From Eledone cirrhosa (taxonomy: Eukaryota), in the NCBI GenBank assembly GCA_964016885.1, contig OZ024742.1, positions 144,150,001 through 144,214,000 on the forward strand: DNA of 64,000 bases. The letters run 5' to 3'. A program made the translations under genes and the position numbers. Below, one piece after another: positions 1-64,000 of the stretch (positions within the stretch are counted from its first letter, which is position 1; each line of letters starts with the position of its first letter). The notes under the pieces are model-generated. The model searched no databases. It saw nothing but the letters and a program-made list of their open reading frames with translations, and had not been told where the DNA came from.

Positions 1-245
1 ATCACCATAACTACGAATCCTATCCCTATCATTACAACCACAGCCAATTCCAGCAGTGGTACCACCACCACCACCACTATTAACTCCATCTCCACCAATT
101 CTACCACCACTACACAATCTACTGTCACCACAGCTAATTTCACCACCAACACCACCACCACCACTACTACTACTAGCACCACTACCACCACCATTACCAC
201 TACTGCTACCACAACTACTAATACTACTAATACTACTACTACAAT
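1..245. repeat. Degenerate (ACC/ACT)n trinucleotide low-complexity tract
   Basis: Runs of accaccacc/actactact; explains the Pro/Leu-rich ORF 56..247. Confidence 0.9.
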
Positions 246-482
246 GAAAAGCAACCAGGAAACGACTACAAGAGAGCAACAACAAAAGCAGAAATGAACT
301 TGAATACATAAAAAAAAAACAATAACAAAAATAAACAAACAAATAACTGATAACAACAATAACAATAATAAAGTCAATGAATGACAATAGTTAATTTCAA
401 AATTGATGGCATCAAAAATTTTTGGGGAAAAAATCAACTATATTTATAAACAGAACATCCCTTTCCCTCCCGTAATCTACCT

Positions 483-763
483 CATCATCATCATCATCAT
501 CATTATCATTATCATTATCACCATCACCATCACCATCATCATCATCAAGAACATCATTAGGTTCATTAACAACAATGGCAACAAGCAACAGCAGCAGTAA
601 GAATATAATCAGTAGCAACAATTGCAAAGAAAACACACAAAAAAAGGTTTCATCATCATCATCATCATCATCATCACTAGTATGTAGCAGCCACAGAAAC
701 AATAAGAACAAACAAAATAAAAGAATGAAAACCAAATAGAAAGAAAAACAGGCACGGTGGGGG

Positions 764-836
<73 letters not shown>
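483..836. repeat. (CAT)n tracts and (GA)n microsatellite
   Basis: (CAT/TAT)n 483-546, (CAT)n ~651-675, (GA)n ~768-836. Confidence 0.95.
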
Positions 837-841
<5 letters not shown>

Positions 842-1086
842 ACAACAGCAAGGAGAACATGACAGTTGGTAGCAAAAATAAGGAGAGCAACAACAGCAAT
901 AGCAAGAATAATAGACAAGAATAGCAACAATGAGTCAGAGAAGGTGAGTGTATGGGGTGTACTTCTAACTGGTTGCCTAATCTGCTAGAAATAGCAAGGG
1001 ATTTGGAACTCAGAACAAAGAAAAATAATTAAATTGAGCAGGGTATTATTTTGTTGGATATCCACTGATTCTGCCTATCTGTTGCC

Positions 1087-1279
1087 TTAAACCTTTTGCA
1101 GTTACATGACTCTATATTTACTATTGTATTTTCACAGTAAAGGCTTTACCTCACATAATGTCAGATCTAGGAGATCTTGATATTATTTATTTTGAGAACA
1201 ATACTTCAGCATCAATTTGAGCAGAAAGAGGTGAGTGAATTCTGGCAGGATACAACCGGTTTAAATACTAAAGGGTTAA
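1087..1279 (+). mobile_element. piggyBac-like MITE family 1 (diverged copy)
   Basis: TTAA at both ends, degenerate CCCTTTAGCA.../...TACTAAAGGG termini, interior similar to 25733-25948. Confidence 0.7.
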
Positions 1280-1432
1280 AGATTTTTAACATTGGTACAC
1301 AAACCACACATTTTTGTTTCAGGGATGAAAGTTAAGGTATTGTTGAATGAATCAATTTAGTATATTACTGTTAATCATTTTATTGGTCTTCAGGTGGCTC
1401 GATGAAAGGCAAAGCAACCTCCAGCAACATTT

Positions 1433-1997
1433 TAACCCCTCCATTACTGTAATTCTAATGAAAAACACTGCCTATGAATTTTGAAAATAATAAATATGAA
1501 GAGATTTAGTAATATACTAACTTTCTCGTTATTAAGCTAGTGTTTAGTGTGATGTATCGGTAAAGGCATTAGAGTGTCAAAAAAATATTTACTATCTGAG
1601 TTCAAATCCTGTCAAGGTTAACCTTGCTTTTCATACTTCTGACATCGATAAAATCGAATTTGCCTTCTCACCAAATTTCTAGCCTTGTGCCAATATCAGA
1701 AAGAATTATTAAGTTAGTGTTTGGAACATAATTTAACAAAAATTCTTACATAAAATTATGATGGAAGGTTTTAGATAACCATAAATACTTTAAAACAGCT
1801 TTGTTTATTAGAAGCAGAGGTGATTTGATATCAAAAGTGTTAGCCTAGAATAGAATTATTAAGCTAGTGTTTGGAACATAATTTAACAAATATTCTTACA
1901 TAAAATTATGATGGAAGGATTTAGATAAACATAAACACTTTAAAATATACAGTTTCGTGTATGAGAACCAGAGGTAAATTGATATCAAAAGTGTTAA
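1433..1997 (-). mobile_element. TTAA-CCC MITE family 2, interrupted by an old SINE-B, with a ~150 bp tandem duplication of one end
   Basis: Similar to the reverse complement of 39182-39648; 1702-1845 is repeated at 1852-1997; SINE-B-like segment at ~1555-1710. Confidence 0.55.
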
Positions 1998-2019
1998 CCT
2001 AGAATGTGAAATACCATAA

Positions 2020-2257
2020 TTAACCCTTTCATGACTGCAATTCTAATGAAATATAATCTATTTTAATTAATAAATAAAGAATTTTGAGGGATTTACTAAG
2101 ATTATTAATTATTTCATTACTAAGATGTAACTTACTTGTAAGGTTCTTATATAAAATTATGGAAGATTTTAATTTAAATTGGAAACCTTTAAAATGGTTG
2201 GTTTTATTTCATAGAACCAGAGCTGGTTTAAGGCCGGGCTGGTAACTAAAAGGTTAT
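2020..2257 (-). mobile_element. TTAA-CCC MITE family 2
   Basis: TTAACCCTTTC start and AAAAGGTTA end; interior similar to the reverse complement of 39182-39648 and 52457-52719. Confidence 0.6.
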
Positions 2258-2768
2258 ATACAAGGCAATTTTGTTCAGAATTTCACTGATTTTCTTGTCC
2301 ACAGCTTTTATCAGTAATTATGGTGTATATAAGAAATGTTTAATTTAATAATATACCAGTCATATACTAGTGGGACAGCTATGATTTTTTTTCAAATTTG
2401 AGGCCTTCTGTTGACAGGAGTAAAATTATTACATCCACCATATTTACCAGCCTTGACACAAATCATACCCCAACCATCAACACCATCATCAGAATCAATG
2501 AAGAAAGACTCTACACATTACATGGTCATTTGACTTGTTAGAAATAGCTGTCAAATCCTCCTTAAATTAAACCATCTTCAATGCTCTTTGATGATAAGCC
2601 TGATTGATCAAAGCTGACCTGAATCTAAACAACATTATCATCATCATCATCATCATCACCACTACAATTAATAATACCTTTAGGTTTCTGCCATCCAGTT
2701 ATTCACCCCCATATTATAAAATAAGCTTTGATGATGATTTTTGTGTGCCAGTATTTGCATGTGTATAT

Positions 2769-3105
2769 GAAGGCATATGGCATAGTGGCTAGGGCGTTAT
2801 GCTTGTGATCATAAGGTCATGAGTTTGATTACTAGATTGAGCAACTCATTTTGTCCTTGAACAATACACTTTATTCCACATTGTTCCAGTTACTTACTCA
2901 ACTGGGAAACATGAGTTGTACCTGTGATTGAAACAGCCAGCCATGTCACACACTGTCATACTGAATCTCCCTGACAATTTTTGGTAAGGATACATGTGTC
3001 TTCTGTGGAATACTCAACCATTTGCATGTCAATTTCATGAATAGGCTATTCTGGTGATAAAACGACAGGAACACTTATCGTGATGACATGATGGAGAACC
3101 AACTG
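2769..3105 (+). mobile_element. Old tRNA/CORE-type SINE
   Basis: Head GAAGGCATATGGCATAGTGG (A box), GAGTTTGATT (B-box-like), degenerate CORE-like GTCCTTGAACAATACACTTTATTCCACATTGTTCCAGT. Confidence 0.6.
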
Positions 3106-4159
3106 CAAAACTGATTGTGTGTATGTGCATGTGAGTGTGTGCACATGTGTGTGCATGTGTGTGCGTGTATGTATGTATGTTATGATGGTGTGACACACTG
3201 TTTTATATATCTGTACGAAACAAGGGTAAAACCCAAGGTATTCACCAGGTGTAATTCTGAACTACCAATGAGAGACTAAGCCCAGCAATTACCCCAGTGC
3301 GTTACTGGTACTTTAATTTTATCGACCCCGTAAGGATGAAAGGCAAAGTTAACCTCGGCTTTTGAGAGACTATAATGAGACTCCATACATACAGTTCCCC
3401 TGACAATTTTATAGAGTTTCGCCTAGTCCACTTTAAGTTATGTGGGGGTATTCAGGGTTTTTTATTCCACACAACAGTGTATCATGCATTGATTATCAGA
3501 TGACAGACAATACTGATCAATACTACAACTAGTAATATATGCTTCCAAGATCAAGTGTAAAGTATCTAAAAGATACAAGGATTGAATGGCTAAATGGAAT
3601 GAAATGTAGTTTCCTTTATCTGCAGATTTGTAAAAGGTGACAGAGATAGCATCATCATCGTCATCATCAGTAGTAGTAGTAGTAGTAGCAGCAGCAGTAG
3701 GTGTTTAAAGGTAGTAGCAAGTCTACAGAATAGTGAAGGCATTACTAATGGTGATTATTGAGGATTTAATTAGTAAGGATGTATAACAGTAGTAGTAGTA
3801 GTAGTAGCATTGTTAATATATATATATATATATATACACACACATATACATCAGTATTGCAGCAGTAAATAAACTGTAGTTACTATGCACCATGCCAACC
3901 CTGCCATCCAAATTTGTTTATACACCAAGATGAAAATTGGAAAAGATGAAGATTAAGATTAGGTATAATCCATGTGATCATGATTCATGTAGCAGTATCC
4001 ATCAATATTGCTAGATGCAGCTAGTTTGATGGGTGCACTGATAAGAAGACATACAGTACATGAAGTACATGTTCTTCTTCTTCTTCTACTACTATTAGCA
4101 GCAGTAGCAATAATACCATTATTAATGATAGTATTATTAATAATTGTTTCTACATTTAG

Positions 4160-4350
4160 CACAAAGCTAGCAATATGAAGGGAAGGAGAAAGTCAATTAA
4201 ATTGACCCCAGTGCATTACTGGTGCTTTATTTTGTTGACCCTGTAAGGATGAAAGGCAAAGTTAACTTCAACCTCAGCAGGATTTGAACTCATAACATAA
4301 ATATGCTGCAAAGCATGTTCTCCAAGACTCTACTGATACTGCCAACCCCA
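4160..4350 (-). mobile_element. SINE family B, older copy
   Basis: GACCCTGTAAGGATGAAAGGCAAAGTTAAC and GGATTTGAACTC motifs; further eroded copies or fragments at ~3283-3359 and ~4555-4765. Confidence 0.65.
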
Positions 4351-6017
4351 CCAAATTATGATTCCTACATTTAGTGTAACTGAAATCTGTTTAATTTTTG
4401 ATTTTTCACTTTTCCATTCATTTTGCATCCTCTCAGAAGTGCTAATAATAATAATAATAATTTATTTTATTACCAGGTGCATTACAGAGACAAAGCATTT
4501 CTAAAATATATACACAACCATAGATTCTGGAATGAAAACTGTTGATAATATCGATTTCTAATTTAAGCACAAAGCCAGTAATTTGTGGGGAGGGGACAGT
4601 CAATTAAAGAGGCCACAGTACTTATCTGGTACTTTATTTTATTAACCTCAGAAGAATGGAAGGCACAGTTGACCTTGGTTGGATTTTATATCAGAATGTA
4701 ATGAACCGGAGCAAATGGTGCTAAGCATTTTGATGAATGCTTGAATGGTTCTGCCAATCCATCATCCTGTTGATAATAATGGTTGCTAAGATAAGAACAG
4801 GGCCCGAAATTTAGAGGATGAGTATAGTTAAATTGACCTCAGTGCTTAATTGTAATTGTGTCAGTATCCATTAAGGTTAGGTTGAGTTGGATTTAACCAG
4901 TGAATGCACTGTATTGCAAACAGAAGCCAACTGAGCTAGATGTCCAATGTGGCAAACACCAAAATTGTAAGACTATATATATATACAAGGATCAGATAAA
5001 GGTTCATGATCAAACTGATCCAGTGTTTGATTGGTACTTATTTTATAAAATCTAAGACAATCAAAGACAAATTCGGCTGCTGCAGGATTTTAACCGAATA
5101 TGTAAATAGTCGTAATTAAATATGTAACTAATTGTTGGCATATTGCCCTTAGTACTTAACTGCTATCTTTCTCACTCCCCCCTCCCCTCTCTCTAAAGAG
5201 GTGAAGGTGAAGTTCACATTGGTGGGATCTGAACTAATAAACAACAATAGCAGCAGCACAGAAATATTAACTGTGGAAGAAATGGTAAAATGTTGAAGTA
5301 AATGTTTTTTTGGTGTTTTTTTAAATTTATTCCTAGTATTTCCTTCTCTCCCTTTTATGTTATGAATTTAAACCCCACTGAAGTGAACTTTGCATTTTAT
5401 TCCTCTGGAGATTGAAAATTAAGTACCAATCATGTCCTGGTTGTTGATTCAATTAACTATTATATGCCCCTGCCTCTGATAATTTGTAACTATGCATCAA
5501 AGTAGGAAATCAATATATTATAACTATGCCAAATGATATTGTATGCAATACTATATACTTCACTACACTACCATTCCATAGTATCTCCATATCAGAATCA
5601 AAGAACTCAAGACAAATTTCTAGATATGTATTGAGCACCTATCTTGACTGTAAACGGTGTAATTAACAAGCTGATAAGTATCATTAGTATGTGCCATCTT
5701 TGATTTAATTTCTTGACAGTAGTGTAATCAATAACGTTATCAGTGGTATATCATTTAGGTAACACCTATATATAACCTATTGTCCCACTGTATATGCTTT
5801 AGAGTTGAGCAATATATAATTTTGCATAGCTACTCTCTTGCAAAGTTGACTCTTCATATATAAATGCTGCGTGCATCCTGATTTTAGAATAGATACATCA
5901 TATCGTTGCAAGCTATAAGAGACAATTAATAGGGCTGACTTCAGAAAGTCATCCAATTGGAAAATATTGTCTTAAAACATGGAAAAGTGAATGTAAAGTA
6001 AAAAATTATGATTATTT

Positions 6018-6352
6018 CATTCATTTTCATTTTACGTTCGCTTTTTCCCTGCTAGTAAGGGTGAGACGGGAACTGATTCTGGCTTGATTTCTACAGCTGG
6101 ATGCCATTCCTAACACCAACCTCATTTACAGTGAGTGCTGGGTGGTTTTTGCCGTGGCACCTACACGACAACTATGCAGTGGAATGATAGGGACCCCAGT
6201 CCCTATCATCTCATTTCTACAGCTGAGTAAACTGGAGCAATGTGAAATAAAGTGTCTTGCTCAAGGAAACAACACATCACCTGGTCTGAGAATTGAACTC
6301 ACAACCTTTCGATTGCAAGGCCAATGCTCTAACCACTAATCCATGTGCCTCC
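6018..6352 (-). mobile_element. SINE family A (tRNA head + CORE-like domain + RTE-type 3' tail)
   Basis: Minus strand reads GGAGGCACATGG..TAGTGG (A box), GAGTTCAATTCT (B box), TTTCCTTGAGCAAGACACTTTATTTCACATTGCTCCAG (MIR-CORE-like) and tail AAAAGCGAACGTAAAATG; near-identical to 14457, 36848, 56308 and 60916. Confidence 0.9.
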
Positions 6353-6764
6353 ATTGTAATATATATATATATATATTCGAAACTAAGGTTTGTTTTTTTT
6401 AAATATACCCCACATGGATAAAGTATAAGAAAAAGAAGTTGAAAATGCAATTAGTCTTTAAGAAGATTTATTTACAATAACTTATAACTTATAACTGGTT
6501 TCACAAGTTTCATGATTTACAAAAGTTGAGAGAAATGGAGATGTGTGGTTATGTGAGAACTTAAGCATTATGTGAACCCCTGGCCTGCCTGAGAGGTCAC
6601 TATCTTTGATTAAGTGCTGACTTTGTCTGTTCCAACCCATCAAAACCTTGCTAGCATGGAAAACATGTTAAATGATGATGATGATATATATATATGATGG
6701 GTTACTACACTGTTTCCAAGTACCAAATTTCACTCCCAAGTCATTAGTCAACTTAGTAGTAAAC

Positions 6765-6767
<3 letters not shown>

Positions 6768-6839
<72 letters not shown>

Positions 6840-6850
6840 TTATATATATA
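6768..6850. repeat. (TA)n microsatellite
   Basis: Direct observation. Confidence 0.95.
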
Positions 6851-7094
6851 GATATAACAATATCCGTAGATATAAACAGGAAAACAGTGCTTAATCGAGA
6901 AGACAGCAGCAGAAATATTATATGTACTTATGTTCATACACAGAACAAAGACATGACCTGAGGGTTCAAGGCCCAAATTTGACTATACGTCCAGAAAACA
7001 AGAGGCATTAAAGCAGTGAACTTTCTTCAGGTCCTAATATCAGAAAGGTCACTATTATGATGCCTCTTTTTTTCTGGAGGTATGGTCAAATTTG
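6851..7094 (-). mobile_element. Fold-back cassette, Penelope-like pLTR remnant (family P1)
   Basis: Inverted arms ~6974-7026 / 7042-7094; the long arm runs on to a (TA)n; homologous to 15146-15467. Confidence 0.65.
6950..7033 (-). ncRNA. Degenerate type-I hammerhead ribozyme motif with extended stem II
   Basis: Minus strand: CTGAAGA-AAGTTC...GGCCTT-GAAC-CC TCA GG-TC; core GAAA is changed to GAAC and stem I pairs poorly. Confidence 0.45.
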
Positions 7095-7460
7095 AAGCAA
7101 TAAAGGAAGGAAGAGAGGAGAGGCATAGACTCTACACCCAAGGCTGGTGATTCGGCCATGTTCTGTAGACAGCATAGAAAAGTCATTGCTACAAAGAGTG
7201 ACCAGCAACACCCACCTCATGGGACTTCTTCCTCAGGTGGCTTTCCAATTATGACTTTCCAATTTTGCGGAGGAAATCGATAGTATGGGAACCAAGGAAA
7301 CCAGAGATCTCGACGGTGACCAATATGAAAAGTTAGATTGCCCTCAAATTACACCACGTGGTCCTTGAAAATGTAATATGCTTGCTTTATGCATAGACAC
7401 ACTATGGAGAAAAAAGGTGAAATAACCATGACTGGAATTTCTTTAATCACAAGTCTGCTG

Positions 7461-8565
7461 GAACAAAGTTGACTCAGACTCAGAAGCTCCCGCGTCTTGA
7501 GACGCATGAGGCAATCATAATGTTCCATCGCGTTCGGTCAGCAGCCAGTTGTACAGCGTCCCGCCATTGTCTGTTTGTCGCTCGCAGGTCCCTCTCAACT
7601 GTCTGGCGCCAGTTTATATTGGGTCGCCCTCTCCATCTGCTTCCCTGCGGGCTCCATTTAAGTACTTGGTTCGCCAGTCTCTCCGGAGGAAGTTTCAAAG
7701 CGTGTCCAAACCAGCCCAGGCGTCGCTTGCAGATGGCAGAAGAGACCAGCTGCTGGTTGGTGCGGTTCCTGACTTCCTGGTTTGTTACATGGTCACTCCA
7801 TTTAATCCCCAGGATCTTTCGCAGACACCTGGAATCGAATGCGTCCAACTTCTTCTCTTGGCTGGTCTTAAGGTGCCATGTTTCACTTCCGTACAAGAGT
7901 GAAGACAGCACGTTGCTGTTGTAGAATCTCATCTTTGTTTTGAGGGTGAACTTCCTGCTCCTCCAGATCTTGACAAGCTGGTTAAATGCTGCTGAAGCCT
8001 TTCCCATTCTACATTGCAATTCACTGTCCATGGTGCCCTCATTGTTAATGGAGCTTCCTAGGTAGGTGAAGTTGTCCACTATCTCCACCTCCCCCTGTTC
8101 AATGAAGACACTGGTTGGTGGTGGGTGTGTCTCAGATAACATGCTTTTGGTCTTCTTGGCACTGATATTGAGACCTAAGCTTCCTGCTTCGACATTGATA
8201 TTGTTCACAATGATTTGCAGGTCAGCTGTGCTCTCTGCAAGTGCAGCAATATCGTCCGCAAAGTTCAGGTCAGACAACTTTTGCTCTCCCACCCAAGATA
8301 TACCCTGGTCTTTAGACGCTCTTCTTAGTACCCAGTCAATGGCTATGGCAAAGAGAATTGGAGAGAGCGAGCAACCTTGACGCACGCCAGTAACCACCTC
8401 AAACCAGTCACTGTAACCATCCTCTGTCCGTATGCAACACTTGGAGTTTGCGTAAATCTGTTTGATTACAGAAATGACTTTCTGGGGCAGACCATACTCA
8501 TGCATGATGCTCCAGAGTGACGGTCGATGAATGCTATCGAATGCTTTGGAGAAATCGATGAAGCT
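7461..8565 (-). mobile_element. 5'-truncated RTE-clade LINE with target-site duplication
   Basis: RT-bearing ORF; short (TGAGTC)n tail; TSD GAACAAAGTTGACT at 7461-7474 and 8630-8643. Confidence 0.9.
7480..8565 (-). pseudogene. Reverse transcriptase plus C-terminal region of a LINE ORF (N-terminally truncated, frame uninterrupted for ~360 aa)
   Basis: Motifs FIDFSKAFDSIHR, GVRQGCSLSPILF, LNFADD, FTYLGS, LLYGSETW, RRLGWFGH, GRPNINW. Confidence 0.92.
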
Positions 8566-10206
8566 GAAAGTCTCGAACAAAGTTCGGAAAGAGGATTGTA
8601 TATATATTGCTGTAGAAGGCGAAAGTTTCGAACAAAGTTGACTTAAGAGTAAACTAAAGCAACAATAGAAAACAATCTTTCCTCACCCTGTCTTACTATT
8701 TCTCTACTTCTATACCCACCTCTATACCCACATACACATACACACACACGTACATACACTAGATATGTCTAACAAGAACCACTCCTCTGTATCTGTCAGG
8801 TTTAAATAAAAGATGACTTACAACAATGGAAGTATTTTTTTGGAGAAGTTTATTACAAAGCTTTGGTTAATCTACCCCTCATGGGGATATGTGAATATGT
8901 ATTTGTGTGTGTGAATATATATGTGTGTGTGCATGTGTGTTTATCTAAGGAGTGAGAGCAATGGGAATATATTTGGTTGTTGTTATAATGACTTTCATTT
9001 CATGTATGAATATGAATAAATGAGAGCAATAGGAATGCATATATATAATTATTTTGCTGTTATGACTGTGTTTATGTGTATGAATAAATGAAAGTGATAG
9101 GATTGTATATATATTGCTGTAATAACTATAGGAGTGTGTGTGTAAGAGAGAGCATATAAATGGGTGTGGAATGAATGTTGTATAGATCCTAATAAAAAAT
9201 AAAAAATTGTTTTGGTGTTAAGTAAAACAAATCCTTTTTTGGTAGCACCAAAAACAAATGTTTGTAAAACCTATCAAATGGAAATACCAATGAGTGTACA
9301 TACATACAATTAGAGACTACTATTAGAACTTTATTATTAATAATTTTATCTTTATCAGTGGTTTAATACACTCTTTTGTACCTGACACAAAGGCAAAGTT
9401 TGTAAATGACCTCAATGCCTGATTGGTACTGCATACCCAGACTGTTTGAGTAATCCACAGAATATGGGAACATATATAAGTGAGATGTACCTGAGAGATC
9501 AGTAGCTCTGCTTGAGTACTGACTAAGTCTGTGATAATCCAATTACTAGCAAGGAGAATAGACTTTAAATGATGATAATGAAGAAGATGATGATAATATG
9601 ATGATGATGAACGGATAAAAAACAAAGTTGACTGTAGTGGTATCTGAACACAAAACATAGACATACCCAAGCCACACGTCGCACTCAGAGCTAGTGTCTG
9701 GGTATGGACGTGCAGTGCACCCATATTTTCCCAAATAAAATAATGTCAACTTACAGTTTAGTAAGCTGATACACCTAGTTTTTGACAATTATATATATAT
9801 ATATGATGGCTGCCCCCTCATTATTGAGTATGGTCATTGCACGATATAACATTATTAATCATTATCAATTAATGCTATCGTGCATTGCCTGCGCATGAAG
9901 ATTTTTTTAAAAGTGAGGAAGGACTGTGCACTGAACCAATCCCACTCTCTGAGCGACAGTAGCTATAACTCAAAAAGAAGAAAAGATCAACATCATCATC
10001 ATCGGTATCTACTGAGCCGCAGGTTTTATGTCAGAGTTATCCCAGTTTCCTGAGTTGCCTTCTCCTAGAAGAATGCCCTGACAAAGGCTAGGGTCCTTCA
10101 CACCCAGTGGTTTAACCGTGCGATCGGGTATCCAGCCTGATTATTTTTCATTTCTTCCTCTTCACACTCTCTATCTTTCTATTTCATCTTTTATTTCTCT
10201 TTTTAA

Positions 10207-10240
10207 CTTCTGATGAAGGGATTGTGTCCGAAATGTTAAG
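10207..10240 (+). ncRNA. Minimal type-I hammerhead motif
   Basis: CTT-CTGATGA-AGGGA TTGTG TCC-GAAA-TG-TT-AAG; GAAATGTT is plausibly CpG-decayed palindromic GAAACGTT; related degenerate copy at 25193-25262. Confidence 0.6.
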
Positions 10241-10419
10241 ACTCTTTTCCTGTTATTTCAAGTGTTAAACTAACATATGTCTTCGTTGTACTGTGTAGTT
10301 AGCTTTATCATTTCTGTTTACTTTTCACATACATGGCCATGTTCGATGTAGACAAACTACGTATGCAGTAGATGTACAGGGAAAGTTGGCAGTAGTAATT
10401 GCAGTGATAGACACATTTT

Positions 10420-11068
10420 TCCAATGCAGGTGGATTCTATAGAAGTGGTTAATAGCTTCCGGTACCTAGGTGATCAGATTAGCATGGGAGGGGGGGGGGG
10501 GTGTTCCGAGGCCATAGTATCTAGAATAAGGACGGGTTGGAAGAAGTTTAGGGAGCTGCTTCCTTTGTTGACAAAGAAGGGTTTCTCCCTGCGTACGAAA
10601 GGATGGTTATATGATGCCTGTGTGAGATGCGCGATGCTGCATGGTAGTGAGACATGGGCAGCAACTGCAGAAGATATGCGACAGCTGGAAAGAAATGAAG
10701 CATGCTCCGTTGGATGTGCAATGCCAATGTGCGTGAACGACCAAGCATAGACGAGTTGAGAAAGAAACTGGGTATAAGAGGGATAAGTTGTGGTGTGCAG
10801 GAGAGAAGTCTGAGATGGTATGGACATGTGATGTGCATGGAGGATGACCACTGGGTAAAGAAGTGCCAAGAAACCCCGGTAGAAGGAAGACGTAGTAGAG
10901 GTAGACCACGAAAAAGATGGGCGGAGGTGGTGAGAGCAGACCTCAGATCGCTGAAACTCACTGAGGAGATGACAAAGGACCGTGACAAGTGGAGAGATGC
11001 TGTGCTGAATAGGACCAAGCAGCAGGGAGAAGCGGACGTAAAATGATGATGATGATGATGATGATGAT
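10420..11068 (+). mobile_element. RTE-clade LINE 3' fragment (frameshifted) with (ATG)n tail
   Basis: VNSFRYLGD, RTGWKKFRELLPLL, MLHGSETW, then in a second frame SLRWYGHV, RGRPRKRW, DRDKWR; ends GCGGACGTAAA(ATG)n. Confidence 0.92.
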
Positions 11069-11817
11069 TATATATATATATTGGTTTCATACTTGATTAA
11101 TTCTTGAGAGGTTGAAAGTTCAATTGACCCCAAACTCTATACTATTATCCCAACTATATTCCCCTTGTAATAGCCATACATAACCTTGAAATACACTCTT
11201 ATATCAATAGGAGACATATATAGGAGACATTAAATAGACATATAAGTAGTTAGATACATAGTTATATAAAGATTGCAGAAGAAGACAAAAGAGAAAGAAA
11301 GAAGAACAAAGCAATTATTCAAATGAATCACATTGATCATAATGATTATGGCTAAGAAAATTAACTAAACAATCCTATGATAAAGACAATAGTAATTAAC
11401 CTACAGAAGGTAAAAGCTAGAAATGTCAGCTAATGAATCTATATATCAGTAATTAAAGATAACTCATACTTAAGCTATATTTATGTAGTACTGGTGTTGA
11501 AAATTTGAGTTTTATACTAATGAAGGTGATAATTTCATTAATCCACAAGTGAAAAGCTTCCTATTGAAATAATAAAGAGTATTACTTAACCAAGAGCTAA
11601 ACTAATAAACTATATACATACATACTTTGAAATTAAGAGAAAGAGAAACATCTATACATATACATACATACACCGAAATTAAAAGAGAAACACACACACA
11701 CAACTCGAAATTAAGAGACATACATACATACAAGGAAGGGAATATATGTTAATATCTCCAAATAACTATAGCAATGCTTTTCAACAAGAGATGGTGTCAT
11801 TAATGGTGTGATGGTGT

Positions 11818-12035
11818 TTAACCCTTTAGCATTTACATTACTCTATATATACTATTATATTTTCATGGTAAAGGTTTTACCTCACATAATTATGTCACAT
11901 AATATCGAATCTATGAGATTTTGAAAGTATTTATTTTGAGAACAATACCTTAACATCAGTTTGAGCGACCGGTTACAGCCAGTTTCAACAGAAAGAGGTA
12001 GAGAATTCTGGCCGGTTTGAACATTAAAGGCTTAA
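11818..12035 (+). mobile_element. piggyBac-like MITE family 1
   Basis: TTAACCCTTTAGCATTTA ... ACATTAAAGGCTTAA. Confidence 0.8.
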
Positions 12036-12156
12036 AGAGTCAACCTGCTCACCAGTTTAGTGGAGCACTCTTATATTTAGTACAGTACTCTTGCAGTTCT
12101 TGACACACTGCTATCTATCTTACCAAAGTATACCTTCAATAACAACAATACTAAAA

Positions 12157-12337
12157 ATAATTGTTTCTACTTTTGGCACAAGGCCAGCAATTACCCAGTA
12201 CATTACTGGTACTTTATTTTATCGACCCCGTAAGGATGAAAGGCAAAGTTAACCTCGGCGAGATTTGAACTCAGATCGTAAAGGGACGTAACTATGGTGG
12301 AAAGCATGGCGCCCGACTCTCTACCGATACTGCCAAT
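12157..12337 (-). mobile_element. SINE family B
   Basis: tRNA-like A/B boxes, core CCTTTCATCCTTACGGGGTCGATAAAATAAAGTACCAG, tail GTAGAAACAATT; flanking duplication AACAATACTAAAAATAAT (12144-12161 / 12356-12373). Confidence 0.88.
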
Positions 12338-12885
12338 ATTTACTAAACTGTATTGAACAATACTAAAAATAATGATGATAATAAAGGAAAATTCTCTTTA
12401 AAAATATCAGGAATCAAAGGTAAAGAAACAAATGCATATAAACATGTGTATACACACACACATATATATACATATACACACACATACATATATATGCACA
12501 TACACACATACATATACACACACACACATACATATACATACACACATATACATACACATATATATACACATATATATACATACACACACAGACACACGTA
12601 TATATATATAGGTGGGGGTGGGGAATAAGAGTGAATATTCGGTGAATAAATGGTATAATGTATTTAAACTAAGAGACTGGATACTACAGTCAAAATGCCA
12701 AACTCAAGCAAATTGCATTAGTTCTTGAGTAAAAATTATGGTGATGAGATTACATAGAAACAAATTTAGTTAAGGTCTTCAATTTCTAATGAGGTTTGGA
12801 GCAAAGGTAATGCTTGATAAGGTAAAAAAGGTAATGTATTACATGCCCATTATTTTTTCCAGGTATTTTTTAAGGTATTTTTTAA

Positions 12886-13076
12886 GGGCGGTGGATTGGC
12901 AGTATCGGTAGAGGGTCGGACGCCATGCTTTGACGCATAGAGTTACGGCCCTTGCCATTCTGAGTTCAAATCCCGCCGAGGTTAACTTTGCCTTTCATCC
13001 TTATGGGGTTGATAAAATAAAGTACCAGTAATACACTGGGTAATTGCTGGCCTTGTGCCAAAAGTAGAAACAATTA
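12886..13076 (+). mobile_element. SINE family B, full length
   Basis: GGGCGGTGGATTGGCAGTATCGG (A box), GAGTTCAAATCCC (B box); TSD ATTATTTTTTCCAGGTATTTT at 12849-12869 / 13073-13093. Confidence 0.9.
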
Positions 13077-13184
13077 TTTTTTCCAGGTATTTTCATTGCT
13101 ACACCAGCATGCAGATACACATATATATGTATGTATGTATTGGCTCAACCTATATAAACATGGTAAAGCAGACATAAAATGCTG

Positions 13185-13830
<646 letters not shown>

Positions 13831-14197
13831 TAAATGTATAGGAATGCACATGTGTGTATACAGCTTCTGTTATGAGATGGTAAAATGTAAAGGAGTTAGT
13901 TGTCAATGAGATATGATAAATAACCGTAGGATGCATGTGTACATTTAACTGTACAAGAGTCATTGAGTGTATAGATAAACAAACACTGAAAGACAAGCAT
14001 AAATATGTTTATATGTGTCATTGACTTTATAGACAAATAGACAAGCATGTGCATGTATAAATATATTTATGTATAAAAAGATAAACAGATTGGCATATAT
14101 GTATATATATGGCTTTATGTATGTACATAATACACACATACATACATCAACACATATATATATATATATATATATATGATGATGATGATGATGATGA

Positions 14198-14390
14198 TGT
14201 TTCTACTATTTGGCACAAGGGGCCAGCAATTATCCCAGTACATTACTGGTACTTTATTTTATCGACCCCCCGTAAGGATGAAAGGCAAAGTTAACCTCGG
14301 CGGGATTTGAACTCAGAACAAAAAGGGACGTAACTATGCTAGAAAGTATGGCGTCTGACCTTCTACTGATACTGCCAGTTCACTGCCCTT
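14198..14390 (-). mobile_element. SINE family B
   Basis: Reverse-complement match to 12886-13076. Confidence 0.88.
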
Positions 14391-14456
14391 ATTATATATA
14401 TATATATATATATATATAATGACTGATTTATGGATATGTAGTATGCAAATTACATA

Positions 14457-14794
14457 CATCATCATCATCATTTTACGTCCGCTTTTTCCCTGCTTGCAAG
14501 GGTAGGACGAGAACTGATTTTGGCTTGATTTCTACAGCTGGATGCCCTTCCTAACACCAACCTCATTTACAGTGAGTGCTGGGTGCTTTTTTGCCATGGC
14601 ACCTCCACGACCACTTTGCAGTGGAATGATAGGGACCCCAGTCCATATCATCTCATTTCTACAGCTGAGTAAACTGGAGCAATGTGAAATAAAGTGACTT
14701 GCTCAAGGAAACAACACATCACCCGGTCTGAGAATTGAACTCACAACCTTTCGATTGCAAGGCCAATGCTCTAACCACTAAGCCATGTGCCTCC
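14457..14794 (-). mobile_element. SINE family A, full length
   Basis: Same head, CORE-like domain and tail as 6018-6352; (CAT)n tail; head abuts (TA)n. Confidence 0.92.
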
Positions 14795-15145
14795 ATATAT
14801 ATATATATATATATAAAGAAATAGACAGATGTAAATATTTGTACGTATGAATAAATGTATGTATAAGTGTGCAAAGGCCTCTCCCAGACACAGACATGTA
14901 TTTAAGGAGTAAGATAATTGAGGCATGGAAAGTAAGAAAAAAAACTGATGTAATACAGAGAAGAAAGGATGAATGATTAACAGAGAGGGAGATTGGAGAG
15001 CATTGTTACATAGGATGAAAATGAGCAATAAAATAGGAGAGAGCGAATGAAAGAGAAGAAAAAGGAGAGAAATAGAAAAAAAAAAATTTAATGATTTATA
15101 TACATATATACACATACACACACACATATATATATATATATATAT

Positions 15146-15467
15146 GTAACAATATCTGTGAATGTGAACAGAAAAACAGTGCTCAATCGGGAAGAGAGCG
15201 GATATATTATATTTATTTATGTTCATACACAGAAAAAAGGCACTACCCAAGGCTTCAAGGCCCAAATTTGACCATACCTCCAGATAACAAGAGGCATCAA
15301 AATAGTGACCTTATTCAGGCCGTAATACGAGTTTATCTCATATTAACACCTGAAGAAAGGTCACTATTTTGATGCCTTTTGTTATCTGGAGGTATGGTCA
15401 AATTTGGGCCTTGAAGTCTTGGATAGCACCTTTGTTCTGTGTATGAATATAAATAAATATAATATAT
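15146..15467. mobile_element. Fold-back cassette, Penelope-like pLTR remnant (family P1)
   Basis: Inverted arms ~15202-15320 / 15349-15467; ~55 bp extra tail on the left; (TA)n on both sides. Confidence 0.75.
15347..15428 (+). ncRNA. Hammerhead-like motif with ~56-nt stem II (mirror copy on minus strand at 15239-15320)
   Basis: CAC-CTGAAGA-AAGGTC...GGCCTT-GAAG-TC TTG GA-TA; the mirror arm has GAAG-CC TTG GG-TA-GTG; GAAG replaces canonical GAAA. Confidence 0.5.
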
Positions 15468-15497
15468 ATCTATATATATCTATATATATATATATAT

Positions 15498-15686
15498 ATA
15501 GGAAAATGTTTGACCCCAACGGCAGAGCTCAAGCCGTTTCGACGGCTATTTCAGTCCAGAAATAGCTGTCGAAACGGCTTGAGCTCTATCGTTGGGGTCA
15601 AACATTTTCCTATTACCCACTCTACTACCCTAAGTATTGAGTACTCTGGTGCATTATGGTCCATCTTACCACAGCTCCTTCGTTAT
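15498..15686 (+). mobile_element. Fold-back cassette (family P2)
   Basis: 55-bp arms 15498-15552 / 15559-15613 with 3 transition mismatches, 6-nt loop and ~75 bp tail; relatives at 16139-16191 and 37237-37383. Confidence 0.75.
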
Positions 15687-15693
15687 ATGTATT

Positions 15694-15823
<130 letters not shown>

Positions 15824-16138
15824 CAGTTGCAGAGGATAAGGTGCTTATATGTGGTTGGTATGCTGTAACTTTGTAAGGATAAGCTGGTTCAGGCGATCCA
15901 AAAGTACTTCACATCAGTAGTTTATCCCAGCTAAAAGTTGGTGACGAAGTATCCATTTATCAAATTAAAAGTAGTTGAGGCGGGGTTACTTCACCATGAT
16001 TGCTTTATTGCATGTTACTTCATCAGATGCTCATACAATCATAGGTGTAGTTATGCAATCATGGGGATATGTCGCTGGTCATGTATTACCATCCAGGTGT
16101 GATGCCAGCAGACATATATACACATATATATATATATA

Positions 16139-16191
16139 TAGGAACAAGTATGACCCCGACGGCAGAGCTCAAGCCGTTTCGACGGCTATTT
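16139..16191 (-). mobile_element. Single arm of family P2 inside (TA)n
   Basis: TGACCCCGACGGCAGAGCTCAAGCCGTTTCGACGGCTATTT matches 15511-15551. Confidence 0.8.
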
Positions 16192-16342
16192 ATATATAAC
16201 CAAAGATTAATATGGTTCATTGATTACTCAATGAATATAATTTTACAATAGATTAAAAGCACTCTACAAAGAAGTTTTCTGGAGTTATTAATATTATTCA
16301 AAATATTAATAAATGAAGACATTCACATAATCAAAATATATG

Positions 16343-16403
16343 TTTTATTATATATATTTCAAAGTACTGTGCTGTTTTTTCAGTACGTTCTCGTCAGATA
16401 AAA
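16343..16403 (-). ncRNA. Type-I hammerhead ribozyme motif, core intact
   Basis: Minus strand: TTTTAT-CTGACGA-GAA(C)GTACTG loop CAGTACTTT-GAAA-TATATA-TA-ATAAAA; 6-bp stem I, ~9-bp stem II, palindromic stem III. Confidence 0.75.
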
Positions 16404-16406
16404 TAC

Positions 16407-16480
16407 ATGAATTGATGTATGACATACCTCAACAGTCTTGATCCATCAAGACTGTTGAGGTATATCATACATCAATTCAT
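16407..16480. repeat. 36-bp-arm hairpin palindrome immediately 5' of the minus-strand hammerhead
   Basis: ATGAATTGATGTATGACATACCTCAACAGTCTTGAT-CC-ATCAAGACTGTTGAGGTATATCATACATCAATTCAT, one mismatch. Confidence 0.9.
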
Positions 16481-16817
16481 TGTGTGTGCTCCTAACACAA
16501 ATGATCATAATAATAGTCATTCACTATAAATAATACCTGAGAAAATAGGGTAATGTACCTTTGGAGACATAAAAAATTGGAAAGAGATGCCTGCAAGGAA
16601 TCAAACACTACATCTTTTGATGTTGGTCGTATGTATTAACCACTATGGTAAAGAGCAGCTGGCCACCAATTCTATCATTTTTTAAAACATCTAAAGGATG
16701 GATGATTCAATTCATTGGAGGCACTGTGTGCACTTTTTTCTTTCTCCAGGAGTACTTTCCTCAATATTTTCAACTTTATAGTGGTTGTCTAATATTTTGG
16801 TCATTGAACCACACAAC

Positions 16818-16824
<7 letters not shown>

Positions 16825-16892
<68 letters not shown>
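16825..16892. repeat. (GA)n microsatellite
   Basis: Direct observation. Confidence 0.95.
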
Positions 16893-16896
<4 letters not shown>

Positions 16897-17054
16897 TACT
16901 ATATTTCTTGTTTATAATTTATTTGTGGTATATAGTGTCCCATGCTGCATGTAGGAAAAAGACAGGATGGTCACAGATGGAATGCTTTCAACAATAAATC
17001 TGCTTGATCAAGGTTGGGTTAAGCAATAACATAAATAACATGTCTGTACATCAC

Positions 17055-17099
17055 TGCAACCAACCAACCAACCAACCAGCCACCACCACAACCACAACC

Positions 17100-17130
<31 letters not shown>

Positions 17131-17650
17131 CCAATCATTACCACTAATTATTCTATACAATTGTCACTGCCATCTTCACTCCACAACCTTACCATCACCA
17201 CCACCACTGCAGTAACCACATATACACCCTATCACAACCTCATCAACCATCACCACCACAACTACTACATACAAACCTCTACCACCATTCCATATACACC
17301 ACCACCACAACTACTACCACTCCATATACATCACCACAACCCCAACTGCTACTACCATTCCATATACACCACAACTACTACCACCCCTCCATACACTACA
17401 CCAGAACCCAAACTGCTACTACCATTCCATATACACCACCACAACTACTACCACCCCTCCATACACATCACCACAATCCCAACTGCTACTACCATTCCAT
17501 ATACACCACCACAACTCCAACTGCTACCACCACTCCATACATACCATTACAACTTCCCCAACTACAATTCCCACCACACATGCCCCTATTCCATACATAC
17601 CATCACATCCCTAGCAACCAACACCACTACCACCATCACCACAACTCATC
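17055..17650. repeat. ACC-rich degenerate minisatellite (~30-36 bp units, ...CTACCATTCCATATACACCACCACAA...)
   Basis: Recurrent CCATTCCATATACACC and CCCCTCCATACAC units; source of ORF 17161..17703. Confidence 0.8.
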
Positions 17651-18407
17651 CATCAAGCATCTATGACAATTTAAACAGCAGCAGCTATGATTATATAACA
17701 TAAGTTCTCTCAGCAGACAATCTTACCCACCTCCCCTTCACTCCATCGCTCCACTCTGTCTCTCTCCTGACCAATTTCTTTTGTTAGATTTACTACTACT
17801 ACACTCACACTACCACCACTACATTCTCCCTTAATGAATGGAGGGATTTATTTCTCAAAGAATTTTAATAAACTTTTATTAAATACCCTACCACATCCAT
17901 CTACCCTTCTTTTGTGTGTATAACTCACTACTTTTGTTGTAATTATATTTCCTGTCTGTCTTTCTAACAGTCAGTCTGTTCTCCATATACACATACACAC
18001 AAAACTATTTCTCTGCCACTCTTCTACTATCTTTACCTTTCATGTTTCTTGTTCCCTATCTCAATCTCTCTCTCTCTCTCTCTGTTTATCTATATATCCC
18101 TCTCTCCACCAGTTCTTCCAATAGACATGCATACATACATACTACTAACTTTCCTTATATTTCTCTATTTTCTCCATCTAACTATTCCTCCATCTCCTCC
18201 ATATATATGTGCGTGCATACATACACACACACACACACACACACACATATAGAGTTACACAGACAAACACACACATATATACATATATATATATATATAC
18301 AGTTACACAAACACACACGCACACACATATTGTCTAACTGAATTTTGTAATAAATATCCAAAGTTAGTAGGGTACTCAATTCCAGGAATGAGTTGTGCCA
18401 TACAGAT

Positions 18408-18449
18408 CTGACTGAAGATTTGACAAAGTCAATGAAACACGTGTATCCA
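18408..18449 (+). ncRNA. Minimal type-I hammerhead motif
   Basis: GA-CTGAAGA-(T)TTGAC AAA GTCAA(T)-GAAA-CACGTG-TA-TC; palindromic stem III, GUA site, eroded stem I; ~40 nt tail then (TA)n. Confidence 0.65.
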
Positions 18450-18637
18450 TTAGCATGACACATTAGTGTAATAGATAACTGTGTGCATATATATATATCA
18501 TCGTTTAACTTTCCCTGCTAGCAAGGTTTGGACATAACTACATGGACCAAGCCAGACAAACCAGGGTGTCTGCATTTCACTTATGTACGGTCTTATCTTC
18601 TATTGAGTGTATAGGAGAGGATGCCATGTCTTTGATA

Positions 18638-19176
18638 TCATCATCATCACCATTTTACGTCCATTCTTCCACGCTAGCATGGGTTAGACGGGTTGTCCTG
18701 TTGTAGGCAGTGTCCGGTCGACTGACCTTGTCTTGCTCATACGGGAACTGATTCTGGCGTGATTTCTACAGCTGGATGCCCTTCCTAACACCAACCTCAT
18801 TTACAGTGAGTGCTGGGTGCTTTTTTGCCGTGGCACCTCCACGACCACTTTACAGTGAGTGCTGGGTGCTTTTTTGCCGTGGCACCTCCACGACCACTTT
18901 ACAGTGAGTGCTGGGTGCTTTTTTGCCGTGGCACCTACACGTCCACTTTACAGTGAGTGCTGGGTGCTTTTTTTTGCTGTGGCGCCTACACGTCCACTTT
19001 GCAGTGGAATGATAGGGACCCCAGTCCTATCATCTCATTTCTACAGCTGAGTAAACAGGAGCAATGTGAAATAAAGTGTCTTGCTCAAGGACACAACACT
19101 TCACCCGGTCTGAGAATTGAACTCACAACCTTTCGATTGCAAGGCCAATGCTCTAACCACTAAGCCATGTGCCTTC
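18638..19176 (-). mobile_element. SINE family A, long-tail variant with an internal ~43-bp tandem expansion
   Basis: Head identical to other A copies; unit TTACAGTGAGTGCTGGGTGCTTTTTTGCCGTGGCACCT..CACT repeated 4x at ~18801-19000. Confidence 0.9.
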
Positions 19177-19202
19177 ACAATGATACAATACATATATATA
19201 TA

Positions 19203-19365
19203 TCAAAGGTATATATTGAGTTAGAAACTCAAAATAGTCTCTTACAATTAAATAGCTCAAGGAAAGAGATTTTTCCGAGCCATGTAATATAACTGAATAT
19301 AAAAGAGATATAAACACAGATACATACAGATACATATATGTGTTTATGTCTCTTTTATATTCAAT

Positions 19366-19370
<5 letters not shown>
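19203..19370 (-). mobile_element. Short fold-back cassette between (TA)n tracts, no ribozyme core seen
   Basis: Arms ~19287-19318 / 19339-19370 (2 mismatches); unique ~85 bp tail on the left. Confidence 0.55.
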
Positions 19371-19396
<26 letters not shown>

Positions 19397-19399
<3 letters not shown>

Positions 19400-19850
19400 T
19401 TTATTAAAATAACAGATTAAAGTTTAAGCAAAGAATCGCTGCTTTCACCCTTAACAGGATCTTCTGAAACTAACAAAGTCAATCTGTAAACGCAGAACAG
19501 GATATTTAAAAAAACGTTGCAACCGGAGGAAGACAGGAAGACGATACTTTGGTTCGTGGTAACGTTCGCTGGCAAAGAACGGGAAAAAACGAATAATACG
19601 TCATTAATAGGAGCGGTGAAAAACAATTACGCGCAAAGACAGAACCACGTTTATGGTATAAAAGAAGTCGTAGACTGTTCTGCGTTTACAGATTGACTTT
19701 GTTAGTTTCAGAAGATCCTGTTAAGGGTGAAAGCAGCGATTCTTTGCTTAAACTTTAATCTGTTATTTTAATAAATATTTGCTCTACGGTTCTTATATAT
19801 TTGATATATATTTTCCTTATCGAGCCCTCTTTAGATTTTAGTCTTCAATT
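19397..19850 (+). mobile_element. Fold-back cassette (family P3): 104-bp perfect inverted arms, 174-bp spacer, ~70 bp tail
   Basis: 19397-19500 is the reverse complement of 19675-19778; flanked by (TA)n and (TTA)n. Confidence 0.8.
19704..19754 (+). ncRNA. Degenerate hammerhead motif (mirror on minus strand at 19421-19471)
   Basis: AGTTT-CAGAAGA-TCCTGTTAAGGGT-GAAA-GCA...TGC-TT-AAACT; stems I and III pair, but the core has CAGA instead of CUGA. Confidence 0.55.
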
Positions 19851-20685
19851 TTATTATTATTACTATTATATATATATATATTTATTTAATATAAAATTCA
19901 TCAGGAAGCCTGATTTCTCCCAAATGTAACAGTTCTAGTCCTGTAGAAGCCTTTCTATATTAAATATTTATACTCTGCTTTGTATTGAGTACCTTACTTA
20001 CTGTGGTTACCCCCGGGATAAACTTATATATATATATATATATAGGCACTTGTATGTCTGTGTGCTTAAAAAGTTAGTTCCTCAACCATATGCATATGAC
20101 TGGTGCAGTTCCACTGGGTGGCATATTGGGCAAGTGCCTTACTACCATAACCTGAGGTCGACTAATGACCCAGGAGAGAAATTTTGTTGCCAGAAACTAT
20201 GTAGAAGACCATTGTATGTATATATATATGCCATGCAGGCTTTTTTGAAACTATTATATAATAGATTCCACACTGACTGGTTTGTCTTTCCCAAATCTCC
20301 TTTCTTAACTTTTCTATGCCTGAGTTTCATTCTTCTTTGTCTGCACATTGGACTGCAGTCCACACTATTCTTTTCTGTTTTTCTATTTCTATTTCTTCCT
20401 TTTTGTCAGTTGACACACTTGGGATACTTTTTCATCCTTGTCTACTTGTTTTGTTGTGCCCCAATGTGCACTAGAATGAACAGTATCAACCTTAAACTAC
20501 CAAAACTGTAATGATTTCCAGAGGTTTATTAGGGAGCTGGGATTGTCCATTTTCTGTTACTTTTTCCACGCGCCCCACAATTTTGAATGTGTGTGTGTGT
20601 ATGTGTGTGTGCACATGTGTGTGTGTATATATATGTATATATATATATATATGTATATATATACATATATATACACACACACATG

Positions 20686-20730
<45 letters not shown>

Positions 20731-20843
20731 GTGTGTCAATGACACACGACCGTGACTTCTGGCGTCACGCAGTAATACAGGGTACCCGACCTCCCATGGG
20801 TACATGCTGAAGCATATAAACAATATGCCCCCCCCCCCCCCCC

Positions 20844-21114
20844 CACCGCAAGGTGGTCGTGGAGGTGCCACGGCAAAAAAGCACCCAGCCCACACTGTAA
20901 AGTGGACGTGTAGGCGCCACGAAAAAGCACCCAGCACTCACTGTAAATGAGGTTGGTGTTAGGAAGGGCATCCAGCTGTAGAAATCAAGCCAGATCAGTT
21001 CCTGTATGAGCAAGGCATGGTCAGCCGACCAGACACTGCCCACAACAGGACAACCCGTCTAACCCATGCTAGCGTGGAAGAACGGACGTAAAACGGTGAT
21101 GATGATGATGATGA
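20844..21114 (+). mobile_element. SINE family A long-tail variant, 5'-truncated
   Basis: Reverse-complement match to 18638-18900; ends GGACGTAAAACGGT(GAT)n; an older related copy follows at ~21170-21385. Confidence 0.85.
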
Positions 21115-21704
21115 TATATATATATATAGAATACTGCCAGACGTCACCACTCCCTCAAAGGCCAGCCTTCCAAAAAGTATCCAATCCACCCTGCCAGATG
21201 GTTGTGTTGGTGCCACAGAAAACAAACTCGGTGCATGCCATGAAGTGATTGGTATTAGGAAGGGCATCCAGCCATAGAAATCATGCAAAAATAGCCATTA
21301 TGAGTAAGATACGGCGGTCTAGCCTTTTTAACCCATTCAAGCATGGAAAATAGACATGAAATGGTGGTGATCACAATGATGATTTATAAGAATATATATA
21401 TGTGTGTGTATGTGCATCTGTGTCTGTATTTACACTTACTGTTTTATTATCTCCTTTAACTTTGTAGTACAGCATGATAAAATAAGGACCAGACTTGAAA
21501 AAATAAGTAGGGTTGGTATCATCAACCAAATCAAGGCGCTGCCTCAGCATGGCCCAAGAATAGGACTATATAAGAAACTCACACAGCTTGTGCAACCTTG
21601 CTTTCTCTCATATACGTGCATACACATATTGAAACACACACACACACACATTTTAACATGCAGTCAGCTTGTATCCAGCATACAACAGACATTCGGCCAT
21701 ACAT

Positions 21705-21759
<55 letters not shown>

Positions 21760-21894
21760 TTGTATCGAAAATCTAATACACAGCAAATTCATTCTTGCAT
21801 CCTTCCACATGTACACATACATATTTTAACACAAAAAACAACTTCTATCAAAACTCTAATACAAACCACACATACAAACAGGCTTTCTTTTCCC

Positions 21895-22395
21895 TCACAC
21901 ACAGCTTCTATAAAATACACAACCGACATATACAAGCTTGCATTCTTTGACACATGCACACACACACACATACACAGACAGACAGACACACAGCTTCTAT
22001 AAAATACACAACAGACATATACAAGCTTGCATTCTTTGACACATGCACACACACACACATACACAGACAGACAGACACACAGCTTCTATAAAATACACAA
22101 CAGACATATACAAGCTTGCATTCTTTGACACATGCACACACACACACATACACAGACAGACAGACACACAGCTTCTATAAAATACACAACAGACATATAC
22201 AAGCTTGCATTCTTTGACACATGCACACACACACACATACACAGACAGACAGACACACAGCTTCTATAAAATACACAACAGACATATACAAGCTTGCATT
22301 CTTTGACACATGCACACAGACACACAGACACACAGCTTCTATAAAATACACAACAGACATATACAAGCTTGCATTCTTTGACACATGCACACATA
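21895..22395. repeat. 89-bp tandem minisatellite (~5.5 units)
   Basis: Unit CACAGCTTCTATAAAATACACAACAGACATATACAAGCTTGCATTCTTTGACACATG(CA)n...; identical ORFs recur at 89-bp spacing. Confidence 0.93.
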
Positions 22396-23158
22396 TATTT
22401 GAACACACACTTTCTCTCAAGAATCTCCACCCCGCTCAAAAACACCAAAGAACACATGTACTAACAACCACCCCGCCATCTCCCTCACTTCTATTCTCTT
22501 TGCAATTCCCCATCTCTCTCTTTCTCCCTCACCTCGCTCTCTCTCTCTCTCTTTCTCCCTCCCTCCCTCTCTCTCTCTCTCTCTATCTATCTATCCAACA
22601 CTTTAATTACAGATCAGTAAAAGACACCGGCTGCTCTTACAAAGATGCAGCAGCAATGAGAGACAGTTGGAGTAATAGGAAGAGTTGAAGTAGTGAGGAG
22701 GAGAGTAAGGAGATAAAAAGAGACAAGAAGATGCAGGAAGGGAGTAAGTGAAAAGAGTAGGTGGTAAGATGAGTAAGGAGAGGAGGAGGAGGAGAGAGAG
22801 AGAGAGAGAGAGAGACAAGACGATGCAAGGAGAGAGTAGTAGTAGTAGTGAATAGAGTAGGTGATAAAGAGGGTAAGGAAAAAGAGTGAAAGAAGAGACA
22901 TGAAGGGACCTGCTTTTTGAAAACATGGTTGATTGAGTCAGTGAAAAGATAGGTGCTGAAGCAGCAGCAACAGAACACTGCTGCTGTATCAAAAACTGGA
23001 TATTCAGCAGTTGAATTTCTCTGACAAAGATGCACCAGTCGTATTGCATTTCAAAAAATTGGCTGCATTAGGGAAATTGTAAAGGCAAATAGCAAAATGA
23101 GAGGCATTAATTCTGAACAACAACAACATTTAAAAAAATAGTGGGGGAAGGTGATTGA

Positions 23159-23159
<1 letters not shown>

Positions 23160-23238
<79 letters not shown>

Positions 23239-23272
23239 TCAGATGGAAGAGAAAAGGTGAGGATGAGTAAGA

Positions 23273-23337
<65 letters not shown>

Positions 23338-23390
23338 AGAGAGGAATGAGATGGAAGAGAAAAGGTGAGGATGAGTAAGAGTAAGAGAGA
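23160..23390. repeat. (GA)n tracts with a duplicated ~48-bp spacer
   Basis: GAGGAAT..AGATGGAAGAGAAAAGGTGAGGATGAGTAAGAGTAAGAGAGA occurs twice. Confidence 0.9.
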
Positions 23391-23621
23391 CAGAAAGACT
23401 AATAAGTAATGAAGGAAAATATCATTACCACCACCACCACCACCACCACCATCACAATTTCTAAAAATGACTTCTATTTACTATGAAAAATTTAAGTGAA
23501 AGAAAGAATGAAAGAGATAGCAAAGTAGTGGAATGGAAGATTTTACAAGAAAAATTGTCCTTCTCAAGAACAACACAATATATATGGTGATGATGATGAT
23601 GATGATAAATACATGTGTGTG

Positions 23622-23658
<37 letters not shown>

Positions 23659-24117
23659 CATATTAAGAATAAAAAAGGAGGATGATTAGTGTGGGGTGGA
23701 ACACAAGTAATTAAAGAAGAAAAAGGAAAGCTTTATTCTTGTCTCTTTTCTTTTTCCTCCTTTTAACTTCTAAAGAAATGGTTGAATAGACTTCTTTAGG
23801 AAAGAATAAGATCCTCTTTTCTATAGAAACTGTCAGTGACCAAGCAAGCCATTCTTGGATTTGACATTCTTGAAAGCTTGACCTGTTTTCTTATTTTCTT
23901 TAATTTTGTTTTGCCCTCCTCCCCCTCCCCTCTTCTTATGTTATAATCTATTAGAAAGGTTTGTGGTGAACAGGTAGACAGACAGGCAAGACTACAAGAG
24001 AAAGATAGGAAGTGATAGATAGACAGATAGATAGGAGAGAGAGAGTGTGTTCATACATGCAGACTTGATGTTAAAAAGTCACCCAAAAACAACAGATAAT
24101 AAACCCAAGCAGATTGC

Positions 24118-24219
<102 letters not shown>

Positions 24220-24861
24220 AAAAGACAAAACAAGGATGAAAGAGAGAGTGAGAAGGAAGTTATATATATAGCTTAAACAAAGACAGGTTCAGAAGGAAAG
24301 ATCCCTTAGATTAGATAGAATCAATAGCTACTGAGAAGTGGTAGTGATGATGATGGTGGTAGTGGTAATGATGGTAGCAGTGATGGTGGAGAAATAGGGG
24401 TATCAGAGGGAACAATAGTAAACTAGAGAGCTTAGCAGGTGAGGGAAGGGTTTAGGGGAAAAAAACTAAAGAACTAAAACCAAAACCAAAATGAAAATAG
24501 GCAGCAAAGAATCACCATGGTCTAATTTTGGATATTCAAATGGGAGAGGAATGTGTCATAGTTTAAAGATTCTGGAATCTTCTGCAAAAAAAGATTCTTG
24601 ATAAAGTTTATATAATAAAGAACTCAGCAAAGATTGGATGAAATGTGTGTGTGTGTGTGTGCACCTGCAAATGTGTGTGTGCATGATGCGAACCTGCATG
24701 TATGTGTACACATGGAGGTGTATGTATGTGTACACATGAAGATGTGTGCATGTGCATATGAATGCATGATATGTGTGTACATATGAGGTATGGAATTCTG
24801 TGTATTTGCAATAAGTTCCCATTGATGTTAAGATGCCTTAATATGAAAGTTCCACAATGCA

Positions 24862-24892
<31 letters not shown>

Positions 24893-25192
24893 AATTCTCT
24901 GAATATTCTTTATGATATAAATTCTACCTGCTAAATCAGTGGTTCTTAACCTTTTCTGCTCCATGCCCTGCCATAAAACCATTAAAAAAATTGATGCCGC
25001 CCCCACCCAAATCAATAGTAAAACATATCTAGCATTAAAAAGGAATATATCTAAAATTTAGAAAAATTGATTATATATATATCATCATCATCACCATCGT
25101 TTTTACATCAGTTTTTCCTTGCATGGGTTGGATAAATATATATACATGACTGAAACACACGCTTTTTTCTTTTTTTCCCCTCCTCACTTTCT

Positions 25193-25262
25193 ATGATGAA
25201 GGACTAGTGTTCGCACTCTCTTTGACAAAAGACTAGTGTTCGAAACGTAAACACTCTTTTCC
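25193..25262 (+). ncRNA. Broken, partly duplicated hammerhead remnant related to 10207-10240
   Basis: ATGATGAAGGACTAGTGTTCG ... GACTAGTGTTCGAAACGTAAACACTCTTTTCC; same downstream ACTCTTTTCC as the 10.2 kb copy. Confidence 0.4.
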
Positions 25263-25732
25263 TACAGCACTGCCTTAAAAGTTTTTAGTCTCAGGGATCA
25301 ATAAAGGAATACTTATTATTTTTCCAAAATATAATAAGATATAGCAAGACAGCAGTGTCAACCAAATTACCCAGGTATGAAATTGCTACCAAGATGTCAG
25401 CTAAGTAATTAGCTATCAACCAAACTACCCAGGTATCAATCAAACTACCCAATCAGGTTTATCTATACATGAACGATGATGTACTTTCAGCTTTGCACAT
25501 AACAAAATTTAATTAGAATAAAACTTGTAGAATTATTGAGCTCTAAGATTTTACAAGGTCATAAATTTAATGGGAAGGAGACTATTTGATTCAACTGAGC
25601 CCCTCTCTTTCTTGCACTGACCCAGTACTTTGACTTTATAAATTCCAGAAGAATAAGCAGTATGGTTGACCTCTGTAAATTTTAACTCAGAATATAAAGG
25701 ACTGTAACTAAATACACAAGGCATTTTGTTTG

Positions 25733-25948
25733 TTAACCCTTTAGCATTTACATTATTCTATATTTACTATTGTATTTTCATGGAAAAGGCTTTGTCTCAC
25801 ATAATATCGAATCTATGAGATTTTAATATTATTTATTTTCAGAACAATATGTTAACATTAGTATGAGCGTCCAGTTATGGCTGGTTTGACCAGAAAGATG
25901 TGAGAGAATTCTGGCCAGATATAGCCGGTTTAAATGCTAAAGGGTTAA
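25733..25948 (+). mobile_element. piggyBac-like MITE family 1, best copy
   Basis: TTAA-CCCTTTAGCATTTA ... TAAATGCTAAAGGG-TTAA: 14-bp perfect TIR and TTAA TSD. Confidence 0.88.
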
Positions 25949-26754
25949 TTTAACAATTATACCAATTCTAACTGTCTCATGCACTTCTTGTTTCCCCTTC
26001 TAGAACCACATCCTCATCCCTCAACAACTTTCTCTTTATCTTCATTTCTCTCCACTCCATATATGAATCTGTAACAATTAAAAGTTAATCATATCACCCT
26101 CACACAATTATCTCATCCTCTAAAGTCATGGCAAGCTCAACTGGATGATGGGTGCTGCACTTAGTTCACAGATAAATATATATAATACTCAAGTGTAATT
26201 TATATTTGTAAGATGGAAATTAGAGTTTACTAAGTAAAGTTCTGAATTTTGTTAGAAGTGTGCATGTGCTAAGTATCTGCTCTGACAAGATGCATATTTT
26301 TCAGGTGAACTGGTGTACAATAAACATTTTCCAGGTGTATTAGTGTTTAATACACATCTATATTTTGAAGAAAACGGTTTTGGGGAAAAAGTCATATTAG
26401 TATGAAAAAGATTTTCATTAAACAAAACTTCAACCTGATATTTAAAAAAAAATGTATTGTTCCAGACGCAAAAGAGTTCAAATTAGTTATTTTGTGCTAT
26501 GCTGAAAAGTCATTACTGTATATTTAAATGCTTTCAGTCACATCGATTAACTATAATTTAATTTATCATTTTTTATTTGGGAGCCAAATATATAGTTTAT
26601 TTTGTTTTTAATAAGAAAAACATCAATATTGGTATTAATTAGGTATTATACCAATAAACTAAACTATGCATGTTTATCTAAATATACAGTTATCTATATA
26701 TTTATACATGGCTATTATTATTGATATTGTTGTTGTTATTATTAGGTGGTGGAT

Positions 26755-27165
26755 TCCTGTTATTTTTAAAACACCAGATAAAATGCTTTACTGCATTTAG
26801 TTATGACTATGTTCTGAGTTCAAATTTTGTTGAGCTCAGCTTGGCTTTTCATCCTTCCAGGTTTGATCAAATAAAGTACCGATTAATTACTGGGGCTGAT
26901 ATAATCAACTCCCTCACCTCACCGAAAAAGAAAAAGATGCTTGCCTTGTGCCAATATTAGAAAGAATTATTGTTATTACACTATGCTTTACAGCATATAG
27001 TTATGGCCCTTTACTTCTGAGTTCAAATCACACCACAGTTAGCTTTGCCTTTCATCCTTACGGGGTCAATAAAATAAAATACCAGTAATGGGCTGGGGTC
27101 AATTTAATTGACTTTCCCCTCCTTCAAAATTGCTAGCCTTGTACCTATAGTAGAAATCATTATTA
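26755..27165 (+). mobile_element. Two older SINE-B copies in tandem
   Basis: CTGAGTTCAAAT...CTTTCATCCTT...ATAAA.TACC motifs twice, with (TTA)n tails. Confidence 0.7.
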
Positions 27166-27171
27166 TTATTA

Positions 27172-27362
27172 TATTACTGGTACTTTATTTTATCGACCCT
27201 GTAAGGATGAAAGGCAAAGTTAACCTCAGCGGGATTTGGTCTGAGTTCAAATCCCGGCGAGGTTAACTTTGCTTTTCATCCTTACAGGGTCAATAAAATA
27301 AAGTACCAGTAATGCACTGAGATAATTGCTGGACTTGTACCAAAAGTAGAAACAATTATTAT
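27172..27362 (+). mobile_element. SINE-B with an inverted 5' duplication
   Basis: ~27172-27237 is the reverse complement of ~27248-27313. Confidence 0.8.
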
Positions 27363-27761
27363 CATTATTACATTTTTGGTGGACACAGGCACATTTTTAC
27401 ATCAAATGTTTTAGTATTTTATTTTGGTTTTATAATCCAACAGAAGTTAATTTGATCTATATATACCTTGGTCTACATCAGCAATGAAACATTAACACTG
27501 TTCAATATTCCATTATTACTAAAAATGGGAACTTGAGCTAACTGAATACAACTTTTGTACTAAGTATTTTACATCCATTTTCATAAGCTTGTATGAATTG
27601 GTTGAGATTTTAAGAGCAATTGTCTTTACATTCACAGCTGGGTATTGCTCCTATCTATTGATTTACAAAGTAGGGATAAAACCAGATTTTTTTCCCCCCT
27701 TTTTTTTTAAATTTCTATGTCATACATTTCGTGAAAATAGTTTTGTTGATTATAGGTTCCC

Positions 27762-28096
27762 AGCAGTATCGGTAGAGGGTCGGACGCCATGCTTTCCAGC
27801 TTAGTTACGTCCCTTTACGATCTGAGTTCAAATCCCACCGAGGTTAACTTTGCCTTTCATCCTTACGGGGTCGATAAAATAAAGTACCAATAATGCACTG
27901 GGTGATTGCTGGCCTTGTGCCTAAAGTAGAAACAATTATATTTACTGTTGCAGCAAAGAGTTACGGCCCTTTATGGTCTGAGTTCAAATTCCGCCGAGGT
28001 TAACTTTGCCTTTCATCCTTACAGGGTCGATAAAATAAAGTACCAGTAATATACTGGAATAATTGCTGGTCTTGTGCCAAAAGTAGAAACAATTAT
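27762..28096 (+). mobile_element. Two tandem SINE-B copies (second 5'-truncated)
   Basis: Matches to 12886-13076 at ~27762-27938 and ~27955-28096. Confidence 0.88.
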
Positions 28097-28145
28097 ATTT
28101 ACACTGGTAAGAGGACATTGAAGTAAATTAGAGCAAGTTCAACAT

Positions 28146-28329
28146 AATTGTTTCTACTTTTGGTACAAGGCCAGCAATTATCCCAGTATATTACTGGTAC
28201 TTTATTTTATCGACCCCGTAAGGATGAAAGGCAAAGTTAACCTCGGCGGGATTTGAACTCAGAATGGCAAGGGCCGTAACTCTATTCGTCAAAGCATGGC
28301 GTCCGACCCTCTACCGATACTGCCAATCC
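28146..28329 (-). mobile_element. SINE family B
   Basis: Near-full reverse-complement match; flanking duplication TCAACATAAT. Confidence 0.9.
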
Positions 28330-28687
28330 AGATCAACATAATGTTTGTAGATTAGATAGATTTGAACTTATGGCAATCTAGTTACAAATCCAATACCTTA
28401 TACGAAGTTAGTTATTTTACTAAAACGTTTTAACAATCTTGATTAATTAAAAAAATAATTTAAACTCAATGCTCAGCGTATCAATGCAAAGAATTTCACA
28501 GGAGAGTATAAATCCATTGAATTGACTTCAACATATAACTAGTACATATTTTATTGACGTCTGAAGGATGCAGGGTAAGATTTGATCTTAGAATGTAAAG
28601 TAACATATTCAAATGCTGCAAGGAATTTCCCCCCTCATGCATTACTGATTTTTCCAATGAATTGCATCAGGACTTCTAAATTATAAT

Positions 28688-28866
28688 CATTGTTTCTACT
28701 TTTGGCACAAGGCCAGCAATTATCCCAGTATATTACTGGTACTTTATTTTATCGACCCCGTAAGGATGAAAGGCAAAGTTAACCTCGGCGGGATTTGAAC
28801 TCAGACCGTAAAGGGACGTAACTATGCTAGAAAGCATGGCATCCAACCCTCTACTGATACTGCCAA
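28688..28866 (-). mobile_element. SINE family B
   Basis: Reverse-complement match to 12886-13076. Confidence 0.88.
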
Positions 28867-30543
28867 TGACCATTGGTCTTACATTACTGACTAATAGCTC
28901 AAGACATTTTCAGACTGTATCAGTCTTCATTATCTATAGTCATCACATATCCACACCATTACATTACAAACATTCTCATATCTGCTTCTTCCACTCCAAC
29001 CCTTTATCTCTCTCTATCAATCTATCCCTCCCTTAGTCTTTCTCATGCACTACATATCTATTCCTTTCTCTGTTTCTCTCTTCCTCCTCTCTCTCTCTCA
29101 GTCTCTATTTGATAAAGACACTTATACCCAACATTTTTCTGATTTTATGTGCCTACAATTTATCTTTCTGATTTGTGTTATATCTTGCAGATTCAAGAAC
29201 TTTTTTTTTTAGAAATGTCAATAGAAAAAAGTAAATACATTTGTAAATAGGGAATAGTGTATGTGAGGGGGGGGGGGGAGTGAGGGAGATAGAGGAAGTA
29301 AATCTTGAATTAGTTTACTGATGATATTCAGCAGCTTTAGATGTAGATGGCTGCACTGGATAGAAGAAAAGTAGGTGAACATTGTTTGTCTATGGAAAAT
29401 GCAGTGTCAGAAGGAAAGAGAGACTACAATGTTAGGGCATGATGACACATGAAGAAGATTGGGGCTTGATGACAAGCATGTTGGGAATGCAGAATGCAAG
29501 GGTTTTGAAGAACGCAGTGAGGCTTTTGTTTTTGTGTCTCTACCACATACGCCACATTCCCCCTTCTTTATCACCCTCCCTCCCCACTTTCCCAGTAGCA
29601 TCAGCAGCTGTGGTAACAGCAGTGATACAAAAGATGTGAAACAGATGCACTCTGATGAAGGTTGCAGTTAATTGAACAAAGTAACGACACATATTGGGAT
29701 GGGAAGAAAAAAAAAGGCAACAAACAAAAATAAGGTTAGTTAAGTTGATTGCATAATGCAAAATATTGCATTCAAGTTGAGTCTTTTGTGAGGAATGAAG
29801 AGAGAAGTGCTCCAAGGAGATAACTTTGTAGACAAGGTAGAGAGAGAGAGACACACTCAGAGAGATGGAAAGAGATTAGGGGTATGAGAAGACAGGAATA
29901 ATGTGATTGAAATGCTTTCAAAAATGATTATATAACAAGATCTCCTGACAGAGCATTGAACCACACAGTCAGTGTCTCACAGGCATATGTCTGTAGAATT
30001 TCTATTTCCCATTTATACAAGATCAATGGTGCCTAAAAATTACAGAATGGCACTGGTTTTAGGATTACAAGAACAGGTCATGTATTTATATATTTATAAG
30101 TAGATATAGGCCAAGTATTTGGTACAAGATGTATAACCCGTTACATGATGAAAATGGTTTAAGAATGGCAAAGAATACTATGCAGCATTATTATAATACA
30201 TTATGCCATAGTATCAAATACTTTTGGTATGATATAGCATTGAATTATACATTCTGGTGGTGTTTTTGTTGTGTTTCTTTTTTTCTATGTAGTTTACTCA
30301 CCTCCTGGTAAGCCCAGATTTAGCAGATATATGGTAAAAAGCATTCCAACTGCAACTATCCCTTATTTTATCAATGTGCAGGGAACCGATGACCACTTTA
30401 TCCAACATCTTTTTCTAAGAGGACAGATATTGATGTGAGGGATACTTGGCAGGTCATGCAACCACTTAGAGAAGCTACCTCCCTGGCTCAACATTCTGGT
30501 GTTCATTACATGGTAAACATGAGGTGGTTTCTTGAATTGAAGT

Positions 30544-30740
30544 TTAACCCTTTAGCATTTAAACTGGTCGTATCCAGCCAGAATTCTCTCACCTCTTTCT
30601 GTTCAAACCAGCTGCTGATACTGAGGTATTCTCAAAATAAATAATATCAAAATCTCATAGATTCAATATTATGTGAGATAAAGCCTTTACCACAAAAATA
30701 CAATAGTAAATGTAGAGTAATGTAAATGCTAAAGGGTTAA
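30544..30740 (-). mobile_element. piggyBac-like MITE family 1
   Basis: TTAACCCTTTAGCATTTA ... TAAATGCTAAAGGGTTAA; interior is the reverse complement of the 25733 copy. Confidence 0.88.
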
Positions 30741-32444
30741 AAATGATCTTTTATATTCCTTTTTCTAACGTTGTCTAGATACCATCATTGCAATGGGTTC
30801 GATTTGACCTCTTGAGGCAGTGTTTTATGGCTGGATGCACTTCCTGTTGCTACCTCTTTTAATCCTCTCTTAAGATATACACTATACCTACTCTAAAAAC
30901 CATGATACACCTGAAAATCAAAGATTCATTGCAACTCATCAACTTAAATATAACCATAAATTTATATCTAGTTGTTCCTTTATTTGTTTTATCAATTATC
31001 CCACAACAACAACAAGCATTTTAAGGCCATTCTCCCCACTAAAGCAGATGTCTGCCATGTGAATGCCATGATAATCTTTATTATACTCACTATGGCCCCC
31101 TTTGTGAAATAGTTTTTTTCCTTATGACTGAAATGCTCTACCTATTATAAACCCCTTTAGCTACCTCTCACAATGAATAGGGATATGATGAATAAATTCT
31201 AAAATGGGACACACACACACTAATTATTTTTAACAATTATCCTAATTAGCTAATAATGGTTTATTTCATTGACTCTTAGGTTATATATAATTAGCAAAGA
31301 ATTTCATTCGGGAATGACAAGTCTGAAACATTTCTGATTAGGCACTCTAGGATCAATGAAGTAACCATGTGGGTTTTTCATGGCAGGGAGTTATCTAAGA
31401 TTTTGCTGTCAGACTAACTGGGTTGTGTAACTTTATACATTATGCATTCCCTCAAGTAACCCCTTACTGTGATAGTATTAAGGTAGCTATTTTAATATAT
31501 AAAGGTGAATGGATATATGTTGCAATTGTAGGTCACAGTTTTACCCCTAAGTATCTAAAATTCTGCATAAAAGCATACATATCTTTTAAAGAAAAAGATC
31601 ATCCATAAACTCTTTTTGATACTTTCTATAAACCTGGGCAATGCCAGGTACTACTCCATGACTAGTATATAATACATTATATATATATATGGGACAACTT
31701 CTGTGCTGTAAATACTATAATTTCTATGTATGAATGAATGACATAACACTTTACAAAATCCTCTCACTATCTCTCTCTCCAGCATCTGTGAATTACCCCA
31801 AATCACAGGGCTTTTAATAGAGTGTAGATGAATTGCAGTACAACCCAGATTGAATATCCTTTGTTATATCCCACCACCACCCCCACCACCACACACAAAC
31901 ACCACCATACATGCAGGCACAAATTCAACAATTATTGCTGGTAGAAAAGAGATGGGTATTTTTTTTTTATTCTGACAGCACACTCATTCAACTTTATTAT
32001 GATTACAAAGATGAATAAAAAGGTCTGTCTTTTAAAGAGACACTTCAATAGCCGCCCAGTCTTAACCTCCTTAAAATACAGCATCAATTCAACCAACCAT
32101 TCTTCTTTTTGATTCTTTCATCCTCACTTTAAATTTCTTCAACTCTTTCTCTCTATTCCCTTTCACACTGCAGTACTGTCTTTCTACTTCACTCACTCAG
32201 TCAGTTCTACACACTCACCATGTGCAAATATGAAGTGTGTGCAAATGCATGTGCATGCATGCAGAAAATAGCACTCATTATTTATAATGTAAAATTAGAT
32301 GTCTTGAGAAAATATCTAATTCTTTTATATTTTTGCGGCCTTCTTTCTTTTTTCTTTTTCTACAGATATGTGTTTTAGATTCAACGTGAATGTGTAACTG
32401 CTTGAGTCTCTGTGCATGCATGTGTGAATTTGAATCTGTGTGTG

Positions 32445-32580
<136 letters not shown>

Positions 32581-32671
32581 TGCGAATACACAGCTATGTG
32601 AATACAAAATATGTGGCCAAGAAGAGGAATGAGAGTACTCAATAGAGAAAGTAGAGTTATAATATATAAAA

Positions 32672-32893
32672 AGACTGCGTTGGTATAGCCTTGTGATGCA
32701 CTTGGAAGATAACCGCTGGGTGAAGAAGTGCAAAGTAATCCTAGTGGAAGGAAGACTCAGTTAGGGGCTGAAGCTCACAGATGATATGACAAAGGACTGT
32801 GACAAATGGAGAGATGCTGTGGTGAAGAGGACCCGTCCCACCCTTGCAAGTAGCGAAAAGCGGACGTAAAATGTTTATGATGATGATGATGAT
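32672..32893 (+). mobile_element. RTE LINE 3' end, internally deleted
   Basis: RLRWYSLVMHLEDNRWVKKC; ..GACAAATGGAGAGATGCTGTG.. as in 10980-11010; tail CCCGTCCCACCCTTGCAAG..AAAAGCGGACGTAAAATG(ATG)n. Confidence 0.85.
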
Positions 32894-33629
32894 AATAGTA
32901 AGCTGAAAACTTCACAAATCCTTAATCTGATTTTCTCTTTTACAATCTATGAGCAATAGCAATGCATACATATGCATGCATACACATACACAGAGGTAAA
33001 TTTTTATTATACACACAGACTGCCTGTCTCTCCACATCAACACTGTTCAAAAGTTTGTTTATCAGAAAGAATGTGCCCCTGAAGAAACATCAATAAATAT
33101 ATATACCATACTTAGAAATAATAAAGTATGGGTTAATGTTCAGCTGTAGAGATACTTGCTGAAAAATGTTCCTTTTTTTATTATTATCATCAACTGCATG
33201 CTGGATGTACTTTTTCATGTGCCTACATTTTTTCTTTTCCTTATCTATAATAATAGAGGAGAGCGTTGAAGGAGACAACTATAAATCACATGCAATAATA
33301 TTTACTTTTCTTGATGCTTCCTGTTGGCTAATTATATTTATTTTCACTTCAAAATTAAGTGATGTCCTCTGTTTCTTGTCTGATAATATTGTTTGGAAAT
33401 ACACGTAGGCACAAATGCAGGAATATTTGAATTTAACTGCTGAAGCATAACGGATGCCAAGAGAAAATATATATGTGAACACATGTACTCTGTCATTTCT
33501 GTATTCATTTTTCATTCTTAACTGCTTGTTAACTCGAGTGGATGAAGCTAGGTAGAAATTAAATTTGATAAATGGAAACCTAGGCAGTTAAATTTTATTT
33601 ATTCAAAAAATTTAAAGTGTTATACAAGC

Positions 33630-34125
33630 CCAAACATAGGCACACCAACACACAGATACACCAACACATAGATACACCAACACAGAGACACACCAACACA
33701 TAGGCACACCAACACACAGATACACCAACACACAGATACACCAACACAGAGACACACCAACACATAGGCACACCAACACACAGATACACCAACACATAGA
33801 CACACTAACACACAGATACACCAACACAGAGACACACCAACACATAGGCACACCAACACACAGATACACCAACACACAGATAGACCAACACACAGATACA
33901 CCAACACATAGACACACCAACACACAGATACACCAACACATAGGCACACCAACACATAGGCACACCAACACACAGACACACCAACACATAGGCACACCAA
34001 CACACAGATACACCAACACATAGGCACACCAACACATAGACACACCAACACACAGATACACCAACACATAGACACACCAACACATAGATACACCAACACA
34101 CAGACACACCAACACATAGACACAT
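33630..34125. repeat. 16-bp minisatellite array 1 (ACACCAACACAYAGRY)
   Basis: About 30 variant units. Confidence 0.95.
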
Positions 34126-34414
34126 ATATAATATAATTTACATAAAACTATATATATAATATAATTTACACACACAGACACACGCATACATTAATGTACA
34201 TCATATAAACTATATTTTACAGTGGTAGATCATGCACACATTCAAATAACAGATGGTATATACACATATACAGATAAACCATAATTGAAATCTTAGACAG
34301 GATACACACAACCACACACACATATATATATATATATACACACACACACGCATATATATACATGCCCACAAGTATATAAATTTCATACAGTCTTATTTTC
34401 TTTTTTTTGTGGGC

Positions 34415-35697
34415 ACAGACACACCAACACACAGATACACCAACACACAGACACACCAACACACAGATACACCAACACATAGGCACACCAACACATAGGC
34501 ACACCAACACATAGACACACCAACACACAGATACACCAACACACAGACACACCAACACACAGATACACCAACACATAGGCACACCAACACAGGCACACCA
34601 ACACATAGATACACCAACACATAGACACACCAACACATAGACACACCAACACATAGGCACACCAACACACAGATACACCAACACACAGATACACCAACAC
34701 ATAGGCACACCAACACATAGGCACACCAACACATAGACACACCAACACACAGATACACCAACACACAGACACACCAACACACAGATACACCAACACATAG
34801 GCACACCAACACAGGCACACCAACACATAGATACACCAACACACAGATACACCAACACATAGGCACACCAACACATAGATACACCAACACACAGACACAC
34901 CAACACACAGATACACCAACACATAGGCACACCAACACAGGCACACCAACACATAGATACACCAACACATAGACACACCAACACACAGACACACCAACAC
35001 ATAGGCACACCAACACACAGATACACCAACACACAGATACACCAACACAGAGACACACCAACACAGAGACACACCAACACAGAGGCACACCAACACATAG
35101 ACACACCAACACACAGATACACCAACACATAGGCACACCAACACATAGATACACCAACACATAGGCACACCAACACACAGATACACCAACACACAGACAC
35201 ACCAACACACAGATAGACCAACACACAGATACACCAACACATAGATACACCAACACAGAGACACACCAACACATAGGCACACCAACACACAGACACACCA
35301 ACACACAGATACACCAACACATAGGCACACCAACACACAGATACACCAACACACAGATACACCAACACACAGATACACCAACACATAGGCACACCAACAC
35401 ACAGATACACCAACACACAGATACACCAACACATAGGCACACCAACACATAGACACACCAACACACAGATACACCAACACATAGGCACACCAACACATAG
35501 ACACACCAACACATAGACACACCAACACACAGATACACCAACACACAGACACACCAACACATAGACACACCAACACATAGGCACACCAACACATAGACAC
35601 ACCAACACACAGATACACCAACACATAGGCACACCAACACACAGCCACACCAACACACAGATACACCAACACACAGACACACCAACACATAGACACA
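34415..35697. repeat. 16-bp minisatellite array 2 (same unit)
   Basis: About 80 variant units; stop-free on the minus strand, which yields the 430-490 aa Cys/Val ORFs. Confidence 0.95.
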
Positions 35698-35843
35698 TAT
35701 ATAATATAATTTACATAAAACTGTTTGTTTTAAAAATATTTTGGTATGTTTTATCTTAGTTTCTTTTGTTTCATTTTGTTTTTCTCCAATTTTAAGATAA
35801 AGTAGTATAAATGGAGAATGTGATTCAGTACAAAAGTAATTTG

Positions 35844-35923
<80 letters not shown>

Positions 35924-36847
35924 CCTCTTTGGTTGTCGCATCTATTTGGTTGTTTATGTCATGCAAACAGAGTTAAGTAAACATGAGTTTCGTGGAAATG
36001 AGTTAGACTCTACCAGCTGCAACAGAATTGAAATTAACCAATTCTGCAGACATACAAAAAAAAAAAAAAAAAAAAAAAAAAAGATAGAAATTAAAAAATA
36101 ATTAAAATTAAAAATAATAAAAATAATAAAAATAATTCTAAAATAAGTAAATATCAAAAATTAAATAAAAATGCGTACACACAACGCATTTGCAGATATA
36201 TACTTTCCCAAGAATCCTAAAAGTGAAAAATAACAATGACAACAACAAGAAATACGTTTTTGAAGAGTAACGCCCTGATAACATCTATGTATGTAATGAT
36301 AAACAAGTTGATTATATAGTCAAGTTCGTTGATGGAGCTAACCCTTCTGATATTGCCACCCCTATAATAACAACCACCATCACTACTTCAAACTTAAGGA
36401 ACATATTAACTCAATTTAACATAACTGCTTAATAAAGATTCACAATAAAAACGTATGAATTATTAAAAAAACAATACAAAAATGTACATGTACTTATTGT
36501 CACCCACCCTCTCTCACACATATATGTATGTATAAAGACATAATTATAAAAAGAGCATATACAGGAACATACACATATGCAAACACACATATATATATAC
36601 ATACATGTACAAATATGCACATATGCATATATATATATGGGATAACAAATTATCTTTATAGGTAATCCAGTTAGAGGTTGTGAGTACTCCGTATTGTGGA
36701 TGATTTGATTAAGCATACATTGTATTTAAAATTGAGTGACAACTTCAAGTGATTAGCAATTTTTAGACACCCTAATTAATGAAACAATTGTTAATACTGT
36801 AAATAAAACCCTTTTTGTACTGTTGACCATGTTATTCTTCACTCTTT

Positions 36848-37191
36848 CATCATCATCATCATCATTTCATTTAACGTCCACTTTTTCCCTGCTTGCAAGG
36901 GTGGGACGGGAACTGATTCTGGCTTGATTTCTACAGCTGGATGCCCTTCCTAACACCAACCTCATTTACAGTGAGTGCTGGGTGCTTTTTTGCCGTGGCA
37001 CCTCCACGACCACTTTGCAGTGGAATGATATGGACCCCAGTCCCTATCATCTCATTTCTACAGCTGAGTAAACTGGAGCAATGTGAAATAAAGTGTCTTG
37101 CTCAAGGAAACAACACATCACCCGGTCTGAGAATTGAACTCACAACCTTTCGATTGCAAGGCCAATGCTCTAACCACTAAGCCATGTGCCT

Positions 37192-37193
<2 letters not shown>
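36848..37193 (-). mobile_element. SINE family A, full length
   Basis: Near-identical to 14457-14794. Confidence 0.92.
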
Positions 37194-37236
<43 letters not shown>

Positions 37237-37240
<4 letters not shown>

Positions 37241-37383
37241 CGAAGGAATTGTGGTAAGGAACCAGATGGACCATAACGCACCAAAGTACTCAATACTTTA
37301 GTGTAGTAGAGTGGGTAATAGGTTTAATCCAGAAATAGCCGTCGAAATGGCTTGAGCTCTGTCGGGGGTCATACTTTTTCCTA
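37237..37383. mobile_element. Family P2 cassette, rearranged (tail on minus strand, body on plus strand)
   Basis: 37237-37322 matches the reverse complement of ~15609-15686; 37328-37383 matches ~15555-15613; (TA)n on both sides. Confidence 0.75.
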
Positions 37384-37395
37384 TATATATATATA

Positions 37396-37992
37396 TAAAA
37401 TAAAAGAAATAAGTCAAATGTTTAAAATTTGGCTTCGTTTATTACTGCTATATATATTTGGGTGACAGCCATCTTTGGCTGTGACCTCTTCAGGCAGTCC
37501 GAATTAGTGTGGTAGAGACGAGTACACATGTTGTTGAGGTGTTTAACTTTGTCAATACTCTGATATGCCCAGTTCCTGGTTGGGTTGTTATTTCACTGAG
37601 GAACTGGAAATGCCCAGTTCCTGGTTGAGTTGTTATTTCACTGAGGAACTGGAATCATATGATTCCAGTTCCTCAGTGAAATAACAACCCAACCAGGAAC
37701 TGGGCATATCAGAGTATTGACAAAGTTAAACACCTCAACAACATGTGTACTCGTCTCTACCACACCAATTCGGACTGCCTGAAGAGGTCACAGCCAAAGA
37801 TGGCTGTCACCGAAATATATATAGGAGTAATAAATATATATATAGCAGTAATAAACGAAGCCAAATTTTAAACATTTGACTTATTTATTTTATTTTACAT
37901 TACTCCGGAGTAACCAAACCAACCTGCGCACTTCGTTGAGTGCTCCAATCTGTATACTGAGGTGTTGGTATACAACCAACATATACTAAAAA
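37396..37992 (+). mobile_element. Fold-back cassette (family P4): ~220-bp arms, no loop, ~95 bp tail
   Basis: Centre GGAATCAT|ATGATTCC at 37658/37659; arms reach ~37396 and ~37897; ~45-bp duplication in the left arm and ~21-bp duplication in the right; (TA)n on both sides. Confidence 0.85.
37774..37828 (+). ncRNA. Type-I hammerhead motif (mirror on minus strand at 37444-37498)
   Basis: ACTGC-CTGAAGA-GGTCACAGCCA AAGA TGGCTGTCACC-GAAA-TATATA-TA-GGAGT; the mirror arm has perfect stem I' GCAGT but CAAA. Confidence 0.72.
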
Positions 37993-39181
37993 TATATATA
38001 TATATATATATATAACATACACATTTATCTATCTATGTCTGCATGGTCCCGTAACTCCTGATGTAGTTGTAGGGGTGTCGTAGTGACATACAGCGTTTCT
38101 TGGGCATTTTTTAAGCCTGGCGGAGCCCATCACTCTCCAGCCTGAGTACAGCAGATTCCTTCCAGAGAAAGATAGAAAGTGAGAGAGAGGAAATGAGAAA
38201 GAGATATAGAGGAAGAATTGACCCCAGTACTAGACTGGTACTTTTTTTATGGACCTCGACAGGTTTTGAATTCAGAGAGCAGAGAGCTGGAACAAATACC
38301 ATAAAGCATTCTATCTGAAGTTCTATCAACTCTGCCAATTCACCACCTTTTATCTATCTATGCATATGTACAAACACACAAACACACACACACACACACA
38401 CACATAGGTATTGATACAAACACTGATACATTTACATACATTCATTGATCAAATGCAATGTAAAATTTATCCTTGGTTTTATGTTTAGTATCTTTTTTTT
38501 TTCAGCAAACTCTTTCACAAAAAAAAAATAACACATATCACAGAGAGACTACTCACACAAATATTTAGACATAATGCATAGTAAAACAGTTTCTGTGGTC
38601 AATCTTTGCAAAACAATTGCTGCATATAGTCATATATAAGAAATATATGACAAAAAAAAATCAATGGTAAAATAGGGTTAACTTATATTTGAGGTCAATA
38701 TTTTGCCAATTTTCACCAACTTCAAACTTCTATGTAAATGAGGTGCTAAACTATTTTCGCTTTGAAGGTGAATAAATATTACACTGGTTTCACTTTAAAC
38801 ATGAAAATCGTATTTCCTATTGTTTTTGAATCTTTGAATGAAATTGACTGGAAATTGATAAAAAATCATTACATAATGGAGTTGTGAAACAAAAACTATA
38901 TTCTACAAGAGACTTAAAACATTTTAAATATCAAAATATTAAAAACTACACCATCTAAACATAATCTGTTGATTACCAGCCTTGGCTGGTTTGTATTTGT
39001 ACTCATTTCTCAGACATAAAATAGGATCAGCTTGTATTCAAGTTTACACAGTATGTCAGTATGTCTTTTAGTTACAAGAAACCAACTAAATGTCAGTTGG
39101 AATATTATCAAGTATTTAGGGTGGTGTTGTTTAGGCGTATAAGTATAAGGAATTAGAGTAGGAGATTTATTTGTGCCATAT

Positions 39182-39648
39182 TTAACCCTTTTGATACCAA
39201 ACTAACAGAAAGTGCCCTTGATTCTGAAATACAAAGCTATTTATTTTAAAGTGTTCATATTCATCTAAAAATCTTTCATTATAATTCCATATAGGGCGGT
39301 GGATTGGCAGTATCGGTGGGGGGTCAGACGCCATGCTTTCCAGCATAGTTACGTCTCTTTACAATCTGAGTTCAAATCCCGCCGAGGTTGACTTTGTCTT
39401 TCATCCTTACGGGGTCGATAAAATAAAGTACCAGTAATGCACTGGATAATTGCTGGCCTTGTGCCTAAAGTAGACACAATTATAATTCCACATAAGAACT
39501 TATGTTAAGCTATATTCCAAACACCAGCTTAATAATTTGGAAAGTTATTCATGTTACTAAATCACTCTGAACTCTCAATTAATTTTCAAAATAATTTGAA
39601 AATTATAGGCGGTATCCGCCATAAGAAATATAGCAATGAAAGGGTTAA
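39182..39648 (+). mobile_element. TTAA-CCC MITE family 2 with a nested SINE-B
   Basis: TTAACCCTTT ... AAAGGGTTAA termini; homologous to 52457-52719 and 57898-58137. Confidence 0.75.
39294..39481 (+). mobile_element. SINE family B, full length, inserted in the MITE
   Basis: GGGCGGTGGATTGGCAG start; TSD TTATAATTCCA(T/C)ATA on both sides. Confidence 0.9.
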
Positions 39649-39867
39649 AGAAAATTATATGGATGCTCAACTCTCAACAGTTAGACTCATACAAATACAC
39701 ACTCAAAGCGGTATAACCCAAGTATTGTGCAAAGTCCAAATACACTTATTTCATCATCCACATCTGCGTCTCATGAGTTAGATAGGATGTCACTGCCTGA
39801 ATTAGTTCTTAGTCAGAGTTACTAGACTTCTAGATGAGAGGAAAGATCACATCTTGTTTGCATGTTC

Positions 39868-40122
39868 CATCCAGGCCGAAACAAATGAGGTCGTGTAGGT
39901 GTCACGACAAAAAAAAACACACAGTCCACGCTGTAATGTGGCCGTGTAGGTAATATGGTAAAAACCTCCCAGTTCCACACTGTAAATGTGGTTGGTGTTA
40001 GGAAGGGCATCCAGCCGTAGAAAACCCACCAGACAGTCCTATGCGAGCAAGACAACCACTCTTGCCTCAAGTGGGAAAACTCCCGTCCAAACCCATGCAA
40101 GCGTGGAATATGGACGTTAAAC

Positions 40123-40152
<30 letters not shown>
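39868..40152 (+). mobile_element. 3'-UTR fragment of the LINE family seen at 59097-60710
   Basis: Near-identical to the reverse complement of 59097-59368; ends GGACGTTAAAC(GAT)n; shorter copy at 55272-55378. Confidence 0.85.
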
Positions 40153-40155
<3 letters not shown>

Positions 40156-40648
40156 TATCAATATCAATTGTTTCTGGCTGGATGCCCTCTTTATACCAAC
40201 TACTTTTCAGAGTGTATTTGGTGCAGTCTTCTGCAAGGTTTCTTTCTGTTTTAGATAGTGTATAGTTTACGTAAAATTTGGGTTGTTGTTTCTAGTATAG
40301 AAGCAAGCTTGACTCAGTAGAAATTAGTAAATCCAGGTGGTGATCAGGTATATTTTTATTCCAGACAACCATGTGTGAAGTGAAGCAATGAAAGATTAAG
40401 TGTACTGCATAAATACACAATAAAACACCTGCAGTGAATTTACAAATGAGGGTCATTGATCTGGAAATCTCTCTCAAACATCAACAAATCATCAGCCCTG
40501 CTGATTTCCATGGATGAAGAGGAAAGGGTGCTGATAGTAGAGGAAACTATTTACCTAACACCATTGGTGGATACCAGCCAACTAGGGAACCTCTATATGA
40601 TCAATCAACTTGTTAAAAATAACAGCTAATATCTTCCTCAAATTATAC

Positions 40649-41146
40649 TTTAGCAGCATGGGGTATAAATGTTATTGAGACACGAGTAACATAATAATGA
40701 CGTCAACAGCAGATTTTAGAGATGAAATGTATGTTTATTTTTGTTGTAGCACAAATAATTGTTTCTACTTTAGGCACAAGGCCAGCAATTACCCAGTGCA
40801 TTACTGGTACTTTATTTTATCGACCCCGTAAGAATGAAAGGCAAAGTAGCACAAATAATGTTGGTTAACTTGTATGGTTGAAGTTACACATAAAAATGAG
40901 GTTACAAAAGGGAATGTACCATTGTGCCGGAAAGCCGGCAGGCTAAGGTGCAAAATCTCACCGTCACATGTACGTGTTGCTGGTTCGAAGTTCCTGGTGC
41001 GAGAGAGAGATTCTTCAAATCTTCGCGGGTAATTTCTCCCTCAGGACGCGTAGGGATACATCCTCTTCTACTGGCACTGATTGGCTGAACTGAGCCAAAT
41101 CACGCACAGAGAATGTATGTGAGCCCGCGGAATGTAGGTCACTACA
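40649..41146 (-). mobile_element. Probable solo LTR interrupted by a truncated SINE-B
   Basis: Minus strand starts TGTAGTG and ends CTGCTAAA (degenerate ..CTACA); CCAAT box; AATAAA ~85 nt from the end; CpG-rich relative to flanks; imperfect 4-bp TSD ATAC/ATAT. Confidence 0.5.
40756..40847 (-). mobile_element. 5'-truncated SINE-B
   Basis: TSD GTAGCACAAATAAT at 40746-40759 / 40846-40859. Confidence 0.88.
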
Positions 41147-41797
41147 ATATCTTAAAGCTTTGAAAAATATGACACACTGGATGATGTAGTGTTAGGTAAG
41201 GTATATTAGGAACCCATGACATGATTGGAAGTCCAACACCCTTACCACTAGACCCTGCACCTCCACTACTGCATTCTTAGTGACTGAATAAATACTATGA
41301 GGTTTGAATTCATTTTTTTTGTTTTTTTTTGTTTTCTCAATAAGCTGTGCATATTATACACACAGACACACAGATATATATTCATGATGGGTTTCTGGAT
41401 AGTTTGATATTTATTTCTCAGGATATTGGTCAATCAGAGGCTATAGTAAAAGATATTAGTTCAAAGTACTATGTTATGAGATTGAAACCTGATACCATGT
41501 GCTAACAGAGCAAACCTTTTTAGCACAATGTTTTAATGTAGCAATAAAATGCACCCAGCCCATACTTTCATGGTAGTGTTGGTGCTGCGGAAAAAGTATC
41601 CAGTTCACACCATCAAGTGGTAGTGGTGGTGCCAGGAGAAAACAAACCCGGTACATGCCATGAACTGGTTGACATTAGGGAGGGCATCCAGCCATAGAAA
41701 CGATGCTAAAATGGAATGTATGAGCAAGACAGAGTTGTCTGACCTGTCTGCCTAGTCTCAGAGCATGACAGGCCATCTAACTCATGCAAATAGATGT

Positions 41798-41847
41798 TTT
41801 CTAATGTCCAAAAGAAAAAAAGATTTTTTTCTTTTGGACATTAGAAA
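41798..41847. repeat. Perfect 24-bp-arm hairpin
   Basis: TTTCTAATGTCCAAAAGAAAAAAA-GA-TTTTTTTCTTTTGGACATTAGAAA. Confidence 0.9.
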
Positions 41848-42262
41848 GATGAAAGACATAGTCCTATATCTGTGGTAGTATTTGAACTCAGAACATAAAA
41901 GGGTCTAAGTAAACACTACAAGGCACTTACTTTCTCTGGCAAACTACCAATTCTAATATTATCCACAGTGCTCATTCAATGCTCTAAATCATATTAATAA
42001 TTCCATGATAGTGAACTGAAGCAAATAGATATGGCCTGGATTCCAATTTTGAATCCTGCAGTTGTATTGTGCTTACTAGTCATACTCCACTAAGAAGACT
42101 TTGGAAGCAGCATCAACTCCATAACTTCCCAGTAACCATTCCCTTGTTTTGAAGCTTCATGATGAGTTAAGCAAATAGAATTCTCACTGGTACTCACACA
42201 TTAATCCCCCACCCCACTACCTCCACCACCACCACAACAACAACAACAACCATCTCCTCCAC

Positions 42263-42303
<41 letters not shown>

Positions 42304-42520
42304 GTGAAGCACCTGCAGAATTTTGAATGGTCCAAGTATTTCTGAAGATGACAGGAGAACAAAGTTGTGAAGATAAATTTTTTGGCAAATTGCCCTGAAA
42401 TAGTGAAGAATCAAGTGAAACTATTCCAATGGAAATGGAGAGAAGGAGGAAGACAAGTAAAAAATATGGCATTACAAGATCCAGATGTAATCTTTTAAGA
42501 TATGGTGAAATGTTGGTGTA

Positions 42521-42590
<70 letters not shown>

Positions 42591-42944
42591 ATATATATGA
42601 GAATATAAAAAGAAAATAAGATAGAGAGGTTTATTATGTGTCAGTGTATGGGGAGAGTTATATATGAGTGTGTAGACAGAATTATAAGGAGAAATAGTTA
42701 ATGTACGAATGAATGCATGTGTATAATAGCATGAGAGTGTGTTAATAAGTAAAGAGAAAGAGGGATTTATTATTTGTATACCCATGTGTGTGTGTGTGTG
42801 TATGGGTGTCTGTACACGGGCTTGTGTGACTCTCTGAGTTTAGGCTTGTGAGTGTGTTTCAAAGAATGATTTTAAAGGAATATAACCACACACAAACTGC
42901 ATCTATCTGTGCATTGAGTATTTTTCCTTATTTTACAACAGAAT

Positions 42945-43265
42945 TATCATCATCTTCACCATTTTTACGTCCATTTTTCCATGCTTGCATGGGTTGGACA
43001 GGTGCACAGCATCTCTCCACACATCTCGTTCCTTCGTCATCTCCTCAGTGAGACTCAGTGATTTGAGATCAACACTTTCACCACCTCTGCTCAGGTCTTC
43101 CTTGGTCTACCTCTACTGTGGCTTCCTTCCACTGGAATTTCCTGGAACTAGCAATCATTATCCATACATATCACTTTCCCATACCAACACAGTCTTCTTG
43201 TACACCACTTCTAAGTCCTCTTAAACCTAGTTTCTCCCTCAGTTCATCCAAGCTCTGCCATTCTC
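42945..43265 (-). mobile_element. Old RTE LINE 3' fragment
   Basis: Reverse complement aligns by eye to ~10735-11045 (GRPRK-type and TEEMTK regions, GGACGTAAAAATG tail). Confidence 0.75.
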
Positions 43266-43545
43266 TCACTGTTGTTGCTGCCCAATGTTCCATGTGGAAT
43301 GGAAGGGCCTAACTAACTTATTAATAACTGCTTTACTTATTTCCAGGGATTGTTTTGAAAAGTAAACCTCATTTGCTCATTCTGTGGGAGCATCTTGGTC
43401 ATCCTTTGAACTTTGCAGCTAAGCCTCATAATGGACATTTTCCTCCCCTCCAGAATTGCTGGCCTTAAGAAGCCATTGTTCTCACAGATAAACTTCAGTC
43501 TGTTATAAAGATGATAGAACAATGATTTATCTTTATAAATAATAT

Positions 43546-43722
43546 ACTGTAAATGAGGTTGGTGTTAGAAAGAGCATCCAGCTGTAGGAATCAAGCCAGA
43601 ATCAGTTCCCATATGAGCAAGGCATGGTCAGCCGACCGGCTACTGCCCACAACAGGACAACCCGTGTTAACCCATGCTAGCGTGGAAAAACGGACGTAAA
43701 ATGGTGATGATGATGATGATGA
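43546..43722 (+). mobile_element. SINE-A long-tail variant, 3' part
   Basis: Matches ~20939-21114. Confidence 0.85.
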
Positions 43723-43824
43723 TACTGATGAAGATATTTTAATATTTTATCTAAAATGTGATATAGAATTACATGTGTGTATATGTATATGTAGTTTAAG
43801 TGGGTATGCATGAATGTAGAGAGA

Positions 43825-43999
43825 TAATTGTTTCTACTTTAGGCACAAGGCCAGCAATTACACAGTGTATTACTGGTACTTTATTTTATCTACCCTATAA
43901 GGATGAAAGGCAAAGTTAACCTCGGCGGGATTTGAACTCAGATCGTAAAGGGACGTAACTACGCTGGAAAGCATGCCTAACCCTCTACCAATACTGCCA
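43825..43999 (-). mobile_element. SINE family B
   Basis: Reverse-complement match to 39294-39481. Confidence 0.85.
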
Positions 44000-44187
44000 A
44001 ATGAGGACATATGATTGAGAGAGGGGGTGGGGTGGAAATGGTGGATGTGTAGTGTTAGAGAAAATAAATGAGTTAGAATAAGAGACAGACGTGACACTGA
44101 AAAGGTGTATGTATATGTGTGTGAGTATGCACTAGCCTACGTGCCCCTGTGTGAGTGAGTGTATGTATATGTGTGCATGTGCACTTG

Positions 44188-44189
<2 letters not shown>

Positions 44190-44246
<57 letters not shown>

Positions 44247-44513
44247 CTATGGTGTGAAAAGGACAGGATTCAGTGTCCAGGCTAAAATGAGTTATCTCTG
44301 ATAAGAAACAATTTATAATGTGTGGATTATATGGCTTCATAGGACCTCATGCTGGGGGTGGGGATGAAAGAAATAGAAATGGGTGTAGAGAGAGAAGAGT
44401 GTAGAGGGAAAGTAAGTTGAGTGTGTGTGAGAGAGAGAGAGTGTGTGAATATGTGTGCGTGTGTGAGAGAGATTGAGAGAGAGAGAGAGAGTCAGAGAGA
44501 GAGAGACAGACAG

Positions 44514-44603
<90 letters not shown>

Positions 44604-44620
44604 GAGATAGATAGATAGAG
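44190..44620. repeat. (TG)n and (GA)n microsatellites
   Basis: Direct observation. Confidence 0.9.
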
Positions 44621-45299
44621 AGTGAGAACAAACCAGAAACAAGGAGGAGTACTGTTGATCTTTTCAAAACTGTTGTTTTATCTTTGAGAAAGATATATAT
44701 TAACTGGGTGTTTAAGGATTTAACATATTAAATATCTCAGGGAATAAATGGTATGTTGCAGAAGGTAGTACTATTACGTTACCATGACAACCTTGGTCAT
44801 CACAATGGCAACACCATTATCACTACCATCACCATTGTTTCTTTATAATTGTTTCCCCGGTAGCAGCAACAGCACAGTGGTGTTGTAACAACACCAAATT
44901 AACATCACCACTGCCACAAGCCAATGACTTACTAGAAATAGCAGCTAAATTTCTCTCAAATCATACATTATCATCTTTAAACAAACAAGGACATATTGTG
45001 CATATCTTTGTCTTCTTCCTGGTGAAGTACAATTTGAGAAAGATTTAGCAGTTATTTTTAGCAGGTCAAGTAATCTCAGAGGTTACCATTTGGTCAATGG
45101 AACTAGTATTTGGGGAAACAGCCATGTCTTACAGACATACAGAAGAAAATGTTTTGATGAAACTATGTTTAGACAAATAAATCAAAGGCAAGAATTAGTT
45201 GAAATTTGGAACCAATGCTGTTTACATTGGTTTGGCTTCAACTTTTCCTTAACCTTCTTTTCATTGGCATGTTTATCAGGGATTCAACAATATACACGG

Positions 45300-45375
45300 A
45301 TATGTATGTATGTATGTGTGTATGTATGTATTTATGTATGTATGTATGTGTGTGTATGTATGCAGACACACACAC

Positions 45376-45406
<31 letters not shown>

Positions 45407-45571
45407 TGTATGTATGTATGTGTGAATGAATGTGTGTGCATGTGTATGTATGCAGACACACACACACACATGTATGTATGTATGTATGTATGTATGTATG
45501 TATGTATGTATGTATGTATGTATGCATGAATGTGTGTGCATGTGTATGTATGCAGATACACACACACACAC

Positions 45572-45602
<31 letters not shown>

Positions 45603-45731
45603 TGTATGTATGTGTGTGCATGTGTATGTATGCAGACACACACACACACGTATGTATGTATGTATGTATGTATGTATGTATGTATGTATGTATGAATGTG
45701 TGTGTATGTATGCAGACACACACACACACAC

Positions 45732-45762
<31 letters not shown>

Positions 45763-45879
45763 TGTATGTATGTATGTATGTATGTATGAATGTGTGTGTA
45801 TGTATGCAGACACACACACACACACATATGTATGTATGTATGTATGTATGAATGTGTGTGTATGTATGCAGACACACAC

Positions 45880-45910
<31 letters not shown>

Positions 45911-46103
45911 TGTATGTATGTATGTATGTATGTATGTGTGTGCATGTGTATGTATGCAGACACACACACATACACACATATGTATGTATGTATGTATGTA
46001 TGTATATATGTATATGTATGTATATATATATATATGTATATGAATGTGTGTGTGAATGTGTATATGTGTGTGAATGTGTATATGGTGTATATATGTATGT
46101 AAA

Positions 46104-46140
<37 letters not shown>
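45300..46140. repeat. Higher-order compound satellite [(TATG)n-AATGTGTG-TATGCAGA(CA)n]
   Basis: About 8-9 macro-units with a variable (TATG)n count. Confidence 0.93.
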
Positions 46141-46559
46141 GCTAACAACATACATATGTATGTTTAATAAGAAATGAAATTAAAAGAATGTGAAATGAAA
46201 ACAGAAAATTTAGATTTCATTTCATTTTTTTTTTTGTCTTCCATTTTTTTTTTATTTTCAGGAAATGTTAAAAAGATTCTTTTGGAAAACATGGACAGTG
46301 GACATTTAATAAACACGTAGAACTGAACACACAAACAACTATAGAGAAAGAAGAGCTTGGTGAAGAAATAACACCAGGAGCAAAACTTTTTAATTACAAT
46401 TACAGTTTTAATTTTTGTTTTGCTTATGTGTGTATATCCAAAATCTCTTACTCAAACGCTTATGTTTATTATTGTGCATATGTGTGTAGGCACACACACA
46501 CACAGACATGTGTGTGTGTATAATATATATATACATACACACACAGACATGTGTGTGTG

Positions 46560-46636
<77 letters not shown>

Positions 46637-46814
46637 CACACACATGAAAATCTGGTACTCGCATTTAAACATATACTTATGCACACACACACAGACTGAC
46701 GTGTGTGTTTACTTAAAGACAATAACACATACACACACACACACATATATATATATGTGTGTATGTATGTATACATGAAAATGTGTGGTACTCACACTCA
46801 AAGATATTCTAATG

Positions 46815-47225
46815 CACACAGAAACATATGTGCATACATACCCACAAACGTTTATGTATATTGGTGTGTGTATGTATGTGTATGTAGGCACACACACAGA
46901 CATGTGTGCGTTTATTTACACACATTCACACAGAAACATATGTGCATACATACCCACAAACGTTTATGTATATTGGTGTGTGTATGTATGTGTATGTAGG
47001 CACACACACAGACATGTGTGCGTTTATTTACACACATTCACACAGAAACATATGTGCATACATACCCACAAACGTTTATGTATATTGGTGTGTGTATGTA
47101 TGTGTATGTAGGCACACACACAGACATGTGTGCGTTTATTTACACACATTCACACAGAAACATATGTGCACATACACACACAAACGTTTATGTATATTGG
47201 TGTGTGTATGTGTATGCAGGCACAT
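46815..47225. repeat. 112-bp tandem repeat (~3.6 units)
   Basis: CACACAGAAACATATGTGCATACATACCCACAAACGTTTATG... recurs; identical ORF starts 112 bp apart. Confidence 0.93.
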
Positions 47226-47277
47226 AGGCACATAGTGTGTGTTTACTTACATTCCCACATGTGTGTTTGTGTGTGTG

Positions 47278-47310
<33 letters not shown>

Positions 47311-50019
47311 ATTTAAAAGGTAAACAGAAATAACAACACAATCGGTATAGTATATGGATACACACACACACACACACACACACACACGAAAACATGTGGC
47401 ACTTACACTCAAACTTATGAACACAGAAACATATGTGCGTGTACATACACACACATACATACATATACATATATGCTAACAGACACAGAACTGTATTTAA
47501 AATTGTAAATACAACTGATATCAGAACATACACATTTGAACAACACATCTGCATTGTGACATGTATACACATACATACATACATACATACATACATACAT
47601 ACATACATACATACACGTATGTGTATGTATGTGCAAAACAAAATTTGAAATTGTAATTATAACACATTTAGATGACATGAGAACAATAAATAGACAGAGA
47701 TACACATACATTAACAAAGAGGTTTGTGTAATTACGTGCTATTTATACATGTATGAATACATACACACACACACACACACACACATACATACATACACAC
47801 ACACGCACATACACACATACAAAACCAAATATAAAAACTAGTTGGATCTTTCTGTCTCTTTTTTTCACACACATACCTACACACATATACATACACCCGA
47901 TCACACATATACATACACCCAACCACACATACAAAACCGAATATAAAAGCTAGTTGGATCTCTGTCTCTTTTTCACACACACATATATATACAAACACCC
48001 ACACTGACATATACACATGCACACATACATACACCCAGCTACACACACACACACACACACACACCCAGCCACACACACATACACCCAGCTACACACACAT
48101 ATTCACATGTGCTATTCATTATATATCTGATTGTGCAAAGTATAGTTAATGATTTTTCAAGTTCATTAGTGTACAAGCTGTTAATTACTCACTGTAGAGA
48201 GCAGAACTAATACATATTTGAACAACACATTTTCAACACTTCAGCCAACAGGAAAGCTTCTAAGTGGACAATCGCTGTGCTTGAATTAGCAACCAAATAT
48301 CCAACAAATTCAAACTTTGTCTTAAAAAAAGGAAAGGCAATGTATAAAAAAAACAGGGTGGTCATGATTAGAATGTCTTTGATAAAAAGGTTTACATGAT
48401 CAGAAGAGATTTGGGTGTAAACAACATCAAAAACCTTATCAACTCTTTAAATTTGAAGTAGAAAATAATATTCTTGGCATCTATTATCTATATAAATTGA
48501 AACCAAGAACCACCATGTTGCCCATTCTAGAAAATACTAGATCAAAGGGGAATTGGTATATTTAACTCCAAAGGTTTACTACTACTGCCGCCACCACCAC
48601 CACTACCACTACTACTACTACCACTTTTAACACCAGGCAGATTGTTGAAAGCTCAAACCCTAAGTTTGACTTTGCCTTCATTCTTCATAGATAAATATTT
48701 GTTAACACCAGTCTCATACTGGATTCAATATAAGTACATATACCAAGCATGGGCAATCTTTTTCTAGCAGTGAGCTATATATGACGTGGCTCATCATAAG
48801 GTGGGCTGCATTACAAAAGAATTCAAGGTAATTTTGAAATTAGGCATGCCATTCAGAAAGCCAAATGGGTGGGCCGTTGTTTACCCATGACTGACCTTCC
48901 ATATATATGAGGTTGCCTTGTATCTGGCAACATAAAGAAGTCCTCAGTGCTCTCCCTTTTCTCAATTTGTTTCAGACATCCTGAACAACAGGCTGAACAA
49001 AAGAGAACAATAATGGAAGGATCAGGTAGAGGAGAGATCAATGAGTTTTGTGGTTAATGTACTCTAAAAAATGGACCAGTTTATTTTAGCATGCATTAAG
49101 CATGGAACTCCAGGCCGTTGAGACACTGGTATAGCTTAGCAGCCATAATAATCTATACAACACTTTACCAATGTATTGACTTATATTTCTCCTGCTATAT
49201 ACGCTGGTCTTGCCCCTCCCCCACCTTTTTTTTTTACATTCATGTAACAATACTACAATATGAATCTCTCTTATTGCCCTCTCACTCTTTTTCTCCACAA
49301 TCTATCTCACCCTCTGTCTTTATCTCTTCTTCTAACTCTCAACTTTGAGCCAGTCGATAAAATATGTTGTAGTTGTATTTTAGAAAAATAGTAAAATAGA
49401 GGAGAGTACCAAATGTATAGACACTTTGATGTTCTTAGCTGGAAAACATTATTGTTCACAAAGACGCTTGCTTTCACAGATATTCAGACACTCAATACAC
49501 ACACATATATATATATATATATAGTTGCAGTTAACATATACATAGTCATACCCATACATACCACATATAGTATATACAAACACACTGACACATAGAGTCA
49601 CATGCACACTCACAGAAACACACACGCAATTGTGCAAACAGATATGCACATTTATGAAAATAATAATCTATAATGACAATAGTATTTTCTAATGACTTTG
49701 AGAAGGTGCATGAATGCATTATTATGGTGTAACAATACTAACTGCAAAATGTGCAATAACAATGATGTCACACTGGTGAAATTAAAATTAGTACTTTTCG
49801 AATCTCCAAAGAGACATACTTTAGAATTATTACACATTAATAATTTTATATTTCATTTCAATGACCAACAGGGTAACAGACAAATAGCAAAGATATAGTT
49901 GTGTGGTTTAGAGGTTTGCCATATTACTCTGTGGCACTTGGTTCAATTTCTTTCTACAGCAGATTATTTCAGGTTGATCAATGCCATGAGGTGAAGTTTA
50001 ATACAAATGATATATCATT

Positions 50020-50317
50020 ATCACCATCATCATTTCATTTTACGTCCGCTTTTCCCTGCTTGCAAGAGTGGGACGGGAACTGATCTGGCTTGATTTCTAC
50101 AACTGAATGCCTTTCCTAACACCAACCTCATTTACAGTGAGTGCTGGGTGCTTTTTTTGCCGTGGCACCTACATGACCACTTTGCAGTGGAGTAAACTGA
50201 AGCAATGTGAAATAAAGTTTCTTGCTCAAGGAAACAACACATCACCCGGTCTGAGAATTGAACCCACAACCTTTCGATTGCAAGGCCAATGTTCTAACCA
50301 CTAATCCATGTGCCTCC
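50020..50317 (-). mobile_element. SINE family A with an internal deletion
   Basis: Head and tail match; ~40 bp of the middle is missing. Confidence 0.88.
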
Positions 50318-50599
50318 ATTATATATCCCTTTAACATTTACATTACTCTACATCTAATAACTGCATGTACACATGTACACACATGTACAGATACAAAGCA
50401 TATGCACACATATAACTCAAAACACACATACATTAACATCCATACCTGCACACACATGCATCTACCTAGTTGACGTTGTTTAAATTCCAATAAGAGAGTC
50501 TTGTGTCTATGTTTGAAACCGACTATCTCTCTATTGATAAAAATTTATAAATTATAAAACCATAAGAACATAAATTATAAAACCATACATACATTGAGA

Positions 50600-50993
50600 T
50601 AAATGGCACTAAGGAATACTGGTGGAACCTGAAAATAAAAACTGCTACCAAATTAAAGCACAATCGGCCTGATATTGTTGTTTGGGACCACACATTGAAA
50701 ACGTGCTCTGTTGTAGAGATCAGCTACCCACTTGATGTTAACGTTGTAAGAAAAATACAAGAGAAGGAGGACATCTATGGACCATTGATGAGGAGTTTGC
50801 AGATCCAGTATCCTTCAGCTTTATACTCATTATTATTAGAGCTACAGGTTATATACCAACCCTCTTGGACCAAAGTATAACTGAACTTGGATTTGTGGAC
50901 AAAGAGCGCAACTCCTTACATCATAGACTACAAATGGCCTCAATATCTGGCACCTTCAAAATTTGCAGAATATTCTTGAGATTCAAGAGATGA
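50600..50993 (+). pseudogene. Restriction-like endonuclease (RLE) C-terminus of an R4/Dong/NeSL-type non-LTR retrotransposon, frameshifted
   Basis: From 50611: KEYWWNLKIKTATKLKHNRPDIVVWD..CSVVEISYPLDVNVVRKIQEKEDIYGPL, then a shifted frame FILIIIRATGYIP...LQMASISGTFKICRIFLRFKR*; PD-(D/E)xK-type motif spacing. Confidence 0.8.
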
Positions 50994-51559
50994 CAATTTC
51001 TTTTCTTTTACAACCTTGCCACCAGGAAGGTGGCCAGTCAAAAATGTACTCAAAATTAAGAGAAAGAGAATAATATACACACATATACACACACATACAT
51101 AGACATTGAAATGTGAAAACTAACTAACTAGCTAATTAGAAAGCTAAGAATTCCCTGATTACATTATAAAGTTAGTGAAATGTATACAGCAGAAGAAAAA
51201 GTGATAGTAAAATAATATTAGTGCTTTACAAGTTTACTGCCAAGAAAAGCAATTTTTATAATTATATATTGAAACCAAATCATCTAATATATTAAATCAT
51301 GTTCAGAAATAGAATAAGGATATGACAAGTAGAGACCTGGACTTTACATTAACCTGTTAACTAGAGAAGATATTTCAGTAGTAATTTAGCCTTGAGGTCA
51401 ACTTTACCTTTCATCCTTTCAAGGTTGATAAAAAAAAAGTACCAGTCTAGTGCTAGGGTCGATTTTTCATCTATGTCTCTTTCTTACTTCCTCTCTCTCA
51501 CTTTCTATCCTTCTCTGTAAGAAATCTGATCTGCTGTGTTCAGACCTGGAGTTGGATGG

Positions 51560-51990
51560 GCATTTACACTGGTCATATCCAGCCAGAATTCTGTCACCTC
51601 TTTCTGTTCAAACCGGCTGTAATTAGCTGCTCATACAATATTAACCCTTTAGCATTTACAATACTCTATATATACGATTATATTTTCACAGTAAAGGCTT
51701 TACCTCACATAATTATCTCACATAATATCGAATCTATGAGATTGTGATATTATTTAGTTTGAGAACAATACCTTAACATCAGTATGAGCAGCAGTTACAG
51801 CCGGTTTGAATAGAAAGAGGTGAGAGAATTCTGGCCGGGTATGGCCAGTTTAAATGCTAAAGAGTTAAGGTATTGTTCTCAAAACAAATGATATGGACAT
51901 CTCATATATTTGATATTATGTGAGATAATTATGGGAGATAAAGCCTTTACCACGAATATACAATAGTAAATATAAATGCTAAAGGGTTAA
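51560..51990 (-). mobile_element. MITE family 1 (older outer copy) split by a nested copy
   Basis: 51560-51644 and 51865-51990 join into a contiguous copy oriented like 30544-30740. Confidence 0.78.
51641..51868 (+). mobile_element. MITE family 1 (inner copy)
   Basis: TTAA-CCCTTTAGCATTTA ... TAAATGCTAAAGAG-TTAA. Confidence 0.88.
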
Positions 51991-52456
51991 AATGCCCAAG
52001 AAACATTGTATGCTACTATGGTGCCCCTACAAATCCATCAGGAGTTACGAGATCATACCATAGTTAAGATTGAACAGATGGTGTAAACTATGAATTGGAT
52101 AGCTGAAAACATGCACTAGTATTGTAAATTTGGATCTTGAATTAATATTTGTTCCTTACACATACCATCTACCTTTGGAATAGCAGCTGGTTGACGACTG
52201 CCATGTCAGATATCTCCAATCATCAATTATATGGTGTTAAAATAAAAGTATGATTCTTTTGTTGATAGAATATTAGATAGAACATACTTGATGTTACAAA
52301 TGTGTTTACTGTGAAATATTACATTTTCAGTAATTAAGAAAGGCCAGATGTTCTCCAAAATATGAAAGAGAACAATTTCCTATGCAACAAATGAGACTAT
52401 CTTCTTGAAAACGATTGTTGTTGTTGGCATAGAGATTTTCCATAATAGCTGATGGA

Positions 52457-52719
52457 TTAACCCTTTAGGTACCAAACTACTCGAAACAACCCCTAGTTAT
52501 ATTATACAAATCTGTTCTTTTGAAGTTTTTACATTTATCTAAAAACCTTGCACCATATTTTCATGGAAGAACCTTTGTTAAGTTATGTTCTAAACATCAA
52601 TTAAATAATGACAAAGTTAGTTTTATTACTAAATCCCTCTAAAAAATTGATAATTTTCTTAACTATTTAAAAACCCTAGGCAGTGTCTTTCATTAGAAAT
52701 AGGGTAACAAAAGAGTCAA
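52457..52719 (+). mobile_element. TTAA-CCC MITE family 2
   Basis: TTAACCCTTT start; interior similar to 39182-39648 without the SINE. Confidence 0.6.
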
Positions 52720-52769
52720 AGTAGGTTGACTGGCAAATGGGAAAGTAATTAGGAGGAAAACTGCTATTG

Positions 52770-53010
52770 AGACAGAATTGATCAACAAGATCTCATTTGT
52801 TGGGTGGAACTCATCAAATCAGACCAACGAAAATGTTTCCATTCGTCTTTCCATTGCTAATACTATCTACCGGTTACAACTGCTAACAGAAACAGCAATG
52901 TGAAATAAAGGGTCTTGCTTGAGGACATAAAGCATCGCCCAGTCTGGGGATTGAACTTGCCACTTCAAGATTGTGAGTCCTACTCAATAACCACACAGCC
53001 ATATGCCTTC
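52770..53010 (-). mobile_element. Old CORE-type SINE
   Basis: GCAATGTGAAATAAAG..TCTTGC, ATTGAACT, GCCATATGCCTTC head; the 3' part matches the 53929-54170 copy. Confidence 0.65.
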
Positions 53011-53928
53011 ACAAGGTCATAGATAAGTTACCATTATTATCAAGAATCATCCCTCTAGATCTGCCCAGATCTGCATAGCAGGCCTTTCTCAATCAGATCT
53101 TAATCTAAGATGATGTTGGACCTAAAGTCAGAGGATTGAGCTTTTCCTCCGAGATGGGTGGACCGGCTGAAAAATACTACCTTTCTCTGTTGTGGTCGAG
53201 GATAAAAGAGGTATGTCTATTAATCAGAGATTTAATAGATTTTTAAATTTCATGTTTCTATCCAATATTACATGTGAAATAAAATTATAGCAATGATGAT
53301 AATGATGGTTACTGCTGCTGCAACCGATGATGATGATGATGAGATGAATGAGGAGGGGAAGATGAGAAGGGTGATAATGATGAGTGACAACAACCACCTC
53401 AGCAAATCATATCAACTGATTTTCTACCAACTTCACACCAACCCATTTACAAAATCAATTTTCATTTTTTTTTTCCATTTTTCACTTTTATGTTTGTCAC
53501 CTATTATCATATTCTCACTCTCTCTCTTTCTCTCACTCCACCCCACTTTACCTTACTACACATGACTTCATTTTCATCCTTCCCTCTTATTTCCTAACCT
53601 TTAGGTTCCATCTTACCGCACTGCAGCGGAAGATCAGAGAAAAGGGTAGGGCTGTTAATACACATAAAATACAATCTTTCAAGTTAAAGTGGTTTGACTA
53701 AAATGCAATTGTAATTTCAGCTGAGTACAGCATAGTGCATGACTACAGTATTATTTTATACAGTACTGCATTATATATGATATCACAACTACTATATTCA
53801 TTCATATAGTATGGTATCACATGATTTATTACCATTTGAAGTACAATATCAGAATGCTCTACCATTTATATAATACAGTGCATCTTGATGTATCATATAA
53901 AGCAGTGTATCTCGGTGTACCATAGAAC

Positions 53929-54170
53929 TGAAGGTACATGGCTTAGTGGCTAGAGAGTTGGATTCACAATCGTGAGGTTGCGAGTTCAATTCTTGGACTG
54001 GGTGATGCATTGTGTCCTTGAGCAAGTCACTTTATTTCATGTTGCTCCTTCTTCCAGGAGTTGTGTCTGGTAGATAGTATCAACAATGGAAAGACCAATG
54101 GAAACATTGTTTCCTTGGTCTGATTTGATGAGGTCCCCCCAACTCGGCAAGTGAATGATCGATCAGAGCA
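53929..54170 (+). mobile_element. Old CORE-type SINE
   Basis: GAAGGTACATGGCTTAGTGG, GAGTTCAATTC, TGTGTCCTTGAGCAAGTCACTTTATTTC. Confidence 0.75.
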
Positions 54171-55153
54171 ATCTTGGTCTTTAGAAGAAAATACACATAT
54201 TAGAACATAAAACTCACTGTAGATTAACAAAACTTTTATATAAAGACGACACTAATGCTTCAATGCTCTGCATAGCAGATGAAACACTAAAATGATACCA
54301 GAAACAAGAATCCAGCCCTTGCAGCAATGTAAAACTGATGTATCATACAAAACAGTTCTACACTGCCAAAAGAAAACACTACATAGTGCACACACATCAG
54401 GAAAATAAAAGTGCATTTGATAATGCACAATAAACTTGCATAAGACTGTTGAAAACGTAATAGCAATAGTAACTTATTCGAACGCAAGCTCTGCAATTTG
54501 TATAGTACAAGAGGTAAGGCTGATTATTCTTGCCTCACTCAAACATATTACTAATGTTAAATGTAAGGAATCAAAAGCAAACATTGAACTTAACAAACAG
54601 GAGCTTTGTCTTTATTACATGACAACAACAACAACAACAACAACAACAGCATAATATACAAGAAAAAACAACAACAACAACAATAACAAGAGAAATGAAA
54701 ACAGTAATAGATCGTGATATTTCCACATATCTATTTCCAATCTCACTCTGTAGCAGTAAATGCCAAACAACAAACAGAGGGGAAATTCTTTAACAATAAA
54801 TAAGCAAACAAAAAAACAAAAAAAAAAACAAAAAAAAAAAAAACAAAAACTGCTGTGACTTTTGGTGTGTATGAGTATGTGTACACACACTACACACACT
54901 AAATGTTGTGATTATAGTTCTAATGCTATAGTATTAGAGGCATGAAACACCATCTAGCTGTAACACTTCTGGTATTATTACTTAAATGAATGGTTAAAAC
55001 AAAAGACCTGATATCCTAATTGAAGATTTGAAATCATGATATGGTAACAATTTAGTAGTGTGGGTGACAGTATTTTTGTTTTAAGCTTAACGTAACCAAA
55101 ACAAACTCTTATGACATTACAATAGGAGTCCACGTTTTCTACCACTGTAAGAA

Positions 55154-55209
<56 letters not shown>

Positions 55210-55271
55210 ATATACACCCATATATATATATATGTGTGTGTATATATACATCCATATATATATGTGTGTGT

Positions 55272-56307
<1,036 letters not shown>

Positions 56308-56618
56308 GGAGGCACATGGCTTAGTGGTTAGAGCATTGACCTTGCAATCGAAAGGTTGTGAGTTCAATTCTCAGACCAGGTGATGTGTTGTTTCCTTGAG
56401 CAAGACACTTTATTTCACATTGCTCCAGTTTACTCAGCTGTAGAAATGATAGGGACCCCAGTCCCCTATCATTCCACGGCAAAAAAGCACCCAGCACTCA
56501 CTGTAAATGAGGTTGGTGTTAGGAAGGGCATACAGCTGTAGAAATCAAGCCAAAATCAGTTCCCGTCCCACCCTTGCAAGCTGGGAAAAGCGGACGTAAA
56601 ATGAAATGATGATGATGA
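56308..56618 (+). mobile_element. SINE family A
   Basis: GGAGGCACATGGCTTAGTGG ... GCGGACGTAAAATGAA(ATG)n. Confidence 0.92.
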
Positions 56619-56803
56619 TATATATATATATATGTATGTATACACACACACATATGTATATATTATTAGACAGTAAATTGTAGCAGCTATATTTGCCATC
56701 TGATACATGAGAACGTAGTTTAAATCCTTGTTGTTGACCTGCATTGTGTAAAACACTACATTTTTTCATTCTTTATTTTGTTTACTCTTCTACACTAGAG
56801 CAA

Positions 56804-56987
56804 TAATTGTTTCTACTTTAGGCACAAGGCCAGCAATTACCCAGTGCATTACTGGTACTTTATTTTTATCGACCCCGTAAGGATGAAAGGTAAAGTCAAC
56901 CTCGGCGGGATTTGAACTCAGATCGTAAAGGGACATAACTATGCTGGAAAGCATTGCATCCGACCCTCTACCGACACTGCCAATCCA
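56804..56987 (-). mobile_element. SINE family B
   Basis: TSD TAGAGCAATAAT at 56796-56807 / 56988-56999. Confidence 0.9.
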
Positions 56988-57560
56988 TAGAGCAATAATG
57001 ATAGTCTGCTCTCAGAACTAATCGGCAATAGAGATTCATTTTTTTTTTTTCCTTATTGCTATTTTAAGGAGGGAAGGATACTGCCATGACGATTTATTTT
57101 TCAGGTCCTCCAAGACTAGCAGGAGGGAGGGAAGATGTTAGACTCAAATAAGATCTGGTCTGAATTCTTACATCTGAGTGAACTCTACTAAAGACATTTA
57201 AGAACAAGGTGAAGGTTTTAAATTGAGAAGTGTATTAAGTCTACTATCCAAGAGTCAGAATAAATACTGCAAAGCATAACATTTTACACTCTAAAAGTCC
57301 TACTAATTCACTACTTTCAACTGGTACTTTATATTAATGATGAAAAGCAAAGTTGATTTCAGCAGGAGTTGAATCAGAACAAATAGGACGAGGCACTTTG
57401 TCCTACATTCTAACCATTCTACCAATTTGCTGCTTAATTCCTTGTTTCAGGAGACTTTGAACAACACTCACTCCTTTCACTAGTAGTTATTTTCTAGTTT
57501 TAGCTTGCAGAAAGAAAAGAAAATCGACTTGCTCCACCATTACACATATGAAATGAAGTC

Positions 57561-57773
57561 TTAACCCTTTAATGTTCAAACCGGCCAGAATTCTCTACCT
57601 CTTTCTGTTGAAACTAGCTGTAACTGGTCGCCCAAACGATGTTAAGGTATTGTTCTCAAAATAAATACTTTCAAAATCTCATAGATTCGATATTATGTGA
57701 GATATGTGAGGTAAAGCCTTTACCATGATAATATAATAGTATATATAAAATAATCTGGTTGCTAAAGGGTTAA
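57561..57773 (-). mobile_element. piggyBac-like MITE family 1
   Basis: TTAACCCTTT ... GCTAAAGGGTTAA; close to the reverse complement of 11818-12035. Confidence 0.85.
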
Positions 57774-57897
57774 ACTGAACAATTCAATGCAATTAGATGA
57801 TTTTCATTTACTCTCTAACTAAACATTAGATTCATTGGGAAATTGGATAAGGCAAAAATTCTCCATACTATAAGGTAAATCTTCCTGAAACCATATT

Positions 57898-58137
57898 TTA
57901 ACCAATTTGATATCAAACTGCTCCTGGTTCTACGATGCTAAGTTGTTTATTTTAAAATGTCTATATTTATCTGGAAAGTATTCATCATAATTTTATGCAC
58001 GAACATTTGTTAAGTTATGTTCCAAACACCAACTTAACAATGAGACTGTTAGTTATATTACCAAATCCAAACTTCTATATTATTTTCAAAATTACAGGAA
58101 ATGTTTTCCATTAAAAATATGGTAAGAAAAAGGTTAA
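57898..58137 (+). mobile_element. TTAA-CCC MITE family 2, diverged
   Basis: TTAAGTTATGTTCCAAACACC interior shared with the 39182 and 52457 copies; AAAGGTTAA end. Confidence 0.55.
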
Positions 58138-58926
58138 GTTGCTAAAAATACATCAATAAAATAAAATCCCAGAAATTTGATTTATCTAGGTAGTAAAGAA
58201 CCACACTCCTATCTCTTTCATTCATTACAACAGTTTATTTCTTTAATATTGGAAACTTTACAACTAAATTATGTTAAGAAAATAAAATTATATTTTGTAC
58301 TTTCTCTTACATTCGGTGTTTCATAAATTCCCATCAAGATCTTATGGAATATTGTTGTTTTACAAAATACTTTTGGAAACACAAAGGTACGTACACATAT
58401 ACACACAAACATTCATACAAATACAGGCATTTATACATACACATGCCTACACACATTATATATATATATAATCACACACACATATATATATATCAATTCA
58501 ACTCGTTTTATGACACACCATGGCTATAACAAGGAATAAGTAGTTATTAGGTGACTATTACAAAAGAAATTCAAAGAGAATTACTTGAAGAATGGATATA
58601 TATATATATACATATATAACACCCCCAAAAAATTGAAACTTCTTTTGAATAACTCTATTGAATTATTAAAACAAAACAAAAGAAAAAGCGATGTAAAAAT
58701 TTCTAGACATGAGAGAAAAAAAATTTATTTTTTGAATTTAAAAATGGTTAGTATAAAGTCCTCTCCTTCCCCAAGAAAATACATAAATGAACAAAGGAAA
58801 GAAAAATAGTTACTGAATTCTCACAAGTTGTAAAATCTTCTACCCCCCCCCTCTCACTCTGTATTATATACATACATACATGTGTATTTACCAATCCATT
58901 TCTCTATCTGGGCATAAATGTATATC

Positions 58927-58979
<53 letters not shown>

Positions 58980-59008
58980 CATCATGATTTTACGTTCGTT
59001 TTTCCCTG

Positions 59009-59092
<84 letters not shown>

Positions 59093-59096
59093 GTGT

Positions 59097-60710
59097 CATC
59101 ATCATCATCATCATCATCGTTTAACGTCCATCTTCCACGCTTGCATGGGTATGGACGGGAGTTTTCCCACTTGAGGCAAGATTGGTTGTCCTGCTCGTAT
59201 AGGACTGTCTGGTGGGTTTTCTACGGCTGGATGCCCTTCCTAACACCAACCACGTTTACAGTGTGGACTGGGAGGTTTTTACCGTGTTACCTACACGGCC
59301 ACATTACAGCGTGGACTGTGTGTTTTTTTGTCGTGACACCTACACGACCTCATTTGTTTCGGACTGGATGTTGTGGTACCAACATAACTTTACATTGAAA
59401 GGGGTGGTGTGGATGGGGTGGGGGTAGTGGGACGGGGGGGGTATTTTTGTTAAGAGGTGCCTACTGACTGTAGGTTTCGCTTTGTACTTAGGTAAGGCGG
59501 GTCTCTGTATTACTGTGTAGGGCCAAAGATCTCAGTCCAGTGACATTGTCTTAGAGAGGTGTAAGTGTGTGAGGTTGGAATTTATCAAGTCGTCCCAGGT
59601 TTTTCTGGGTCTGCTTACTCTATTCCGTGGCTACCGTCTATTTTTATCGCCCTGCACTTTTTTATACAGCTATCGTCTTTCATGCGCATCACCTGACCGT
59701 ACCAGCATAGTCTTCTCTCGAGTAAACAACATCTGATCCCTCTTATTCCTAATTTCTCCCTTAATTCATTTATGCTTTGCCGTTCATGTATATTACTATT
59801 ACACATCCAACGGTGCATGCAAGCTTCGTTCCTCTCCAGTCTGTGTATATCCTCTGCACACAATGCCCAGGTCTCACTGCCATGCAACATTGCTGTTCGT
59901 ATGCAGGCATCATACAGCCTGCCTTTTATTTTTAGAGAGAACCCTTTAGCGGCCAATAGTGGTATAAGCTCTCTGAACTTTTTCCATCCCGTTCTGACTC
60001 TAACTACTGTACTTTCAGAGCACCCTCCACCACTGCTGATTTTGTCACCCAGGTAACGGAAGGTGTCCACTATTTCTATAGAACCATCTGTGCAATGTAA
60101 TGAGCTAGTATTCTGTGGGCACTTGCTGCTACTTATTGCACCTGAGCACCAGCCACATATAAAATCTATATTCTTAGTTAGCTTACCTGTGATGACACTA
60201 CATCTTTTATGCACCCATACTTTACATTTGGGACATAAAATGGAGTTTCTGCCTACTCCTTTCCTACACGCTAAGCATGGCCATTTCCCAGATGGGATCA
60301 GTGCCCTATTTTCCTTCCTACAAACTAGAACTTTAGTCTTAGACAGGTTAATTTTAAGGCCTTTTGATTCTAGACCATGCTTCCATGTTTGGAATTTCTT
60401 CTCTAGTTCAGCCCTTGATTCAGCTATGAGCGTTAGATCATCTGCGTATAGGAGTTCCCATGAGCAGCCGGTCTTGAACTCCTCTGTTATAGCCTTAAGG
60501 GCAATAATAAATAGGAGGGGGCTAAGGACAGAGCCCTGATGAACACCAACTTTTACGCTAAACTCTTCACTATATTCGTTGTTAATTCTAACCTTGCTGG
60601 CTGTTTCTTTATACATGGCTTGTATAGATCTCACAAGCCATTCATCAACACCTAGTTTTCTGAGAGCCCACTAGATAATGGGGCATGCGACTATGTCAAA
60701 GGCTTTCTCC
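59097..60710 (-). mobile_element. 5'-truncated RTE-clade LINE with long 3' UTR and (GAT)n tail
   Basis: RT homology from LEKAFD (~60710) through the ORF; frameshifted RPRKTWD end; continuous to GGACGTTAAAC(GAT)n. Confidence 0.88.
59490..60710 (-). pseudogene. LINE reverse transcriptase with Cys-rich (PHD-like) insert, truncated, frameshifted near the C-terminus
   Basis: VGVHQGSVLSPLLF, LLYADDL, KWPCLACRKGVGRNSILCPKCKVWVHKRCS..CGWC, FRYLGD, GWKKFREL, MLHGSETW. Confidence 0.92.
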
Positions 60711-60829
60711 AGTGAACAAAAGCCAAGTATAGGGGTTTATGTGTGTATGTGTATATATATATATATATATATATGTATCTGTGTGTGTGTATATATATAT
60801 TTATATATATCTGTGTGTGTGTATCTATC

Positions 60830-60862
<33 letters not shown>

Positions 60863-60915
60863 CTTATAGCTAGCATGGAAGATAGACGTTAAACGATGAT
60901 GATGATGATATATGA

Positions 60916-61249
60916 TCATCATCATCATTTTACGTCCGTTTTTCCCTGCTTGCAAGGGTAGGACGGGAACTAATTGTGGCTTGATTTCTACAGCTGGATG
61001 CCCTTCCTAACACCAACCTCATTTACAGTGTGGGCTGGGTGCTTTTTTGCTGTGGCCCCTCCACGACTACTTTGCAGTGGAATGATAGAGGTGCCAGTCC
61101 TATCATCTCATTTCTACAGCTGAGTAAACTGGAGCAATGTGAAATAAAGTGTCTTGCTCAAGGAAACAACACATCACCCGGTCTGAGAATTGAACTCACA
61201 ACCTTTTGATTGCAAGGTCGATGCTCTAACCACTAAGCCATGTGCCTCC
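60916..61249 (-). mobile_element. SINE family A, full length
   Basis: Near-identical to 14457-14794. Confidence 0.92.
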
Positions 61250-61266
61250 ATATGATATATATATAT

Positions 61267-61796
61267 GTAGATAAATCTACCAAGAGTTTACGGTAGTGTC
61301 CAATCCGTATGAAGAACTCAATGTATTCCGGATATCATGGAAAGAAGAAATGTAATGAAAAATCACTTTCGGTGAAAGATAAACGGTATACAGAGTCAAG
61401 ATAAAATATTAAACAAATAATGAATAAACAATTCCTTATATTAAACAAAAAAAGTTCATTATTTAACGATCGTTTCTAGGATATATATGTGTTAGAGTTG
61501 GCATGCATATTCAACAGATCTATGTACAAAATTATACAAAATTATACAAACTATCAAGATTAAATATACATACCAACACATATATACGCCGTCTTCAGAA
61601 ATAATTTCTGAAGACGGCGTATATATGTGTTGGTATGTATATTTAATCTTGATAGTTTGTATAATTTTGTATAATTTTGTACATAGATCTGTTGAATATG
61701 CATGCCAACTCTAACACATATATATCCTAGAAACGATCGTTAAATAATGAACTTTTTTTGTTTAATATAAGGAATTGTTTATTCATTATTTGTTTA

Positions 61797-61805
<9 letters not shown>
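61267..61805 (-). mobile_element. Fold-back cassette (family P5): 202-bp perfect palindrome arms plus ~135 bp tail
   Basis: 61401-61602 is the reverse complement of 61604-61805; 1-nt centre; (TA)n on both sides. Confidence 0.85.
61604..61745 (+). ncRNA. Type-I hammerhead motif with ~115-nt stem II (identical mirror on minus strand at 61461-61602)
   Basis: ATTT-CTGAAGA-cggcgTATATATGTGTTGG...CTAACACATATATAtccta-GAAA-CGATCG-TT-AAAT; palindromic stem III, GUU site. Confidence 0.68.
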
Positions 61806-61827
<22 letters not shown>

Positions 61828-62171
61828 CATCATCGTTTAACGTCTATCTTCCACGTTAGCTATAAGTGAAAATGTTTAAATTAAGGTATATATGCATTTA
61901 TCATATTAATTGACATCTATGTGTCTTGGTGTGAGAGTGAGTATATACATTTATGTATATGTCTATGTTTGTAGGTATGTTGTATATAAGCCTGTGTGTT
62001 TACATGCACATTTCTTCTTTCTGTATTACTGTATTTTCTCTTATGGATATAAATGCTTATATTTTACGGTAAGATGCCATATTGTGATGTTCATACCGTT
62101 CCCATCTGCATATTTGTTAAAGAAATGTAGCTAAGGTGTGTTTAGCATATATATAGTTAAGTTATGTTTAG

Positions 62172-62232
<61 letters not shown>

Positions 62233-64000
62233 CTGTGTTTAGCATATATAGCTATACAATTGAGATCAAACTCTCCCATATGTAAGAATACCAGATTCTT
62301 ATTAATCCTTTCTTGTAGCGAAGAATTTTAGTCAATCATATAAACCATATTGCTTATTTCAGTAAATATTTTAGTGATTCTTATTACTTGAATGGCTAAG
62401 TTGCTTTTTGATATAAAAGAATGCAACTCAACACATCGATTTATACCAGTTGCACAGGCACACACATATAAACATACTTGAAGGTTCTGTAGAGTCCCAG
62501 TCTATCAAATTTTACTAACAAGGAATTGGGTTAACTAAACACTATAGTAAGAAAGATAGTTGCCAAAGGTGCCACACAACGTAACAGAACCCAAACTTAT
62601 ACCATTGAGAAGCAAATTTCTTAAGCATGAGACTATGGTGAATATATTGAAGGTAAGAAATATAGAAACACTCTTGATTTATTTATCATACACCAAGATA
62701 TATACAAGGTGTTTATAAAGTTTTTGTGCAATTATAAACATATAAATGTTTTATTTATCAGGTTTTGTACACCAGAACTCTTAAAATCTTGTTCACCATT
62801 ATTTTACATCCTCCTACTAGCACAGTCTGGATGATTTTTTGTGGGCAGTTTTTTTCTACAGGCAAATACCCTCCCAAAGGTCAAACCATACTTTATAGGT
62901 AAGGCATATACTACTCATCTTCATCGAATCACTATGTTGCAGGGCATATTGTTTATAAAGGAAATAAACAAATGACATGATTTGCTGTAAACATTGTTAG
63001 CATGAAGATGCATGTGGTAAACTGCCACATGCACACACACCTATATCAGGGAAAATAAACTTTAAATGATGATGATTATATAGGCTTCTTTATGGTTTCC
63101 ATCTACCAAATTCACTCACAAGATATTGGTTGACCTAAGGCTATAACAGAACCAAAATACACACAGTTGTGAAAGGAACTTCTTACCCACACAGTCAAAA
63201 AAAAAAAAAAAATGCTGCTGTAGCTTACAAAGTTGAAGCCTATAACAGCTGCGAGAGGAAGATCCACTACCTTTTACAGAAAAGCTGCACCACATAAGAT
63301 ATCAATTAAAAACTAAATGAAAAGGTTTTAAGATCCAGGTGAGTCAATATTCTGAGATATGTAAGACTTGGTTGTTTCAACCTCATTTATGATGTTAATA
63401 CTTTTCAAACAGATATGAAGATCCCTGCTCATCTCTTATAATATACTTTAAAATATAACATCTTCATATTTTTCCCTTCTACTAAAAAATGGAAAGGAAA
63501 GTACTGATCCTTAGATCAAACCAAGGATATTATGTTTCCATTTATTACAGTGTAAACCTTATACTATAGTGTAATGCTTACACTATCAGTTGTTCACAGC
63601 TCCTGACAGAATTGTAACAATTATTATTTTGTTTTTCCTGCCAAGAGACAGCATTTGAATTAAGAACAAAAGTTACAAAACATCCCAAAAGTTTATTTTT
63701 TCTGGTGACAGGAGATAGGATTTAAACTGAGAACATGTAGAGCTAGAACTGATGCTACAAGACATCCCAATCTAGCATTTAACAATTCCACCAATGAACT
63801 GCTACTACTATATCTAGTGAATGTGATAGGAAGGAATGAAAAGTTAACCTCAGCAGGATTTGAATTCAGGCATAATGAGCCAGAAGAAATGCTATAAAAT
63901 ATTAAATCTGCCAATCCACTGCCTAAAAAAAACAATAAAAAAAGACTATAACCAATAAAAAAACAAACAAACAAGTCGTAAGAAACTCTCAGGAAAACTG

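Follow-up and report, generated by a model that had tools for sequence, protein, structure and literature searches.

A hammerhead motif beside a fold-back hairpin in Eledone cirrhosa probably belongs to a truncated copy of an abundant Penelope-like repeat

Within a stretch of 64,000 nucleotides of Eledone cirrhosa DNA (the window), positions 16343-16480 carry a long hairpin and a hammerhead ribozyme motif in close succession on the minus strand. This locus raises the question of whether the two form a functional unit or are what a mobile element left behind. The evidence presented here makes it probable that the motif, referred to as 16397, lies in a 5'-truncated copy of a repeat, likely the pLTR end of a Penelope-like element (PLE) that targets (TA)n, and that the hairpin arose by snap-back of the cDNA.

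The order of parts along the minus strand is outer arm, 2-nt loop, inner arm, 3 nt and a complete type I hammerhead (Table 1). This agrees with the initial annotation, which had described a near-perfect 36-bp hairpin followed after 3 nt by a full core. The arms are complementary at 35 of 36 positions, the odd one being a U-G wobble on the minus strand, and the fold of 16330-16479 has a z-score of -11.7. CUGANGA, GAAA and UH are arranged around three helices with the open end in helix I, as in a type I core. Stem I has 6 bp, A-U throughout, with four extra pairs possible beyond an A-C mismatch. The ~9-bp stem II of the earlier description was recovered in the window letters as 3 bp, a bulged C and 6 bp, and positions 15.2-16.2 together with loop 3 form the palindrome UAUAUA. 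An unpaired base between A9 and 10.1 is absent here and also at the second hammerhead of the window, 37779; it is likewise missing from some motifs in the accessible part of Fig. S3 of PMC4209133. Judged on these features, 16397 is a real hammerhead motif for which cleavage itself is a prediction.

Table 1. Positions of the hairpin, hammerhead and repeat features in the window
Feature	Positions	Strand	Description
Outer hairpin arm	16480-16445	-	Inverted duplicate of 16407-16442, private to the 16397 copy; one later change at 16464
Hairpin loop / fold-back centre	16444-16443	-	2 nt, window letters
Inner hairpin arm	16442-16407	-	Ordinary family sequence upstream of the ribozyme; X1 depth 95,663 (16410-16430) and 13,200 (16431-16451)
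Spacer from hairpin to stem I	16406-16404	-	3 nt
Stem I 5' strand	16403-16398	-	Extendable to 16408 past an A-C mismatch
Stem I 3' strand	16348-16338	-	Core pairs 16348-16343, extension 16341-16338
Core CUGACGA	16397-16391	-	N7 at 16393, C or U in the family
Stem-loop II	16390-16361	-	3 bp, bulged C and 6 bp, 11-nt loop; closing pair G10.1-U11.1
Core GAAA	16360-16357	-	
Palindromic stem III AUAUAUAU	16350-16357	-	Monomer 2 bp and tetraloop; dimer 8-bp duplex, -3.2 kcal/mol
A17, predicted cleavage position	16349	-	From sequence; preceded by U16350; numbering per PMC4209133
Copy, truncated at its 5' end, of a very abundant repeat; likely Penelope-like pLTR/tail	16200-16442	-	From read depth; 3' limit approximate (compared stretch began at 16200)
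Common 3' terminus among other family copies, with (TA)n after it	16291	-	X1 30, X5 2 and X6 251 records, among the loose ends listed (24 of 426)
32-codon ATG frame downstream of the ribozyme	16227-16322	-	Candidate start of the element's ORF
4-bp microhomology TTGA/TCAA	16438-16449	+	TTGA 16438-16441, TCAA 16446-16449; already in the family sequence
37779 hammerhead	37770-37855	+	~21-nt duplication after GAAA supplies a 9-bp stem III
Third hammerhead	61598	-	7-bp stem I, ~115-nt stem II, CGAUCG palindrome, UU

A descriptor that required the core, at least 5 pairs in each of stems I and II, and a palindrome in stem III matched only the 16397 and 61598 motifs in the window, and had no match in 200 block-wise dinucleotide shuffles in which stem II was limited to 60 nt. 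When the looser pattern of core and stem III was applied, no match was obtained in viral contigs and 36 were obtained in metagenome contigs. The latter were rejected as chance, since stem I reached at least 5 pairs in 0 of the 36 and their likeness to the window was AT-rich noise only; the family pattern had 0 matches in metagenome contigs. At the gathering score Rfam returned no hammerhead for this locus, and the 37779 and 61598 motifs were missed as well. The 14 Rfam matches up to E 10 were generic hairpins, none of them a hammerhead, and were rejected as microRNA evidence. A further hammerhead candidate at 18412 was discarded because its stem I has 2 bp.

Four public runs were compared with 16200-16810 at 80% likeness: X1 (contigs, possibly from the window's own sample), X4 (a second sample), X5 (organism B) and X6 (raw RAD reads under the same species label). 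A repeat family carrying the 16397 hammerhead was present in X1, X4, X5 (17 records) and X6 (2309 reads). Summed word depth in X1 was 60,000-265,000 over 16200-16430, 13,200 over 16431-16451 and 289 over 16452-16472. By comparison with a unique-flank contig depth of 10.7, the family stretch is about 6,000-25,000 times higher in X1, a ratio of summed depth that should not be read as a copy number. The RAD depth in X6 was 1226, 1040, 904, 850, 393 and 147 in steps from 16326 to 16451. The family depth falls toward the 5' side of the minus strand, which is the polarity of 5'-truncated retrocopies. Together with the loose ends, this profile shows dispersed copies that lack 5' sequence and carry the hammerhead near the 3' end, as PLEs do. 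Approximately 70% of the X6 depth passes the cleavage site and continues through the core.

On the 3' side, (TA)n loose ends before 16291 were seen in three of the four runs, 58 nt past the cleavage site. The 16397 copy extends ~90 nt beyond this point to a TATATA near 16200, where a piece of a different, (TA)n-tailed repeat follows. Both ends observed, (TA)n at 16291 and TATATA near 16200, fit the optional 3' tail and the AT-rich or (TA)n target of PLEs, and the tail is longer than the 30-40 bp published for them. No target-site duplication was recognised at the 16397 copy. Another (TA)n-tailed repeat, with three copies in the window (15498-15680, 16138-16193 and 37268-37390), adjoins both the 16397 and the 37779 elements. 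Its 15498-15680 copy carries an internal inverted duplication of 55 bp with TAGG/CCTA at its limits, and directly upstream of that fold-back an inverted repeat was recognised by eye in 15147-15470 (~15200-15340 versus 15350-15470).

Compared with the family, the 16397 copy has diverged at the stem II base. Its letter at 16389 differs in 91-99% of family depth, and 11.1 is C in 37-58%, so that the closing pair G10.1-U11.1 is G-C in that share of read depth and in the loose-end consensus. An extra C faces the stem II bulge in 10-70% of depth. At 16362 most family copies depart from the window sequence, given that X1 depth drops to 3,936. The mismatch in stem I and a wobble are closed by family variants at 16342 (23-61%) and 16406 (14-71%). 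Among the 40 of 155 substitutions listed, none affected the invariant core bases, and N7 varies. The 16397 copy is solitary, with no second family copy within the 64-kb window; head-to-tail tandem units were found neither there nor among the family joints listed. The 32-codon frame downstream of the ribozyme possibly marks the start of the element's ORF. It had no homologue in Atlas or among 1.84 billion representatives, a weak negative for so short a query. The motif does not appear in the readable text of PMC4209133 Fig. S3 or PMC8557442 file S2, and a literature search found no paper on this repeat. The 16397 repeat is apparently an uncatalogued, very abundant hammerhead-bearing family.

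The hairpin has a different distribution from the ribozyme. Family homology stops at 16442, the hairpin centre, and in all four runs the records that pass this point enter shared upstream sequence and not the outer arm (24, 3, 2 and 180 records among the loose ends listed). Given that homology ends at the hairpin centre and that other copies continue differently, the outer arm is an inverted duplication specific to the 16397 copy. Beyond 16442 the loose-end consensus diverges between runs after ~23 nt. Of the small depth on the outer arm (289), 257 of 286 at 16464 shows G, the letter of the inner arm and the family, indicating family records that fit either arm. A single X1 contig of depth 10.7 spans 16413-16810 with one other letter; as a single-copy contig across the loop and outer arm, it places the hairpin in reads. 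Perfect palindromes are a known assembly error. That single-copy contig and the one-site difference between the arms nevertheless make an assembly artefact scarcely credible as the source of the hairpin, and the shuffles and metagenome matches described above say as much of a chance origin for the core.

An inverted, 5'-truncated duplicate is thus present at the 5' junction of the 16397 copy. Past the homology stop the family continues with two variable bases, T and TCAA, and the window with CC, A and TCAA. Both the family sequence and the inverted copy have this TCAA, which is complementary to TTGA; the TTGA/TCAA microhomology is likely the site at which a snap-back, on the mechanism we infer, would have been primed. 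Opposite-strand joints were also observed at four other position pairs of the family stretch (16313/16433, 16352/16412, 16408/16440 and 16239/16442). These may represent other inverted junctions of ambiguous geometry, some of them running through the outer arm. The hairpin before the 16397 core is likely a scar left by copying and confined to this one copy.

Comparable structures are described for PLEs. Palindromes of 18 bp and, nearly perfect, 38 bp at pLTR 5' ends have been ascribed to self-priming in the accessible text of PMC3846280, which places the priming on an antisense RNA template and not on cDNA; the run data are compatible with either. These palindromes, of Pen2_Av (18 bp) and Pen3a_Av (38 bp; PMC3846280 and the Fig. 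2 legend of PMC8557442), show the same head-to-head inverted duplication, with similar length and near-perfect arms (PMC3846280). Unlike them, the 16397 fold-back is tied to a visible 4-nt family microhomology and leaves 3 nt between itself and stem I. The available portions of PMC8557442 report for PLEs copies that are 5'-truncated and inverted, tails that may be present or absent, and insertion into (TA)n targets.

A fold-back at the same microhomology could also have formed after insertion, during host replication or break repair. The window holds fold-backs in repeats with no recognised hammerhead (15498-15613 and 27173-27313), and only one of 36 sites distinguishes the arms, against many more that separate the 16397 copy from the family. 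This origin is nonetheless unlikely: the fold-back lies, head-to-head, at the point of 5' truncation, as in the PLE insertions covered by PMC3846280 and PMC8557442, and a palindrome lies on the 5' side of all three hammerheads in the window. Fold-backs are common in the 64-kb window, with further hairpins at 27173-27313 (70 bp), 41798-41847 (24 bp) and 19287-19370 (40 bp) that have loops of 1-4 nt. Adjoining the 16397 hairpin is an old inverted repeat pair (16500-16624 versus 16686-16805, 69% identity). The segment 16494-16577 is moderately repeated in the runs, with a depth of up to 4,480, and is perhaps a decayed MITE.

The initial annotation had regarded this hammerhead as the best preserved of the window and the top candidate for activity, a ranking that folding did not sustain. 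In nearest-neighbour calculations, which ignore tertiary contacts, Mg2+ and protein help, the active monomer lay between 7.6 kcal/mol (16343-16404) and 11.6 kcal/mol (16320-16410) above the ensemble. The probability of the active secondary structure was 5e-6 to 6e-9, the latter for the 16320-16410 transcript suggested in the initial annotation. Here, GAAAUAUAUAU pairs preferentially with 16341-16331 or with the 5' strand of stem I. The active dimer was 6.8-16.6 kcal/mol above the dimer minimum, a gap that is an upper bound given that a fixed structure was used, and the stem III palindrome duplex contributes only -3.2 kcal/mol to it. The ranking is further countered by the lack of a partner copy in the window, the deviating stem II base and the much better predicted fold of 37779. 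The G10.1-U11.1 pair need not be fatal, since G-U also occurs in published PLE motifs. On the other side, all core bases of 16397 are intact and it is the only hammerhead of the window left unmasked by its own palindrome. For solitary type I motifs with a short palindromic helix III, which occur by the thousands, the available text of PMC4209133 reports inactive monomers and weak dimers. The modeling predicts that the solitary 16397 copy would cleave little or not at all.

These data also bear on the hairpin as a designed cap, which might insulate the core of an active stand-alone ribozyme or feed a small-RNA pathway. Such a role would suit the intact core bases, the 35 of 36 identity of the arms and an arm that ends 3 nt before stem I, leaving the core free, unlike those of 37779 and 61598. 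The family copies, however, do not have the hairpin, and in the model it does not raise the active fold: the penalty is 10.3 kcal/mol with it and 9.8 kcal/mol without the outer arm. Together with the monomer and dimer energetics and the missing partner copy, this renders a functional cap very unlikely.

The window contains three hammerheads (16397, 37779 and 61598), and only the 16397 core lies outside a long palindrome. The other two sit in head-to-head palindromes, 37438-37834 and 61401-61805. The 37779 ribozyme, designated 37774 in the initial annotation, is within 172-bp arms (37438-37609/37663-37834) and 61598 within a 202-bp palindrome. For 37779, the ~21-nt duplication that gives a 9-bp stem III predicts an active-monomer fold. 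The minimum-energy fold was the complete hammerhead with G10.1-C11.1, at a probability of 0.59 alone, 0.10-0.42 with flanks and 1e-44 once the 172-bp inverted arm was included. Co-transcription of the inverted arm 37438-37609 is thus predicted to mask this ribozyme, whose inverted copy is without the ~21-nt duplication and has C for G12. According to the model, the 37779 region, in which the duplication mimics a dimer, would be the better bench candidate in the window. The 61598 stem I 5' strand is the centre of the perfect palindrome 61401-61805, whose 100% arm identity could be recent or an assembly effect.

The claim that GAAA-TATATA-TA of 16397 recurs identically in the 37779 ribozyme was verified: GAAATATATATA occurs exactly twice in the window, in the 16397 motif and at 37812. 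The accompanying view of the two ribozymes as otherwise unrelated held for the flanks, which are not significantly alike (the score was reached in 352 of 5000 and 778 of 2000 shuffles), and failed for stem II, whose layout both families have in common. In each, stem II has 3 bp, a C-C mismatch and 6 bp, with no extra base after A9; with family majority letters it reads G-C, G-Y, one A-U or U-A pair, the C-C mismatch and six more pairs. We infer from this layout that the 16397 and 37779 families may descend from a common ancestor, a simpler account of their identical stem III than target mimicry would give.

Target mimicry would have a cleaved RNA ending in UAUAUAUA anneal to nicked (TA)n DNA and prime integration. 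The same stem III is found in two families, both beside (TA)n, and GAAA precedes only 2 of 224 (TA)4 runs in the window, both hammerheads. Since a primer end of this type would stop copies at 16349, and copies run through it among the ends listed, mimicry is disfavoured. None of the end sites shown (4 of 5) is at 16349, and the recurrent (TA)n junction lies at 16291, away from the cleavage site. In the consulted text of PMC8557442, the stems III of Hydra elements that target (TA)n are unrelated to this one, and the 61598 motif has CGAUCG. The resemblance of stem III to (TA)n, pointed out in the initial annotation, is accordingly not taken to mark the integration end, and the mimicry model is highly unlikely.

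Across frame shifts, the tail of 37779 (37855-37990, plus strand) gives peptides that end in GIQPTYTK just before (TA)n. We take these to recall the N-terminus of Penelope-like ORFs; look-ups gave no confirming match. The 44-aa frame 37855-37986 had no candidate among longer proteins, which for a short query is a weak negative. Pfam analysis of 345 of 361 filtered frames of the window revealed neither a PLE reverse transcriptase or GIY-YIG domain nor a host-gene domain; the other 16 frames overlap two LINE-type ORFs in other frames, and the 16397 copy is truncated ~45 nt upstream of its core. LINE-type reverse transcriptase fragments are present at 7483-8682 and 59618-60670, both minus strand (RVT_1, E 1.6e-24 and 5.6e-16). 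The latter has a PHD-like cysteine cluster after the reverse transcriptase (E 1.4e-4, below the Pfam cut-off). The window as a whole is AT-rich (GC 31-41%), with many microsatellites.

Given that no reverse transcriptase or endonuclease gene is linked to the 16397 family, its Penelope-like membership is presumed from its likeness to known elements. The hammerheads of metazoan PLE pLTRs (PMC4209133; Aedes aegypti and Drosophila willistoni, Fig. S3) have the same CUGANGA...GAAA core and long helix II in the accessible text. They also have the same short palindromic helix III, thousands of dispersed solitary copies and U/A-rich flanks, and the 16397 motif probably works as these ribozymes do. It differs from the PLE minimal hammerheads of that source in not having their typical unpaired base between A9 and 10.1, in a helix I of 6-10 bp that is all A-U, and in a family helix II with an internal C-C mismatch. 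The UAUAUA loop is absent from the readable Fig. S3 text, and the 16397 family has no linked ORF. Hydra-clade PLEs, including Hydra-1_Obim (PMC8557442, files S1 and S2), show the same (TA)n insertion preference and a canonical hammerhead near the 3' end. One of them, Penelope-1_SK, likewise has a palindromic stem III, of 10 nt. Most Hydra-clade motifs in the text of that source have a 3-4-bp non-palindromic stem III, and none listed matches the 16397 sequence; the readable supplement, whose motifs may be incomplete, likewise has no match to the 16397 or 37779 families.

In Poseidon PAc of Anolis carolinensis (PMC11167929), as in the 16397 family, insertion ends fall at more than one position, all well past the cleavage site, and copies retain an uncut ribozyme. 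The PAc motif is minimal and its stem II contains the ORF start; the spacing of PAc ends differs from the ~90 nt of the 16397 family (16291 versus ~16200). For this element, the sections of PMC11167929 consulted place the start of reverse transcription downstream of the ribozyme on uncleaved RNA, with cleavage only in the presence of protein.

The family might instead be a non-autonomous retrozyme or SINE-like unit, that is, a solo monomer of a tandem non-LTR retrozyme and not a truncated PLE. Non-LTR retrozymes (PMC7229834) have the same type I hammerhead and a small low-GC unit. A unit of this type would also suit the ~240-bp length and low GC of the 16397 family, its canonical-like core without the extra base, the lack of a linked ORF and the split of the loose-end consensus between runs ~23 nt beyond 16442. 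However, as defined in the available parts of PMC7229834 and 10.64898/2026.07.22.740005, retrozymes are tandem units. They form tandem repeats and circular RNA (PMC7229834), whereas the 16397 copy is solitary. The (TA)n junctions, the 5' truncation gradient, the single window copy and the absence of head-to-tail joints among those listed also argue against a retrozyme, as does the efficient monomer cleavage reported for invertebrate retrozyme hammerheads (PMC7229834). A retrozyme is therefore improbable, and since the preprint 10.64898/2026.07.22.740005 derives retrozyme-type units from PLE pLTRs, it would in part coincide with the truncated-PLE reading.

The truncated-PLE reading can be set out as follows. 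The repeat covers about 16200-16442; its depth declines in the 5' direction, and (TA)n is a frequent end. Uncleaved RNA would have been the template: from a nick at a TA-rich site, reverse transcription would have begun downstream of the ribozyme and proceeded through the core. It would have stopped ~45-50 nt past the core, at the family TTGA/TCAA microhomology, where the junction is observed. The 3' end could then have folded back, primed itself, copied 31-36 nt and joined the flank. The resulting ribozyme, with its short palindromic stem III, is predicted to need dimerisation or the element's protein in order to work, if it works at all; the weakened stem II base and the competing helix over GAAA would leave little or no cleavage.

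It can be imagined, as a very long shot, that the snap-back welded a Dicer-sized hairpin onto an intact, unmasked hammerhead, and that trans-dimers through UAUAUA release a hairpin that yields siRNAs, a self-made silencing locus. If so, read-through RNA would dimerise via UAUAUA with some 10,000 sister-copy transcripts or with the second family and be cut in trans. It would then yield siRNAs against the whole family, and ribozyme dimers would form across families through the shared palindrome.

Given what is likely a copy-specific scar and a poor predicted fold in one family copy, the feature is ordinary and is not evidence of a new RNA device. A clean 5' fold-back with microhomology bears modestly on how Penelope-like elements make inverted 5' ends, and a family with about 10^4 copies, a figure drawn from depth that is not a copy number, would suit the counting of fold-back junctions and 3' ends.
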